64,000 nt of DNA, taken from positions 9,510 to 73,509 of the forward strand of contig JABACC010000006.1 of assembly GCA_014237915.1 (NCBI GenBank), given 5' to 3'. A model generated the notes under the pieces. It did no database searches, was not told where the DNA came from, and saw nothing but the letters and a program-made list of their open reading frames with translations. Within the stretch, counting starts at the first letter, position 1. Each line of letters begins with the position of its first letter. This DNA is from Candidatus Paceibacter sp. GTDB lineage: Bacteria; Patescibacteriota; Minisyncoccia; Phycocordibacterales; GCA-2747955. Shown one piece after another: positions 1-64,000 of this stretch. The position numbers and the translations under genes were made by a program.

Positions 1-158
1 TTTACTTTTTATAAAAAAATAATACAACGTAAAAGAATTAATATGAAAAAGGGTCTTGTAAGTGTTGGTGCTTGCAATACCCCAATTTTTCTTTTTTTAG
101 CTTTTCTTTCAATCGGGACATAGAAATGATTATGAAGATTTATGATATTATTTAGCAT

Positions 159-962
159 ATGCAAGAAATAAGTTTCCTAACAAAGAGAGAGATTAGGTGT
201 TGGAATAAAGACGGGTATCTTCTACTAAAGGGCTTATTAGGTAAGGAAAAAATCGTTCAATTAAAAGATGCTGTCAGGACTCTCCAAAAGGTTGAACAAG
301 AGAACTCAAAATACAAGAAGTTCGATATAGGTTTAGATAAAAAATTTATTATCCAAGAAGACAAAGTATTTTTAGATATGATGGATTGTGACGAGACCTT
401 TCAGTATGTGTTGGGTTTGATGGGTCCATGTGTACAATTATGCATGTCACATGCCATTATAAGACCTTCAGACAATGATTTCCCTGGTTTCATACACACA
501 GATGGTGGACAAAGCATGAACTCTATAAGGCTGTCCAAAAAAAGTAGGCCACTTCAAATTAAAATTCAATATTTTTTAACTGATGTTCAAGAAGAAAATG
601 GTGGTAATTTTGTGTATGTCCCTAGGAGTCATACCAAAGATTTTCAGTTATATAAACCAGCAAAAAAAGAAATAGAGAAAAAGATGAAGCAAATCAAGGT
701 GAAGGCTGGAGACGTATTAATATTCCCAAGCACCTTATGGCATGGGTCCGCAACTAACAGATCGACTAAAGATCGAATAAGTGTTATTTATGGTTACAAT
801 CACTCTTTTATGCGTGCTTATGATTATTCTAATGTGTCTGAAAATTTATTAGAGCGGTGTACACTTCGACAGAGAAGGCTATTGGGGGATATGGGGTCAG
901 ACATGCCTCAGAGACATTACTACTTACCTAAAGATCAGGTAAATATCATAGAAGGAATTTAA
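159..962 (+). CDS. Phytanoyl-CoA dioxygenase (PhyH)-family Fe(II)/2-oxoglutarate oxygenase
   Basis: 267 aa. Motifs 'IHTDGG' and 'WHGSATNRS' match the PhyH fold's His-x-Asp...His and Arg pattern. No database search was run. Confidence 0.45.
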   Translation: MQEISFLTKREIRCWNKDGYLLLKGLLGKEKIVQLKDAVRTLQKVEQENSKYKKFDIGLDKKFIIQEDKVFLDMMDCDETFQYVLGLMGPCVQLCMSHAIIRPSDNDFPGFIHTDGGQSMNSIRLSKKSRPLQIKIQYFLTDVQEENGGNFVYVPRSHTKDFQLYKPAKKEIEKKMKQIKVKAGDVLIFPSTLWHGSATNRSTKDRISVIYGYNHSFMRAYDYSNVSENLLERCTLRQRRLLGDMGSDMPQRHYYLPKDQVNIIEGI

Positions 963-975
963 TTTATATTATTAC

Positions 976-2217
976 ATGTTTAACAAATCTAAAAAGAGAA
1001 AATTTTTAAGTTTTAAGAATCATTTTTTAGTGGTCGGGGAGTGGTCGGGTATAGGTTCATTGATAGATGAAATGGAAGTGCTTTTTAAGCAGAGATTAAA
1101 TATAAAAAAGAGTATTCTTTCTCTGAACAAAAAAAACGACGGAGGTATAAAAAATAAAGTTTTCCCTTTATTTCCACGCCCGCGTAAAGAAGTGATGAAA
1201 GAAGTCATTGATGCATTTGAGGGTATTATTCAATGGAGCAGTCCATTTGTTATGCATAATATAACTCCTCCGGTGCTTAAGGACACTATCGTGGTGAGAT
1301 CTCTTGTTAGTGCGTATAATCCTAATTGTTTGTGGAATTTTGTGAGTGGAAATATATTAGAATACGAAAGACAGATTGGGCGGCAAATTGCAAAGCTTTT
1401 TAAATGGAATGAAGAAAAAGCAGGGATCGTTTTTACATTCGGAGGCAAGGCAACCATTCTCTATGCCATCAAAGCAGGGATTAATAGATGTAATAGAGAG
1501 TCAGTCACCAAAGGGCTTTCTGGAAATACATTTGTTATAACCTCATCGAACACACATTACTCAATTGAATATGCTTGTGTATTACTCGGTATTGGAAAAA
1601 ATAATTGCATACGAATTCCTAATAATGATGAAGGGATAATCGATCTTGAGGAGCTAAAAAAAAAAGATAATACTTCTTCATAAAGAAAAAAAAAAATCGC
1701 AGCGATCATTCTTTCTGGAGGTAACTCATTAAACTTGAAGACTGATTCTTTGGAATCAGTGTCGATACTTATAGATGAGATAATGAATGAGGTGTCGCTT
1801 GAATACCGACCTTATATTCACTTTGATGCGGTGATAGGTTGGGCTTGGATTACTTTTACTGAGTATGATTTTACGAAAAATGCTCAAGAGAGAATAAGAG
1901 GTGCGACTGCGTTAGCAGAGTTCGTGTTGCATAAAATTGAGCAAGTCACAGGTGATTCTGCATTAAATCTGTACCATCGTTCTTGCCTGTCTATTCTGGA
2001 GAGGCAAATTAACAAGACGCCTTTCGCAAAACAATACCTGAAAAGCCTGGCTCAAGTAAATTTAGAAGGAAGAGAAAAGGATGAGATTATAAATATAATA
2101 AATTATTGTTTGGTCCCAAGTGGTTCAAAAAAAGAAGAATTGAGTCAAATATTGAGTGAACACAAAATCCCAAAAGAATTAAGGAAAAAGATTATTAATC
2201 ATTTTAAGATTAAATAA
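976..2217 (+). pseudogene. Group II PLP-dependent amino-acid decarboxylase (MfnA/GadB-like), interrupted by a single in-frame TAA at 1681-1683
   Basis: ORFs 976..1683 and 1735..2217 are in the same frame, separated only by TAA. The N-half carries the SxxNL-like segment 'TFGGKATILYAIKAG'. The C-half has 'IHFDAVIGW', resembling the HVDAA(F/Y)GG motif, and the PLP-Lys context 'VLHK'. The stop falls in the loop 'DLEELKKKDNTSS*RKKKIAAIIL'. The flanks are poly-A tracts. Confidence 0.55.
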
Positions 2218-2219
2218 TT

Positions 2220-2633
2220 ATGAATAAAGTTAATAGGGCTGGGTGGGAACAAACAGACCAAGAGAATAAAAAGTCTATAAATAAATTGAGTGATTACAAA
2301 CCTCTTTTGTTTGTAGAAAAGCATGAAGAGTACGTGACTTGGGATGTGATGTTAGAACGAGCAGAAAAACACGGCGTTACACTCGGAATAAATGAGGCAA
2401 CGAAGATCTTGGAAATACAAGAAGAAATACCTGATTCGTGGCAAGGATTTAATATTATTTTTCCCGGGACCAGGTTTAAGACAAATACCAACCAGTTACA
2501 ATGCCCTTTTATTTATTACAATAAAGGTGAATGGATTCTTGATTATCATTGGTATTTATATGACTTTCATCATTCAGATATTTTTGTTATAGTAAATATT
2601 CATTACAAAAATGGTAAAATAGATCATCACTAA
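2220..2633 (+). CDS. hypothetical protein, translationally coupled to the upstream ORF
   Basis: 137 aa, starting 3 nt after the previous stop. No recognisable motif. Confidence 0.35.
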   Translation: MNKVNRAGWEQTDQENKKSINKLSDYKPLLFVEKHEEYVTWDVMLERAEKHGVTLGINEATKILEIQEEIPDSWQGFNIIFPGTRFKTNTNQLQCPFIYYNKGEWILDYHWYLYDFHHSDIFVIVNIHYKNGKIDHH

Positions 2634-2642
2634 ACTAACAAA

Positions 2643-3905
2643 ATGAATAAAATAATAAATTTAGGAAAAGAAATCACTGAGCGTGGATTTGTTGCACAGA
2701 TCTCAACAGAATCAATAGATGGGATATTGGGGGATTCAAAAAAAAGAACAGCCTATATTGGAGTTGACCCAACAGCTGACTCCATTCATGTTGGTAATCT
2801 AGTCACGTATATTTTAGCTGAACATTTAATGAGGGCTGGTCACAAAACCATCTTGCTTGTTGGAGGAGCTACAGGATTAATAGGTGATCCTTCAGGTAAA
2901 GATACTGAACGTGTCTTTTCTGGTGCTGAAAAGGTTGCCCAAAGAACTGAATGCATTACAAGTCAATTAGCTGCAATCGCCGGTCTATCAAAGATGAAAA
3001 TTGTTAATAATTACGACTGGTTTAGTAAGATTGGTTCTATCGAGTTCCTTCGCGAGATTGGTAAATATTTCACAGTAAACACAATGATGAAAAGAGATTC
3101 GATCGCAAGAAGACTTGAAGGGGAGAACGGTATTTCATACACAGAATTTTCATATTCACTCATGCAAGGTTATGACTTCTATTATTTATTCAAAGAAAAA
3201 AAGTGTGATTTGCAGATTGGAGGATCAGATCAATGGGGAAATATTGTCTCTGGTATTGATTTTATTCGAAAAAAGACAGGAGAAAAAGTGTATGGGCTAA
3301 CAATCCCGCTAGTAATTGATAAAACAACCGGTAAAAAATTCGGTAAAAGTGAGGGGAATGCTATCTGGCTTGACCCAGCAAAAACGAGCTTTTATCAATT
3401 TTATCAATTTTGGATAAACGTAGACGATAGCAACGTTATTAATTATCTAAAATTATATACATTTATTTCACTGGCTGATATAGTAAATATAGAGACTGAG
3501 CATCAAGACGAGCCACACTTGCGGAAGGCACAAAAAGTACTTGCATATGAAGTCACAGAGTTTGTTCATGGAGAAGTAATAGCTAAAAAACTCGTAAGGG
3601 CAACAGAGTTGCTCTTTAAGAATGATCAACTTAATAAACTTTCAAATTCAGACGTCGATTTAATGGAAAAGTATGCTCCCATATCTAATGTTGGTAGCCA
3701 AGAAACATTATTAGATGTTATTGTCCAAAATGGACTTGCGACTAGTAAAAATGAAGGAAGAAAATTTATTATAAACGGTGCAATTAGAATTGATGGGAGA
3801 GTAGTGGATGAGAATGTTCATATTGCAAAAATCCAAACCAGTAAGCGCCTTCTTCTTCTTTCTCGCGGAAAGAAGAAGAAGATTATTATTAGGATCAAAA
3901 AATAA
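2643..3905 (+). CDS. tyrS: Tyrosyl-tRNA synthetase
   Basis: HIGH-type motif 'HVGNLV', KMSKS-type 'KFGKSEG', C-terminal S4-like domain. 420 aa. Confidence 0.9.
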   Translation: MNKIINLGKEITERGFVAQISTESIDGILGDSKKRTAYIGVDPTADSIHVGNLVTYILAEHLMRAGHKTILLVGGATGLIGDPSGKDTERVFSGAEKVAQRTECITSQLAAIAGLSKMKIVNNYDWFSKIGSIEFLREIGKYFTVNTMMKRDSIARRLEGENGISYTEFSYSLMQGYDFYYLFKEKKCDLQIGGSDQWGNIVSGIDFIRKKTGEKVYGLTIPLVIDKTTGKKFGKSEGNAIWLDPAKTSFYQFYQFWINVDDSNVINYLKLYTFISLADIVNIETEHQDEPHLRKAQKVLAYEVTEFVHGEVIAKKLVRATELLFKNDQLNKLSNSDVDLMEKYAPISNVGSQETLLDVIVQNGLATSKNEGRKFIINGAIRIDGRVVDENVHIAKIQTSKRLLLLSRGKKKKIIIRIKK

Positions 3906-4025
3906 GCAAAACATCGTGGGATTATTTAAGGTGATTGGCCTGACTTAAAGTTTTAATGAATTTGTGAATGTTATGAACAAAAACAAAAATATAAAAAGGG
4001 AAACAGAAAATATTGATATGACTAA

Positions 4026-4385
4026 TTTAATAGAACTTTTTGAGTTTATAGAAAAAACAGAAATTTCAAAAGAACAAAATATAGTATAGTCCTACAACTA
4101 AATGGAGCTATACAAAAATGTATATCAACAGTCGGCAGAAAAGAATACGATATCCTAAATATATGGGAAAGCCCCGGGTCTTATCCTAGAGATGAAAGAT
4201 TTGAGCATTTTAAAAGAACAGACGATTGCAAAAAGGAAAAATGTCAGTACTTACCTATATGCGGAGGAGGTTGTCCATGGGATTCTATGATAGCTAAAGG
4301 GTCTCTTGGTTTTGAAGTAAGATTTTGTCAAAAAGAACTTTTGGATGAAATAAACAGAGGGTTAATGAGAATTAACTATTCATAA
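4026..4385 (+). pseudogene. C-terminal remnant of a radical-SAM SPASM-domain protein, with no start codon and the N-terminal radical-SAM core absent
   Basis: Hand translation gives '...DDCKKEKCQYLPICGGGCPWDSMIAKGSLGF...'. A CxxC...CGGGC ending is typical of the SPASM/twitch C-terminus. The open frame begins right after a stop 120 nt past tyrS, and there is no ATG/GTG/TTG upstream. Confidence 0.4.
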
Positions 4386-4491
4386 TAAATCTAAAATAAC
4401 AGTCGTGCTACAATAAAGGCACGGATGTTTTTAACAATATGAATTTAAAACAAAAACTAAATAACTACACAGATAAATATAAAATAAAAAA

Positions 4492-5181
4492 ATGGGAATT
4501 TTTCCAAACTCCCAACTATATTTTTATTATAATAAGAATTCAGTTGCAGAAAAAGATATTTTAAAAATATCAGAAACTCAAGAAAAAGCTTATTTTAAAA
4601 TTACAGAAAAACTTGGATTAGAAAAACATAAAGAAAAGATAAATTATTTTTTGTATAACACAGAAGAAGAAAAAACTGAATTTATGGGCGACGATGGTTT
4701 TGCCCAAGCAATATGGCATGATTTTTCAATACATATTATTTATACAGAAAATATAAAACCCATAGGAGAACATGAGGACACTCATCTTTTAACTTTAAGT
4801 TGGGGTGTGGCTACTGGCTTTTTTCAAGAAGGTTTGGCTGAGTATATGAGTGGGTGTATTTGGAAAAATGAAAATGGAGAAAAAAAATCAGCAGAAGATT
4901 TTATAAAAAAAGCATATAAAGAAAAATTAAATAACTCCATAGAAAACTTTTTTTCTCATTTTTTTTGGAATGAAACAATTGAAGGTAAGTGGGGATACTA
5001 CTATCCTTTAGCTGGAGTTTTTACAAAATTTTTAATAGAAAAGTTTGGATTAGAAAAATACAGAGAATTTTACAAAAGCATAAATAGAAAAAATTCTTCA
5101 AAAGAAATTATTGAAAAATTCGAAACTTTTTTTGGAAATTTTAATGATAATAAAAATATTTTTGAAAATAATTTTAAATAA
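4492..5181 (+). CDS. hypothetical protein with an HExxH motif (putative zinc metallopeptidase-like)
   Basis: 229 aa. 'GEHEDTHLL' contains HEDTH, matching HExxH. No further support. Confidence 0.3.
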   Translation: MGIFPNSQLYFYYNKNSVAEKDILKISETQEKAYFKITEKLGLEKHKEKINYFLYNTEEEKTEFMGDDGFAQAIWHDFSIHIIYTENIKPIGEHEDTHLLTLSWGVATGFFQEGLAEYMSGCIWKNENGEKKSAEDFIKKAYKEKLNNSIENFFSHFFWNETIEGKWGYYYPLAGVFTKFLIEKFGLEKYREFYKSINRKNSSKEIIEKFETFFGNFNDNKNIFENNFK

Positions 5182-5207
5182 TAATTTTTTATTTTTAGAA
5201 TAAATAC

Positions 5208-5257
5208 ATCTTTCTTTTCTCTAAAATCGTTCCAAGTTCTCTTATAAAATTGCGCAT
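5208..5257. repeat. 50-bp direct repeat copy 1 (atctttcttttctctaaaatcgttccaagttctcttataaaattgcgca)
   Basis: About 90% identical to 6928..6977. Both lie immediately after a stop codon, and together they bound a 1.7-kb segment. Confidence 0.8.
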
Positions 5258-5280
5258 AATATAAAAATATAACTATATAG

Positions 5281-5496
5281 ATGGCGAAAATGGAGAATGG
5301 ACCTATAAATTTTAATGAACTTATGAACGTTCCAAATAAAAAAAGAAAAATAAAAAATAATTTAAAGAGTATTGATATGAGTAATTTAGTAGAAATTATT
5401 AAGTTTCTGGAAAATAAAAAACCAGAAGAAAAAAATAATAAGAACCTAAAGAAAAACCAAGTATTAACCTCAAAAGGAGATATTGTTAATTTATAA
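5281..5496 (+). CDS. hypothetical small basic protein
   Basis: 71 aa, Lys/Asn-rich, inside the repeat-bounded islet. Confidence 0.25.
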   Translation: MAKMENGPINFNELMNVPNKKRKIKNNLKSIDMSNLVEIIKFLENKKPEEKNNKNLKKNQVLTSKGDIVNL

Positions 5497-5506
5497 TTAA
5501 AAATAT

Positions 5507-5737
5507 TTAATATTTATTAAATTTATCTCTATACTCTAGTTCAATTTCGCTTTCAGAGATTCCTCTATTCAACAATATCTCCTTAACCTTCTTTTCTACA
5601 ATTTCTCTTTCATGAGATTCAATGAGAACCTCAGTTTCACTAAAAGTATTACCTTCTGGTGGTTTATCGTAAGTTGCAGAGAATATTATTTTATCATCAT
5701 AATCATACCCCTCTGATATTATAATTTTATGTTTCAT
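5507..5737 (-). CDS. hypothetical small acidic protein
   Basis: 76 aa. No motif recognised. Confidence 0.25.
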   Translation of the reverse strand: MKHKIIISEGYDYDDKIIFSATYDKPPEGNTFSETEVLIESHEREIVEKKVKEILLNRGISESEIELEYRDKFNKY

Positions 5738-5883
5738 AGATGTATTATAAAGGAATTATTTTTAAAAAACCATTTTAAGTTTTAGCTCATTTAATAAATT
5801 ATTTATTAAATTTAAATATGATAAAAAAAAATAGTAAAAAATAGCTTGAAATGTGTTCTTGTATTTAATATAATGTAACTAAT

Positions 5884-6444
5884 ATGAGTAAGAAAGATAA
5901 ATTAAAAAAGCTTATCTGGAAAACTATTAGTTCTTGTGGGGACAACGACGTGTATGAAACCAAATTATGGAAGTTATTGTTCTTTATTGAAGCAGATTTC
6001 TATGAAAAATATAATGAAACCATCACGGGAGTTAAATATTTAAAGAATATTCATGGTCCAACACCAGATTATAAAGTAGGGAAAAAGGCGCTTGATGAAT
6101 TAGTTGAGAGTGCATTTATTGTTGAAATTAAAGACCAATATGGGATAAAGTACCGTGTTAATAATGATTATGATATAGAACATCTATCCAGTCAACAGAT
6201 TGATTCTATCAATAACACTTGCGATAATTTTTCTGGGTTGTCTGTAAAACGATTATCTATACTATCCCATAATGACCCTGTGTACTTAATGGCTGAGAAG
6301 ATACACTCCCTACTTGATTTCGGTAACGTAAAATACAGATCAGAAGACGAGATGATTTCAAAAGATTTATCAGAAATTGACACTAGTCCAATTAAATTAG
6401 AAACTAGTGAAATTACAAAATTAAAAAAAATACTGGCTATATAA
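5884..6444 (+). CDS. Panacea-domain (DUF4065, SocA/PanA-like) putative antitoxin
   Basis: 'TKLWKLLFFIEADFYEKYNETITGVKYLKNIHGPTPDY' matches the Panacea pattern KLQKLLYFA...G.pL....f.AwkyGPVvp. An 18-nt gap to the downstream ORF suggests an operon. Confidence 0.5.
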   Translation: MSKKDKLKKLIWKTISSCGDNDVYETKLWKLLFFIEADFYEKYNETITGVKYLKNIHGPTPDYKVGKKALDELVESAFIVEIKDQYGIKYRVNNDYDIEHLSSQQIDSINNTCDNFSGLSVKRLSILSHNDPVYLMAEKIHSLLDFGNVKYRSEDEMISKDLSEIDTSPIKLETSEITKLKKILAI

Positions 6445-6461
6445 ATATAAGATAAGATTTT

Positions 6462-6911
6462 ATGGATAACATTATTTTTAATAACTTTGGTTTTTCTGTT
6501 ATAAAAACAGATAAGAAAAGATTGAGGATGCTCAAATCATTCGAAGATGATATAAATGCACACTTTAAAATTATTAGAGGTAAAATTTTCGAAATAAAAA
6601 GACCTGATAATTACGGCGGTTCTATTGGGGATTTTTTAACTAAAGTATCCCTAGAATCTAGTAATATTTTCTTTTACAAGAACAGGTTTAAAATCACTAA
6701 GCCCCCGAGTAAAGGAACTAGTGATGGTTATCGTATAGTTTTTGGCCTTATAAGGAAAGAAGATGGTTCATTTTTATATATACCCGTTTTGGTCTTTATA
6801 GCAAAAGAAGAAGAAAAAACCTTAAATGTTAATGGTAAAAAATTAAAACTAAGAAGTGCAAATTTAAAAACCATTATAAAAGAAAGGGTTTCTGATTTAC
6901 TTTCTATTTAA
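6462..6911 (+). CDS. putative toxin partner (RelE/ParE-like 'GYRIVF' core), co-operonic with the Panacea gene
   Basis: 149 aa. '...SDGYRIVFGLIRKEDGSFLYIPVLVF' resembles the GDYRIIY...LL.IgHRKdvY core of RelE/ParE-type toxins. A strong hairpin plus T-run terminator sits at 6988..7016. Confidence 0.3.
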   Translation: MDNIIFNNFGFSVIKTDKKRLRMLKSFEDDINAHFKIIRGKIFEIKRPDNYGGSIGDFLTKVSLESSNIFFYKNRFKITKPPSKGTSDGYRIVFGLIRKEDGSFLYIPVLVFIAKEEEKTLNVNGKKLKLRSANLKTIIKERVSDLLSI

Positions 6912-6927
6912 AATTATAAATAAAAGT

Positions 6928-6977
6928 ATCTTTTTCCTCTCTAAAAATCGTTCCAAGTTCTCTTACAAAATTGCGCA
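6928..6977. repeat. 50-bp direct repeat copy 2
   Basis: See 5208..5257. Confidence 0.8.
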
Positions 6978-7261
6978 AAAACGAAAAACCAAAGCGAATG
7001 CTTTGGTTTTTCTGATTTTTACAGCAGATCTAAGGGATTCGAAAAGAGGTGATTTACGACGAGCAATTGCAAGAAGTTGAGCCGGCGGGGCAGCGATTTT
7101 TTAATAAGCGTAGCGAATTTAGAACTAGCGCCGAGTCCCTTTGGCCGCGCAAAAAATAAAATATAAAAAAAATCGACTTTATTGGCCGATTTTTATTTTT
7201 TCAAATAAAAAACCCTCTCTTTAATTTTTTAAAAAAGAGAGGGTTTGTTTTGAAGAAATTA

Positions 7262-7627
7262 CTATTCCCCCAATTCCTCATCAGATGAAGATTTAGGAAA
7301 AAGCTTTTCCTCAATTCTATTGAAGAAGAGTTTAAAATACTCTAGCTTTAGATGATCAGAACTTTGCGCGTTCTTCTTAAGAAATTCTTCCCTGGCTCCA
7401 CAGAAGAGATAAAGAAAACTTTTTTCTTTTACAGGTTTGATTTTGTGAAAATTAAACTCTGCGGGTGTATTTCCAGATACGAAACAAATTAAAGAAAAAA
7501 TAAATTCTATATTTCTCTCTTCGAGAGCCTTTAGAAGATACTTATCTGTACCTGAGATATCAAACTCAAATTCTTTTTGCATTAAAATGAATTCTTCAAA
7601 AAGACCACCTTCTATCGCTAAGAGCAA
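7262..7627 (-). CDS. hypothetical protein
   Basis: 121 aa. Its 3' end is followed by the palindromic terminator 7214..7248 (aaaccctctcttt...aaagagagggttt). Confidence 0.35.
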   Translation of the reverse strand: MLLAIEGGLFEEFILMQKEFEFDISGTDKYLLKALEERNIEFIFSLICFVSGNTPAEFNFHKIKPVKEKSFLYLFCGAREEFLKKNAQSSDHLKLEYFKLFFNRIEEKLFPKSSSDEELGE

Positions 7628-7890
7628 TAAGCTAGAAATTCTTTTCTTATCTTCTAGACTATTATTTTTTTGTTATTTTTAATATTCTATTAAAAATAAC
7701 CTTAACCTCTTTTCTGAGCGTAACAACATCATGCAAATTATTTAAAGTATATTTTTTACACAACAATATTCTATGTAGGTTTTCTATGTCATCTAAAATT
7801 CTAAGACAATGCTCTAGAGAATTCAGAAATTCGAGATTAATGTTTACGGTTAACTCTTGAACGGTAAGTTGTGATATTTTTTCGCTCCTT

Positions 7891-7996
7891 TTGCTGTTAT
7901 TGAATCCAATAATAATTATATATTTTTTAAAATTAAAGTAAAGTTTTTGTATGAATAAAAAATATGAGTTTAAAAATTAAACCCCCTCGAGAGGGA
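7891..7996. repeat. about 100-bp intergenic direct repeat copy 1; contains the palindrome ccccctcgagaggg
   Basis: Near-identical to 8628..8733 (ttgaatccaataataattatatattttttaaaattaaagtaaagtttttgtatgaataaaaaatatgagtttaaaaattaaaccccctcgagaggg). Confidence 0.85.
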
Positions 7997-8014
7997 GCTA
8001 GAATTAGTCTAACA

Positions 8015-8605
8015 CTACTCTATCTTATCAGAACTTTCTTCTAATTTTCTCAGTAGTTCATCCACTAAAGGAAAAATAGAAGTTTCTTCTGGAATTTTTA
8101 TTTTTTTGTAAAACTCATCTAGGTTTTTTCTCAAATTTTCTATAAAAGCAAGACTTTTATTTTCAAAAGAAAAATCACCTAAGCCATTATCAGTAGGAAA
8201 AATAAAAATACCTTCTTTATTTTTTTTATAAAATAAATATAAAAAAATATGAACCATTTCAAAATTTTCACAATTGGCGGAATATACCGAATATCTTAGT
8301 ATTTCTTTTCCGTGAAAATCATCTTCATTTCCTAAAACCATTGGAAGTACGGATGTACATCCAAAAGAAATAATAGATTCCATTATTTCTCCTGTTTCGT
8401 CAGACCTAGGGCTAAATATTTTGTTTTGTAAACACACTTTAAATATTAAACTAAATGATTTGATATGTATGTTTAGTAATTTTTCCAAAGCTGATATTTC
8501 ATATATTTTATAGGCATCTATTTTTTTTAGCCGCGCTTCCAGATTGCATATTTGTTCAATTGTAGCATCAATTTGTATCCGAGTTGTTAAGTCTAATGTA
8601 CCCAT
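8015..8605 (-). CDS. hypothetical protein, flanked on both sides by the 100-bp repeat
   Basis: 196 aa. No motif recognised. Confidence 0.4.
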   Translation of the reverse strand: MGTLDLTTRIQIDATIEQICNLEARLKKIDAYKIYEISALEKLLNIHIKSFSLIFKVCLQNKIFSPRSDETGEIMESIISFGCTSVLPMVLGNEDDFHGKEILRYSVYSANCENFEMVHIFLYLFYKKNKEGIFIFPTDNGLGDFSFENKSLAFIENLRKNLDEFYKKIKIPEETSIFPLVDELLRKLEESSDKIE

Positions 8606-8627
8606 TTTTTATTCTCCTAAATAGTTG

Positions 8628-8733
8628 GTTGAATCCAATAATAATTATATATTTTTTAAAATTAAAGTAAAGTTTTTGTATGAATAAAAAATATGAGTTT
8701 AAAAATTAAACCCCCTCGAGAGGGGGTTTTTAT
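8628..8733. repeat. about 100-bp intergenic direct repeat copy 2; perfect hairpin aaaccccctcgagagggggttttt
   Basis: See 7891..7996. This copy likely also acts as a bidirectional terminator. Confidence 0.85.
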
Positions 8734-8745
8734 TTTTTTAAATTC

Positions 8746-9249
8746 TTAAGAACCTAAGACAATTCCATCAATTATAGTTTTGTAAACACTTAAGTTATTT
8801 AATCTTTCTGGTAACTTTCCTGAATTTTCAAGATCATCTAGTCTTTTCCAGAAATTTTCAATAGATAAACTTTTGGCATTTTCCCAATATCCGTTTTCCA
8901 AAAAATAAACAAAAAGATTGAAGCGTTGTTCGTCACTACCACTTTCAGCTTTATTTTTAAACAAAAAATTAACAATCTCGTAATTACCAGATTTCACTGC
9001 TAGATCTAGCGGAGTTAAATTTTTTATATTTAAAGCGTTAATATCAGCACCATTTTCTGAAAAAAATTTATCCGAATACAGGTTTCGATAAATTACAGCA
9101 AAACCTAAAAGGGTATTTGTTTCTATTGTTTTGTCAAGATTTATGCTTTTTAATTTTTTTTCTGAAAAACTTATTCTACCCGAACCACTAGTTATTAAGT
9201 AAATCACATATTCATAAAAAGAATTTTCATCTTCTATTTTTTTTATCAT
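8746..9249 (-). CDS. ankyrin-repeat protein
   Basis: 'GADINALNIKNLTPLDLAVKSGNYEIVNFLFKN' matches the ankyrin repeat consensus G-x-D-x-N-A-x-D-x-x-G-x-T-P-L-H-x-A-x-x-x-G-x-x-E-I-V-x-x-L-L. Confidence 0.55.
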   Translation of the reverse strand: MIKKIEDENSFYEYVIYLITSGSGRISFSEKKLKSINLDKTIETNTLLGFAVIYRNLYSDKFFSENGADINALNIKNLTPLDLAVKSGNYEIVNFLFKNKAESGSDEQRFNLFVYFLENGYWENAKSLSIENFWKRLDDLENSGKLPERLNNLSVYKTIIDGIVLGS

Positions 9250-9367
9250 TTTCTATACTCCTTAGAAAAAATTTTAAATAAACTTTGTTTATTATATTTT
9301 GTTTTTCTAGTTAATTCAATTTTTTGTGAGTAAGAATATTTTTGAAAAATGTTAAGATAAGTTTATT

Positions 9368-9943
9368 ATGAAAAAAATTTTATTTATACTTGTATTATCG
9401 GCACCTTTTTTATCTTTTGGGGAAATTTCAGAAGAAACTAAAAATTTTATGGAAGCAAACAATATTCCAGAAAATTGTAGTATTTGGTTTGACGGGTGTA
9501 ACACTTGCACAAAAACAGAAAATGGTTTTGAGTGCACTGAAATAGGGTGTTACCCAGCTTCAGAGCCTGCTGAATGTCTTACAACAGATGAAGAAAACGG
9601 AGAAAAAAAGATTGATAAAGACATAAATCCTTTAGCAACCACTTCAAACTTAGAAAAAAAAGCTCCAAAAAATTGTAGTGTTTGGTTTGATGGATGTAAT
9701 ACTTGTAAAAATATTGGAGGAAATTTTGCTTGCACAAAAAAAGCCTGTGCTGTAGAAAAAGATTCTTATTGTGAAGTTTTTCTTGATGATGAAAATTTTA
9801 AAGAGCCTTTGGACGGGCCGACAGATTTTGAAAATCCAAAAGAAAATCCACCTGAAAAAATAGGGGAAGCAGTGGAAGAAAAACCTGCAGATAAAAAAAA
9901 TATTTTTCAAAAAATCTGGAATTTCTTTGCTGGGATTTTTTAA
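9368..9943 (+). CDS. secreted protein with two tandem 6-Cys modules (NCS[IV]WFDGCNTC...F.CT...C)
   Basis: N-terminal signal peptide. Two repeats: 'ENCSIWFDGCNTCTKTENGFECTEIGCY..AEC' and 'KNCSVWFDGCNTCKNIGGNFACTKKACAVEKDSYCE'. Acidic C-terminal tail. Confidence 0.5.
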   Translation: MKKILFILVLSAPFLSFGEISEETKNFMEANNIPENCSIWFDGCNTCTKTENGFECTEIGCYPASEPAECLTTDEENGEKKIDKDINPLATTSNLEKKAPKNCSVWFDGCNTCKNIGGNFACTKKACAVEKDSYCEVFLDDENFKEPLDGPTDFENPKENPPEKIGEAVEEKPADKKNIFQKIWNFFAGIF

Positions 9944-9963
9944 TAATTTTTTATTTTAGAATG

Positions 9964-10006
9964 AAAAAGTGCCGAAAAATGGCGAAGCCATTTTTCGGCA
10001 CTTTTT
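9964..10006. terminator. hairpin terminator (aaaagtgccgaaaaatggcgaagccatttttcggcactttt)
   Basis: Perfect inverted repeat followed by a T-run. It lies inside the annotated N-terminal extension of the mnmA ORF, which argues for a later start. Confidence 0.6.
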
Positions 10007-10020
10007 GTTATAATTTTTAT

Positions 10021-11181
10021 ATGTTTAAAAATTTTTTATCTAATTTTAAATTCAATAAAAATCAAAATTATTTTCCTCCCTTAAAAAATGAAAAAGGAGA
10101 AAAAACAAAAATTTTTGTGGGGCTTTCTGGAGGAGTTGACTCTTCAGTTTCTGCGGCAATTTTGAAAAAAAAAAGTTTTGATGTGACAGGGGTTTTTATA
10201 AAAGTTTATCAGCCAGAATTTTTGGATTGCTCTTGGGCAGACGAGCGGGATGATGCAAAAAAAATATGTCTTAAATTAAATATTCCTTTTTTAGAACTTG
10301 ATTTAGAAAAAGAATATAAAAAATATATTTTTGACTATATGTTGGAAACTTACAAAAAAGGCCAAACTCCAAACCCCGATGTTTTTTGTAATAAATATAT
10401 AAAATTTGGCGCTTTTTTAGATTTTGCAGAAAAAAAAGGAGCAGATTTTGTGGCCACGGGGCATTATGCAACAAAAATTTACGATCAGAAAAAAGAAATA
10501 TTTTTTTTACAAAAATCAAAAGATACAAAAAAAGACCAAACTTATTTTTTATCTCAAATTTCTCAAAAACAACTTTCCAAAATTATTTTCCCAATTGGGA
10601 ATTTAGAAAAAAAAGATGTTCGCAAAAAAGCGAAAAAATTTAATCTTTTTACTGAAAATAAAAAAGATTCGCAAGGTCTTTGTTTTGTTGGAAAAATAAA
10701 AATGAGAGAATTTTTACAAGAATTTATAGAAAAAAAAGAAGGTGATGTCTTAGATTCTTCTGGAGAAAAAATTGGAGAACACGAAGGAGCAATTTTTTAC
10801 ACAATTGGCCAAAGGCACGGATTTTCAATTTCTGGAAAATTTAAAAAACCCGATCAGGAAAAACTTTTTGTTTTGGAAAAAAACAATGAAGAAAATATTT
10901 TAATTGTGGGGCCTTTTTCTGAGCTTAAAAAAATAGATAAAAATCTTGATAAAATTTATTTTAAAAACGAAATTTTTATTTCAGAAAATTTAAAAAAGGG
11001 TGACGAGATTTTGACCCAGATTCGTTATCGCGGAGAAAAAATTTATTCTGTTTTAGATTTTGATGAGTGCGGTTTTTTTGCCAAGGCAAAAAAACCGCAC
11101 TCATCAGTTTCATCTGGGCAAATAATTGCCTTTTATTCAAAAAATGGAAATTTTTGTCTTGGAAGTGCAATAATAATTTAA
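10021..11181 (+). CDS. mnmA: tRNA-specific 2-thiouridylase
   Basis: PP-loop 'GLSGGVDSSVSA'; C-terminal MnmA-like region. Start placed after the hairpin, at ATG 10021 rather than 9961. Confidence 0.85.
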   Translation: MFKNFLSNFKFNKNQNYFPPLKNEKGEKTKIFVGLSGGVDSSVSAAILKKKSFDVTGVFIKVYQPEFLDCSWADERDDAKKICLKLNIPFLELDLEKEYKKYIFDYMLETYKKGQTPNPDVFCNKYIKFGAFLDFAEKKGADFVATGHYATKIYDQKKEIFFLQKSKDTKKDQTYFLSQISQKQLSKIIFPIGNLEKKDVRKKAKKFNLFTENKKDSQGLCFVGKIKMREFLQEFIEKKEGDVLDSSGEKIGEHEGAIFYTIGQRHGFSISGKFKKPDQEKLFVLEKNNEENILIVGPFSELKKIDKNLDKIYFKNEIFISENLKKGDEILTQIRYRGEKIYSVLDFDECGFFAKAKKPHSSVSSGQIIAFYSKNGNFCLGSAIII

Positions 11182-11247
11182 TTTTTGTTAAGTTTTTAGA
11201 AAAGTAAATTTTTATGTTATAATTTTCTTACTTTTTTAAGTTTTTTT

Positions 11248-11300
11248 CAAAATTTAAATTTAAATTTAAAAACATCGCGGAAGTTGTGAAATGGTATCTC
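11248..11300 (+). repeat. 53-nt direct repeat: tRNA leader plus a degenerate 5' half of tRNA-fMet (non-functional copy)
   Basis: caaaatttaaatttaaatttaaaaacatcgcggaagttgtgaaatggtatctc versus 11351..11403. This copy lacks an anticodon arm and T arm. Confidence 0.7.
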
Positions 11301-11378
11301 CGACAGGAATCAGAGCGAATATTTATGAGCCGAAATCTCAAAAAACTTTTCAAAATTTAAATTTAAATTTAAAAACAT

Positions 11379-11449
11379 CGCGGAGTAGAGAAATGGTATC
11401 TCGGGAGGCTCATAACCTCCAGAATCTGGTTCGATTCCAGACTCCGCAA
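11379..11449 (+). tRNA. initiator-type tRNA-Met (anticodon CAU)
   Basis: Hand-folded. Acceptor cgcggag/ctccgca has a C1xA72 mismatch, the bacterial initiator hallmark. D stem gaga/tctc, anticodon stem ggagg/cctcc with loop ctCATaa, T arm tctgg-ttcgatt-ccaga. CCA is not encoded. Confidence 0.75.
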
Positions 11450-11450
11450 C

Positions 11451-12080
11451 ATGGTAATTTCAAAAACAGAAAAATATTCTTTCAAGGTTTCTTTTGGTGA
11501 TAAAACTATCGCCATAAACCCTGTTTCAAAAGAATCTAAAAATAAAGTTTCAAAATATGGATCAGATATTGCAATTTCAACTCTGCCCCATCCTGACTTT
11601 TCTGGATTTTCAGAAGTTTCTTATAAAGACAAAATTCCTTTTAAAATCTCGGGCCCCGGAGAATACGAAGTTTCAGAAATTTTTGTTAAAGGTTTTGGGA
11701 TTTCAGCAAAATATCAAGGAGAAGATTTTTTAGCTACGACTTACACAATAGCAATTGACGGAATAAATTTAACAATCCTTTCACCACTTTTAAACAAAGA
11801 AGATTTTTCCAACGAAGCTTACGAAGAATTTACGAATACTGATATTTTGATTTTGCCTTTAGGAGACGGAGATTTTTTAAATTCAAAAGAAGCAGTTTCC
11901 ATTGCCAAAAATTTCTCACCAAAAGCAATTATTCCTGCTGGATATTCTAAAAAAGAAGACTTGCAAGATTTTTTGAAAGAATTAGGAAAAGAAAATTTAA
12001 AAGAAGAAGAAAAACTGACTATCAAAAGAAGTGATTTAAAAGAAGACGAAGTAAAAGTTGTTCCATTGAAAATTGTTTAA
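11451..12080 (+). CDS. hypothetical protein, possibly a metallo-beta-lactamase-fold hydrolase-like protein
   Basis: 209 aa. The listed ATG is 1 nt after the tRNA, so the true start is uncertain. Weak resemblance only. Confidence 0.3.
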   Translation: MVISKTEKYSFKVSFGDKTIAINPVSKESKNKVSKYGSDIAISTLPHPDFSGFSEVSYKDKIPFKISGPGEYEVSEIFVKGFGISAKYQGEDFLATTYTIAIDGINLTILSPLLNKEDFSNEAYEEFTNTDILILPLGDGDFLNSKEAVSIAKNFSPKAIIPAGYSKKEDLQDFLKELGKENLKEEEKLTIKRSDLKEDEVKVVPLKIV

Positions 12081-12111
12081 AAAATAAACAATCTTAGATT
12101 TAATTTTAGAT

Positions 12112-12183
12112 TAAAATTTAATTTTTAATTGAAATTAAAAATAGTGTGGATTTTGCTTCGCAAAATCCACGGCAAAAAATAAA
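12112..12183. repeat. about 70-bp direct repeat copy 1, containing a stem-loop of the GTGGATTTTGC family
   Basis: aatttaatttttaattgaaattaaaaatagtgtggattttgcttcgcaaaatccacggcaaaaaataaaa. Near-identical to 14013..14086. Confidence 0.75.
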
Positions 12184-12197
12184 AAATTTTACAAAAA

Positions 12198-14006
12198 ATG
12201 TTTAAAATTTTTAATAAAAAAAAGAATAATAAATATAAATCAAAAGATTTAAAAGAGGGCTGGAAAATAGTCTGGAAATATTTTTTGTTTTATAGAAAAA
12301 AAATATATCCGATAATTTTCTTGTCATTGTTATCAGCTATTATTTTATCTCTTTCTCCAATTTTTTGGGGAAAATTTTTCCAGTCTTTCACAACCTTAGA
12401 GAAGTATATTTTTTTAGAAAAAGAAATTTACTATATTTTTATATTTTTTGCAATTATTATAATTTTAGAAATTTTAGAAGCATTAATAGCTTATATGAGA
12501 CATCTCAAGAGAGGTTTTTTATGGGGGAAAATTTACATAGATAGAAAAAATAAATCATTTTCTTTAATTCAAAGACTCCCTTTTTCTTTTCATAAAAATA
12601 AAAAATTTGGAAATTACAGCTCTGTTATAAATAGATCGAATTACAATCTTCCGGAAATTTTAGCAGATCATCTTTCTGATTTTTTACCTAACTTTTTATT
12701 TTTAATAATTAGTTTGGTCATAATTTCTTTTTTTTATTGGCCAATTTCTTTAGTTCTTTTAGTTTATATTTTTTTTCACTTTTACATTAGTTTTTCAAAA
12801 TCTTTCAAAATCACAGGTTTATATAAAAAGTCAAACGAACAAGAAAAAAAAGCCGACGAAGATTATTCTGAAAACCTTTTAAATATATTTGATCTTAAGA
12901 AAAATTCAGCAGAAAAGCAGGAGCAAGAAAAAATAAAAAAAGACTTCGATGGGCTTTTCGGAGAGATGGCAAAAATAAGATTTTTTTGGGCCACTGATTT
13001 ATTAACAAAGGGAGGTCTTTTTATTTTTGTAAATTTTATTGTTTTTTCTCTATCAATACTTTCTTTTTTTCAAGGGAAAATTGGAGTTGATTTTTTAATT
13101 ACTATAAATATATATCTAAGTCAGATGTTCCGGCCTCTTACAAGACTTGCAAATTTGGGTAGTTATTTTTTAGAATCGGCAATTAAAATAAAAGATTCTG
13201 AAAGCATCATGAACACAAAACCAGAAAATTATATTCCAGAAAAAAGCCAGAAGATAAAAAATTTTTCTGGAGATATTTCTTTTAAAAATGTTACTTTTTC
13301 TTACCCTGACGGAAAAGGTGAAAAAGTTTTAAAAAATGTTTCGTTGGAAATTAAAAAAGGAGAAAAGGTGGCTTTTGTGGGAAAATCTGGATCTGGAAAA
13401 ACCACAATGGTTGATTTAATTGGAGCTTTCTATTTTCCGCAAAAAGGAAAAATTTTAATCGATGGTGTAGAAACAAAAAAAATTCAACTCACAGATTTAC
13501 GATCAAAAATAGCTTATGTTTCTCAAGATATTTCTCTTTTTAACAGCAGTGTTTCTGACAATATTTCTTATGGAAATAAAAAAGCTACAAAAAAAGAAAT
13601 AGAAGAAGCTTCAAAGCTTGCCGGAGCCCATGAGTTTATAAAAAAGTTTCCGAAAGGCTATAAACAAATTGTTGGAAACAGGGGAATTAAACTTTCCGGA
13701 GGGCAAAAACAAAGAGTGGTTATTGCAAGAGCAATTTTGAGAAACCCCAAGATTTTAATTTTAGATGAGCCAACATCCGCTTTAGATATTGAATCTGAAG
13801 TTTTTATCTCAAATTCAATGAAAAAATTAATGGAAGGAAGAACCACAATAATTATTGCTCACAGGCTTTCAACGGTGAGAGAAGCTGATAAAATTTTTGT
13901 TTTTGAAAACGGAGAAATTATAGAAAAAGGAAAGCACAAAGAACTTTTGGAAAAAAAAGGTGTTTATAAAAAATTTAATGATTTAAGTTTAGGGGTTTTG
14001 CAATAA
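12198..14006 (+). CDS. ABC transporter, fused permease/ATPase (type I exporter, MsbA-like)
   Basis: Six-TM N-terminal half. Walker A 'GKSGSGKTT', signature 'LSGGQKQR', Walker B 'ILILDEPTSALD', H-loop 'AHRLST'. Confidence 0.85.
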   Translation: MFKIFNKKKNNKYKSKDLKEGWKIVWKYFLFYRKKIYPIIFLSLLSAIILSLSPIFWGKFFQSFTTLEKYIFLEKEIYYIFIFFAIIIILEILEALIAYMRHLKRGFLWGKIYIDRKNKSFSLIQRLPFSFHKNKKFGNYSSVINRSNYNLPEILADHLSDFLPNFLFLIISLVIISFFYWPISLVLLVYIFFHFYISFSKSFKITGLYKKSNEQEKKADEDYSENLLNIFDLKKNSAEKQEQEKIKKDFDGLFGEMAKIRFFWATDLLTKGGLFIFVNFIVFSLSILSFFQGKIGVDFLITINIYLSQMFRPLTRLANLGSYFLESAIKIKDSESIMNTKPENYIPEKSQKIKNFSGDISFKNVTFSYPDGKGEKVLKNVSLEIKKGEKVAFVGKSGSGKTTMVDLIGAFYFPQKGKILIDGVETKKIQLTDLRSKIAYVSQDISLFNSSVSDNISYGNKKATKKEIEEASKLAGAHEFIKKFPKGYKQIVGNRGIKLSGGQKQRVVIARAILRNPKILILDEPTSALDIESEVFISNSMKKLMEGRTTIIIAHRLSTVREADKIFVFENGEIIEKGKHKELLEKKGVYKKFNDLSLGVLQ

Positions 14007-14012
14007 TTTTTT

Positions 14013-14086
14013 AAATTTAATTTTAAATTGGAATTAAAAATAGTGTGGATTTTGCCTTCGGCAAAATCCACGGCAAAAAATAAAAT
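14013..14086. repeat. about 70-bp direct repeat copy 2 (terminator-like hairpin)
   Basis: See 12112..12183. Confidence 0.75.
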
Positions 14087-14161
14087 AAGATTTTTGGAAA
14101 ACAAATAAAATTTCTAAAAAATTTGTTATAATTTTAAAAATTTTATTTTAAATAAAAATTT

Positions 14162-14235
14162 GTCGGGGTAGCTCAGATGGTTAGAGCGCGGCACTCATAA
14201 CGCCGAGGTCGTGGGTTCAATTCCCACCTTCGACA
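14162..14235 (+). tRNA. tRNA with anticodon CAU (elongator Met or Ile2; cannot be distinguished)
   Basis: Hand-folded. D arm gctc/gagc, anticodon loop ctCATaa on stem cggca/cgccg (one AxC mismatch), T arm gtggg-ttcaatt-cccac, acceptor gtcgggg/cttcgac with two GU pairs. Confidence 0.65.
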
Positions 14236-14448
14236 CAAAAATTGGAAAATTTAAAAAATAGTTTTTTGTATTTAAAATCAAAAAATTTTCATAAAATTTA
14301 AAACTTAATAAATTTTGTTTTATTTATATTCTTTTTAAATTTAATGTCAAGTTTTTTAAGAGGGCAAAAAGCGAAGCTTTTTGCCCTCTTAAAAAAATAA
14401 AAATAAAAAAATAAAAATTTCTCAAAACATTTTTGTTATAATAAAAAA

Positions 14449-14898
14449 ATGACATTTTTATTAAAAAATAAAAAACTTTCACATAATTATCTTGAAATTA
14501 AAAATTATTTTGCTGGAATGGTTCTTTTTGGCTTTGAAGTAAAATCTTTAAAAAACAAAAAAGGTTCTTTTGAAGGATCTTACATTTCTGAAAAACAAGG
14601 GGAGCTTTTTTTAAAAAATTTTTATATTCCTCCGTATCAAGAAAAAAATACTCCCGACTCTTACGACTCTTATCGCGATCGAAAAATACTTTTAAAAAAA
14701 GATGAAATTGAAGAAATTTTAAAAGAATCTAATTCAAGTGGGATAGCAATAATTCCAAAAAAAATTTTTCTAAAAAATAATTTTTTAAAAATGGAAATTG
14801 TTTTAGCAAGAGGTGCTAAAAAATTTGATAAAAGAGAAAAAATTAAAAAAAGAGACGAGCAAAGGGAAATAGGAAGGAAATTAAAAAAAGGGATTTAG
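14449..14898 (+). CDS. smpB: SsrA-binding protein
   Basis: '...AGMVLFGFEVKSLKNKKGSFEGSYI...ELFLKNFYIPPY...RDRKILLKK.E..K' matches the SmpB consensus. Confidence 0.8.
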   Translation: MTFLLKNKKLSHNYLEIKNYFAGMVLFGFEVKSLKNKKGSFEGSYISEKQGELFLKNFYIPPYQEKNTPDSYDSYRDRKILLKKDEIEEILKESNSSGIAIIPKKIFLKNNFLKMEIVLARGAKKFDKREKIKKRDEQREIGRKLKKGI

Positions 14899-14982
14899 AA
14901 AAATTTTTAAATTTAAAGGTTTTAAAAAAGGCGGATTTTGCCGAAGGCAAAATCCACCCTTTTTATTTTTTCATTTTTTATA

Positions 14983-15582
14983 TTAATTTTTCTGATTAAA
15001 AATATTCATCGTTTCAACCCTTCCTTTTTCCACTAAAGAAAAAATAATTTTTTCTACCTGTGAAACAATTTTCTGCTCAAAAATCTTTTCGTGTTTTTTA
15101 GACATTTTTTTGTAAACCAAATAATTATTTAAATCAGTTTTGTTTGGCTTTTTCATTTTTCCAAAAAAATTAGTGGGGCAAACCCCAATTCTAATTCTTG
15201 TAAAATTTTTACTCGAAAGCGAGTTTTCTATACTTTTAATTCCGTTGTGGCCACCACTTCCTCTGGAGTAAGAAATTCGCACTTGCCCAAAAGGAAGATC
15301 AATATCATCATAAACAACAAATAATTTTTCTAAATCAATAGTTTCCATTTTTTGAAAAATTTCTCCAGAATTGTTCATAAAAGTTTGAGGTATTAAAAAA
15401 TTAATTTTTTCTCCAGATAAAAAAGCAGAAGAAGACAGAGATTTTAAAAATTTTTTATTTTCCCAAGTAGAAAAAATATTAGAATTTTTTTCAACAATTT
15501 TTTTTAAAACCTCACCCCCAATATTGTGTGGAGTCATATCAAATTCCCCTTTAGGGTTTGCAAGGCCAACAAAGATAAACAT
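14983..15582 (-). CDS. pth: Peptidyl-tRNA hydrolase
   Basis: 'FIFVGLANPKGEFDMTPHNIG' matches LIVGLGNPG..Y..TRHN(V/I)G. The start is probably at MFIFVGL rather than the longer listed ORF. Confidence 0.8.
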   Translation of the reverse strand: MFIFVGLANPKGEFDMTPHNIGGEVLKKIVEKNSNIFSTWENKKFLKSLSSSAFLSGEKINFLIPQTFMNNSGEIFQKMETIDLEKLFVVYDDIDLPFGQVRISYSRGSGGHNGIKSIENSLSSKNFTRIRIGVCPTNFFGKMKKPNKTDLNNYLVYKKMSKKHEKIFEQKIVSQVEKIIFSLVEKGRVETMNIFNQKN

Positions 15583-15630
15583 AAAATAATTATAGCTTAA
15601 AAACAAAAAATATGGTAAAATTTTCCGGCA

Positions 15631-16200
15631 ATGTTTCTTAAAAAAATAAAAAATTTTCTCACAAAAGAAAATTTAATTGAAATAACCAAAACAATCATTT
15701 TGGCAGCCATTATAATTTTACCAATCAGAATATTTATAATGGAACCATATATGGTAATTGGAAAATCAATGAGCCCTTCTTTTGAAACTGGAAATTATCT
15801 TTTAATAAACAAATTTTCACACAAAAATTCTGAAGTTGAAAGGGGAAGTATTATGGTTTTTCAGTCTCCAAATTCTGACAAAGATTATATAAAAAGAATC
15901 GTCGGACTTCCAAATGAAAGTATTTTAATAGAAGAAGGAAAAGTTTTTATTAAAAAAACAAACGATGGAATTTTTGAAGAATTGAAAGAGCCTTATGTTG
16001 AAAATTTTTCTTTTAAAGATCAGCCAGAAATTTTAGTAGAAGAAAACGAGTATTATGTTTTAGGAGACAATCGCTCAAATAGTTTGGACTCAAGGTATTT
16101 TGGGTCAGTTTCGAAAGAAAGTTTTAAAGGAGAGCCATTTTTTAGACTTTATCCTTTTTCTTTAAGCCCAAGTGAATACAAAAATTTTAATATAGACTAA
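15631..16200 (+). CDS. lepB: Signal peptidase I
   Basis: S26 motifs 'GKSMSPSF', 'YIKRIVGLPNE', 'VLGDNRSNSLDSRYFG'. Confidence 0.85.
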   Translation: MFLKKIKNFLTKENLIEITKTIILAAIIILPIRIFIMEPYMVIGKSMSPSFETGNYLLINKFSHKNSEVERGSIMVFQSPNSDKDYIKRIVGLPNESILIEEGKVFIKKTNDGIFEELKEPYVENFSFKDQPEILVEENEYYVLGDNRSNSLDSRYFGSVSKESFKGEPFFRLYPFSLSPSEYKNFNID

Positions 16201-16210
16201 AAAATAAAAA

Positions 16211-17341
16211 ATGAAAGTTAACAATAAAGAAGAAAAAAAGAATATCAAAAATATCTCAGATTATATCGCAAGTAGTTTTGGTTTTAATTTTTTAGACATA
16301 AAAACAACTGTTTTTTTTGGAAAAGAAGAAAATGTTTTATCGGAAGAAAAAATTAAGGTTATAAAAAATTATGCAAAAAAAGATGGTTCAAAAAAAATCA
16401 TGCCTTCAAGAATGCTTTTTTACAATAAGCCACTTTTAAAAAAATCTGGATCTTTAAAAAAAGATAAAATAGGTTTAGATATTATAAATTTTGAAGGCGC
16501 TCTAGCTGAGGCCGTTGTTATAAAAACTGCCATTTCTATTTTAGAAGAAGAGGGTTATAAAAATATTGAAGTAGCCTTAAATTCAATTGGTGATAAAGAA
16601 AGTGTTAAAATTTTTAAAAAGGAATTAGCTGCTTATTATCGAAAAAATAAATTAGCTTTGAAAAAAAATGAAATTGCAAAAATTACCAAAGACCCAATGG
16701 AGCTTTTACTTTCAAAACTGCCGCACCTTGTAGAGCTTAATCACGATGCCCCAAAACCAATAAATTTTCTTTTAGAAGAAGATATAAAATTTTTTCAGCA
16801 GGTTATTGAATTTTTAGAAAATTTAAATATAAATTATTCTATCAACGATTCACTTTTTGGAGACAAAGAAATCTTTTCTAAAACAATTTTTCAAATTACT
16901 GGAAATTTAGACAAAAAAGAAAAAGAAAATTTAGCTTTTGGTGGAAGATATGATGATTTAGCAAAAAGTACAGCAAGAAAAAGAAAAATTTCAGCCGTTG
17001 GACTTTCAATGGATTTTACAAAGAAAAACAAAAAAGCTTTAAAGCTTTCAGAAAAAAAAGTTAATATTCATCTTTTAAAAATAGGCTACACAGCTAATTT
17101 GAAATTTTTAGAAGTTTTAGATGTTTTTAAAAAAGTTGGGCAGCCTTTGAAATATGACATAGTTGAAGAAAAAATTTCTAATCAAATAGTAAATGCTCTT
17201 GAAGACAAAGCTGATTATTCAATTATTTTTGGCCAAAAAGAAGCAAATGAAAACAAAGTTGTTTTAAGAGAAATGAAAACCAAATCTCAAAATGAGATAG
17301 AAATTAAAAATTTACAAAAATATATTAAAAAATTAATTTAA
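16211..17341 (+). CDS. Histidyl-tRNA synthetase-like protein (HisRS/HisZ family) with degenerate class-II motifs
   Basis: Motif 3-like 'AFGGRYDDLA' and a HisRS-type anticodon-binding C-terminal domain. The motif-2 region 'IMPSRMLFYNKP...KKDKIGLDIINFEG' has Lys where catalytic Arg residues are expected. Confidence 0.5.
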   Translation: MKVNNKEEKKNIKNISDYIASSFGFNFLDIKTTVFFGKEENVLSEEKIKVIKNYAKKDGSKKIMPSRMLFYNKPLLKKSGSLKKDKIGLDIINFEGALAEAVVIKTAISILEEEGYKNIEVALNSIGDKESVKIFKKELAAYYRKNKLALKKNEIAKITKDPMELLLSKLPHLVELNHDAPKPINFLLEEDIKFFQQVIEFLENLNINYSINDSLFGDKEIFSKTIFQITGNLDKKEKENLAFGGRYDDLAKSTARKRKISAVGLSMDFTKKNKKALKLSEKKVNIHLLKIGYTANLKFLEVLDVFKKVGQPLKYDIVEEKISNQIVNALEDKADYSIIFGQKEANENKVVLREMKTKSQNEIEIKNLQKYIKKLI

Positions 17342-17386
17342 AAAATATTTTTTTATTTTTTAAATTATGTTAAAATTTTCCTCAAT

Positions 17387-17611
17387 ATGATAAATGTAAA
17401 AATCACTAAAAAAGACGGAGAAAATGCCATAATGGTTTTAAGAAATTTTTCTACTAGGTTTAAAAGATCTGGAATTTTACCGAAAGTTAAAGGGGAAAAA
17501 TTTGAAAGTAGAAAATTATCTTCTTTTTTTAGAAAAAAACAAGCTTTAAGAAAAATTGAAAAAACTGCAAAAAATAAAAGATTAGACAAATTGGGAAAAT
17601 TAAAAAGATAG
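17387..17611 (+). CDS. rpsU: 30S ribosomal protein S21
   Basis: 'VLRNFSTRFKRSGILPKVKGEKFESRKLSSFFRKKQA' matches S21 (RRFKRSCEKAGVL...RRREFYEKP...RKRAK). Confidence 0.7.
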   Translation: MINVKITKKDGENAIMVLRNFSTRFKRSGILPKVKGEKFESRKLSSFFRKKQALRKIEKTAKNKRLDKLGKLKR

Positions 17612-17631
17612 AATTTGTATTTTATTTTTAA

Positions 17632-17713
17632 GCCGGAGTGGTGGAATTGGTAGACACGCACGACTCAAAATCGTGTGCAGCAATGCGTGAGGGTTCAAGT
17701 CCCTCCTCCGGCA
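17632..17713 (+). tRNA. tRNA-Leu (anticodon CAA), type II with long variable arm
   Basis: Acceptor gccggag/ctccggc, anticodon stem cacga/tcgtg with loop ctCAAaa, long variable arm, T arm gaggg-ttcaagt-ccctc. Confidence 0.8.
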
Positions 17714-17748
17714 CAGATTTAGAGCTTAGCTTTTAATATTTTTTTGCC

Positions 17749-17776
17749 GTGGATTTTGCCGAAGGCAAAATCCACG
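17749..17776. terminator. stem-loop gtggattttgcc-gaag-gcaaaatccac (dispersed hairpin family)
   Basis: Perfect 12-bp stem with a tetraloop, flanked by T/A runs. The same stem recurs at seven sites in the window. Confidence 0.6.
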
Positions 17777-17801
17777 GCAAAAAATGTGATAAAATAAAAA
17801 A

Positions 17802-18059
17802 ATGTTTATTCGCATACTCTTAAATATTTCCATACTTTTATCCATTTTTTTCTTACCTTGGTATTTTATTTTTATTATTTTTACTTTTTCACTTTTTTAT
17901 TATGAATATTTTTTTGAAATATTTTTTTGGGCCTTTTTTTACGATTTTATTTTTGGCTTATCTTTTTTTGAATATGATTTTTTATCAAATTATTTTTTTA
18001 ATGTCTCTTCAGTAATACTTTTTTTTATAATATATAATTTTAAAAAATATATTTATTAA
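17802..18059 (+). CDS. small Phe-rich membrane protein (hypothetical)
   Basis: 85 aa, highly hydrophobic, immediately upstream of the PBP2 gene. Low complexity. Confidence 0.25.
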   Translation: MFIRILLNISILLSIFFLPWYFIFIIFTFSLFYYEYFFEIFFWAFFYDFIFGLSFFEYDFLSNYFFNVSSVILFFIIYNFKKYIY

Positions 18060-19748
18060 ATGAATTTTTTTAGAAAAAGAAAAAAAAAATATGATTTCGA
18101 TCTTTCTCCCGGAGAAGCTTTGTTTGATGCAAAAAATGTTTCAGGTCTTGAGCAGGAAAAAATGGAGGGAGTTTTTGAAAAACCTTTGGAAGAAAAAAAT
18201 TTGTACTATCCTTTTTATTTTTTTTTATTTTTAGTTTTAATTTTTTCATACAAAGCTTTTTCCTTACAAGTTTTGAAATATGATGATTTTTTAGAAAAAA
18301 GCCTAAATAATTTTATAAGAGAAGAAGTTTTGTTTTTACAAAGAGGTGTCGTTTACGACAGAAATGGAACCGAACTTATTTGGAATAACACAGATTTAGA
18401 AAAAGATTTTTCAGCCAGAGCCTATATTAAAAAAGAAGGCTTTTCTCATCTTTTAGGTTTTTTAGCATATCCGCAAAAAGATGAAAAGGGAATTTACTAC
18501 AGCAGGGAATACGAAGGAAAAGGCGGAATCGAAAAATCATTTAATAAGCAGTTAAACGGGGTTTTAGGAAAAAAAATTATTGAAATAGATGCTTTTGGAG
18601 AAACAATTTCACAAAATACAATTGTTCTTCCAGAAAAAGGAGAATCTTTAGTTCTCTCTATTGATGAGAAAATTCAAGAAAAACTTTTTCAGTTTCTAGA
18701 AGATTTTTCAAAGGAAAAAGATTTTCAAGCAGGAGCTGGAATGATAATGTCTCTTGAAAATGGAGAAATTTTAAGCGCTGTTTCTTATCCTGAATATTCT
18801 TCAGAAGTTTTAACTTCAGGAAAAAATAGGGAAAAAATCGAAGAATATATTACAGATCCCCGTGAACCATTTTTAAATAGGTTTTCTTTTGCTGAATTTA
18901 CTCCCGGATCAATTATGAAAATTTTTGTAGCAATGGGCGCACTAGAGGAAGGTTTAATAAATCCTAATGATAAAATTTTTACAAACGGAGAGCTTGTTAT
19001 TGAAAATCCATATAACCCAGAACTTCCTACAATTTTTCGTGATTGGAAAAATCATGGAAGTGTAAATATGTATGATGCTATCGCAAATTCTTCTAATGTT
19101 TATTTTTACATTTTAGGTGGAGGATTTTCAGATATTTCTGGTTTGGGAATTGAAAAATTAGATATTTTTTATAGAGATTTTGGGTTTGGAAAAATTACAA
19201 ACCTTGAAGGTTTTTCAGAAAAAGAAGGGGTTGTACCAAACCGAGTTTGGAAAAGAGAAGTTTTTAACGAAGGCTGGGGAATTGCCGACACATATTTTAC
19301 CTCAATCGGCCAGTTTGGAACTTTGGTTACACCAGTCCAGGCGCTTGTTGCCACAGGAGCAATTGCTACAGAAGGAAAAGTTTTTTCTCCAAAAATCTTA
19401 AAACAAAAAGAAGGAGAAGAAAATATTTCAGAAATTTTAGATTTTTCAAAAAATAATTTTCAAATTGTTAAAGAAGGAATGAGACAAACAGTTTTAAGGG
19501 GAACGACGCAGTCACTAAACTTTTCTTTTTTGAAAGTGGCTGCAAAATCAGGAACGGCTGAAGTTGGAAAAAATAGAGAAAAAGTAAATTCTTGGGCTGT
19601 TGGATTTTTCCCGTATGAAAATCCAAAATATGCTTTTGTCGTTATGGCAGAAGATGGCCCGCCTGAAAACAATTTAGCCGTTTCTGTTGTAATGTCCAAT
19701 CTTTTAAAATGGATGAATGAAAATGAGCTATCTTTTTATTGGAAATAA
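18060..19748 (+). CDS. Penicillin-binding protein 2-type transpeptidase
   Basis: N-terminal TM anchor. SxxK 'GSIMK', SxN 'SSN', KTG-like 'KSGTA'. Confidence 0.8.
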   Translation: MNFFRKRKKKYDFDLSPGEALFDAKNVSGLEQEKMEGVFEKPLEEKNLYYPFYFFLFLVLIFSYKAFSLQVLKYDDFLEKSLNNFIREEVLFLQRGVVYDRNGTELIWNNTDLEKDFSARAYIKKEGFSHLLGFLAYPQKDEKGIYYSREYEGKGGIEKSFNKQLNGVLGKKIIEIDAFGETISQNTIVLPEKGESLVLSIDEKIQEKLFQFLEDFSKEKDFQAGAGMIMSLENGEILSAVSYPEYSSEVLTSGKNREKIEEYITDPREPFLNRFSFAEFTPGSIMKIFVAMGALEEGLINPNDKIFTNGELVIENPYNPELPTIFRDWKNHGSVNMYDAIANSSNVYFYILGGGFSDISGLGIEKLDIFYRDFGFGKITNLEGFSEKEGVVPNRVWKREVFNEGWGIADTYFTSIGQFGTLVTPVQALVATGAIATEGKVFSPKILKQKEGEENISEILDFSKNNFQIVKEGMRQTVLRGTTQSLNFSFLKVAAKSGTAEVGKNREKVNSWAVGFFPYENPKYAFVVMAEDGPPENNLAVSVVMSNLLKWMNENELSFYWK

Positions 19749-20122
19749 AATTTAAATTAAAAAATTTTAATATGTTAAAAAAAATTGATTTTAAAAAATA
19801 TACTTTTTCAGAAAAAGTCTTAGAGGCCCTACTACTTGTTCCAAAAGGAAAAGTAACAACTTATGGAGATTTAGCAAAAGCTGTTTCTGGATCAAAAATG
19901 GGAGCGATGGCTGTTACATCTTGCCTTTTTTCTGAATACAAAAAGGCACAAAAAACAGGCAAAGAAATAGAAATTCCATTTCATCGAGTGGTTTATTCTG
20001 ATGGAAGAATTTGGACAAGTCCAAAAATAAAAAAACAAAGAGAAGAAATTTACAGAAAAGAAAAAATTGAAATTAAAAATGGAAAAATAAAAAATTTTGT
20101 AGAAATTAGATGGAAGTTTTAA
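19739..20122 (+). CDS. Alkyltransferase-like (ATL) protein: MGMT-type DNA-binding domain lacking the reactive Cys
   Basis: 'TYGDLAKAV...IPFHRVVYSDGRI' aligns to the MGMT 'PCHRVV' region, with Phe replacing Cys. The start may be the internal Met near 19772. Confidence 0.45.
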   Translation: MEIKFKLKNFNMLKKIDFKKYTFSEKVLEALLLVPKGKVTTYGDLAKAVSGSKMGAMAVTSCLFSEYKKAQKTGKEIEIPFHRVVYSDGRIWTSPKIKKQREEIYRKEKIEIKNGKIKNFVEIRWKF

Positions 20123-20133
20123 ATTTTGTTTTG

Positions 20134-20207
20134 TGCGAATGGTAGGACTCGAACCTACGACCTCATCATTATCAGTGATGCGCTCTAACCACCTGAGCTA
20201 CACTCGC
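20134..20207 (-). tRNA. tRNA-Ile (anticodon GAU)
   Basis: Reverse complement folds with acceptor gcgagtg/cattcgc, anticodon stem catca/tgatg with loop ctGATaa, T arm gtagg-ttcgagt-cctac. Confidence 0.8.
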
Positions 20208-20287
20208 ATTTTCAAAAAGCAAAATTGAGTATATCAAAAAAAAGCTTTTTTTCAATAATATTTTTCTGATATAATTTCTTTAAATTT

Positions 20288-21334
20288 ATGAATGAAAAAA
20301 TTTTAGTAAATAAAAAAAGCAAAAAGGAGCTTTTGGAAAATTTGGAAAAAGAAAATTTTTCAAGAAAAACTTTGTCTTTTTATAAATATGTCAAAATTGA
20401 AAATCCTAAAAAAATGCGTGATTTTTTGTATGAAAATTTTCAGAAAATTGGAATTTTAGGAAGAATTTACGTAGCAGAAGAAGGCATAAATGCTCAAATA
20501 AATATTCCAGAACATAATTTTGAAAAATTTGATAATTTTTTAAAAAGTATAAAAATTTTTAAAGATATTCCTTTTAAAATTGCTCTTGAAGAAAAAAATT
20601 TTTCTTCTTTTTTGAAATTAAAAATTATTGTTAAAGAAAAAATTGTAGCTGACGGGATTGAAGATAAAAATTTCGATCCTTCCAAAACTGGGGAATACGT
20701 TGAAAATCTTGATGAAATTCATAATTATTTAGATGATCAAAATTCTTTGGTGGTGGATATGAGAAATTCTTACGAGTCTGAAATTGGCCATTTTAAAAGC
20801 GCTCACATAATGAATGTTGATACTTTTCGTGATCAGATTTTTTCTATTGAAAAAGAACTTGGAGAAAAAAAAGATAAAAAAGTTTTACTTTATTGCACCG
20901 GCGGAATTCGTTGCGAAAAAGCTTCAGCATGGTTTAAATATAAAGGTTTTGAAAATGTAAAACATATTAAAGGTGGAATTATCGAATACGGAAAAAAAAT
21001 CCGCCAGTCTTCTCAAAAGTCTCGGTTTTTGGGAACCAATTTTGTTTTTGATGAAAGGCTTGGAGAATCAGTTACTGAAGATATTATTTCTTTTTGTCAT
21101 TTATGCAGAAAAAATAAATCAAATAAATATGTGCATTGTAAAAATCAGGCTTGTCATAATTTATATCTTTCTTGTGGGGCTTGTAATAAAAAAAAATATG
21201 GATATTGCTCTTTTTTCTGTATTTTTTTCGACAAAATTCCTGCAAAACTAAAAAAATTTTTAGTTAGAAATTTTTGGAAAAAAAATCCAAACAAAAAATT
21301 TAGAAAAAATAAATTTAAAAGAAAATATGTTTAA
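20288..21334 (+). CDS. Rhodanese-domain protein of the TrhO/YceA (UPF0176) family, with a Cys-rich C-terminal tail
   Basis: Rhodanese active-site loop 'YCTGGIRCEKA'. C-terminal 'CHLCRKNKSNKYVHCKNQACHNLYLSCGACNKKKYGYCSFFC'. Confidence 0.65.
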   Translation: MNEKILVNKKSKKELLENLEKENFSRKTLSFYKYVKIENPKKMRDFLYENFQKIGILGRIYVAEEGINAQINIPEHNFEKFDNFLKSIKIFKDIPFKIALEEKNFSSFLKLKIIVKEKIVADGIEDKNFDPSKTGEYVENLDEIHNYLDDQNSLVVDMRNSYESEIGHFKSAHIMNVDTFRDQIFSIEKELGEKKDKKVLLYCTGGIRCEKASAWFKYKGFENVKHIKGGIIEYGKKIRQSSQKSRFLGTNFVFDERLGESVTEDIISFCHLCRKNKSNKYVHCKNQACHNLYLSCGACNKKKYGYCSFFCIFFDKIPAKLKKFLVRNFWKKNPNKKFRKNKFKRKYV

Positions 21335-21369
21335 AAAATAGTATTTTTTAATATGTTATAATTTTTTTT

Positions 21370-22092
21370 ATGAATTTAAAAAACTTAATTTTTTTAGACA
21401 CAGAAACAACAGGGGTAGAAAAAGAAGACAGGCTTTGCCAAGTGGCATATATTTTTGATGGTAAAGAAAATAACAATTTTTTCAAACCACCACTTCCAAT
21501 AAAAGCTGAAGCATCAGCTATTTCCCATATTACAAACGATCAGGTTAAAGATTGTGAGGTTTTTGAAAATTCCAAAATGGCCGAAAATTTACAAAAAATT
21601 TTACCAGAAAATATTTTAGTGGCTCATAATGCAAGGTTTGATATTGATATGCTTAAAAAAGAAAATTTAGAAATTTCAAATTTTATAGATACTTTAAAAG
21701 TTGCACAGGTTTATGACAAAGAAGGGTATTTTAAAAAATATAGTATGCAATATTTGCGATATGAAATGAATTTGGATGTGAAAGGAGCGCAAGCTCACGA
21801 CGCTTTGGGAGATATTTTGGTTTTAGAAAAACTTTTTATGAGATTATTTGAGAAAAGAAAAAAAGAAGGTTTGGCCGAAGGAGAAATTTTAGAAGAGATG
21901 ATGGAAATTTCTAAAAATCCAATTTTAATTAAAAAAATTTCTTTTGGAAAATATACTGGAAAATCGGTGGAAGAAATTTTAAAAGAAGACAAAGGTTATT
22001 TAGAATGGCTTTTAGCTCAAAAAGAAAAACAAGCCGGAGAGGGAAATGTGGATGAAGATTGGCTTTTTACTTTAAAAAAATATTTAAAATAG
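21370..22092 (+). CDS. DEDDh 3'-5' exonuclease (DnaQ/epsilon-like) with a C-terminal extension
   Basis: Exo I 'FLDTETTG', Exo II 'AHNARFDIDML', Exo III 'HDALGD'. Confidence 0.75.
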   Translation: MNLKNLIFLDTETTGVEKEDRLCQVAYIFDGKENNNFFKPPLPIKAEASAISHITNDQVKDCEVFENSKMAENLQKILPENILVAHNARFDIDMLKKENLEISNFIDTLKVAQVYDKEGYFKKYSMQYLRYEMNLDVKGAQAHDALGDILVLEKLFMRLFEKRKKEGLAEGEILEEMMEISKNPILIKKISFGKYTGKSVEEILKEDKGYLEWLLAQKEKQAGEGNVDEDWLFTLKKYLK

Positions 22093-22100
22093 AAAATTTT

Positions 22101-22148
22101 GGGTGTGAAAAAATGGCCCCTTCGGGGCCATTTTTTCACACCCAAAAT
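22101..22148. terminator. long palindromic bidirectional terminator (gggtgtgaaaaaatggcccc-ttcg-gggccattttttcacaccc)
   Basis: Sits between the convergent genes ending at 22092 (+) and 22170 (-). Confidence 0.7.
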
Positions 22149-22169
22149 TTTCCCTAAAAATACTTTAAA

Positions 22170-23063
22170 TTATTTTTTATGAAATTTTTTATGAACTTCT
22201 TTTAAAAACCTGTCTGATAAATTTGTATAAATTTGCGTGGTGTTTATTGAAGCGTGGCCGAGCATCATTTGAACAGATCTTATGTCAGCTCCATTTTGCA
22301 AAAGCTCGGTTGCATAAAAATGTCTAATTGTATGGGGGGTTAATTTTTTAAAAATTCCCGCCTGAGCCCCTCTTTTTTTTAAAATTCTTTGAATTGTTCG
22401 TGGATCAATATTTTTTCCTGTGGAAGTTAAAAACAAAAATTCTGGAAATAAAAATTTTCCTTCTTCTTTTAATTTTTCTTGATAATTTTTAATAGTTTTT
22501 TTTGCATCATCTGAAAGAAAAACAATTCTTACTTTTTCACCTTTTCCTCTGATTGAAAATTCATCTTGGTCTAAATCTAAATCAGATTTTAAAGAACACA
22601 GCTCAGAAACACGAAGCCCAGTCGAATACAAAAGCTCTAAAATTGCTAAATCTCGAAAGTCTTCAATTTTTTTAAGCGGAAAAGAAAGAAGCCTTCGAAA
22701 TTCTGTTTTGTTTACAAGCTCTAGTTCTCTTTGAGGGGTTTTAGCTAGCTCAATTTTTTCAGGAGCTAAAGATTTTATATCATTTTTTGAAAGATATTTT
22801 AAAAAAGAACGCAAAGCTATCATATGATAATTTTGAGTATTTTTTTTTAAAGAATTTCCTTTTTCACCCCCTTGCCGAGCAATAAAAAGGCGAAACTGCC
22901 TTGTTGAATTTTTGTCTATTTCTACAGAGTTTTCGATTTTTTGAGATTTAAAAAATCTATCTAAATATCTTTCATAATTTTCAATAGTTTTTAAAGACCT
23001 TCCTTTTTCAATTTCTAAATATTGTAAAAATTCTTTTTTTAATTCTTGAATATTTTGCGACAT
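22170..23063 (-). CDS. Tyrosine site-specific recombinase XerC/XerD family
   Basis: C-terminal catalytic region 'HTIRHFYATELLQNGADIRSVQMMLGHASINTTQIYT', the R..H-x-x-R...Y pattern. Confidence 0.8.
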   Translation of the reverse strand: MSQNIQELKKEFLQYLEIEKGRSLKTIENYERYLDRFFKSQKIENSVEIDKNSTRQFRLFIARQGGEKGNSLKKNTQNYHMIALRSFLKYLSKNDIKSLAPEKIELAKTPQRELELVNKTEFRRLLSFPLKKIEDFRDLAILELLYSTGLRVSELCSLKSDLDLDQDEFSIRGKGEKVRIVFLSDDAKKTIKNYQEKLKEEGKFLFPEFLFLTSTGKNIDPRTIQRILKKRGAQAGIFKKLTPHTIRHFYATELLQNGADIRSVQMMLGHASINTTQIYTNLSDRFLKEVHKKFHKK

Positions 23064-23122
23064 ATAAATATTATAGCAGTTTTTGTTTTTATTTTTTTAG
23101 AAATCTAATGTGCTAAAATATT

Positions 23123-23842
23123 TTGATGAAAATAGATTTCCCAATTAGAATAAATAGATATTTATATTTAAAAAATATTTGCTCAAGAAGAGAAGCAGAT
23201 AGGTTTATAGAAAAAGGCTTTATTTTGGTAAATGGCAAAAAAGCAGTTTTGGGCCAAAAACTTCAAAAAACTGACGAAGTTGTTTTAAACGAAAAAGCCA
23301 AAAAAAAATTACAAGGAAAAATTTTAATTGCTTTTTATAAACCTGTTGGAGTTGTTTCTCATAATCCAGAAAATGATCAAAAAGAGCCAAATGATTTTCT
23401 GCCTTTTTCAGAAAAACTCTCACCAATTGGCAGATTAGACAGAGCGTCGGAAGGACTTTTGCTTTTGTCAAACGATGGAAAACTTTTTGACAAAATGCTA
23501 AATCCAAAATTTTCTCATCAAAAAGAATATGAAGTTGAAACAGATAAAAGAGTTGATAAAAATTTTATAAAAAAAATGGAAAGCGGGGTAAATATTGAAG
23601 GGTACAAAACGCGGCCTGCAAAAATTAAAAAAATTTTTCCAAGAGCTTTTAATGTTATTTTAACAGAAGGTAAAAAACATCAAATTAGGAGAATGTGTGC
23701 AGCTTTAGGTTTGCAAGTACAAAAATTGAAAAGAATTCGTTTTATGAATATTAAATTGGGAAATTTAAAAGAAGGAGCTTTTAGAAAAATAGAAGGAAAA
23801 GAATATTTGGAATTATTGGAAAAATTAAAAATAGAAAAATAA
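23123..23842 (+). CDS. Pseudouridine synthase, RsuA/RluB family
   Basis: N-terminal S4 domain. Catalytic 'GRLDRASEGLLLLSNDG'. Confidence 0.75.
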   Translation: MMKIDFPIRINRYLYLKNICSRREADRFIEKGFILVNGKKAVLGQKLQKTDEVVLNEKAKKKLQGKILIAFYKPVGVVSHNPENDQKEPNDFLPFSEKLSPIGRLDRASEGLLLLSNDGKLFDKMLNPKFSHQKEYEVETDKRVDKNFIKKMESGVNIEGYKTRPAKIKKIFPRAFNVILTEGKKHQIRRMCAALGLQVQKLKRIRFMNIKLGNLKEGAFRKIEGKEYLELLEKLKIEK

Positions 23843-24010
23843 AAATTTTAAAATCCAAAAAATTGGGGGCAAAAATTTAAAAACGAAGTTTTTAAATTTT
23901 TGCCCCCAATTTTTTTAATTTTTATTTTCTCAATTTCTTAAAATTTTTAAATTTTTGTGGGCGCCCTTTGGGCGCCCAGCACCACCCTCCAAATTTTTTC
24001 AAAAAAAAAC

Positions 24011-24038
24011 TTGCATAATTTTTCCACATCCTTATAAT
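24011..24038 (+). promoter_or_regulatory. near-consensus sigma70-type promoter (TTGCAT - 16 nt - TATAAT)
   Basis: Read directly from the sequence. Followed by a structured 5' leader of about 75 nt with tccttaa/ttaagga hairpins, then an AGGAGG SD. Confidence 0.5.
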
Positions 24039-24116
24039 ATTATTTAGAAATCCTTAAAGTTTTTTTTAAGGATAAGGTGTCCCCAAAGTTTCTTAAGGAC
24101 AAAGCAGGAGGAAAAA

Positions 24117-24332
<216 letters not shown>

Positions 24333-24511
24333 TAAGAAAGGAGGTGAAAATATCTTCCTGCTACTTAGCAGGTCGTATTTTTAAAAAGCGCACTGGGGGA
24401 TGCGCTTTTTTTACTATTTTTATTTTTTAGATTTTTAGAGAAAAATTTTAAAATGAGTGTGGGCGCCCGAAGGGCGCCCACAAAAATTTTAAAAATTTTC
24501 TAAAGTCTTTG

Positions 24512-24584
24512 TCCGTCTGGAAGGATTCGAACCTTCGACCGTCAGCTTAAAAGGCTGCTGCTCTACCAACTGAGCTACAGACGG
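24512..24584 (-). tRNA. tRNA-Lys (anticodon UUU)
   Basis: Reverse complement folds with acceptor ccgtctg/cagacgg, D arm gctc/gagc, anticodon loop cTTTtaa on stem cagc/gctg, T arm gaagg-ttcgaat-ccttc. Confidence 0.7.
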
Positions 24585-24639
24585 ATATTTATTTTTTAAA
24601 TTTCATTATTATTTTATGACGGTCTGACCGTCAGCTACA

Positions 24640-24694
24640 ATCGTCTTAATTAGGCTTTTGCTCTACCAACCAAAGCTACAGACGGATATTTATA
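24640..24694 (-). pseudogene. degenerate partial copy of the tRNA-Lys 5' half plus leader (tRNA remnant)
   Basis: tccgtctgtagctttggttggtagagcaaaagcc versus intact tccgtctgtagctcagttggtagagcagcagcc. No anticodon arm or T arm follows. It lies about 55 nt upstream of the intact gene. Confidence 0.6.
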
Positions 24695-24777
24695 ATTTTG
24701 AAATTTTATCAAAAAAATAATTTTTTTCAAGTTTGGATTTTGCGTAGCAAAATCCAAATTTTTAAAATTTTGCAAAA

Positions 24778-25479
24778 CTAAAGATTTAAAATAAATTTTT
24801 CTAAAACAATATTTAAATCTTTTTCTCCCAGTCTCACTTTATGATAATCATTTAAAAGCTCAAAATATTTTTCTTCCACTTCTTTTTTTTGCCAATTTTT
24901 TAAATTATTTTTAATTTTTGAAATAATAAAAGGTTTTAAGGTTGAACTATCTTCATTTAAAACAAGTAAAATATTTTTTAACTGCCACAAAAAAACTCCA
25001 TAAATATTTTCATCTTCGATGTTTTGTATTTTAGCCTTATGAAATTCAAGCCATAATTTTTTTTTATTTTTTGAAAGCATTAAATCAGTTAAAGAAAAAA
25101 CATTAAAATCTTTTTTAAAATTTTTTTCTTCAAACTCAAAAATCCTTTTTGTTATTTTTTTTATTTTATCTAAATTTCTTTTATCAATTTTTTCTTCATC
25201 TAAAATAAAAGCATTTTCTGATTTTTCCAACTGCTCTAAATTTTTAAAAACAAAATCAGAAAAAACTTTTTCTTCCAAAATTCCCGAAAGAGAAAAAATA
25301 CTTTTTTTTTCAAAAAGCCCAGTTTGAAAAATTTCTGATTTTAATATTTCAATATCTAAATTAAATTTATCGTAAGAGAAAAATTGAGCGTCTGGCTTTT
25401 TTTCTTTTAGATCAGAAATGACAACATCTTTTTTTTCAATTCTTTTTTTTTGATCTTTTCCTGTAATAAAAATTATCAT
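24778..25479 (-). CDS. hypothetical protein, possibly DNA polymerase III delta subunit-like
   Basis: 233 aa with only weak resemblance to HolA. Upstream of the tRNA-Lys on the same strand. Confidence 0.25.
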   Translation of the reverse strand: MIIFITGKDQKKRIEKKDVVISDLKEKKPDAQFFSYDKFNLDIEILKSEIFQTGLFEKKSIFSLSGILEEKVFSDFVFKNLEQLEKSENAFILDEEKIDKRNLDKIKKITKRIFEFEEKNFKKDFNVFSLTDLMLSKNKKKLWLEFHKAKIQNIEDENIYGVFLWQLKNILLVLNEDSSTLKPFIISKIKNNLKNWQKKEVEEKYFELLNDYHKVRLGEKDLNIVLEKFILNL

Positions 25480-25550
25480 AAAAAAATTATAGCAAAAAAA
25501 TTTTAGAAATTGTGTTAATATAAAATTATTATTAATATAATTATATTTTT

Positions 25551-25916
25551 ATGAATACAAATTTAAAAAGAAATCTTATAAATTCAGTAGTTTATGGAGT
25601 TTTATTTTATGTTGTTGTAAATCTTGTTTTCTACTTCAACTTCGGAAACATAGACTTTAGATGGATTGACCTTATTTTTATTATTGTTCCTTTTATTAAT
25701 TTTTTCTTTGCAGGGTTTTTATCACAAAAATCAGACACTAAATTTAAAAAATATTTTGTTTGGGTTTTCTTTGTTTTATCAGTTCCTGTTTCTTATTATG
25801 GATTAATAATGGGAGGACTTCTAGGAATTTTAGGTATTATTTTATATGGAATAGTTCCAGTTTTTTTATTAACCGCTATTGGTTTTTGGATTGCAAAACT
25901 TTTGAATTTTAAATAA
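25551..25916 (+). CDS. hypothetical membrane protein (4 predicted TM segments)
   Basis: Hydrophobic segments only. Confidence 0.35.
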   Translation: MNTNLKRNLINSVVYGVLFYVVVNLVFYFNFGNIDFRWIDLIFIIVPFINFFFAGFLSQKSDTKFKKYFVWVFFVLSVPVSYYGLIMGGLLGILGIILYGIVPVFLLTAIGFWIAKLLNFK

Positions 25917-26038
25917 AATCAGAGACTAAATTTTGGAGAAAAAAAATGATGCTTTGCATCATTTTTTTTCTCCAAAATTTAGTCTCTGATTTATTTTTTT
26001 GTTATAATTTAAAAATGTTAAAAAATGAAGATAAGAAA

Positions 26039-27397
26039 ATGGAAGAAATTATTTCTTTTTGTAAGGAAAAAGGTTTTGTTTACAGAAGCTCAGAAATTTA
26101 TGATGGAATTTCAGGCTGCTACGATTACGGCCCAAACGGAGTGGAGCTTTTAAAAAATATTAAAGATTTTTGGTGGAGAGAAAATGTTTACAAAAAAAAT
26201 AATTTTTATGGAATCGATTCAGCCATTTTTAAAAATCCAAAAGTTTGGGAAGCCTCAGGGCACACAGAAGGTTTTTCAGATCCAATGGCAGAATGCAAAA
26301 ATTGTAATACAAGAATCAGAGTAGACAAAGAGCTGGAAAAAATCGGAGAAGAGGCAGACGAAAAAATGCCTGAGTCTGAAATAAATTCTCTTTTTGAAAA
26401 AAACAAAGAAAAAATAAAATGCCCAAAATGCGGAGAAAAAAATTTTTCAAAGGCAAAAGCTTTTAATCTTCTGGTAAAATCAAATTTAGGAGATTTTACA
26501 GAAAAGTCTTCTTCGCCAGTTTATCTTCCAGGGGAAGCTTCTCAAGGAATTTATTTAAATTATAAAAACATAGTTCAATCTTTTTCTCCAAAAATTCCTT
26601 TTGGAATTTCACAAATCGGAAAAGCTTTTAGAAATGAAATTTCCCCAAGAAATTTTCTTTTTAGAACAAGAGAGTTCGAGCAGGCCGACACTCAGTTTTT
26701 TATTGCTCCAAACGAAAATGTTGAAAACTTCAAAAAAACAAAAGAAGAAAGATTTTCTTGGTACAAAAAACTTGGCTTGAGTGAAAAAAATCTAAAATTT
26801 AAAGATCATCAAAATTTAGTTTTCTACGCTGCAGAAGCTACAGATATTGAATACAATTTTCCAGATTTTGGTTTTGAAGAAATTGAAGGAATTCATGACA
26901 GAACAGATTATGATTTATCAGTTCATCAAAAAAATTCTGGCAAAGATTTAAATTACAACAACGACGGAGAAAAATTTTTACCTTGGATAATTGAAACCTC
27001 AATGGGGCTCGGAAGAGTTTTTCTAGCTGTTATTTGCGAATTTTACAGAGAAGAAATTTTGGAAGACGGAGAAAAAAGAAGAGTTCTTTCTTTACCAGTT
27101 TTTTTAGCGCCCACAAAAATTGCAGTTTTACCATTAATGAAAAAAGATGGCCTAAAAGAAGAAGCTTTTAAAATTTTTCAAAAACTTTCAGAAAATTTTG
27201 TTTGCAGTTTTGACGAAACTGGATCAATCGGAAAAAGGTACAGAAGGGCAGATGAAGTGGGAACTCCATATTGTTTAACTTACGATTACGATTCAAAAGA
27301 AAATCAAGATGTCACAGTTCGAGATCGAGATTCAATGAAACAAGAAAGAATAAAAATTTCAGAGTTAGAAAATTATTTAACAGAGAAGTTAAAATAA
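26039..27397 (+). CDS. glyQS: Glycyl-tRNA synthetase, alpha2-dimer type
   Basis: 'MEEIISFCKEKGFVYRSSEIYDGISGCYDYGPNGVELLKNIKDFWWRENV' is the typical GlyRS N-terminus. The anticodon-binding C-terminus is present. The listed ORF start 25946 lies in a long palindrome (25925..25990), so a later ATG is used. Confidence 0.85.
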   Translation: MEEIISFCKEKGFVYRSSEIYDGISGCYDYGPNGVELLKNIKDFWWRENVYKKNNFYGIDSAIFKNPKVWEASGHTEGFSDPMAECKNCNTRIRVDKELEKIGEEADEKMPESEINSLFEKNKEKIKCPKCGEKNFSKAKAFNLLVKSNLGDFTEKSSSPVYLPGEASQGIYLNYKNIVQSFSPKIPFGISQIGKAFRNEISPRNFLFRTREFEQADTQFFIAPNENVENFKKTKEERFSWYKKLGLSEKNLKFKDHQNLVFYAAEATDIEYNFPDFGFEEIEGIHDRTDYDLSVHQKNSGKDLNYNNDGEKFLPWIIETSMGLGRVFLAVICEFYREEILEDGEKRRVLSLPVFLAPTKIAVLPLMKKDGLKEEAFKIFQKLSENFVCSFDETGSIGKRYRRADEVGTPYCLTYDYDSKENQDVTVRDRDSMKQERIKISELENYLTEKLK

Positions 27398-27581
27398 ATT
27401 TTTAAAAGTTTGGAAATTTTTAAATTTTTTTAAAAAATAATAAATAAACATTGGAAAATAAAATGGCGGAAAAAGCTTCGCTTTTTCCGCCCTCAAATTT
27501 TAAAATTTTTTTTTTCAATTTTAAAATTTTTTGGTGGATTTTGCCTCCGGCAAAATCCACTAAAACCCCCCAGATATTTTA

Positions 27582-27610
27582 TTGACTTTTAAATAAATTT
27601 ATGTTAATAT
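27582..27610 (+). promoter_or_regulatory. near-consensus sigma70-type promoter (TTGACT - 17 nt - TAATAT)
   Basis: Read directly. Followed by a 5' stem-loop taccttgagaa-atag-ttctcaaggta, an AGGAG SD and ATG 27672. Confidence 0.5.
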
Positions 27611-27671
27611 CAGTTACCTTGAGAAATAGTTCTCAAGGTAAAATAAAATTTTCTTTGAAAGGAGAAAAAAA

Positions 27672-28112
27672 ATGGAAAACGTTAGACAAGAAAAAAGGCT
27701 GACAGAACAACCAGTATTTAAAATTTTTGCAATACAAGTGTTAGCTGGAGGAATAACTTTTTTGGCTACAGGAAGCCTAGAATCTAGCTTAAACTACATC
27801 TTCTACTCCGGCCTCGTCTTCGGCACCTTCCTCGGCACCCACTTCTCCAACTCCACCAGCTCCACCAAATACACCGTCTTATCCGCCCTCGCCGCCGCCT
27901 TCGCCGCCTCCGTCGCCGCCTACGTCGCCCTCGCCAAATCCACCATCTTCGCCGTCATCTTCGCCGTCTTATCCGCCCTCGCCGCCGCCTTCGCCGCCAA
28001 GGAAAAAGATGGTAAATTAACTTTCTGGGGTTTTTTTGAGCAACTTCCTTTGGGAATATTTTTCATCCCTCATGCAATTGAGAGTTGTCTTGCCAAGAGA
28101 AAAAAAAAATAA
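27672..28112 (+). CDS. small Ala-rich multi-TM membrane protein containing an about 210-bp block of NNC-only codons
   Basis: 146 aa. Codons 27801..28004 are almost all NNC: Ala GCC, Leu CTC, Val GTC, Gly GGC, Thr ACC, Ser TCC/AGC, Phe TTC, Ile ATC, Tyr TAC. An exact 33-nt internal repeat ttatccgccctcgccgccgccttcgccgcc appears twice. The ORF edges are normal AT-rich sequence. Confidence 0.45.
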   Translation: MENVRQEKRLTEQPVFKIFAIQVLAGGITFLATGSLESSLNYIFYSGLVFGTFLGTHFSNSTSSTKYTVLSALAAAFAASVAAYVALAKSTIFAVIFAVLSALAAAFAAKEKDGKLTFWGFFEQLPLGIFFIPHAIESCLAKRKKK

Positions 28113-28635
28113 TAAAAAAAATATAATGTTCTTTTAGCGGGCCCCGCAAGGGCCCGCCAAAACACTCACACCTGTGAGTGTTTTTTATTAATTTTTTATT
28201 TTATAAAATTTTTTTTGGCGGATTTACCGAAGGCAAATCCGCCAAAAAATTTTAATAACAAGTTATCAAATTTTTTTATAAAAAAATATTGACTTTGTCT
28301 TCTAAATAAATATAATGGCTTCCACTTGTTTTTTTTATTTTTTTTATTTTGTAGTTTAAAAAATAAAAAGCAGGTTTGAACTTTGAAAATTAAATAGTCT
28401 TTTCAATCTCTAGAAAAATTTTTTAAATTTTTTTAGGGAAACAAAAGCAGGTAAAATTAAATTTTTACTGAACGAATACAAACTCAAACAAACAAACAAA
28501 CTCGTGTTTTTAAGATTTTTTTTAGAAAAAAATCTAGGTTTTTAAAACTCATAAAAACCGACCCAGAAAATTACTTTTTAAATTTTTTTAAAATTTAAAA
28601 AGTAAAAATTATATCTTTGAAATTTTCTAATGAAA

Positions 28636-31945
<3,310 letters not shown>

Positions 31946-32054
31946 TTTTCATTAGGAAATTTTAAGGATATAATTTTGTATTTTATTTTACAGAAAGTTA
32001 ATTCCTGTTTTTGAAAAGACTATTTAATTTTTAAGGTTATTAAAAATATTTTAT

Positions 32055-32160
32055 TCTGGTGCTTTGTCGGAGGGGTAACACCTGTTTCCATTCCGAACAC
32101 AGAAGTTAAGACCTCTAGAGCCGATGGTACTGCCTTGCGGGAGAGTAGGCAGGCGCCGGA
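32055..32160 (+). rRNA. rrf: 5S ribosomal RNA
   Basis: ccattccgaacacagaagttaag...gccgatggtactg...gagagtaggcaggcgcc. The ends pair with each other. Confidence 0.85.
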
Positions 32161-32273
32161 ATAAAGTATTTTTTTTTGTTTAAAATTTTTTTTTAAAAAA
32201 TTTTAAAACAAATTTTTAAAAAAATTTGTTTTTCTTTTTTAAAAATATATAATATAAAAATATTTAAAATTTT

Positions 32274-32948
32274 ATGAAAATATTTTTCTTAACATTATTT
32301 ATTTTATTTCTAGGTTTTCTAGGTTTTTCAAGTTTATCTTTTTCTAATAATTCAGGTTGGGATGTTTCTTGGATTTCTTCGGGGTCATCTTTTTCTTCAA
32401 GTAAATTAATTTCTAATTTAAACCATTTAAATAATACAAAAGTAAAAACACCTCCAAAATGTGAGGGAGCCTTAACTTGGAACGGAAGTAATTGGGGATG
32501 CATAAATTCTACACTAGTTGCAAGAGCTCCAATTCCAGCAGATGATTCTAATTCTCCAAATCCAGATTCTGGATCAGAAACGACACATAAAGAAACACAC
32601 AGAAAGACTACTTACAAAACTTCTTCTTCTGGAAAAAGAAAAAACTCAGACACCGTAGGAGAGAAGTCCGACCTTGCTAGCTGTAGCTCAGGAACTTTAA
32701 TTTCTTGTGATAGTGTTTCGGTATCGAATGCAAAAGAAAAAAATAATCCAGAGTTTTCAATTTATAAATCAGGAAATAGCTGTTATGGAAAAATAGTTTC
32801 AGCTTCAGAATCTGACGATGCGTGTACACCAGGACATATTTGTTATATGAGCCTTTCTATGACTTGTTCAGGAGAGCCTGAAAATAATTTTGATAAAAAT
32901 ATAGACCTTTTAGAATCGAATATTAATTCTAACGGGCAATTACGTTAA
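32274..32948 (+). CDS. secreted protein, family member 1 (signal peptide + 'SSKLISNLNHL...C.GALTWNGSNWGC' module + Cys/Ser-rich region)
   Basis: Signal peptide. Shares the motif S(S/A)KLxxNLNxL...K...P..C...L.W.GS.W.C with 33121..34236 and 41828..42073. Confidence 0.55.
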   Translation: MKIFFLTLFILFLGFLGFSSLSFSNNSGWDVSWISSGSSFSSSKLISNLNHLNNTKVKTPPKCEGALTWNGSNWGCINSTLVARAPIPADDSNSPNPDSGSETTHKETHRKTTYKTSSSGKRKNSDTVGEKSDLASCSSGTLISCDSVSVSNAKEKNNPEFSIYKSGNSCYGKIVSASESDDACTPGHICYMSLSMTCSGEPENNFDKNIDLLESNINSNGQLR

Positions 32949-33120
32949 TTTTAAAAATTAATTTTAAAAACTATGTTTTTCTTAAACATAGTTTTTTATT
33001 TTTAAATAAAAATAATTTAAAAAAAATTTAATTATTTTAATAAATAAAAAAATATTTAATTTTAAAATTTTGTTTTTTTATTTTTATTGTATATAATTTA
33101 AATATTAATTATATTTACAA

Positions 33121-34236
33121 ATGAAAAAATTTATCATATTTTTTATAATAATTTTTAGTTTTTCAGGAAGTGCTTTTTCTGCTTTAAATACTTCTTCATT
33201 TAGTAAAGGTAAAACAATAGAATCTTCAAGCTTAAAATCAGCCTTAAATAGTATAGATTCTGACAAAGTTAATAAACCAGGAAATTGTAATGGAGCTTTA
33301 GGATGGAGCGGTTCAAACTGGCTTTGTAATTGTGTAATTGGAGATATTAGTGACGGGAAAATTGTAAAAGATGGAGAATCTTTTGATTTTTATGAAAGGG
33401 CTTCTAGTAACACATGCGGCACAGAAAAAAGAACTTGTAATAATGGTGTTCTTTCTGGAAGAGCTACTCATGAAACTTGTCAGCTAACAAATTCTGTTGA
33501 TCCTGTTTGTGGAACTTCTTTAAATTCTTGTGAGGTAGGTAAATTTAAAAATGAAACTAACTATAAGTATGCACAGTCATGGTCGTGTGTAGAAGAAGAT
33601 CAGGAAATACAATGTGATGGTTATTTTGATGCTGGAGTTATGCGTTCAGATTTATATTGGGGATGTTCAGGATCAAAAGTTACTTGTAAAAATTCAGACG
33701 GAGATGAAATGGGTGATTGGAGTTGCAACAACGCAGATCATTTAGGTAAAAAACCAGCAACTTGTCCAACAGGAAATACCAACATCAACACCAACACCAA
33801 CAATAACAATGTCTCAGATCCAGCTCCAGTTGAACCTACAGCTACACCAGTGAATGGAAAATGTGGAAGTTCTGTAAACTCTTGTTCATTTGGAGATTTT
33901 AAAAATGTAACCGATTGGAATTATACGGAAGTCTGGAAATGTGCTGGAGAAAATGGAGGATCATCAGCTACGTGTAACGGGTGGGATCACGCAAAAAACA
34001 TGCGATCAGATTTGTATTGGAGTATTGGAAATTGGGGAACTTGCTCAAGTTCTAAACAAACAAGAAATGTTATTTGTAAAAATTCAAGCGGAAATACTTT
34101 AGGAGATTGGAGTTGTAGTAAAGCAAGCCATTTAGGAAGTAAGCCGGCAGAAGAAAAAGCTTGTGTTATTAATAATAATTCAGGAGGCGGAGGAGGAAAT
34201 AAAGATATTAATAATCAAAATTTTAATCTTCATTAA
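33121..34236 (+). CDS. secreted protein, family member 2, with two internal ~100-aa Cys-rich repeats and an N/T-rich linker
   Basis: 'SSSLKSALNSIDSDKVNKPGNCNGALGWSGSNWLC'. Internal repeats '...CGTSLNSCEVGKFKNETNYKY...MRSDLYWGCSGSKVTCKNSDGDEMGDWSCNNADHLGKKPATC' and '...CGSSVNSCSFGDFKNVTDWNY...MRSDLYWSIGNWGTC...ICKNSSGNTLGDWSCSKASHLGSKPAEEKAC'. Confidence 0.55.
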   Translation: MKKFIIFFIIIFSFSGSAFSALNTSSFSKGKTIESSSLKSALNSIDSDKVNKPGNCNGALGWSGSNWLCNCVIGDISDGKIVKDGESFDFYERASSNTCGTEKRTCNNGVLSGRATHETCQLTNSVDPVCGTSLNSCEVGKFKNETNYKYAQSWSCVEEDQEIQCDGYFDAGVMRSDLYWGCSGSKVTCKNSDGDEMGDWSCNNADHLGKKPATCPTGNTNINTNTNNNNVSDPAPVEPTATPVNGKCGSSVNSCSFGDFKNVTDWNYTEVWKCAGENGGSSATCNGWDHAKNMRSDLYWSIGNWGTCSSSKQTRNVICKNSSGNTLGDWSCSKASHLGSKPAEEKACVINNNSGGGGGNKDINNQNFNLH

Positions 34237-34305
34237 AAAATTTAATAAAATACCATAATTCACATTTTCTTTTTTGTATAAAGCCAATTTTGGTATAATA
34301 GAAAA

Positions 34306-36054
34306 ATGTTAGATTCTAATGTAGAAAATGTAAAATCTAGACTTTCCATTGATGACGTAATTTCTGGATATTTGAAATTAGAAAAAGCAGGATCTTCACT
34401 TAGAGCAAAATGCCCTTTTCATGCAGACAAATCTCCATCTTTTTATGTTTCACCGCAAAGAGGAATTTATAAATGTTTTGGTTGCGGAAAATCTGGAGAT
34501 ATTTTTAATTTTGTTGGAGAATATGAAGGATTAAGTTTTCCAGAAACTTTGGAAAAACTTGCTCAAAAAGCTGGAGTTGTTTTAGAAAAGAAAAATTTTT
34601 CAGAAAGTGGAAAAAAAAATAATAAAATTTTGGATTGTTTGGAAGATTTGACAATTTTTTGGCAAAAAAATTTATTAAAAAATTCTGAAGTAAAAAATTA
34701 CTTGAAAAAAAGAGGGCTTGATGAAAAGCTTGTTAAACAATTTAAAGTAGGTTATGCAAAAGATTCTTGGAATGAAACTTTTTTATATTTAAAAAATAAA
34801 AGTTACTCAGAAGAAATTTTAGAAAAAGCAGGAATTATAAAAAAAGTAGAAGGAGGAAAAATTTACGATCGCTTTAGAAATAGAATTATTTTTCCAATTT
34901 TTGATGTTAACGGAAAAGTTGTGGCTTTTTCCGGAAGAGATTTTTCTGGAAAAAAAGATATTGCAAAATATTTAAATTCTCCAGAAACTATTTTTTTTAA
35001 TAAATCAGAAATTTTATTTGGTTTCAATTTTGCAAAATTTAAAATTAGAGAATTTGGTTTTACAATTGTTGTCGAAGGTCAGATGGATCTTTTAATGTCT
35101 CATAAAATTGGTTATTCAAACTCTGTTGCAAGCTCAGGGACATCGCTAACCGAAGGGCATTTAAAAAAAATTTTACCAATTTCAGATAAAATAGTTTTTT
35201 GTTATGACGGAGATGATGCGGGGGAGGAAGCATCTTATCGCGGAGCAGTTAAAGCGCTTTCTTTGGGGTTTAATGTTAAGGTGGCTGATTTTCCAGAAAA
35301 AAAAGATCCAGCAGACGTTATTTTAAAAGATCCAGAAGATTATAAAAAAATTATTAAAGATTCTTTGGATATTATTAATTTTTACACAAATAGAATAATC
35401 AAAAAAAATATTTCCCTACACGAGAAAATAAAATTACTGGAAGAAAAAATAATTCCCCTTATTTTTAATGTTAAAAATCCAATGGAAAGAGAAGTTTATA
35501 TAAATTCTATAGCTAAAAATTTTGAGATTGGCAATGAATCTATTTTAAAAAGTTTAAATATTTATAAAGAAAATTTTGAAGAAGAAAAAAAGAAAACAAA
35601 TTTTAGGAAAAAATTTCAAGAGAAAAATGAGAACCAAAACATTGAAAAAAAAACAGAGAAAGGTATAATAGAGCCCGTAAAAGAAAAAATTTTAAAACAG
35701 CTTATTGGTATTTATTTTTGGCAAAAAAATATTGCCAGAAAAGATGATTTTAAAATAAATGAAAATGATCTTGAAAAAATAATTGAAAATATTGAAGTGA
35801 AAAATTTTTCTGACAAGTTAGAAAAAAAAGATTTAGATAAAATTTCTTTCGACATGGAGATATTATATTTAGATACAGATAAAAAAGTTTTAGAAAAAGA
35901 AGTTAATGAACTTTTTTTAAGACTTTCAGAGTTTTTAAAAAAAGAAGAATTTGAAAATCTTCAGAGAAAATTAAAACAAGCGGAACTTTCCAAAGATTTA
36001 AATCTTCTAGAGAAGATTAAAAAAAAGATAAACGATTTATATAAAAATATTTAA
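34306..36054 (+). CDS. dnaG: DNA primase
   Basis: Zn ribbon 'CPFHADKSPSFYVSPQRGIYKCFGCGKSGD'. TOPRIM 'VVEGQMDLLM...DGDDAG'. Confidence 0.85.
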   Translation: MLDSNVENVKSRLSIDDVISGYLKLEKAGSSLRAKCPFHADKSPSFYVSPQRGIYKCFGCGKSGDIFNFVGEYEGLSFPETLEKLAQKAGVVLEKKNFSESGKKNNKILDCLEDLTIFWQKNLLKNSEVKNYLKKRGLDEKLVKQFKVGYAKDSWNETFLYLKNKSYSEEILEKAGIIKKVEGGKIYDRFRNRIIFPIFDVNGKVVAFSGRDFSGKKDIAKYLNSPETIFFNKSEILFGFNFAKFKIREFGFTIVVEGQMDLLMSHKIGYSNSVASSGTSLTEGHLKKILPISDKIVFCYDGDDAGEEASYRGAVKALSLGFNVKVADFPEKKDPADVILKDPEDYKKIIKDSLDIINFYTNRIIKKNISLHEKIKLLEEKIIPLIFNVKNPMEREVYINSIAKNFEIGNESILKSLNIYKENFEEEKKKTNFRKKFQEKNENQNIEKKTEKGIIEPVKEKILKQLIGIYFWQKNIARKDDFKINENDLEKIIENIEVKNFSDKLEKKDLDKISFDMEILYLDTDKKVLEKEVNELFLRLSEFLKKEEFENLQRKLKQAELSKDLNLLEKIKKKINDLYKNI

Positions 36055-36060
36055 AAAAAT

Positions 36061-37275
36061 ATGGCAATTAAAAAAGACGAAAAAAAAGTTTCTTCTAAAA
36101 AGGTTTTGAAAAAAATGGAAAAAACGAAAAAAGTTAAAAAAACTGTTAATAAAAAAACAGTTATTAAACCTGCCAAGAAAATAAAAAAACTAGCTTTAAA
36201 GAAAAACACTAAGATTAAAAAAAAAACGGAGAAAAAACTAAAAAAAAAATTAGTTAAAAAAACAAAAAAAGTTCTAAATAAAAAAGAAAAAATTTCAGAG
36301 AAAAAAACGGAAAAAAAAATGTCTGAAAAACAAATGAATGATTTTTTAAATGATGGTTTTTTAGGAGATGAAATTTTTGATACAGAAGAAAATGATCTTT
36401 TATCGTCTATTTCAAAAAAAGATAAAAAACATGATTCGATACAAATTTATCTAAAAGAAATTGGGAAACATAGCTTAATTAATAACGAGGTTGAAGTAAA
36501 ATTGGCAAAAAGAATTTTAAAAGGAGACGAGCTTGCCAAACAAGCTTTAGCTCAGGCAAATTTAAGACTTGTTGTTTCTATCGCAAAAAAATATGTAAAT
36601 AGGTCTGATTTGCAGCTTTTAGATTTAATCCAAGAAGGAAATATAGGGCTTTATAAAGCTATTGAAAAATTTGATTTTACCAAAGGTTATAAATTTTCAA
36701 CCTACGCAACTTGGTGGATAAGGCAAGCAGTAACAAGAGCTTTGGCTGACCAGTCAAAAACTATTCGTGTTCCTGTGCACATGGTGGAAACTATCACAAA
36801 ATATAAACAAGTTTTAAGAAGACTAACTCAAGATTTAGGCCGACATCCAATGCCTGAAGAAATTTCTATAGAAATGGAGCTTGATTTAAACAAAGTTCAC
36901 AATATTATGCAGATAGATCAAAGTATAGTTTCTTTAGAAACTCCAATCGGAGGAGATGGAGAAGACGGAAAAACAGTTTTATCTGATTTTATCTCTGATG
37001 AAATGTCAAACGGAGATATGGTTTCAAGCCCAGAGTCAGACGCTACAAACAGACTATTACGAGAAGAAATTTTAAAAGTTTTAGAATCACTTTCAGAAAA
37101 AGAAAAAAGAATCTTAGAAATGAGACACGGGCTCATTGACGGAGTTTTTCATACTTTAGAAGAAGTTGGATCTGAATTTGGGGTAACTCGGGAAAGAATT
37201 AGGCAAATTGAGGCAAAAGCTCACGAAAAAATTAGAAAATCAAAAGAATCAGATAGGTTAAAAGATTTTTTCTAA
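36061..37275 (+). CDS. rpoD: RNA polymerase sigma factor RpoD (sigma-70)
   Basis: Region 2.x '[27 protein letters not shown]'. Region 4 HTH '[22 protein letters not shown]'. Lys-rich N-terminal extension. Confidence 0.85.
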
Positions 37276-37294
37276 AAATTATTTTTGAAATTTT

Positions 37295-38017
37295 ATGAAA
37301 GATTTACATATTAGTTTAAAACCAGATATTATTTTTGATTTTTTTGGTTTGCCAATTACAAACTCTTTTTTGTTGGCTCTTTTATCAAGTATTGTTTTAG
37401 TTTTTTTGCTTTGGTTTTTTTCTCGTAATTTTAAAATTATACCTTCTAAAACTCAGCTTGTTTTTGAAATTTTTTCTGAAGGAATAAAAAATTATGTTGA
37501 TGGAGTTTTAGATAATGAAAAAATGACAAAAGTTATAGCTCCTTTTATCCTCTCTGTTTTTTTATTTATTTTCTTTTTAAATATTTTTAAATTTTTTCCT
37601 GGAATTGAAAGTCTGAAATTTGAAGGACATCATTTTTTCAGAGCCACACATTCTGATTTAAATATGACAATGGCCCTTTCTTTTGTGGCTTTTATTTTAA
37701 TTCAGTATTTCGGTTTTTTTGTACTAGGTTTTAATGGATATTCTAAAAAATTTTTAAATTTTAAAAAACCACTTTCAATTCCGCTGGGGCTTGTGGAGCT
37801 TATTTCTGAGTTTGCAAAATTGATTTCTTTAGGATTTAGGCTTTTTGGAAATATTTTAGTTGGAGGAATTTTACTTTTACTTTTAGGGCAAATTTTTCAT
37901 TTTTTACTTCCTCTCCCAATAATTTTCTTTGAAATTTTCGTGGCCCTTTTGCAAGCATCAATTTTTTCAATTTTGACTTTATTTTATATTAAATTAGCGA
38001 TCTCTCCCGCACATTAG
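37295..38017 (+). CDS. atpB: F0F1 ATP synthase subunit a
   Basis: Conserved Arg context 'LGFRLFGNILVGGILL'. 5 to 6 TM segments. Confidence 0.8.
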   Translation: MKDLHISLKPDIIFDFFGLPITNSFLLALLSSIVLVFLLWFFSRNFKIIPSKTQLVFEIFSEGIKNYVDGVLDNEKMTKVIAPFILSVFLFIFFLNIFKFFPGIESLKFEGHHFFRATHSDLNMTMALSFVAFILIQYFGFFVLGFNGYSKKFLNFKKPLSIPLGLVELISEFAKLISLGFRLFGNILVGGILLLLLGQIFHFLLPLPIIFFEIFVALLQASIFSILTLFYIKLAISPAH

Positions 38018-38093
38018 TTTTTAAATTTTATTTTTTTAAAATTAATTTTGTGTTAAAATATTTTTTAATTATTATTTTTAAAAAATTTAAATT

Positions 38094-38300
38094 ATGGAAA
38101 TAGCAATAGCAAAAGCAATTATCGTTGGTCTTGGAGTTTTAGGGCCTGCAATAGGAATTGGAATGGTTTTTTCAAAAGCACTTGAGGGAATTTCTAGAAA
38201 CCCTGAAGCTTCAAATAAGATTGTTCCTTTTATGTTTGTGGGAGCTGGAATGATTGAACTTTTCGGTCTGGCTGCAATCGGATTATTTTTTGTCATATAA
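38094..38300 (+). CDS. atpE: F0F1 ATP synthase subunit c
   Basis: 68 aa hairpin proteolipid. Conserved Glu in 'GAGMIELFGLAAIGL'. Confidence 0.85.
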   Translation: MEIAIAKAIIVGLGVLGPAIGIGMVFSKALEGISRNPEASNKIVPFMFVGAGMIELFGLAAIGLFFVI

Positions 38301-38325
38301 AAAAGACAAATTTTAAAATAAAAAA

Positions 38326-38769
38326 ATGGAACAATTAATAAATTCTTTTGGTTTAGACTTTAAAATTTTTGCCTCTGAGGTAGTTAATTTTTTAATTGTT
38401 ATTGTTTTAATTTATTGGATTTTTTATAAAAAAATATTTTCAATTTTAGAAGAAAGAAAAGAAGTTATAAAAAAAGGAGTTGAAAAAAGTGAAAAAGCGG
38501 AAAATATTTTAAAGGAAACAGAACAAGACAGAAGTAACATTTTAAAAAAAAGCAGAGAGGAGGCATCTGAAATTATTTCACTTTCAAAACAAAATGCGGA
38601 AGAAAACGCAGAGCAGATTAAAGAAAATGCTAAAAAGGAAGCGTTTGATATTTTAGAAAAATTTAAAAAATCTGGGGAAGAAGAAAAAAAAAAAATAATT
38701 TCTTCCTCAAAAGATGAAATTGCAAAAAACATAGCTTTGGGAATGGAGAAAGTTATTCAGGAAAAATAG
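38326..38769 (+). CDS. atpF: F0F1 ATP synthase subunit b
   Basis: N-terminal TM then long charged helix; typical b-subunit architecture. Followed by the terminator 38793..38817 (gcgtgcccc-ttcg-gggcacgc). Confidence 0.7.
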   Translation: MEQLINSFGLDFKIFASEVVNFLIVIVLIYWIFYKKIFSILEERKEVIKKGVEKSEKAENILKETEQDRSNILKKSREEASEIISLSKQNAEENAEQIKENAKKEAFDILEKFKKSGEEEKKKIISSSKDEIAKNIALGMEKVIQEK

Positions 38770-38844
38770 TTTGGAAAAAATTTTACAGAAAAAGCGTGCC
38801 CCTTCGGGGCACGCTTTTTCTGTAAATTTTTTTTATGATAAAAT

Positions 38845-40026
38845 ATGAGAATGAAAAAAATTTATCTCGATTATGCAGCCTCAACTCCAATAAATATTTT
38901 ATCTTTTTTAGGAATGTTAAAAAATTCTTTCTTTTTTTATGCCAATCCTTCGGCTAAAAATGCTTTTGGAAAATTATCAAAAAAAAGATTAGAAGAGAGA
39001 AGATTTTGGTTAAAAAATTTAATAAAAGCTTCAGATCCTGAAGAAATTATTTTTACTTCAGGGGGAACAGAATCAAACTCGCTTGCCATTTATTCTTTTT
39101 TTAAAAATTTACAAAAAGAAGGAAAAAGTCTAAAAGATTTTTCAGCTCTAACTTCTACCATTGAACATTCTTCGGTTTTAGATACTTTTAAATCTTTAGA
39201 AGAAGATGGCCTTGAAGTTCATTATATAAAAATTAAAGAAAATGGAGTTTTAGATCTTAAAGATTTGGAGGAAAAAATAAAAAACAATACAATTTTTTGT
39301 TCTTTTATGGCAGTCAACAACGAAACCGGCGCAATTTTTCCATTAAAAAAAATTTCAGAGATTTTAAAAAAAGCAGAAGAAAAATTTTCAATTGAAAAAA
39401 TTTTCTTTCACACAGATTCTTGCCAAATGCCACTTTATTTTAAAATAGATGTAAATTCTTTAGGAATTGATATGATGAGTTTTTGTGCTCAAAAAATTTA
39501 TGGCCCAAAAGGAATTGGTTTTTTGTATAAAAGAAAAAGTGTAAAACTTAAAGGAATTTTTGGAGGTTCTCAAGAATTTGGACTTCGAGGTGGAACCCAG
39601 CCAACTTTTTTAATTTCAGCCATGGTAAACGCTTTTCGTGAAGGAAAAGAGAATATGGAAAATTTTAATAAAAAAATGCTTTCTTTGAAAGAATTTTTTT
39701 TGGAAGAGTTAGACAAAGAAAATGTTTTTTATAAAATAAATGGAGACAAAAATTTTTGTGTTTCTGCTATTTTAAATTTAACTTTTCCAAAAATAAATTT
39801 AGGAAGTGATGAAATAGTTTTTTTACTTTCAGAAGAGAATATTTTTGTGAGTTCAAAATCAGCCTGTATTGCAGGAGATAAAAAAGAATCTTACGTTGTG
39901 GCACAAATGCTTGGAGAAGAAGCAAAAAATTCTTTAAGATTTTCAATGGGAAGAAAAACAAAAAAAAGTGATTTAAAAAAAGTGGTAAAAGTTTTGAAAA
40001 AAATTCAAGAAAAACAAAAAATTTAG
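38845..40026 (+). CDS. Cysteine desulfurase (class V aminotransferase, NifS/IscS-like)
   Basis: 'LDYAASTP'. PLP-Lys context 'SFCAQKIYGPKGIGFLY'. Confidence 0.75.
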   Translation: MRMKKIYLDYAASTPINILSFLGMLKNSFFFYANPSAKNAFGKLSKKRLEERRFWLKNLIKASDPEEIIFTSGGTESNSLAIYSFFKNLQKEGKSLKDFSALTSTIEHSSVLDTFKSLEEDGLEVHYIKIKENGVLDLKDLEEKIKNNTIFCSFMAVNNETGAIFPLKKISEILKKAEEKFSIEKIFFHTDSCQMPLYFKIDVNSLGIDMMSFCAQKIYGPKGIGFLYKRKSVKLKGIFGGSQEFGLRGGTQPTFLISAMVNAFREGKENMENFNKKMLSLKEFFLEELDKENVFYKINGDKNFCVSAILNLTFPKINLGSDEIVFLLSEENIFVSSKSACIAGDKKESYVVAQMLGEEAKNSLRFSMGRKTKKSDLKKVVKVLKKIQEKQKI

Positions 40027-40071
40027 TTTTTTATTTATCTTAATTTTTTAAAATTTGTTATAATTTTTTTA

Positions 40072-41385
40072 ATGTTTAAAGAAAGAATAAAAAAATCAAT
40101 CCCACTTTTTTTTATAATTATTATTTTCCTAATTTTAATTCCCGTTACTGCTTTTTTAAGTTTCGAGGCTGGCTACAAAGAAGGTTTTAATTATTATAGT
40201 TTAGAAAAATTTTCTTTTTTAAGTGGAAAAGAAAATCAAATTGAAAAAACAGAAAATTTAGATTTTGATTATTTTTGGCAAGCCTGGGCACTTTTAGATG
40301 AGAATTTTGTGGATACAAAATCTGACGGAGAAAAAAAAGATCTTAGCTCTGAGGATAAACTTTGGGGAGCTATAAAAGGTTTAGCTTCATCTTATGGTGA
40401 TCCTTATACAAACTTTCTACCCCCAGAAGAAAACGAAACTTTTGAAGAAGATATTAACGGATCCTTTGGAGGAATTGGTGTAGAAATTTCAAACAGAAAC
40501 GGATATTTAACAGTCATCTCACCGCTTGTGGGAACCCCAGCTTTTAAAGCTGGAATGAGACCAAGAGATATTATTTCTACTATCGATGGAAAAAAATCTG
40601 CGGAATTTTCTTCTACTCAAGCTGCAAAACTGATAAGAGGTGAAGAAGGAACAGAAGTTGTTTTAGGAATTTTAAGAAGCGGAGAATCAAAAGAGATTGA
40701 GATAAAAATCATTAGAGATATTATAAAAATTCCAACAATAGAAACTGAAATTATTGATGATGTTTTTATCATAAAACTTTTCACATTTAACATAGATTCG
40801 AACGAGTTATTTACAGAAGCAATGTTTGAATTTAAAGATTCTGGTAAGAAAAATTTATTAATAGACCTTCGTGGAAACCCAGGTGGCCTTCTATCTTCAG
40901 CGGTTTATATCGCTAGTTTTTTCATCGAAAAAGGTGAGGTTGTTGTTTTAGAAGATTATGATGGAAAAAGAGAAGACAGAGAAAGCGTCTCGTACGGCCT
41001 CGCAACGTTAAGTGAAAATATAAAAATAGCTATTTTACAAGACGAAGGCTCAGCTTCAGCTTCAGAAATTTTAGCAGGCTCACTTTCGGCACACAATAGA
41101 GCTTTAATTTTAGGAAGAAATTCTTTTGGTAAAGGATCAGTTCAGAGACTCGTGGATCTTTCAAAAGATACTTCTTTGAAAATTACAGTTGCAAGATGGC
41201 TTTTGCCAAACGGAGAATCAATTCCAGAAGATGGAATTTCTCCAGATATTGAAATTGGAGATATTGAGTTATATGAAGATTTAGAAAATGATAATGATTT
41301 TGAAAAAATTAAAGATGGTGAACTGAAAGACGCTCTTGAAATTTTTTCCAGAGAAGACTTTAAAGAATTATTAGAAAAAAAATAA
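40072..41385 (+). CDS. C-terminal processing peptidase (S41, Ctp/Prc family)
   Basis: PDZ 'GGIGVEI'. 'LIDLRGNPGGLL'. Catalytic Ser region 'GSASASEILAG' and Lys. Confidence 0.8.
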   Translation: MFKERIKKSIPLFFIIIIFLILIPVTAFLSFEAGYKEGFNYYSLEKFSFLSGKENQIEKTENLDFDYFWQAWALLDENFVDTKSDGEKKDLSSEDKLWGAIKGLASSYGDPYTNFLPPEENETFEEDINGSFGGIGVEISNRNGYLTVISPLVGTPAFKAGMRPRDIISTIDGKKSAEFSSTQAAKLIRGEEGTEVVLGILRSGESKEIEIKIIRDIIKIPTIETEIIDDVFIIKLFTFNIDSNELFTEAMFEFKDSGKKNLLIDLRGNPGGLLSSAVYIASFFIEKGEVVVLEDYDGKREDRESVSYGLATLSENIKIAILQDEGSASASEILAGSLSAHNRALILGRNSFGKGSVQRLVDLSKDTSLKITVARWLLPNGESIPEDGISPDIEIGDIELYEDLENDNDFEKIKDGELKDALEIFSREDFKELLEKK

Positions 41386-41391
41386 AAAATT

Positions 41392-41817
41392 ATGAAAGTT
41401 GTATTACAAAAAGATATTAAAAAAATTGGTGTAAAAGGGCAAATATTGGAAGTTTCTGTTGGGTATGCAAATAATTTTCTTTTAAAAAATGGTTTGGCAA
41501 AAATTGCTCAAAAAAGTGATATTTTAAATGCGGAAAAAAATTTAGTTAAAAAAGAAAAAAAAGAAACTGATAATTTAGAAAATAATAAAAAAAGATTTTC
41601 TGTTTTAAATAAAAAAGAAATAACTCTAAAACAAAAAGCAAACGAAAAAGGGCACTTTTTTGAAAATATAACAGCAAAAAAAATTTCAGAAAATTCAGAT
41701 CTTGAAGAGAGTGAAATTTTCTTAGATAGTCCAATAAAAGAAGTTGGAGATTTTGAGATAAAAATAAAAATTGGAAAAAATAATGGAAAATTTTTTTTAA
41801 AAGCAGAAAATATTTAA
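41392..41817 (+). CDS. rplI: 50S ribosomal protein L9
   Basis: 'MKVVLQKDIKKIGVKGQILEVSVGYANNFLLKNGLAKIA' matches the L9 N-terminal domain. Confidence 0.8.
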   Translation: MKVVLQKDIKKIGVKGQILEVSVGYANNFLLKNGLAKIAQKSDILNAEKNLVKKEKKETDNLENNKKRFSVLNKKEITLKQKANEKGHFFENITAKKISENSDLEESEIFLDSPIKEVGDFEIKIKIGKNNGKFFLKAENI

Positions 41818-41827
41818 AAAATATTGT

Positions 41828-42073
41828 TTGCTTTTAAAAAATTTAATATATAATATATTTATGAAAAAATTTTTAATAATATTGTTTTTTGTTTTTGGTT
41901 TTGCTGGAATTTCTTTTGCAGCCTTAGATCTTTCTTGGATTGCAAACGGAAAAACAATTTCTTCTGCAAAATTAAAACAAAATTTAAACTACCTCTACGA
42001 CACAAAAGCTGATATTCCGCCGAGCTGTTCTAAAAAATTAGGATGGAGCGGAAGCAGCTGGACTTGTAAATAA
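41828..42073 (+). CDS. secreted protein, family member 3 (N-terminal module only, 81 aa)
   Basis: 'GKTISSAKLKQNLNYLYDTKADIPPSCSKKLGWSGSSWTCK*'. Same motif as 32274 and 33121. Ends right after the module. Confidence 0.5.
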   Translation: MLLKNLIYNIFMKKFLIILFFVFGFAGISFAALDLSWIANGKTISSAKLKQNLNYLYDTKADIPPSCSKKLGWSGSSWTCK

Positions 42074-42243
42074 AAATTATCCATATAATTAATTTTTAAA
42101 ATAATGGATAAGTTTGTAAAAGCACTAACCTACATAATATTTTTTTTATTATTAGTAATGTTTTTTAGTGGAAAAGATTTATTTTAATTATTTATTTAAT
42201 TGGTATAATTATTTGTATTATTAATTTAATATAATTTAATTTT

Positions 42244-42942
42244 ATGTATAAAAATAATATTGATTTAGTTAATGAGCCTTTATCACAAATTTCAGATTCT
42301 TTTATGATTTTGTGGGAAAGTATTGCAAACTATATTCCTACAATTTTTGTAGCAGTTATTGTTTTCATTATTGGGCTTATTGTAGCTGACGTTTTGTCAA
42401 AATTTATAGAAGAAATTTTAAGAAAAATAAAACTTGATGTTTTTCTAGAAAAAATTAATTTAAAAAGTTTTTTAGAAAAAACAGGGTACAGACTTAATTC
42501 TCCAGTTTTTTTCGGAAGGCTTGTAAAATGGTTTACGATTATTGTGTTTCTATTAGCGGTTTTAGACGTTTTAAATTTAGCAGAAATTAAAGTTTTTGTG
42601 TATGGAATAGGTTTTTATCTATTAAAAATTATAGTTGCTTTAATTATCTTAGTTATCGCAGCTTACATTGCAAGATTTGTAAAAAATATTTTATCAGCTC
42701 TTGCAAAAGCTTCAGATGTGAAAAATCACAAACTTATCGGGGATGCAGGAAAATGGATTGTTTATTTTTTAACTCTTGTTACAGTATTAAATCTGTTTGC
42801 TATCTTCGATATAATTCTAGGTTATCTTTCTATAATCATTACTGGAATTGTATTTGCTCTAGCCTTAGCTTTCGGATTATCTTTTGGTATGGGAGGTAAA
42901 GATTACGCAAGAAAAAAGATTGAAGAAAAGCTAGATAAATAA
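42244..42942 (+). CDS. membrane protein with repeated TM-helix units (MscS-like N-terminal 'conserved TM helix' repeats?)
   Basis: 232 aa, 5 to 6 TM. Weak resemblance only. Confidence 0.3.
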   Translation: MYKNNIDLVNEPLSQISDSFMILWESIANYIPTIFVAVIVFIIGLIVADVLSKFIEEILRKIKLDVFLEKINLKSFLEKTGYRLNSPVFFGRLVKWFTIIVFLLAVLDVLNLAEIKVFVYGIGFYLLKIIVALIILVIAAYIARFVKNILSALAKASDVKNHKLIGDAGKWIVYFLTLVTVLNLFAIFDIILGYLSIIITGIVFALALAFGLSFGMGGKDYARKKIEEKLDK

Positions 42943-43052
42943 AATAAAACTAAAAATTTTATTTTTTAAAAAACACCAAATTTTTAATGGTGTTTTTTAA
43001 TTAAATAAAAAATGTATAATAAATTGTATTATTAAAATTAAAAATTTAAAAA

Positions 43053-44159
43053 ATGGAAAATAAAAAAACATTAGTTACTGGTATCGTTATAATTTTAATT
43101 ATTGTTGTATATTTTTTTATGGGTGAAAATATCAACAATAAAGAAAATTTGGAAACAAGAGAAGATAATATTATAAAAATAGGAGTAGTTTCTCCACTAA
43201 CTGGAGATGTTGCTTTTTTTGGAGAAGGTCAAAAAAGAACCTTAGAGCTTGCAGTCAAAGATTTTATTGGTGAAAAATATCAATATGAAATAATTTTTGA
43301 AGATGATGCTTTAGATCCAAAAAAAGCTATCAACGCCGCACAAAAACTTATTCAAGTTGATAATGTAGATTTTCTAATTTCTTTATCTTCGGGAATTGGA
43401 AATGTTATTTCCCCTATAGCTGACACAAATAAAGTAATTCACTTTGCCATGGCCTCTGATAAAAATATTGCAAATGGAGATTTAAATTTTATCCACTGGA
43501 CTCCGCCAGAAGAAGAAGCTAGGGTTATGGTGGAAGAGTTAGAAAATGGAGGTTATGAAAAATTAGCTATTTTGGGCTTAAATCATCAAGGTTGGCTAGC
43601 AATTAACAACGAGCTTAAAGCAGGCTTAAATGAAGAAAAAATTGAAATTGTTTTTGAAGAAAAATTTAATCCGGGGACAAATGATTTTAAAACTCTTATC
43701 ACTAAAGCAAAAGAGACAAACCCAGATATTTATTTATTAGGAGCTTTTTCTCCAGAACTTGAAATTTTAGTTAACCAAATGAACGAGTTAGAGGTAAATA
43801 CAGAAATAACATCGATAGAGAGTTTTGCTGTTTCTGAAGAACTTTCACTCTTTGAGGGAAGCTGGTATGTAGACGCCGCAGTTCCAAATGAAGAATATTT
43901 AGAAAAATACAATAATACTTTTTCAGATAATTATGCATATGGGGGCCCAAATACTTATGATATTTACGGGTTAATTGTAAAAATTTCTGAAAAGATGGAA
44001 AAATTTAATAGAGAAAAATGGGCTAAAAATTTAGAAAAAGAGATTGTTTCTTATGATTCTGTTTTTGGTAATTTAACGATGAATGAAAAAGGAATTATTT
44101 CTTCAAAAGCTGCTGTAATGAAAATAGAAAACGGAAATCCTGTGGTGATAAAAAAATAA
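43053..44159 (+). CDS. ABC transporter periplasmic substrate-binding protein (Liv/amino-acid type, type I PBP fold)
   Basis: N-terminal anchor; 'IKIGVVSPLTGDVAFFGEGQKRTLELAVKD'. Confidence 0.65.
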   Translation: MENKKTLVTGIVIILIIVVYFFMGENINNKENLETREDNIIKIGVVSPLTGDVAFFGEGQKRTLELAVKDFIGEKYQYEIIFEDDALDPKKAINAAQKLIQVDNVDFLISLSSGIGNVISPIADTNKVIHFAMASDKNIANGDLNFIHWTPPEEEARVMVEELENGGYEKLAILGLNHQGWLAINNELKAGLNEEKIEIVFEEKFNPGTNDFKTLITKAKETNPDIYLLGAFSPELEILVNQMNELEVNTEITSIESFAVSEELSLFEGSWYVDAAVPNEEYLEKYNNTFSDNYAYGGPNTYDIYGLIVKISEKMEKFNREKWAKNLEKEIVSYDSVFGNLTMNEKGIISSKAAVMKIENGNPVVIKK

Positions 44160-44287
44160 ATTAAAAATATTTTCCACTCTATTTTTTTAAAAATTTGATA
44201 ACTTGTTAATTGACTTTGAGTTTTATTTTGCTAAAATGTTGCAATTAACTTTTTGAGTTTTACAAAAAAAGTAGAAATAAAATTATT

Positions 44288-44617
44288 ATGACAAGATCAA
44301 TTAAAAAAGGGCCATATGTTTACGAGAGACTTCTAAAAAAAATAGAAGGCAAAAAGCCTGAAGACATTAAACCTATAAAAACTTGGGCAAGAGCCAGTCA
44401 AATTCACCCCGATATGGTAGGTTTTACTTTTTTAGTACATAACGGAAAAGATTTTATTTCTGTTTTTGTAACAGAAGATATGGTAGGTCATAGGTTGGGA
44501 GAATTTTCTCATACAAAAACTTTCTATAGACACGGAGGTAAAATCCAAAAAGAATTAGATCAAAAAAAGAAAGAAACTGAAATAGCTGCAGCAAAGGCAG
44601 CAAAAGCAAATGCTTAA
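44288..44617 (+). CDS. rpsS: 30S ribosomal protein S19
   Basis: '[11 protein letters not shown]...[42 protein letters not shown]'. Confidence 0.9.
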
Positions 44618-44631
44618 AATAAATTAAAATT

Positions 44632-45063
44632 ATGGAGGTAAAAGCACAAGTAAAAAATTTAAGATCAACGCCTAGAAAAACAAGGCTTGTTATTGATCTT
44701 GTTCGTGGAAAAAACTTAAAAAAAGCAATTTCTGAGTTAAAATTTGTTAATAAAAAAGCATCTTCTTTAGTTTCCTCTCTTTTAAATTCTGCAAAAGCAA
44801 ACGCTGAAAATAATTTTTCTCTTGATTCTGAAAAATTGTATATTAAAACAATTCAAGCAAACGAAGGAAAAAAAATGAAAAGATACAGAGCTGGATCAAA
44901 AGGTTCCGCAAGACCGATAAAAAGAAGACTTTCAGATATTTCTGTAGTTTTAGCTACAGAAGAAGAAATTAAATCAGAAGAAAAAAAAGTTAAGAAAGTT
45001 TCTAAAAAAGAAGTAGAAAAAACTTCTATTAAAAAAACAGAAACTAAAGAAGATAAAAAATAA
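44632..45063 (+). CDS. rplV: 50S ribosomal protein L22
   Basis: 'MEVKAQVKNLRSTPRKTRLVIDLVRGKNLKKAISELKF'. Basic C-terminal extension. Confidence 0.85.
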   Translation: MEVKAQVKNLRSTPRKTRLVIDLVRGKNLKKAISELKFVNKKASSLVSSLLNSAKANAENNFSLDSEKLYIKTIQANEGKKMKRYRAGSKGSARPIKRRLSDISVVLATEEEIKSEEKKVKKVSKKEVEKTSIKKTETKEDKK

Positions 45064-45065
45064 TT

Positions 45066-45737
45066 ATGACACACACAATAAACCCATATTCACATAGATT
45101 AGGAGTAATTAGAGATTGGAAATCTAAGTGGACTTTTTCTCCAAAAAATTATGCAAAGTATTTAAAAACAGATACTTTTGTTAGAGAATATTTAAATAAA
45201 GAGTTAAGAGGAAAGTATATTTCTTCAATAGATATTGCAAGAAATGGCGATGATAATTATAATATAAACATAAAAACAACAAGAACAGGAATGATTATCG
45301 GAAAAACAGGTGATGGAGTAGAAAAATTAATTTCGGGAATTAAAAAAACTTTAAAAAAAGCAAAAATTCATATTCCTAAAGAAATCAAAATAAATATTGA
45401 AGATGTACATTCAGCAGAATCTGATGCGGCGATTGTCGCTTACTCTGTTGTTGAAGGCCTTGAGAGAAAAATGCCGTTTAGAAGAGTTTTGAAAACTGCT
45501 ATTGAAAAATCAATGGCAAATAAAAATGTTAAAGGTATTAAAATTTTAGTTTCTGGAAGATTGGGCGGCTCAGATATGGCTAGAAAAGAAAGTATAAAAA
45601 AAGGAAGAATTCCACTACAAACTTTCAGAGCAGATATTGATTACAAAGCAGAAAGAGCAAATCTTCCTTATGGAGTAATCGGAGTTAAAGTTTGGATTTA
45701 CAGAGGAGAAATTTTTAACAATAAAAATAAAAAATAA
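45066..45737 (+). CDS. rpsC: 30S ribosomal protein S3
   Basis: KH domain; '[37 protein letters not shown]'. Confidence 0.9.
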
Positions 45738-45745
45738 AAATTATT

Positions 45746-46165
45746 ATGTTGTTTCCTAAAAAAGTAAAATACAGAAAATGGCAAACTGCTCGAAAAAATC
45801 CTGAAAAAAGAGGTGTGGCTACTCGTGGAACAAAAATTTCCATGGGTGAATACGGACTTAAGGCAACAACTCAAGCCAGAGTTACTTCAGCTCAAATTGA
45901 AGCAGCCAGAAAAGCAATTAAAAGATATGCAGGAAAAACAAGTAAGGTTTGGATCAGAGTTTTTCCAGACAGACCAGTAACGAGAAAAGCTGCTGAAGTT
46001 GGAATGGGTAAAGGTAAAGGAGATCCAGATTTTTTTTGTTTTGATGTTGAGCCGGGAAGAATTTTATTTGAAGTCTCAGGAGTTTCAGAAGAGATTGCAA
46101 AAGAAGCTTTAAGAAAAGGAGGAACAAAAATGCCACTTAAAACAAGATTTTCTGTAAAAATTTAG
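45746..46165 (+). CDS. rplP: 50S ribosomal protein L16
   Basis: '[16 protein letters not shown]...[27 protein letters not shown]'. Confidence 0.9.
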
Positions 46166-46225
46166 AAAATATTTTTTAAAAATATTTGTAATAAGACTTA
46201 AAAAATAGTATCATATTAAATCAAA

Positions 46226-46435
46226 ATGAAAAAAGAAGACTTTTCAAAAAATAAAAAAGAAGACTTGGTAAAACAAGCGTCAGATCTTAAAAAAAATTTA
46301 AGAGAAAATAATTTTGATTTATCTGGATCAAAAGAAACTGATAAAAATTTTGCATCAAAAACAAGAAAAAAAATCGCTAGAATTTTAACAGAGCTTAACA
46401 TGAGAGCAAAAAAAGAAAAAGAAACTAAAAAATAA
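46226..46435 (+). CDS. rpmC: 50S ribosomal protein L29
   Basis: Position in operon; '...LKKNLRENNFDLSGSKETDKNFASKTRKKIARILTELNMR'. Confidence 0.7.
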   Translation: MKKEDFSKNKKEDLVKQASDLKKNLRENNFDLSGSKETDKNFASKTRKKIARILTELNMRAKKEKETKK

Positions 46436-46437
46436 AA

Positions 46438-46689
46438 ATGGAAAAAAAGGAAAAACAAAAAAATATAAAAAAATTAAAAGGTATTGTTGTTTCAGACAAA
46501 ATGAAAGATACTGCTGTTGTTTTAGTTTCCAGATATGTTAAAAATTCTAAATATCAAAAATTTCAAAAAACTTCAAAAAAGTTTAAAGCTCACGATAAAG
46601 GAAATACAGCAAAAGTAGGAGATGAAGTTTTTTTAACAGAAACTAAACCAATTTCTAAAACTAAAAAATTTAAATTAATTACTGCTTAA
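46438..46689 (+). CDS. rpsQ: 30S ribosomal protein S17
   Basis: 'KGIVVSDKMKDTAVVLVSRYVKNSKYQKFQKTSKKFKAHD...GDEV'. Confidence 0.85.
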   Translation: MEKKEKQKNIKKLKGIVVSDKMKDTAVVLVSRYVKNSKYQKFQKTSKKFKAHDKGNTAKVGDEVFLTETKPISKTKKFKLITA

Positions 46690-46711
46690 AATTTTCCATT
46701 AAAAAAATATT

Positions 46712-47083
46712 ATGATTCAGCCACAAACAATAGTTAAAGTAACAGATAATTCAGGAGCTATAACAGCTAGAGTTTTTAAAGTTCTTGGAGGTTCAAAGAG
46801 AAGATATGCAAGAATTGGTGATCTTGTTGTTATGGCGGTTCAAACAGCACAACCAAGAAAACAAGTTAAGAAAAAAGACGTTGTGCGAGGAATAGTTGTT
46901 AGACAAAAAAAACCATTCAGAAGAGCAGACGGATCTTATATTTATTTTGATGAAAACTCTGTAGTAGTAGTTGAAAAAGAAAAAAAAGAACCTGTAGCTG
47001 GTAGAATTTTTGGGCCAATCCCAAGAGAGGTTGGAGAAGCTGGTTATCAAAAAATCGCCTCATTAGCACCAGAAGTTGTTTAA
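46712..47083 (+). CDS. rplN: 50S ribosomal protein L14
   Basis: 'MIQPQTIVKVTDNSGAITARVFKVLGGSKRRYARIGDLVVMAV'. Confidence 0.9.
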   Translation: MIQPQTIVKVTDNSGAITARVFKVLGGSKRRYARIGDLVVMAVQTAQPRKQVKKKDVVRGIVVRQKKPFRRADGSYIYFDENSVVVVEKEKKEPVAGRIFGPIPREVGEAGYQKIASLAPEVV

Positions 47084-47089
47084 AATATT

Positions 47090-47395
47090 ATGAAATTAAA
47101 AAAAGGAGACAATATAATAGTTCTTGCAGGAAAAGACAAAGGAAAAAAAGGACAAATAATTAAAATTTTACCAAAAGAAAATAAGGCTGTTGTTGATGGT
47201 GTAAATATTTCAAAAAAACACAAAAAAGGTTTTGGTGAAAACAAAGGAGAAGTTTTAGAAATAGCAATGCCGATAGATATTTCGAATCTTTCTTTTTTTG
47301 ATGAAGATAAAAAAAGTCCAAGTAGAATCGGATATAAAACAGAAGGAGAAAAAAAAGTTAGAATTTCTAAAAAATCTGCAAAAGTTTTAAAATAA
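47090..47395 (+). CDS. rplX: 50S ribosomal protein L24
   Basis: KOW motif 'MKLKKGDNIIVLAGKDKGKKGQIIKI'. Confidence 0.85.
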   Translation: MKLKKGDNIIVLAGKDKGKKGQIIKILPKENKAVVDGVNISKKHKKGFGENKGEVLEIAMPIDISNLSFFDEDKKSPSRIGYKTEGEKKVRISKKSAKVLK

Positions 47396-47402
47396 AAATA
47401 TT

Positions 47403-47951
47403 ATGGAAAGAGTTAGAGAAAAAGAAAAAAAAGCATTTGAAAAATTAAAAGAAGTTTTTTCTTACAAAAACAAAATGCAATCTCCAAAAATAGAAAAAAT
47501 TGTTGTTTCTGTGGGGGTGGGAAAAATAAGAGCTGAAAAAGAAAAAATGCAAATAATCGAAGATAGGCTTGCAAAAATCACAGGTCAAAAACCAGCTGTT
47601 GTTCCTGCTAAAAAATCAGTTGCTACTTTTAAAGTAAGAGAAGGCGACACCTCAGGATATAAAGTTACTTTAAGAGGCCCAAATATGTATGCTTTTTTAG
47701 ATAAATTTTTAGTAGCTTCTCTCCCAAGAACAAAAGATTTTAGAGGAATAAATACAAGCGCTGTTGACGAAATGGGAAATTTAACAATCGGAATTCCAGA
47801 ACACATAATTTTTCCAGAAACCACAGACGAAGAGCTTAGAAATGTTTTCGGACTTTCCGTTTGCATAGTTTCATCTGCAAAAAATAAAAAAGAGGCACAT
47901 GAATTTTTTAAATTTATTGGAATTCCATTTAAAAAAGAAAAAAAAGATTAA
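47403..47951 (+). CDS. rplE: 50S ribosomal protein L5
   Basis: '[12 protein letters not shown]...[24 protein letters not shown]...[18 protein letters not shown]'. Confidence 0.9.
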
Positions 47952-47971
47952 AATTTTATTTAATAAAAAAT

Positions 47972-48184
47972 ATGAAAAAAGAAATTCACCCAAAATTTAA
48001 TAAAAACACAAAAACAATTTGCTCTTGCGGAGAAGTTTATGAAGTTGGATCCACTTTAGAAAACGAAGTTAAAATAGAAGTTTGCCCTGCTTGCCACCCT
48101 TTTTATACTGGAAATAATAAAGTTTTAGATACAGCTGGAAGAGTAGATAAATTTAAAAAAAGAGTTCAAGCTTCAAAAAAATAA
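47972..48184 (+). CDS. rpmE: 50S ribosomal protein L31, sitting where S14 normally follows L5
   Basis: 'MKKEIHPKF...[48 protein letters not shown]' matches L31 (MKKDIHPKY...CSCGN...CSKCHPFFTGKQ...GGRVDRFNKRF). Followed by the terminator 48214..48240. Confidence 0.8.
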
Positions 48185-48253
48185 TTTTTATAATAAAAAT
48201 TTAAAAATAATAAAACCGATATTTAAAATATCGGTTTTTGTTTTTTGTTTGGT

Positions 48254-48466
48254 TTAAGTTGATAGTTCATAAGCCGCAGCTAGGATAATCGCAGCAACCA
48301 TAATTTCCCAGAAACATAAATTAATTTCACCAAAGCGTGTTTTTTTAAATAACAGTTTTTGTATTAAACACAATAAAGCGTAACCAATTATAAACAAAGT
48401 TAAATACTCGGTGAATGATAATGAGCTCAAAATAGTCTTTTTTTTTCCTTTTTTAATTTTTTCCAA
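48254..48466 (-). CDS. small membrane protein (hypothetical)
   Basis: 70 aa, two hydrophobic segments. Confidence 0.35.
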   Translation of the reverse strand: MEKIKKGKKKTILSSLSFTEYLTLFIIGYALLCLIQKLLFKKTRFGEINLCFWEIMVAAIILAAAYELST

Positions 48467-48523
48467 TCTAAATAAATTATATATTAAAAATTTTTTTTAT
48501 CAAGAGTTATTTTTAAATAAAAA

Positions 48524-48557
48524 AGCGATGATTTGTGGATTAACCAAAATCATCGCT
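48524..48557. terminator. hairpin agcgatgatttgtggattaaccaaaatcatcgct (family copy 1 of 3)
   Basis: Near-identical copies at 49017..49050 and 55679..55712. Each lies just 3' of a minus-strand small membrane-protein gene. Confidence 0.7.
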
Positions 48558-48576
48558 TTTGAGAAATACTTTTTCT

Positions 48577-48918
48577 TCAAAGTAAAACTAAACACAGAGA
48601 ATAAATGTTTGCAATTAGCCACATTGAAGAATTTATCCAGCAAAACCTTAAGTCTAGAAAACTAGGTTTCTTCTCGCCATCGCTGAAGTATGCTGAGTTC
48701 ATGAGAAGAGTTGATATGGCAAAAAGTAACAAAAATAAAAACAGGAAAATTGCCATAGCTGGACCTGAGCCTAACATGCTTAATAAAAACAACATTAGGC
48801 AAATTGATAACACAAATAACCCAACCCTCCTAAAGTGGGGTGGAAAAACTTTAGAAATAAAGCCATCTATTTTTTCAAGGCAAGTATCAGCACCTTTATA
48901 TATTGTATAATCGTTCAT
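48577..48918 (-). CDS. small membrane protein (hypothetical), preceded by the conserved leader 'atgaacattccccaaccaaaa'
   Basis: 113 aa, 2 to 3 TM. Its upstream region (48919..48975) shares the motif with 55911..55965. Confidence 0.4.
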   Translation of the reverse strand: MNDYTIYKGADTCLEKIDGFISKVFPPHFRRVGLFVLSICLMLFLLSMLGSGPAMAIFLFLFLLLFAISTLLMNSAYFSDGEKKPSFLDLRFCWINSSMWLIANIYSLCLVLL

Positions 48919-49016
48919 TTTAATTCTCCTTTTTTATGAACATTCCCCAACCAAAATACATTGTATAGAAAAAAAAAAAATGTCAAGTTTTGTTTAAAAA
49001 AAACTTAAATAAAAAA

Positions 49017-49050
49017 GCGATGATTTGTGGATTAACCAAAATCATCGCTT
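49017..49050. terminator. hairpin family copy 2
   Basis: See 48524..48557. Confidence 0.7.
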
Positions 49051-49069
49051 TTGAAAAATATTTTTTTCC

Positions 49070-49384
49070 TTAAGTGAAATTAAGGAAAACAGCAGAAAAA
49101 AACAATGTTGTATAAAATAACGTTGTAATCAGTAAAATCCGGTAAAGAATTAAATCCTTTTTAACCTGCATTTTTTTTACGCTTAATCTCTTAGAAAAAT
49201 AGATGTGACCAAGAGAAGAAGGAACCCACAAGGATATGACTATGGCTAGACATAGGACTAACGGCAGATTCTCTATATTTGAAGTGTAAATGCCTAGTAA
49301 TAGGCTATATGCTACCCACCCCATGAAACATAATATGGAACATAAGAAGGACCATACAATAAGCTTAAGAGGTAAATTGAACAA
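49070..49384 (-). CDS. small membrane protein (hypothetical)
   Basis: 104 aa, 3 TM. Confidence 0.4.
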   Translation of the reverse strand: MFNLPLKLIVWSFLCSILCFMGWVAYSLLLGIYTSNIENLPLVLCLAIVISLWVPSSLGHIYFSKRLSVKKMQVKKDLILYRILLITTLFYTTLFFSAVFLNFT

Positions 49385-49552
49385 TATGGTAAGTAAATGC
49401 CATGCTTGTACATAAAAATTAAATTCTTTTCCTGTGTTTATTTTAGCACTCCTGTTTTTTGTTGTTAATGAACGTTTAGTAACTAAAATACATTATATAG
49501 AAAAAAAAAAATGTCATGTTTTTATTATTTATTTTCCTGATATAATAAAAAA

Positions 49553-50179
49553 ATGAAAAAATTAAAAAATTGGATTTGTTTTGAAGGAATTGACGGATCG
49601 GGAAAAACCTCACAGGTAGAAAAATTAAAAAAATATTTAGAAGAAAATGGTAAAAAAGTGGAAGTTTACCGAAGCCCAGGAACAACAAAATTTGGAGAAA
49701 AAGTAAGAGAAATTTTTAAAAATCCAGATTTAGAAATTTCTCCAGAGGCAAGATTTTATTTAATTTGCTCAGACAGAAATCAGCTTTTGGAAGAAAAGAT
49801 TTTAAAACATTTAAATTCAGGAGGAATTGTTATTTCCGACAGATGGCTTTATTCAACAATCGCATACCAAGGTTTTGGACAAAATTTTTCAGTAGAGAAA
49901 ATTTTAAAAACTCACGAAGAAGGAATTCTTTCAAACATTCCAGAAAAAACTTTTTATTTAGAAGTGCCTTTAGAAATTTCTAAAAAAAGAAGTTTCGAAA
50001 GAAACGAAGGGAAAAAAGATTTTTTTGATTTTAAAGAAGATGATTTTTTTAAAAATTTAATTAAAGGATATGATTTTTGTTTTGAGAAATTTCCAGAAGA
50101 ATTTATAAAAATAGATGGAACAAAAAATATTGATGAGGTTTTTGAAGAAATAAAAAAGAATTTAAGTTTTGTTAAATAG
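49553..50179 (+). CDS. tmk: Thymidylate kinase
   Basis: P-loop 'FEGIDGSGKTSQ'. 'DRWLYSTIAYQG'. LID region. Confidence 0.85.
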   Translation: MKKLKNWICFEGIDGSGKTSQVEKLKKYLEENGKKVEVYRSPGTTKFGEKVREIFKNPDLEISPEARFYLICSDRNQLLEEKILKHLNSGGIVISDRWLYSTIAYQGFGQNFSVEKILKTHEEGILSNIPEKTFYLEVPLEISKKRSFERNEGKKDFFDFKEDDFFKNLIKGYDFCFEKFPEEFIKIDGTKNIDEVFEEIKKNLSFVK

Positions 50180-50525
50180 ATTAATTGATTGTTGTAAATG
50201 TTATTTAAGATATAAAAAATTTTCAATAAAAAATATTTTTTTTAACTTATCTTTATCTTTATTTTTTTATACTCTTTTAAAATATTCTTTATAGAAGGGT
50301 CAAGTTTTATTTTTTTGATACTTAAATTGTCAAACCATTTTAACTCGGGCAACCAATTTTCTTTTTTATTATTTAAATTAAAGCTACTTTTTTGATAAAA
50401 AACATAAATCATTCTAGAGACGACATTTTGTTCACTACTGTAATAAATTTTTATATGTGAAATACCAATATGTCTTAGCTTGGTTGCAATATGTGTTTTT
50501 TCAAAAAGTTCTCTTTTTGCGGATT

Positions 50526-50885
50526 CTAAGATTTTTTCATTTTCATGTAATTTTCCAGTAGGAAAACTCCATGTTCCGATAAAGGGTTGCCTCCTTTTTT
50601 AAATAGAAGTAATTCGTTGTCTAAATTTTCTAGAACAATAAGGGTCGTTATAAGGGGCTGTTCTCTATAAAAAATACCTTTAAAACTAATTTTTTGAGAA
50701 AGATTCTTACCTTTAGATGTTAGAGTATATCTTTTATTTTTTTTAGTAATTATTTTCTCATCTAATAGTTTTATTAGATGATACGAAAATAAATTACTTT
50801 CTATGTTTTTTGGTTTAAGTTGAGAATAATTTTGAAAATCATTTAATATTAATTTTTTTAAGATTAGCTCTTTAATTTTATGCAT
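50526..50885 (-). CDS. hypothetical protein with a putative N-terminal winged-helix domain
   Basis: 119 aa. Weak HTH-like N-terminus only. The region downstream on the minus strand (50242..50525) is open in another frame but gave no convincing domain. Confidence 0.25.
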   Translation of the reverse strand: MHKIKELILKKLILNDFQNYSQLKPKNIESNLFSYHLIKLLDEKIITKKNKRYTLTSKGKNLSQKISFKGIFYREQPLITTLIVLENLDNELLLFKKGGNPLSEHGVFLLENYMKMKKS

Positions 50886-51006
50886 TGTTTAATAATATCA
50901 AAATATTATTTTTTTAATAGATTTTAATCAATTTTTTTTGACTATATTTTTATTTTGAAAAAAATTAATATTAGAATGTTCTAATTTTTAATTTGGAGTT
51001 AATATC

Positions 51007-51507
51007 ATGGCTATAGAAATAGAAAGAAAATGGGTTGTAAAAAAACCTGAAATCGAGACTTTAAATTTTAAGGACATTTGGAGAATTGTGCAGACTTATT
51101 TACCAAACCAAGATGGATTTACCCAAAGAGTAAGATCACAAGAAAATCTTTTTGGTGAAATTTCGTTCTTTCATAATCTAAAAAAGTTTTTAGATCTGGG
51201 ACGTAACGAGGAAATTGAAAAAAAAATATCGAAAGAAGAATACCATTCGTTCTTAGAAAAATCTGTTAAGAAAAAAGCAATAATAAAGAAAAACAGGATT
51301 TTTTTTGAGCATGAAGGAAATATTTTTGAATTGGATATTTTTCTCAATATTCAAGTCTTGAAGGGTTTTGCAATCTTAGAATTGGAACTCCCTAGTCTTG
51401 ATACAGAGTTTGAACTACCAAGAAGTCTTGAAATAATCAAAGAAGTTACTGAAGATAAGAAATTTTCAAATTCTTCAATATCGAGAGGTGAACTTACATT
51501 AATTTAG
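51007..51507 (+). CDS. CYTH-domain protein (triphosphate tunnel metalloenzyme / CyaB-like)
   Basis: N-terminal 'IEIERKWVV', the EIERKFLV signature of CYTH domains. 166 aa. Confidence 0.55.
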   Translation: MAIEIERKWVVKKPEIETLNFKDIWRIVQTYLPNQDGFTQRVRSQENLFGEISFFHNLKKFLDLGRNEEIEKKISKEEYHSFLEKSVKKKAIIKKNRIFFEHEGNIFELDIFLNIQVLKGFAILELELPSLDTEFELPRSLEIIKEVTEDKKFSNSSISRGELTLI

Positions 51508-51525
51508 AACAACTTCTTAAGGGCA

Positions 51526-52320
51526 TTATTTTTTAGATAGTGCCTTTTTTCTTAAAATTAAAATTCTATATTTCCCAAATTGATCTTTTTTGAAAGAGAA
51601 AGATTTTGTTTTTAGGAGCGTCAAAAAATTGAAAATTTTTTGACGCTCCGGCTCATCAAATTCTAAATAAATTTTTCCATTTTTTTCAACAAAAGATGGA
51701 GCTTCTTTTAAAAATTTTTTAATAAAAAAAAGTCCATCAGCGCCTCCAAAAACTGCTTTTTTTGGCTCGTACATTAAAACAGATTTTTGAACATTTTTTC
51801 CATTTTTTTCTGAAACATAAGGCGGGTTTGCTAAAATAAAATTATATTTTTCTTTTGGAATATTTTCAAAAATATCGGAAGAAAATATTTTGTATCTTTT
51901 TTTTTCTATATTATTTAAATCTAAATTAAATTTTATTTGCCCACAAAGCTTTTTATCAATTTCTGAAAAATGAACAATTGTGTTTTTTGTATTTTTTAAA
52001 ACCGAAATTCCTATACATCCAGAGCCTGAAAAAATATCTAAAATTTTTAAGGGCGCAGCCTTCGGCTGCGCCCCATTTTCTAAAAAATTCTCATCTAAAA
52101 AATTTTTTACCCAAAATTCAGTTTCTTCTCTAGGAATTAAAGGTCTGTATTTTAAATTAATTTTTGCTCCAATAAATTCTCTAAAACCAATTATGTAATC
52201 TGTTGGCACACCAAAATAAAGTTTTAAAATATCAAAAAAATAAAAAATTTTCTTTTTTCCGTTATATTTTTCATTTAAAATCCATTTTTTTTCTTTTTCA
52301 AATTTTCTATTTATTTTCAT
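51526..52320 (-). CDS. prmC: Release-factor glutamine N5-methyltransferase
   Basis: SAM motif 'ILDIFSGSGCIG'. 'NPPY' in 'ILANPPYVS'. Confidence 0.8.
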   Translation of the reverse strand: MKINRKFEKEKKWILNEKYNGKKKIFYFFDILKLYFGVPTDYIIGFREFIGAKINLKYRPLIPREETEFWVKNFLDENFLENGAQPKAAPLKILDIFSGSGCIGISVLKNTKNTIVHFSEIDKKLCGQIKFNLDLNNIEKKRYKIFSSDIFENIPKEKYNFILANPPYVSEKNGKNVQKSVLMYEPKKAVFGGADGLFFIKKFLKEAPSFVEKNGKIYLEFDEPERQKIFNFLTLLKTKSFSFKKDQFGKYRILILRKKALSKK

Positions 52321-52391
52321 TAAAATAATTTTAACACAATAAAGGCTGGCAGTTTTTGTAAATATCCTTGTGCTATAATTAAAAATTAAAA

Positions 52392-53342
52392 ATGGAAGAA
52401 AAATTTAACATAGAAGAATATTTAGAAAATCAAAAAACCAAATTTTTGGCAATTGAATATCAAAAAATAAAAAAAGAAAAAGAAGAAATTTTGACTTTTT
52501 TGGAAGACCCTCAAATGAAAGAACTTGCTTTGGAAGATTTAGAAAAAAATGAAAAAATTTTAAAAGATTTAGAAAACCAAATTGTTGAAATTGAAAAAAA
52601 AGAAAAGCAAGAGGAAGAATTTCCAAACGAAATGGTTTTGGAAATAAGAGCAGGAGCGGGGGGAGACGAAGCAAGTTTGTTTGCATCAGAGGTGGCTTTA
52701 ATGTATCAAAAATATTGTGAAAATAAATCTTGGTCTTTTACTATTTTGGGAACTTCCACCACAGAAGCCGGCGGATACAAAGAAGCAAGTTTTGAAATAA
52801 AAGGTTTGGGCTGTTACAAAAAACTAAGATACGAAACAGGAGTCCACAGAGTGCAAAGAATTCCTGCTACAGAAAAACAAGGAAGAATTCATACTTCAAC
52901 AATTACCGTCGCTATAATGCCGATTAGAAAAAAAATAACTATAAAAATTAATCCAGAAGATATTGAGAGAGAAACTTCAAGAGCTGGTGGTGCCGGAGGG
53001 CAGTCGGTTAATAAAAATGAAACAGCGGTGAGGTTAGTGCATAAACCAACAGGAATTGATGTAAGGTGCACCGAAGAGAGAACACAATTAAAAAATCATG
53101 AAAAAGCAATGACGCTTTTACTTTCCAAACTTCAACAGCTTCACGACGAAGAGCAGGAAAAAAAACACAGAGACCAAAGAAGAGAGCAGGTGGGAACAGG
53201 AGACAGATCGGAAAAAATAAGAACTTATAATTTTCCTCAAGACAGATTAACAGATCACAGAATTGGAAAAAATTGGTCAAATTTGGAAAAAATAATGACT
53301 GGAAATATTGAAAATATTTTAGAGGAATTTGAAAAATTTTAA
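52392..53342 (+). CDS. prfA: Peptide chain release factor 1
   Basis: 'PAT' tripeptide in '[17 protein letters not shown]'. GGQ motif '[12 protein letters not shown]'. Confidence 0.85.
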
Positions 53343-53396
53343 AAAAGAAAAAACCCAGCAAACAAAGTCTGCTGGGGATTTTTTTGTTAGTATTTT

Positions 53397-53705
53397 TTAC
53401 CTTTTTCGGTAAGCAGTTACCAAGATAATCGCTGCCGTTAACAGGGCAGAGATCCCCATCGAGGCAAAAAGTACCGTATCCAGTGTCTTGATCGCCCCAA
53501 GAGCAATCATGATCTGAATTGTTAAAAAAATAAAGAACATAGGAATTGAAACCCCACCCAATTCTTCTTTTTTTGCCTTAAACGCTTTTAGCAGTTGTGG
53601 CAACATAGCCAGAGGATTTAAGAAAATCACAAAGCCATACATAAAACTAAAAACCCCCAAGTTAAGGAAGCCTGAGTTCGCCTTTAGAAAAAGCAAAAAT
53701 TCCAT
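53397..53705 (-). CDS. small membrane protein (hypothetical), behind the conserved TTGACA-containing upstream element
   Basis: 102 aa, 3 TM. Upstream element at 53738..53790. Confidence 0.4.
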   Translation of the reverse strand: MEFLLFLKANSGFLNLGVFSFMYGFVIFLNPLAMLPQLLKAFKAKKEELGGVSIPMFFIFLTIQIMIALGAIKTLDTVLFASMGISALLTAAIILVTAYRKR

Positions 53706-53737
53706 AAGGGTATCCTTTCAGTTAAAATTTTAATGAA

Positions 53738-53790
53738 ATCTACTATCTATTATATATATACCTTTGTCAAGTTTTTTTAAATAAAATTTT
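53738..53790 (-). promoter_or_regulatory. conserved about 50-bp upstream element containing TTGACA (copy 1)
   Basis: On the minus strand: aaaaattttatttaaaaaaacttgacaaaggtatatatataatag. Near-identical to 54289..54345. Spacing to the candidate -10 is non-canonical. Confidence 0.45.
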
Positions 53791-53840
53791 TTAAAGAATA
53801 AAAGCTCAATCCAAAGATTGAGCTTTTGAACTTTGAGGGC

Positions 53841-54320
53841 TTACCAAGGAAATATCGTCCTTATTACAATTCCGAGGCAAAATGCCCCCAATGTGATAAC
53901 CCAAGCAAGCATGAGTAGCTGACTAGGTCGAGCTTTTTTACCACCTTCAAGGAAAACAAATAAACATATAATATCTAATGTTAGCAATGAAAGCCACCCA
54001 GACATGTCTGACGCATACACACTTACTTGTTCGTAGCTTTCAAACATTACTGTACCCAACTGAGGGAAAAAAGAAATGGGCCCCAGAAAGATCAAAATAT
54101 TCATTAATTTCCAAGCTCTTGTAAATTTTTTTGAAAAATTTTCAACAAAATTGTAGGGAACCTCTAGTACTAACTCTAGTTTTATACGAGTTTTTTCTAG
54201 TATCTTTTTTACAACTTCCAGTGGCGCTTCTAGTTTTATACGAGTCTTTTCCAACATCACGCAGTCTCCTTTATTTAAATGCAAGCTATTATCAATTATA
54301 TATATATATACTTTTGTCAA
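53841..54320 (-). CDS. membrane protein (hypothetical) with an internal direct repeat near the N-terminus
   Basis: 159 aa. DNA repeat tctagttttatacgagt(t)ttt at 54160..54200 and 54228..54265 gives the peptide repeat 'LEKTRIKLE'. Confidence 0.4.
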   Translation of the reverse strand: MTKVYIYIIDNSLHLNKGDCVMLEKTRIKLEAPLEVVKKILEKTRIKLELVLEVPYNFVENFSKKFTRAWKLMNILIFLGPISFFPQLGTVMFESYEQVSVYASDMSGWLSLLTLDIICLFVFLEGGKKARPSQLLMLAWVITLGAFCLGIVIRTIFPW

Positions 54321-54345
54321 GTTTTTTTAAATAAAATTTTTGTTA
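54289..54345 (-). promoter_or_regulatory. conserved upstream element copy 2
   Basis: See 53738..53790. Confidence 0.45.
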
Positions 54346-54355
54346 AGATTTAGAA

Positions 54356-55642
54356 ATGTTTGAATTTGAGATTTTGAAAAAATTGGGTGGGGGGAGCGCC
54401 CCGCAGGGGCGCTCAGAAAAAAATAAAAAATCTTCGCCAAGAGCAGGAATTTTTAATACACCTCACGGAAAAATTCCAACCCCGGCTTTTGCAACTGTGG
54501 GAACAAAAGCCAACGTGAAAGGGCTTACACCAGAAATGGTAAACGAGCTTGGATCTGAAATTTTTTTAGCAAATACCTACCATCTCTATTTTTATCCCGG
54601 AGATAAAATTATTAAAAAAGCTGGCGGTCTTCACCGCTTTACAAATTGGAAAAAACCTATAATGACAGACTCAGGAGGTTTTCAAGTTTTTTCTTTAGGA
54701 GCTGCTTATGGAAAAGAAGGAGTTTCGAAAATTGCAAAAGAAGAATCGGGGTTTTTACAAGAAAAAATAAATCAAAACAAAAAATCAAAAGTAAAAATTT
54801 CTGAAGAAGGAGCTTTGTTTTTTTCTCCAAAAGATGGCTCAAAACATTTTTTTACTCCAGAGTTTTCAATGGAAGTTCAGCAAAATTTAGGTGCTGATAT
54901 AATTTTTGCTTTTGATGAGTGTGTGGGTTCACAAGCATCTTATAATTATCAAAAAGAAGCAATGGAAAGAACTCACCGTTGGGCCTTAAGATGTGTAGAA
55001 AAACACAAAGAAATTGAAAATAAAAAAGGTGGGATTATAAAAAAAATGGGAGAGAAAATTTTAAAACAAAAAAAAGATTTTCCCCAAGCTCTTTTTGGTG
55101 TTGTGCAAGGAGGAAATTTTTTAGATTTAAGAGAAGAATCTGCAGATTTTTTAGGCAAACAAGAATATTTTTCTGGCTTTGGAATAGGAGGAGCATTTTT
55201 AAAAGAAGATATAGAAAAAATTGTTTCAAAAGTTAACGAGGTTTTGCCAGAAGAAAAACCAAGACATCTTTTAGGAATTGGGGAAGTGGAAGATTTGTTT
55301 GCTGGAGTTGAAGCAGGAGTTGATTTTTTTGATTGTGTGGCTCCATCAAGAATGGCTAGACACGGAAGTTTGCATACAGAAAACGGAAAAATAAATATAA
55401 AAAAAAGTTTGTATAAAGAAGATTTTACTCCGATTGAAAAAAATTGTGAATGTTATGTTTGTAAAAATTTTACAAAAGCTTATGTTCATCACCTTATTCG
55501 CGAAAGAGAAATGTTAGGCTCAACACTGGCCACAATTCATAATTTATATTTTGTTGTTAATTTGGTAAAAAAAATCCGTCAATCTATTTTAGAAGAAAAT
55601 TTTTTTTCATTTAAAAAAGAATTTTTAAAAAAATATTTATAG
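54356..55642 (+). CDS. tgt: Queuine tRNA-ribosyltransferase
   Basis: 'TPAFATVGT', 'FAFDEC', zinc site 'CECYVCKNFTKAYVHHL'. About 50-aa internal insertion relative to typical Tgt. Confidence 0.85.
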   Translation: MFEFEILKKLGGGSAPQGRSEKNKKSSPRAGIFNTPHGKIPTPAFATVGTKANVKGLTPEMVNELGSEIFLANTYHLYFYPGDKIIKKAGGLHRFTNWKKPIMTDSGGFQVFSLGAAYGKEGVSKIAKEESGFLQEKINQNKKSKVKISEEGALFFSPKDGSKHFFTPEFSMEVQQNLGADIIFAFDECVGSQASYNYQKEAMERTHRWALRCVEKHKEIENKKGGIIKKMGEKILKQKKDFPQALFGVVQGGNFLDLREESADFLGKQEYFSGFGIGGAFLKEDIEKIVSKVNEVLPEEKPRHLLGIGEVEDLFAGVEAGVDFFDCVAPSRMARHGSLHTENGKINIKKSLYKEDFTPIEKNCECYVCKNFTKAYVHHLIREREMLGSTLATIHNLYFVVNLVKKIRQSILEENFFSFKKEFLKKYL

Positions 55643-55678
55643 GAATTTCATTTTTTAATTTTTATTTTTAAATAAAAA

Positions 55679-55712
55679 AGCGATGATTGTGATTAAACAC
55701 AAATCATCGCTA
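55679..55712. terminator. hairpin family copy 3 (agcgatgattgtgattaaacacaaatcatcgct)
   Basis: See 48524..48557. Confidence 0.65.
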
Positions 55713-55739
55713 ATGCCGCCGATTAATTTAAGCTTTCTG

Positions 55740-55910
55740 TTAGAACACACTTGTAACGGCATATAGTAATACTCCGCCCATAGCAAAAATAAGCAGTGCG
55801 GCAAACCATCCGACTTGCCTATCTGACTCGAGTTGTCTTTCTAACTCCGACATGGCTTGTGTTTGTCCATGAGACTCTATTTGTTGTTGTTTCTCTGATT
55901 CATCTGACAT
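55740..55910 (-). CDS. small C-terminally anchored membrane protein (hypothetical)
   Basis: SD aggag precedes 'MSDESEKQQQ...GWFAALLIFAMGGVLLYAVTSVF'. Upstream leader 'taatgaatattccccaaccaaaaaacc' resembles 48919..48975. Confidence 0.4.
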   Translation of the reverse strand: MSDESEKQQQIESHGQTQAMSELERQLESDRQVGWFAALLIFAMGGVLLYAVTSVF

Positions 55911-56000
55911 TTTTTTTCTCCTTCTTAATGAATATTCCCCAACCAAAAAACCAAAATATCTTTTTGGAAATTTTTCAGCAATTGGTATAATAAAAAATAT

Positions 56001-56681
56001 ATGATTTATTTAGATAATATTTCAAAAGTCTATACTTCTGGAGAAGAATCTTTGAGCGAAGTTAATATAAATATTGATAAAGGAGAATTTGTCTGTATTG
56101 TGGGCTATTCTGGTGCTGGAAAAACAACTTTAATGAAAATAATTTTAGGAGAAGTTAAACCAACTTCAGGAAATATTTACTTTGACTCTGAAGATGTTTC
56201 TCTTTTAAGTAAAAAAAACATAAATAAACACAGAAGGAGAATTGGTACAATTTTTCAAGACTTCAGGCTTTTACCAAAAAAATCAGTTTATGAAAATATA
56301 GCTTTTGCCATGGAAGCTGCTGGAAAAAAAGAAGAAGATATTAAAAAAGATGTTCCGCACGTTTTAAAATTAGTTGGCCTTTCAGACAAAGAAGAAAGAT
56401 TTCCAAACGAACTTTCAGGTGGAGAAAAACAAAGAGTGGCCATTGCCAGAGCAATTGTAAATAATCCAGATTTAATTATTGCAGATGAGCCAACAGGAAA
56501 CTTAGATCCTATAAATTCTTCCGACATTATCGAAATTTTAAAAAAAATAAATGAAATTGGAACAACGGTAATTTTAACCACCCACGAAAAAAATATTGTA
56601 AACGATCTAGGAAAAAGAGTTATCACTCTCGACAGGGGAAAAGTAACAAGAGACGACAAAAAAGGAACTTTCGTTTTATAA
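56001..56681 (+). CDS. ftsE: Cell division ATP-binding protein FtsE
   Basis: Walker A 'GYSGAGKTT', 'LSGGEKQRVAIARA', 'IIADEPTGNLDP'. Confidence 0.85.
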   Translation: MIYLDNISKVYTSGEESLSEVNINIDKGEFVCIVGYSGAGKTTLMKIILGEVKPTSGNIYFDSEDVSLLSKKNINKHRRRIGTIFQDFRLLPKKSVYENIAFAMEAAGKKEEDIKKDVPHVLKLVGLSDKEERFPNELSGGEKQRVAIARAIVNNPDLIIADEPTGNLDPINSSDIIEILKKINEIGTTVILTTHEKNIVNDLGKRVITLDRGKVTRDDKKGTFVL

Positions 56682-56702
56682 AAAATAAATTATAATAAAA
56701 TT

Positions 56703-57614
56703 ATGACAACCTTAAAAAGAATAATCAGCTCTGGAGTAAAAGCTTTCTACAGAAACGGGCTTTTATCAACTTCTGCTATTTTAGTTATTACGATTGCTCT
56801 TTTGGTTTCTCTTGCATCTTTTTTATCAATTGAAACTTTAAAAGCATCAACTACTCAGCTTGAAAAAAAAATAGACATAAATATTTATTTTAAACAAGAA
56901 GCCCTTGAGGAAAATATTCTATCTTACAAAGAAGATTTAGAAAAAATAGATGAGGTTTTGTTTGCTGAATATATTTCTAAAGAGCAAGCTTTAGAAAATT
57001 TTAAAAAAAGACACGCTGACAACGAAAACCTTTTAAAAGCACTTGAAATTACAGGAGAAAATCCGCTAACAGCTGTTTTAAATATTAAAGCAAAAGAGCT
57101 TTCAAAATATTCTTATATTTCTGATTTTATTGAGTCAAAAGAAACTCAAGAAAAATATCCAATAATTGAAAATGCTAATTACAATCAAAATAGAAATGCT
57201 ATTGAGAAATTAAATGTCTTAATTTATTATGTGGAAATTATAGGAATATTTATTTCTCTTATTTTGCTCGGACTTTCCTTGGTGGTAACTTACAATACCA
57301 TAAGATTAACAATTTATATTTACAAAGAAGATATTTCTATAATGAAACTTGTCGGAGCTTCTAATTTTTTTACCAGAGGACCATTCTTGGTGGAAGGAAT
57401 TATTTATGGATTTGTCGCATCATTTTTTGCTTTAGCAATTTCTTGGGTAGGAATTTTTTATGCTGCCCCACATCTTTCAGAAATTTTTATTTTAGACATA
57501 AATGTTTATTTTTCTCGAGAAGTTTTTGAAATTTACGCAGGGCTTTTAATTGCAGGAATTTTAATCGGAGTAATTTCTTCTTACTTAGCTGTTCGAAAAT
57601 ATTTAGAAATTTAA
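56703..57614 (+). CDS. ftsX: Cell division permease FtsX
   Basis: TM1, large periplasmic loop, three C-terminal TMs. Adjacent to ftsE. Confidence 0.8.
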   Translation: MTTLKRIISSGVKAFYRNGLLSTSAILVITIALLVSLASFLSIETLKASTTQLEKKIDINIYFKQEALEENILSYKEDLEKIDEVLFAEYISKEQALENFKKRHADNENLLKALEITGENPLTAVLNIKAKELSKYSYISDFIESKETQEKYPIIENANYNQNRNAIEKLNVLIYYVEIIGIFISLILLGLSLVVTYNTIRLTIYIYKEDISIMKLVGASNFFTRGPFLVEGIIYGFVASFFALAISWVGIFYAAPHLSEIFILDINVYFSREVFEIYAGLLIAGILIGVISSYLAVRKYLEI

Positions 57615-57654
57615 TTTTTAAAGATAAAAATTTTAAATATGTTAAAATTTTTTA

Positions 57655-59379
57655 ATGCATCAAGAAACTTCTTTAGATATTTTAAAAACAGGAAATAATG
57701 TTTTTCTAACAGGCTCAGCAGGAACGGGAAAAACCTATGTTTTAAACCAGTATAAATTTTTTTTAAAAAAAAATAATTTATCTTATGCAATTGTGGCCCC
57801 AACAGGAATTGCAGCCTCTCATTTAGGTGGATCGACAATCCATTCTTTTTTTTCTTTAGGAATAAAGGAAAAAATTTCTGATTTTGAAATTGATGCTCTT
57901 TTGCAAAAAAAATATTTATGGTCTCGATATGAAAAATTAAATACTTTAATTATTGATGAAGTTTCAATGGTTTCTCCAGACATTTTTGAAGCCGTTGATA
58001 AAATTTTACGAGCTTTCAAGTTTTCAAACAAATCTTTCGGCGGAGTTCAAATTATTTTGTCTGGTGATTTTTTTCAACTTCCGCCAATAACTTCTAATAA
58101 AAAATCAGAAAAAAAATATATTTGGCAAACAAATCTTTTCGAAGAGAGTAATTTAAAAATTTGTTATTTAGAAAAAAATTTTAGACAAAAAGAAGGAGAG
58201 CTCGTTTCTGTTTTAGAAGAAATAAGAAGCGGAAATGTTTCAGAAGAATCAATGAACCTTCTTCGAAAATCTTATAAAAGAAAAATTGATAATTTCAGGC
58301 CAACAAAACTTTATACGCACAATATTGATGTTGATAGAATTAATCAAGAAGAACTAAAAAAAATAGACGAAAAATCCAATTTTTTTGAAGCCGAAACAAA
58401 AGGAGCTAAAAAGAATTACCAGAAAATTTTTTCTTCTTCACTGCTTTTAGAAAAAATTGAGCTTAAAAAAGGAGCTGTTGTTATTTTTATTAAAAATTCT
58501 ACGGAAAAAGGTTTTGTAAATGGAACTTTAGGAAAAATTATTTCTTTTGACGAAAAAACAAAAAATCCAATTGTGGAAATTTTTTCTGGAAGAAAAATTA
58601 TTGTCGAAAAAATGCTTTTTGAAATAGAAAATGAAGATGGAAAAGTTACAGCTTCTGTTTCTCAAATTCCTTTAAGGCTTGCTTGGGCCATAACAATTCA
58701 TAAATCTCAAGGAATGTCTTTAGATGCTGCTGAAATTGATCTTTCTAAAACTTTTGAGTTTGGCCAAGGTTATGTGGCTTTTTCAAGATTGAAAAAAATA
58801 GAAGGCTTAAGATTGATGGGGCTTAATAAAATTGCTCTTGAGGTGGATAAAAAAATTTTAGAAATAGATGAAAAAATGAGAGAAAATTCTTTGGATAATA
58901 AAAATGAATTTGAAAAAAAAAGTAAAAAAGAAATTTTAGAAATGGCTAAAATTTTTGTAGAAAAAAATAATTTAAAATGGAAAGGAGACTTAGATTCAAA
59001 TGAATTTGAAAAAGAGAAAAAAAAGGAAGAAAAGAAAATAAAAGAAAAAGTTTTTTCTGAAAATTCTACTTATGAAAAAACTTTGGAATTATTGAAAAAA
59101 GAAAAAACTTTAAAAGAAATTTCTAAAAAAAGAAATTTATCTGAAGATACAATCTTGAAACATATTTTAAAAATAAAAAAAGAAAATAAGAATCTTAATT
59201 TGGATTTTTTAAAACCAGAAAAAAATATTTTAGAAAAAGTTAAAAAAGCTAAAAAAATTTTAGAGAAAAAAAAAGAAAATTTAGATTTAGATGGAAATTT
59301 AAAATTAAAACCAGTTTTTCAGTTTTTAGACGAAAAAATTTCTTATGATGAAATTAAAATATCTTTTATTTTTTTATAA
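57655..59379 (+). CDS. Pif1/RecD-family ATP-dependent DNA helicase with a Lys-rich C-terminal extension
   Basis: Walker A 'GSAGTGKT', Walker B 'LIIDEVSMV', 'ILSGDFFQLPPI', C-terminal 'ITIHKSQGMS'. Confidence 0.75.
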   Translation: MHQETSLDILKTGNNVFLTGSAGTGKTYVLNQYKFFLKKNNLSYAIVAPTGIAASHLGGSTIHSFFSLGIKEKISDFEIDALLQKKYLWSRYEKLNTLIIDEVSMVSPDIFEAVDKILRAFKFSNKSFGGVQIILSGDFFQLPPITSNKKSEKKYIWQTNLFEESNLKICYLEKNFRQKEGELVSVLEEIRSGNVSEESMNLLRKSYKRKIDNFRPTKLYTHNIDVDRINQEELKKIDEKSNFFEAETKGAKKNYQKIFSSSLLLEKIELKKGAVVIFIKNSTEKGFVNGTLGKIISFDEKTKNPIVEIFSGRKIIVEKMLFEIENEDGKVTASVSQIPLRLAWAITIHKSQGMSLDAAEIDLSKTFEFGQGYVAFSRLKKIEGLRLMGLNKIALEVDKKILEIDEKMRENSLDNKNEFEKKSKKEILEMAKIFVEKNNLKWKGDLDSNEFEKEKKKEEKKIKEKVFSENSTYEKTLELLKKEKTLKEISKKRNLSEDTILKHILKIKKENKNLNLDFLKPEKNILEKVKKAKKILEKKKENLDLDGNLKLKPVFQFLDEKISYDEIKISFIFL

Positions 59380-59454
59380 AAAATATAAATTTATAATAAA
59401 TAACTTTTTGGATATTAAAAAAATTGGTATATAATAATATTATAATATTTAAAT

Positions 59455-60036
59455 ATGCCTGAAGTTATAAATTCATCTTTTATACCAAAAAAAGACCTTG
59501 GGGGAGGATCCCAAAAAAAAAGAAAAGGAGGAGGAATTGACATCTTTCTTCTAATTGCTTTGATTATTTTTTTATCATCAATTGTTCTTTCGTTAGGAGT
59601 TTTTTTGTGGTCACAATCTGTTCAAAATAAAAATGAGGAGCTTTTTATTCAAATAGAAAGCTATAGAGATAATTTTGCCATTTCTTCTATCATAGAGTTA
59701 ATAAGTGTTAGTAACAAAGTGGAGGCAGCAAAAGAAATTTTAGATAATCACTACTCTGTTTTACCAGCTTTTTCCTATCTTGAAGAAAATACGTTGTCTG
59801 ATATTTATTTAAACGATATGGTTGTATCAGAAAAAGGAAATAAAATTGAAGTTAGTGCCACAGGAATTGCTCCAGATTTTGATTACGTTGCTTACGCTTC
59901 AAAAGTTTATGCAAGAGACGACAGAATAGATGATTTAATTTTGGAAAATTTTTCTAGAAATAATTTAAATGAAGTAGTTTTTAATTTATCTTTTTCTATG
60001 GACAAAAGTTTTCTGTATAATCTAAGTAATAATTAA
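59455..60036 (+). CDS. type IV pilus assembly membrane protein, PilN-like (bitopic)
   Basis: Short cytoplasmic N-terminus, one TM, periplasmic domain. Placed in the pilus cluster. Confidence 0.4.
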   Translation: MPEVINSSFIPKKDLGGGSQKKRKGGGIDIFLLIALIIFLSSIVLSLGVFLWSQSVQNKNEELFIQIESYRDNFAISSIIELISVSNKVEAAKEILDNHYSVLPAFSYLEENTLSDIYLNDMVVSEKGNKIEVSATGIAPDFDYVAYASKVYARDDRIDDLILENFSRNNLNEVVFNLSFSMDKSFLYNLSNN

Positions 60037-60038
60037 TT

Positions 60039-60602
60039 ATGAATTTTATCTTTCCAATAATTTTAATAATAATTTCTGGAGGGCTTTTTTACATACAAAT
60101 TGATCCCACTTATAAACAAATAAAAGAAGACTCTCAACAGGCAGAAGAATACAATTCTATAATTTCAAAAACTACAGAAATTAGAAAAATAAGAGAGGAA
60201 CAAAGATCAAAATTAAATAGTATAACTTCTTCAGACAGGACAAAACTAGAAAAAATTCTTCCAGACCATATAGATAATATTCAGCTTATTTTAGACATTC
60301 AACAAATTGCTTACAAATATTCGATGCCCAGCATAAGCGATGTTTCAATTGTAGAAAACAATAATTCTGAAAACGGAAAGGGAATTGTTGCTGAAGGCGA
60401 TGAGCTTTATGACTCTGTCGGATTTTCTTTTTCTGTCATCTCAAACTACTCTGCTTTTAAAAATTTTATAAAAGATTTAGATAAATCCCTTCGAATAATG
60501 GATATACAATCAATTTCTTTTTCAAAATTAAATTTAGGTCAAGGAGAGAGTTTGGATGTTTACAAGTTTAACGTTGAAGTAAGAACTTATTGGTCTAAGT
60601 AA
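60039..60602 (+). CDS. type IV pilus assembly membrane protein, PilO-like
   Basis: N-terminal TM, coiled-coil region. Synteny with pilB/pilT. Confidence 0.4.
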   Translation: MNFIFPIILIIISGGLFYIQIDPTYKQIKEDSQQAEEYNSIISKTTEIRKIREEQRSKLNSITSSDRTKLEKILPDHIDNIQLILDIQQIAYKYSMPSISDVSIVENNNSENGKGIVAEGDELYDSVGFSFSVISNYSAFKNFIKDLDKSLRIMDIQSISFSKLNLGQGESLDVYKFNVEVRTYWSK

Positions 60603-60612
60603 TTTATTAAAT

Positions 60613-61044
60613 ATGAAAGATTTATTAAAAAATAAAAAAATAAAAAATTTTGCAGCAATTGCCGTTGTTATTTTAATCATAGCTTTTGTGGTAAATTTTT
60701 TTACAGACTCAGACGAAGAAGAGCTACTTAAAGCTGAAAATAAAATTGATGATTCTCTTGAATCTGGAATCGAAATTTTAGAAACTTTAAATCAGCTTAA
60801 AGTTGTAGACATAGACTCAAATTTTTTTTCAAGATCAGATTTTTCTGATTTAGATGATTTTTCTTACTCAATTGAAGAAAAAAATGTTGGAAAAAATAAT
60901 CCATTTTTAGAGTCTTCAAAAAATTTTATTCCTGAAGATGAAGATATAAAAAATATTGAGGATGAAGATGCATTATCTGAAAATCAAGAAATAAATTCAA
61001 ATCAACAGACAAATCCTGGTTTTGGAATTTTTAATCTTGAATAA
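60613..61044 (+). CDS. acidic bitopic membrane protein in the pilus cluster (PilP-like?)
   Basis: One TM, then a highly acidic region. Confidence 0.3.
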   Translation: MKDLLKNKKIKNFAAIAVVILIIAFVVNFFTDSDEEELLKAENKIDDSLESGIEILETLNQLKVVDIDSNFFSRSDFSDLDDFSYSIEEKNVGKNNPFLESSKNFIPEDEDIKNIEDEDALSENQEINSNQQTNPGFGIFNLE

Positions 61045-61049
61045 TTTTT

Positions 61050-62753
61050 ATGGCAATTTTAGATGAGTTTATAAAAAGTAATTTAATAGATAGATCAATA
61101 GTTTTTGATATTGAAAAAGAAATTTCCGAAGGAAAAATTTTAGACAGTGTCTTGGAGGAAGATTATAATATTGAAAAAGAAAAAATATTTGAGGTAAAAA
61201 AAAGTTACTATAAATTTCCAATAAAAGAATACAAAAATACAGATTTAATTGAAAATGAAATTTTAGATTATATCCCAAAAACTTCAGTTGAGCATTATAA
61301 AATTGCCCCTCTAGGAATTTCAGCAGACGGATATTTAGAAGTGGGAATGTTGGATCCCGATAATCCAACCACTCGTTCAGTTTTACAATTTATTTCTTCA
61401 AATGCTGGAATGCCCTATAGAATTTTTCTAATTTCTTTAGATCATTATAACTTTGTGTTAAGTCATTATTCAGGTTTGAAAGGAGAAGTTTCAGAAGCTT
61501 TAGGGGAATACGGAGATGAAGTTGAAACAATAAAAGAAGAAGAAGGAAAAGGTTTTGACCAAAACGACATAATAAGAGAAGATGCTCCAATTGCAAAAAT
61601 TGTAAAAAATATTTTAAAATATGCTACCGATTCAGGAGCTTCAGATGTTCATATAGAGCCAAAAGATAGAGATGTTGGGATAAGGTACAGAGTTGACGGT
61701 ATCTTAGAAGAAGGAATTGTTTTACCAAAAAATGTTCAGCTTTCAGTTATTGCTCGTATAAAAATTCTTTCAAACATGAAATTAGATGAGAGAAGAAGGC
61801 CACAAGATGGAAGATTTTCTGTAAATGTTTCGGGAAAAAAAATTGATTTTCGTGTTTCAACCTTTCCAACTTATTATGGAGAAAAAGTTGTGATGCGTCT
61901 CTTAAAGCAAGACATAGAGGCTATTCAAATAGAAGATTTAGGTTTTTCTGACGATAATTTGTCAAAAATAAAAAGAATTATAAAAAAACATTATGGAATA
62001 ATAGTTGTTTGTGGACCAACAGGTTCTGGAAAAACAAGTACGTTGTATTCACTTTTAAATGAAATTGATAAAGAAAAAAGAAATGTTGTTTCTTTGGAAA
62101 ATCCAATAGAGCTTAATGTTAAAGGTGTTTCTCAATCTCAAATAAGAGAAGACATCGGCTATACTTTCTCTTCCGGTCTAAGAACAATTTTAAGACAAGA
62201 TCCAGATATTATAATGGTTGGAGAGGTGCGTGATTCTGAAACTGCAAAACTTGCCATTCAGGCAGCACTAACAGGTCACCTTGTTTTGTCTACCATTCAC
62301 ACCAATACAGCAGCAGATGTTCCACAAAGATTAATCGATATGGGAGTCGAGCCATACTTAATTGGACCAACTCTACTAGCTTCAATCGGGCAAAGACTTG
62401 TGAGAAAAATTTGTGCTGGATCTGAAAATGAAATTCCTATGCCAAAAAATGTAAGAGAAAAAATAGACAAAACCCTAGAAGGTTTACCGGAAGAGTTTAA
62501 AAAAGATTTTATTCAAAAAACCATAACAGAGGCTTTGCCAACAGATACTTGTCCAACAGGGATGCGAGGAAGAACAGCTGTTTTTGAAATTTTAGAAACA
62601 ACAAAAGAAATTAGAAGAAAAATTTTAAAAGATCCTTCGTCGCTATCTATTTTTACAGAAGCCAGAAACCAAGGGTTTATAACTTTCAAGGAGGATGCTA
62701 TAAAAAAAGCTCTTGAGGGAAAAATAACAATAGAAGAAGCAATGTCTTTATAA
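61050..62753 (+). CDS. pilB: Type IV pilus assembly ATPase PilB (GspE family)
   Basis: Walker A 'GPTGSGKTST', 'IIMVGEVRD', His box, tetracysteine 'C..G....CPTG'. Confidence 0.85.
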   Translation: MAILDEFIKSNLIDRSIVFDIEKEISEGKILDSVLEEDYNIEKEKIFEVKKSYYKFPIKEYKNTDLIENEILDYIPKTSVEHYKIAPLGISADGYLEVGMLDPDNPTTRSVLQFISSNAGMPYRIFLISLDHYNFVLSHYSGLKGEVSEALGEYGDEVETIKEEEGKGFDQNDIIREDAPIAKIVKNILKYATDSGASDVHIEPKDRDVGIRYRVDGILEEGIVLPKNVQLSVIARIKILSNMKLDERRRPQDGRFSVNVSGKKIDFRVSTFPTYYGEKVVMRLLKQDIEAIQIEDLGFSDDNLSKIKRIIKKHYGIIVVCGPTGSGKTSTLYSLLNEIDKEKRNVVSLENPIELNVKGVSQSQIREDIGYTFSSGLRTILRQDPDIIMVGEVRDSETAKLAIQAALTGHLVLSTIHTNTAADVPQRLIDMGVEPYLIGPTLLASIGQRLVRKICAGSENEIPMPKNVREKIDKTLEGLPEEFKKDFIQKTITEALPTDTCPTGMRGRTAVFEILETTKEIRRKILKDPSSLSIFTEARNQGFITFKEDAIKKALEGKITIEEAMSL

Positions 62754-62786
62754 AATTTTCTAAAAAATGTTAAAATGTAAATAATT

Positions 62787-63860
62787 ATGGAAGATTCTAA
62801 AAAAAATATTAAAAAAATATTAAGTGATATTATAGAAATTGCTAGAAAAGAAAATGCCTCTGATGTTCACTTATCAGAAGGAAGAAATCCGATGCTTAGA
62901 ATAAACGGGGTTTTGGTGCCCATCACTTCTTTTCCAGAAATTAACAAAAAAGACATGGAAGAGTTTATTTTTCAACTACTTTCTCCAGATTCAAGATCTG
63001 AATTTATGAGTAAAAAGGAAATTGATTTTTCAAAAGAAATTTCTGGAGTTAGGCTTCGAGGAAACTGCTTTTTTCAACAAGGTTTTGTTAGTGTGGTTTT
63101 GAGACTTGTGCAAGAAAAAATAAAAAATCTTGAGGAGCTTAAATTACCAGAAATTTTAGAGGTTTTTGCAAGAAAAAAACAAGGTTTTTTTCTTGTTGTT
63201 GGTCCAACAGGACACGGAAAATCAACAACACTAGCTTCTATTTTAAATATTATAAATGAAAACAGAAACGCTCATATTTTAACAATCGAAGATCCAATAG
63301 AATTTGTTCATAAACAAAAAAAATCCATTATAGATCAAAGAGAAATAAAAATTGATACTAAAGATTTTCCAACAGCATTAAGGTCTATGTTTAGGCAAGA
63401 CATCGATGTTGTAATGCTTGGAGAAATGAGAGGACTTGAAACTATAAAAACAGCAGTAACAGCAGCAGAAACTGGACATCTTGTTTTATCAACCCTCCAC
63501 ACAAACTCAGCTTCGCAAACAATAGATAGAATTATCGACTCATTTCCAGCTGAACAACAAAAACAAATTAGAAATCAATTATCTGGATCTTTGATAGGAA
63601 TTTTTTCTCAAAGACTTATTAAATCAGTTTCAGGTGGAAGAATTCCTGCTTACGAACTTTTGATAAATAATTCTGCTGTTTCAAATTTAATAAGAGAGGG
63701 AAGAATTGCCGAAATTGATTCTTTTATTGAAACTTCTTATGAACAAGGAATGATAAGTTTTAATAGATCGTTAGCGGAACTTGTTAGAAAAGGGGAAATT
63801 ACCGTTGAAGATGCTTATGTTTATTCTCCAAAAACAAAATCATTAGAAAGAATGCTTTAA
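62787..63860 (+). CDS. pilT: Twitching-motility retraction ATPase PilT
   Basis: Walker A 'GPTGHGKSTT', 'VVMLGEMRG', 'HLVLSTLHT'. Confidence 0.85.
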   Translation: MEDSKKNIKKILSDIIEIARKENASDVHLSEGRNPMLRINGVLVPITSFPEINKKDMEEFIFQLLSPDSRSEFMSKKEIDFSKEISGVRLRGNCFFQQGFVSVVLRLVQEKIKNLEELKLPEILEVFARKKQGFFLVVGPTGHGKSTTLASILNIINENRNAHILTIEDPIEFVHKQKKSIIDQREIKIDTKDFPTALRSMFRQDIDVVMLGEMRGLETIKTAVTAAETGHLVLSTLHTNSASQTIDRIIDSFPAEQQKQIRNQLSGSLIGIFSQRLIKSVSGGRIPAYELLINNSAVSNLIREGRIAEIDSFIETSYEQGMISFNRSLAELVRKGEITVEDAYVYSPKTKSLERML

Positions 63861-63902
63861 ATTTCTTTTTTTAAAGTACAGGTGATATAATCGTTTTTAA
63901 TT

Positions 63903-64000
63903 ATGAAAAAAATTTTAATAGTAATTTTAATATTAATAGTTATTTTATTTTTATATAAAATTTTCACAAAAGAAACCGAGGTTTTAGAAAATAAAGTTCT
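63903..64000 (+). CDS. 5' fragment of a gene encoding a protein with an N-terminal TM/signal segment (runs off the window)
   Basis: 'MKKILIVILILIVILFLYKIF...'. Partial. Confidence 0.3.
   Translation, partial: MKKILIVILILIVILFLYKIFTKETEVLENKV

Follow-up and report, generated by a model that had tools for sequence, protein, structure and literature searches.

Two adjacent genes lie directly downstream of the 5S rRNA gene in this low-GC genome of an uncultured bacterium, and their products begin in the same way as that of a third, short gene further along; the question is what these three proteins are and what their common N-terminal part might do. Uncultured bacteria of very small size and low GC rely on their cell surface, and most of the proteins that they export carry no annotation.

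The window, i.e. the whole stretch of DNA that was analysed, comprises 64,000 nucleotides, and all features given with coordinates here lie on its forward strand. The 5S rRNA gene (32055–32161; Rfam RF00001, 70.4 bits) is followed after 113 nt by m1 (32274–32948; 224 aa), an ORF that the public assembly lists as a gene too, and then by m2 (33121–34236; 371 aa, 22 Cys), an ORF identical to P0002; both are where the sequence-only reading had put them. The third gene, m3 (P0001), had been read as 41828–42073. This TTG-start ORF is real, but the ATG at 41861 is the likelier start: it is the one chosen by gene callers, and a TATAAT box lies 8 nt upstream of it. The resulting gene (41861–42073) encodes 70 aa. 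Downstream of m1 there is a terminator-like hairpin with a U-run (32966–33003), which has a 13-bp stem and a folding energy of −11.6 kcal/mol (z −4.0; none of 200 shuffled sequences folds as well). The m1–m2 pair is flanked by rRNA genes and dnaG-rpoD, m3 by rplI and the gene of a membrane protein (42244–42942; PF05552 by its Pfam label, with a conserved TM helix and an MscS-like N-terminal part). A scan of a collection of genome contigs with DnaG brought up distant primases of Bacteroidales and Firmicutes only. All three genes appear to have a core-genome setting and, in the hairpin and the TATAAT box, their own expression signals.

Judged by a similarity far beyond chance, m1, m2 and m3 are a real paralogous family. 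BLASTP gave E-values of 5e-9 (m1/m2), 4e-14 (m3/m2) and 3e-10 (m3/m1), and there are 15 invariant columns in the alignment of their N-terminal modules, which occupy aa 27–80 of m1 (32352–32513; HMM E 4e-30), aa 20–72 of m2 (33178–33336; E 9e-29) and aa 20–70 of m3 (41918–42070; E 2e-31). The sequence-only reading had counted three copies; scanning all six frames of the window with an HMM recovers just these (E 1e-29 to 1e-31), the next best match being at 0.08. No further copies occur in the 10 kb past the window end, giving exactly three module paralogues in ~74 kb. The earlier description, a stretch of ~40 aa common to all three after the signal peptide, was right as to position but too short, the length being ~50 aa. 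For the module, which the earlier reading had not recognised, Pfam, NCBIfam, PHROGs and PDB sequences yielded no match, nor did a fold search. A profile search of the PDB, made with the module and with a 49-aa repeat described below, returned spurious matches only (CdnE, titin, polyubiquitin), and nothing relevant was found in the literature on DUF5907 or on Cys-rich surface proteins of Patescibacteria.

Signal peptides were judged by inspection, looking for a positive n-region, an h-region of 10–16 residues, small residues at −3 and −1 and no lipobox Cys; on these grounds m1, m2 and m3 all carry a type I signal peptide for Sec export. The N-termini consist of MKK, a hydrophobic run of 12–16 residues and then small residues before the module, with putative cleavage at MKK-FIIFFIIIFSFSGSAFS↓A in m2 (signal peptide aa 1–20), MKK-FLIILFFVFGFAGISFA↓A in m3 and MK-IFFLTLFILFLGFLGFSSLSFS↓N in m1, where the whole signal peptide, MKIFFLTLFILFLGFLGFSSLSFS, would span 32274–32345. 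None of the 20 family members has a Cys within its first 25 residues, and lipoproteins were rejected for want of a lipobox Cys. Type IV pilins or pseudopilins were likewise rejected, there being no Pfam match (PF07963) and no G↓F-T-L-I-E motif in m1–m3. An even number of Cys is found in 19 of the 20 proteins (binomial estimate, p about 2e-5); the exception, P0029, has no start Met, which suggests that its N-terminus is incomplete. The even counts indicate proteins that would be disulfide-bonded and extracytoplasmic. Given these counts and the classic n/h/c shape of the N-termini, the idea that the proteins are secreted looks sound, and m1–m3 are likely Sec-exported via a type I signal peptide. 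Since each protein starts in this way, the module would stand at the very N-terminus once the protein is mature.

The modular build proposed earlier is seen in the parts that follow the constant N-terminal module, which differ in all three proteins. In m1 these are a Ser/Thr/Pro-rich linker and a 6-Cys C-terminal region (8 Cys in the whole protein); m1 is 19.6% Ser, and its part beyond the module had rightly been called Ser/Cys-rich. The C-terminal region of m1 has no detectable similarity to any other family member. In m3 there is nothing downstream, the protein consisting of signal peptide and module only and ending right after the last Cys of the module, as the earlier reading had it. Its size and signal peptide would fit a secreted bacteriocin-like or signalling peptide (50 aa when mature, one presumed disulfide), the larger paralogues being functionally unrelated, and there is a faint match to the predicted bacteriocin-type family BLB8/JUQZ-1 (NF053514). 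This explanation is very improbable, because the match is far under threshold (E 0.15; 12.3 bits against a cut-off of 40) and was rejected, large multi-domain proteins begin with this domain as well, and no immunity or transporter genes adjoin m3.

The downstream part of m2 is made up of stacked small Cys-rich beta domains. Two internal repeats of ~100 aa had been noticed before; they comprise aa 123–217 (33487–33771) and aa 243–349 (33847–34167), are 48% identical (E 2e-28) and are joined by an N/T/P-rich linker (aa 218–242; 33772–33846). Between module and repeats lies a 4-Cys domain of the CxFnG...RxCxxGxLsG...C type (aa 71–120; 33331–33480), which had been overlooked and is common to family members from other genomes (phmmer E 1e-9 to 2e-12 against the A and B proteins introduced below). 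A repeat HMM matches it at E 2.9e-15, m2's own unit being among the 27 sequences from which this HMM was built, and it was modelled as all-beta with block-mean pLDDT values of 62–86. The first part of repeat 2 (CGSSxNSC...WxCxGxxGG...C) also occurs in P0011, with 49% identity over 43 aa (E 5e-13). The protein ends in a Gly-rich stretch and a short tail (34168–34233; ...GGGGGNKDINNQNFNLH), which resemble the tails of five of the six B-type proteins, a weak and qualitative likeness compared by eye. Adhesin-like pointers in m2 are the repeat held in common with another clade, the internal duplication and a sub-threshold TSP1_ADAMTS stretch.

The module itself has three parts: a Trp-rich lead, an amphipathic helix (S-x-x-L-K-x-N-L-D-Y-L) and a hairpin (L-x-W-x-G-S-x-W-x-C). 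An AlphaFold2 model of the m3 module, based on an alignment of 21 sequences, reached a pLDDT of 89.8 and shows coil, one helix (16–30) and a beta-hairpin (41–43/48–50). The same helix and hairpin topology recurs in the m2 model, which at full length is poor beyond the first ~100 residues (pLDDT 48). Two Cys, C37 just before the hairpin and C50 at its end, are invariant in the 21 modules, and we infer that they form a disulfide stapling the hairpin. From the pLDDT, the recurrence in the m2 model and the existence of module-only proteins in two unrelated genomes (m3, and P0006, which is on two contigs), the module would be an autonomous fold. Because the monomer model is confident by itself, oligomerisation is not needed to explain the fold.

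Outside the window, an exhaustive HMM search of 1.84 billion representative proteins revealed ~17 further module clusters. These relatives were found by this route only; word-indexed homology searches with the module alignment, full-length m2 and the 21-sequence alignment returned the query proteins alone. In nearly all of the ~17 clusters the module sits right after the signal peptide while the C-terminal parts differ, and one chain, P0011, carries three modules in tandem; it is encoded on a TGA-recoded 2-kb contig, TGA being read as Trp. The member genomes range from 28 to 42% GC, and their orthologous housekeeping proteins are only 34–47% identical. On these matches the module family is real but rare, spread over several deeply divergent uncultured genomes. 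A scan of the kind called for in the sequence-only reading extends the family well beyond the three copies. The term "lineage-specific" used there is too narrow, and the host or partner interaction of an episymbiont proposed with it would be a conjecture. Neither of the refutations envisaged there came true: the module lacks a match to known domains and is conserved in other genomes. One clade has a syntenic dnaJ-A-B-C-grpE arrangement, inside a dnaJ-grpE-dnaK locus, with two tandem module genes (A and B). Tandem paralogues (m1–m2; A–B), the triple module of P0011 and a tail-fibre-like hairpin are hints of multimeric use.

The reading we prefer, with a probability of roughly 0.5, is that m1–m3 are exported modular surface or extracellular proteins in which the constant module docks or assembles and the variable Cys-rich parts bind ligands. 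The module would give a function common to all members, likeliest docking or assembly at the cell surface, either through self- or hetero-association of module-bearing chains or through binding of an envelope partner that they share. Ligand binding, as in adhesins, would fall to the variable Cys-rich domains, and m3, having the module only, could serve this assembly as an adaptor, cap or filler subunit.

Many bacterial adhesins bind their ligand with a distal N-terminus, an arrangement that would invert these roles: the Trp-rich, Cys-flanked module would be the head that binds a ligand, in the way of a lectin or CBM, or a partner cell, and the C-terminal parts would serve as stalks or anchors, for instance through the Gly-rich stretch and short N-x-N-L-F-type tail of m2 and B-type proteins. 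Very small carbohydrate-binding domains typically have conserved aromatics and a disulfide, and the module offers W7, Y25, W43 and W48 together with its probable Cys pair. It is also the sole part conserved family-wide, the Gly-rich stretch and tail recur in m2 and five of six B-type proteins, and the module-only m3 and P0006 could be soluble binders. We nevertheless regard such an inversion as rather unlikely, as Pfam, NCBIfam and PDB sequences yielded no lectin or CBM family similar to the module, m1 and the A-type proteins have C-terminal ends that lack both conservation and a recognisable anchor, and stacked variable Cys-rich repeats resemble binding modules more than anchors.

A narrower form of the docking idea is that the module is a non-covalent wall or envelope anchor like the SLH (S-layer homology) domain, a three-fold unit (three chains or three tandem copies) that would attach to a polymer of the wall or to a membrane partner, the PF05552 protein being one candidate. 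It has in its favour the ~55 aa right after the signal peptide, in one or three tandem copies (P0011), and the presence of exactly three paralogues in ~74 kb. The PF05552 protein that adjoins m3 has a homologue beside the A-B-C cluster in five loci of the other clade (L004, L022, L023, L024 and L027; 27% identity to the L004 neighbour, E 6e-20), and a functional link of this membrane protein to the module genes is possible. The neighbour is, however, missing in L026, the dnaJ-A-B-C-grpE locus shows just two module genes, and the SLH domain (PF00395) was rejected for the module, with no Pfam match even at E up to 10. An anchor of this kind is accordingly a doubtful candidate. The analogy with SLH is one of arrangement only: an SLH domain takes up ~55 aa, follows directly on the signal peptide in a variety of exported proteins and comes singly or three in a row; the SLH domain is helical and without disulfides.

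With either outcome, what is newly defined is a compact domain missing from the curated libraries searched, with an alignment, a confident model and clear domain boundaries, in a family that now has ~20 sequence clusters and two recurring gene neighbourhoods. This opens the proteins to searches, expression and testing. Should the module turn out to be a docking or assembly handle, it would mark a group of surface proteins whose binding domains are exchangeable and which are natural candidates for attachment between cells; otherwise an ordinary new family of hypothetical exported proteins remains.

Among known systems, phage tail-fibre-type hairpin repeats (PHROG 9729/677/9627; DUF5907/DUF6087-type) have an L-x-W-x-G-x-x-W unit that aligns with the second half of the module (hhalign E 5.6e-5, probability 66%, over 12 columns only), and matches of the module profile to tail-fibre-type proteins arise from many repeated stretches. 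Tail-fibre-type and large bacterial surface repeat proteins have many tandem units and no Cys, whereas m1–m3 have one unit each; unlike the module, tail-fibre-type repeats are not placed next to a signal peptide and have no Trp-rich lead and no helix. The three proteins have no match to tail-fibre-type models in Pfam (E up to 10) or PHROG (E up to 0.1). Unrelated families share the short hairpin motif too (DUF2510, DUF5907 and DUF6087 matches), so the resemblance may be convergent. It might instead mean that m1–m3 do not belong to the cell surface but derive from a phage, as remnants of tail fibres or receptor-binding proteins or as cargo of a prophage, since the motif matches repeats in proteins that match PHROG tail-fibre families; P0040 has inside its split module an ATKGYVD-type motif, which we take to be typical of tail fibres, and the recoded 2-kb contig of P0011 could be a recoded phage. 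We hold this to be most unlikely: no phage genes surround any copy, m1–m2 and m3 being among rRNA, dnaG-rpoD and rplI and the other clade's copies inside the dnaJ-grpE-dnaK locus, and the full module was not found in IMG/VR, 50,697 phage genomes or PHROGs.

A bolder reading, to which we give little credence, would make the module a three-fold assembly and anchoring unit related to the tail-fibre hairpin repeats, forming a trimeric head with Cys-rich adhesive arms, a fibre-like attachment organelle by which ultra-small bacteria hold partner cells. Modules would then come together in trans (m1, m2 and m3; in other genomes A, B and a further chain) or in cis, as in the triple module of P0011, different Cys-rich arms would be displayed combinatorially, and coupling to C-type and PF05552 membrane proteins may occur. 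The T4 fibritin foldon, a trimerising cap, has, as the module does, a helix followed by Pro and a G-x-W hairpin, but is C-terminal and without Cys. Its likeness is not significant (hhalign E 0.44), mini-fibritin 1ox3 being the sole Foldseek match of the module model in the PDB (E 9, probability 0.04).

For the m2 repeats, as distinct from the module, the comparison is with the thrombospondin type 1 repeat (TSP1; PF19030/PF00090). The last part of repeat 2 (aa 300–349; 34018–34167) matches positions 1–51 of the 55 of TSP1_ADAMTS (PF19030) below the cut-off (E 1.2e-3; 19.6 bits against 23.8). It has the W-S-I-G-N-W and C-S features, in the pattern W-S-I-G-N-W-G-T-C-S...Q-T-R-x-V-x-C...D-W-S-C...K-P...C, but lacks the T-C-G-x-G segment and one Cys pair, so that there are four Cys and not six. 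No PDB sequence matches this stretch, and m1 and m3 have no TSP1 match in Pfam.

The A and B proteins of the other clade (P0009, P0017, P0020, P0022, P0035, P0037, P0039 and others) have the same N-terminal module, with library-wide E-values of 1e-12 to 1e-4. Their loci differ from those of m1–m3 in genomic position and GC (37–41%), and include a third, module-less partner gene, C, of a type not found in the window. Unlike m2, these proteins have 2–5 copies of the 49-aa 4-Cys repeat and other C-terminal domains; like m1 and m2, their genes are tandem paralogues, and with m2 they have in common both the 49-aa repeat and the Gly-rich tail.

The paralogous genes m1, m2 and m3, numbered in order of position, and their relatives in other genomes very probably (about 0.85) represent an exported modular protein family with a new domain, the ~50-aa module that directly follows the signal peptide. 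The m1 ORF (32274–32948, 224 aa) and the m2 ORF (33121–34236, 371 aa) lie on the same strand after the 23S (28632–31952) and 5S (32055–32161) rRNA genes, in a window with a GC content of 29%. For m3 (70 aa), the short third ORF ending at 42073 that the sequence-only reading had pointed out is present, but its start at TTG 41828 is only that of a mechanical ORF, and ATG 41861, as in public gene calls (P0001), is preferred. The gene order runs 23S-5S-m1-m2-dnaG-rpoD-atpBEF and, further on, S41 peptidase-rplI-m3-PF05552 membrane protein, and the three genes look like separate transcription units amid housekeeping genes. As read from sequence, their expression signals include a TATAAT box 8–27 nt before each ATG (8 nt for m3), within AT-rich upstream stretches (32240–32273, 33095–33120 and 41845–41860, respectively); inspection of these stretches revealed no obvious Shine-Dalgarno sequence ahead of any of the three. 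This suggests that the leaders may be very short or absent, unless the TATAAT boxes, in DNA so rich in A+T, occur by chance. A promoter consensus scan was uninformative in such DNA (13 promoter-like sites vs 10.7 expected). A 13-bp hairpin with a U-run is found 3' of m1 (dG -11.6 kcal/mol, z -4.0). Residue 160 of m1 (32751–32753) is not the same in two public assemblies of one sample: it is Glu in the window and in the NCBI copy (P0044), and Lys in the ENA copy (P0003).

Paralogy of the three proteins holds, as they can be aligned from the first residue through the shared module (BLASTP E-values of 5e-9 for m1/m2, 4e-14 for m3/m2 and 3e-10 for m3/m1). The count of three copies is also borne out: a module profile run against six frames of the window found only m1, m2 and m3 (E 1e-29 to 1e-31), with nothing further below E 0.08, and the 10 kb past the window end on the same contig contain no module copy. 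When the window was screened with a stringent degenerate DNA pattern of the module, m1 and m3 were recovered, against 0 matches expected by chance. Beyond the module, the layouts proposed from sequence were all recovered: m3 stops one residue past the module's last Cys, m1 continues Ser/Cys-rich (19.6% Ser and six more Cys), and the internal repeats of m2 (aa 123–217 and 243–349; 48% identity, E 2e-28) are separated by an N/T/P-rich linker. Invariant in 21 modules, taken from different proteins, are K30, C37, W48 and C50 (m3-module numbering); G11, L26, P34, L41 and W43 are nearly so. AlphaFold2, supplied with the 21-module alignment, modelled the m3 module at a mean pLDDT of 89.8 as an irregular lead (1–15), a helix (16–30) and a beta-hairpin (41–43/48–50), a topology with which the m2 model also begins, and the module apparently folds autonomously. 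Because C37 and C50 are both invariant and are positioned around the hairpin, the former four residues ahead of it and the latter at its end, we infer a C37-C50 disulfide.

The N-termini of m1, m2 and m3 resemble signal peptides: the n-region contains lysine (MK or MKK), a hydrophobic stretch runs for 12–16 residues, and small residues make up the c-region (...SAFS/A, ...ISFA/A and ...SFS/N). Sequence inspection found neither a lipobox Cys nor a pilin motif, and given such N-termini without a lipobox, the module would form the mature N-terminus. The number of Cys is even in 19 of 20 family proteins (binomial estimate p about 2e-5); the exception, P0029, has no start Met, which suggests that its N-terminus is incomplete. 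This parity supports disulfide bonding, and the family proteins are most likely disulfide-bonded.

In m2, the module (aa 20–72) is followed by a predicted 4-Cys all-beta unit (aa 71–120, block-mean pLDDT 62–86), the two copies of a composite repeat and, at the C-terminal end, a Gly-rich stretch with a short tail. The first part of the composite repeat (C-G-S-S-x-N-S-C...W-x-C-x-G-x-x-G-G...C) shares 49% identity with part of the family member P0011 (E 5e-13). Within the second copy, aa 300–349 (34018–34167) cover positions 1–51 of the 55-position Pfam profile TSP1_ADAMTS, below threshold (19.6 bits vs a cut-off of 23.8, E 1.2e-3), and the first copy has a shortened version; if real, this would be an unusual bacterial TSP1-like repeat.

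At thresholds as loose as E 10, the module had no match in Pfam or NCBIfam; nor did it match PHROGs, PDB sequences (profile search) or predicted viral structures (best E 2.4), and its relatives in other genomes are likewise unassigned in both Pfam and NCBIfam. Among 5.8 billion proteins, word-indexed searches recovered the queries only, and an exhaustive search by profile, across 1.84 billion cluster representatives, gave 42 proteins at E up to 1e-3. Besides the three queries, 17 of the 42 carry the whole module (E 3e-12 to 3e-4), nearly always starting 2–6 residues past the signal peptide, so that the module is conserved elsewhere. Among them are P0006 (86 aa, on two contigs of different assemblies), which like m3 is module-only, P0011 with three tandem modules, and P0040, where ~90 residues separate helix from hairpin. 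That m3 might be a bacteriocin-like peptide is highly improbable, and the same module also opens longer proteins such as m1 and m2. The remaining matches are long repeat proteins with many-fold matches to the hairpin half only, several of which match PHROG tail-fibre families or DUF5907/DUF6087. P0010 and P0023, also counted among the 42, were rejected as family members; they are made of identical short repeats (e.g. VAIPPYCSGQLG, PPPRVNPPLGWSGFMWLP) and look like translated repetitive DNA.

A profile-profile match between the module and tail-fibre-type hairpin repeats spans 12 columns (L-x-W-x-G-x-x-W; probability 66%, E 5.6e-5), a resemblance at the level of a motif for which homology is possible. 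This might point to a phage remnant; the whole module is absent from IMG/VR and from 50,697 phage genomes, and such an origin is very unlikely. Likeness to the T4 fibritin foldon, a comparison prompted by a Foldseek match and by the foldon sequence, was not significant (E 0.44).

In the JGI metagenome collection the degenerate DNA pattern matched two contigs only, and the family is therefore real but rare. One further member, P0033 (NCBI assembly GCA_054041905.1), sits in a stretch that is syntenic with the window (NifS-like gene...S41 peptidase-rplI); as its orthologues there share only 34–47% identity with those of the window, the carriers are deeply divergent. P0011 (L031:184–1404) lies on a 2,088-nt contig of 27.9% GC and has 18 in-frame TGA codons, rendered as Trp by the source. 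About half of these fall at module columns with Trp conserved elsewhere (W7, W43, W48), indicating that its genome reads TGA as Trp (code 4-like) and not Gly; in-frame TGAs occur in the next gene as well, and either a bacterium or a phage with a recoded genome could be the carrier.

In another clade of uncultured bacteria, three adjacent genes, A, B and C, encode unannotated exported proteins. Nine such loci (L004:8873–13133; also L005, L006, L022, L023, L024, L026, L027 and L028), from several metagenomes and one NCBI assembly and with 37–41% GC where measured, have the conserved order dnaJ, A, B, C, PF05552 membrane protein (other strand), grpE, ... dnaK, the PF05552 neighbour being absent in L026; L025, a further such locus, is cut at its end. 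The module is present in A and B but not in C. It is followed in A by 2–3 copies of a 49-aa 4-Cys repeat (C-x-F-N-G...R-x-C-x-x-G-x-L-S-G...C), and in B by 3–5 copies, a further domain and a Gly-rich tail. As aa 71–120 of m2 are a diverged copy of this repeat (phmmer E 1e-9 to 2e-12) and its Gly-rich tail resembles those of B proteins, the tandem m1-m2 resembles the A-B pair; the window contains no C-type gene. The PF05552 protein (conserved TM helix, MscS-like N-terminal) directly after m3 (42244–42942) is homologous to the one flanking A-B-C (27% identity, E 6e-20), and could be there by coincidence or as a functional partner. In a fourth genomic context, P0040 (L030:2159–2743) is directly preceded by a 652-aa protein (L030:154–2112) that shares homology, over residues 279–445, with the domain at the N-terminus of C proteins (E 5e-6 and 8e-6), so that C-type domains neighbour module genes in two genomic contexts. 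These are modest hints, not proof, of functional coupling with the PF05552 and C-type neighbours. P0040 is followed by an apolipoprotein N-acyltransferase-like gene (weak Pfam matches LNT_N, CN_hydrolase).

The 29% GC, a 23S-5S pair without 16S in the window, a ~360-nt 23S insertion, PilB/PilT-type ATPases of the T2SSE family and a transpeptidase of PBP type (Pfam Transpeptidase and PBP_dimer) would suit an ultra-small bacterium of the candidate-phyla type without being diagnostic. With no 16S gene in the window, the rRNA genes appear unlinked. The 23S match is ~400 nt longer than the Rfam model, and the insertion (within 31300–31710) lies between E. coli positions ~2593 and ~2646 (BLASTN vs E. 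coli rrlH), a known hotspot for LSU introns; it shows no Rfam intron family at threshold and no long ORF. At 47403–48184 (L001:15543–16324) the genes S19...L24, L5 give way to an L31 gene, with an unannotated ORF of 101 aa and thymidylate kinase after it; as the usual S14/S8/L6/L18/S5 continuation is missing, the ribosomal protein operon appears broken there. Adjacent genes for PilB-like (61050–62753) and PilT-like (62787–63860) T2SSE-family ATPases suggest a type IV pilus-like cluster (59455–63860; L033:11117–15798). Three unannotated small genes precede the pair, and past the window come an unannotated gene of 506 aa and a transporter of the ACR_tran (RND) type.

The family pairs a constant N-terminal domain with variable Cys-rich C-terminal domains. 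The constant module would supply a function common to all members, tentatively docking or assembly at the cell surface, where module-bearing chains might associate or a common envelope partner might be bound. This role, at somewhat less than even odds, is favoured because the module is always at the mature N-terminus, occurs alone (m3, P0006), is found in tandem paralogues and, within a single chain, three times in a row, and has a hairpin resembling a unit of fibrous phage proteins. The three copies in P0011 would also suit a narrower version, a three-fold wall anchor like SLH, which is doubtful. The main rival inverts the polarity: the module would be the head that binds a ligand, and the C-termini would serve as stalks or anchors; it seems unlikely, if a little less so than the wall anchor. 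With docking or assembly by the module, ligand binding would fall to the variable domains, and the chances of this whole package, export and modularity included, are about evenly balanced. In comparison with known systems, a family of modular, Cys-rich exported surface proteins from an uncultured bacterium is of a familiar kind, and its existence would not surprise a specialist. No counterpart of the N-terminal domain, of the 49-aa repeat or of the A-B(-C) locus turned up in the libraries searched, and what this work contributes is a clearly delimited, confidently modelled domain, conservation across lineages and testable assembly hypotheses.
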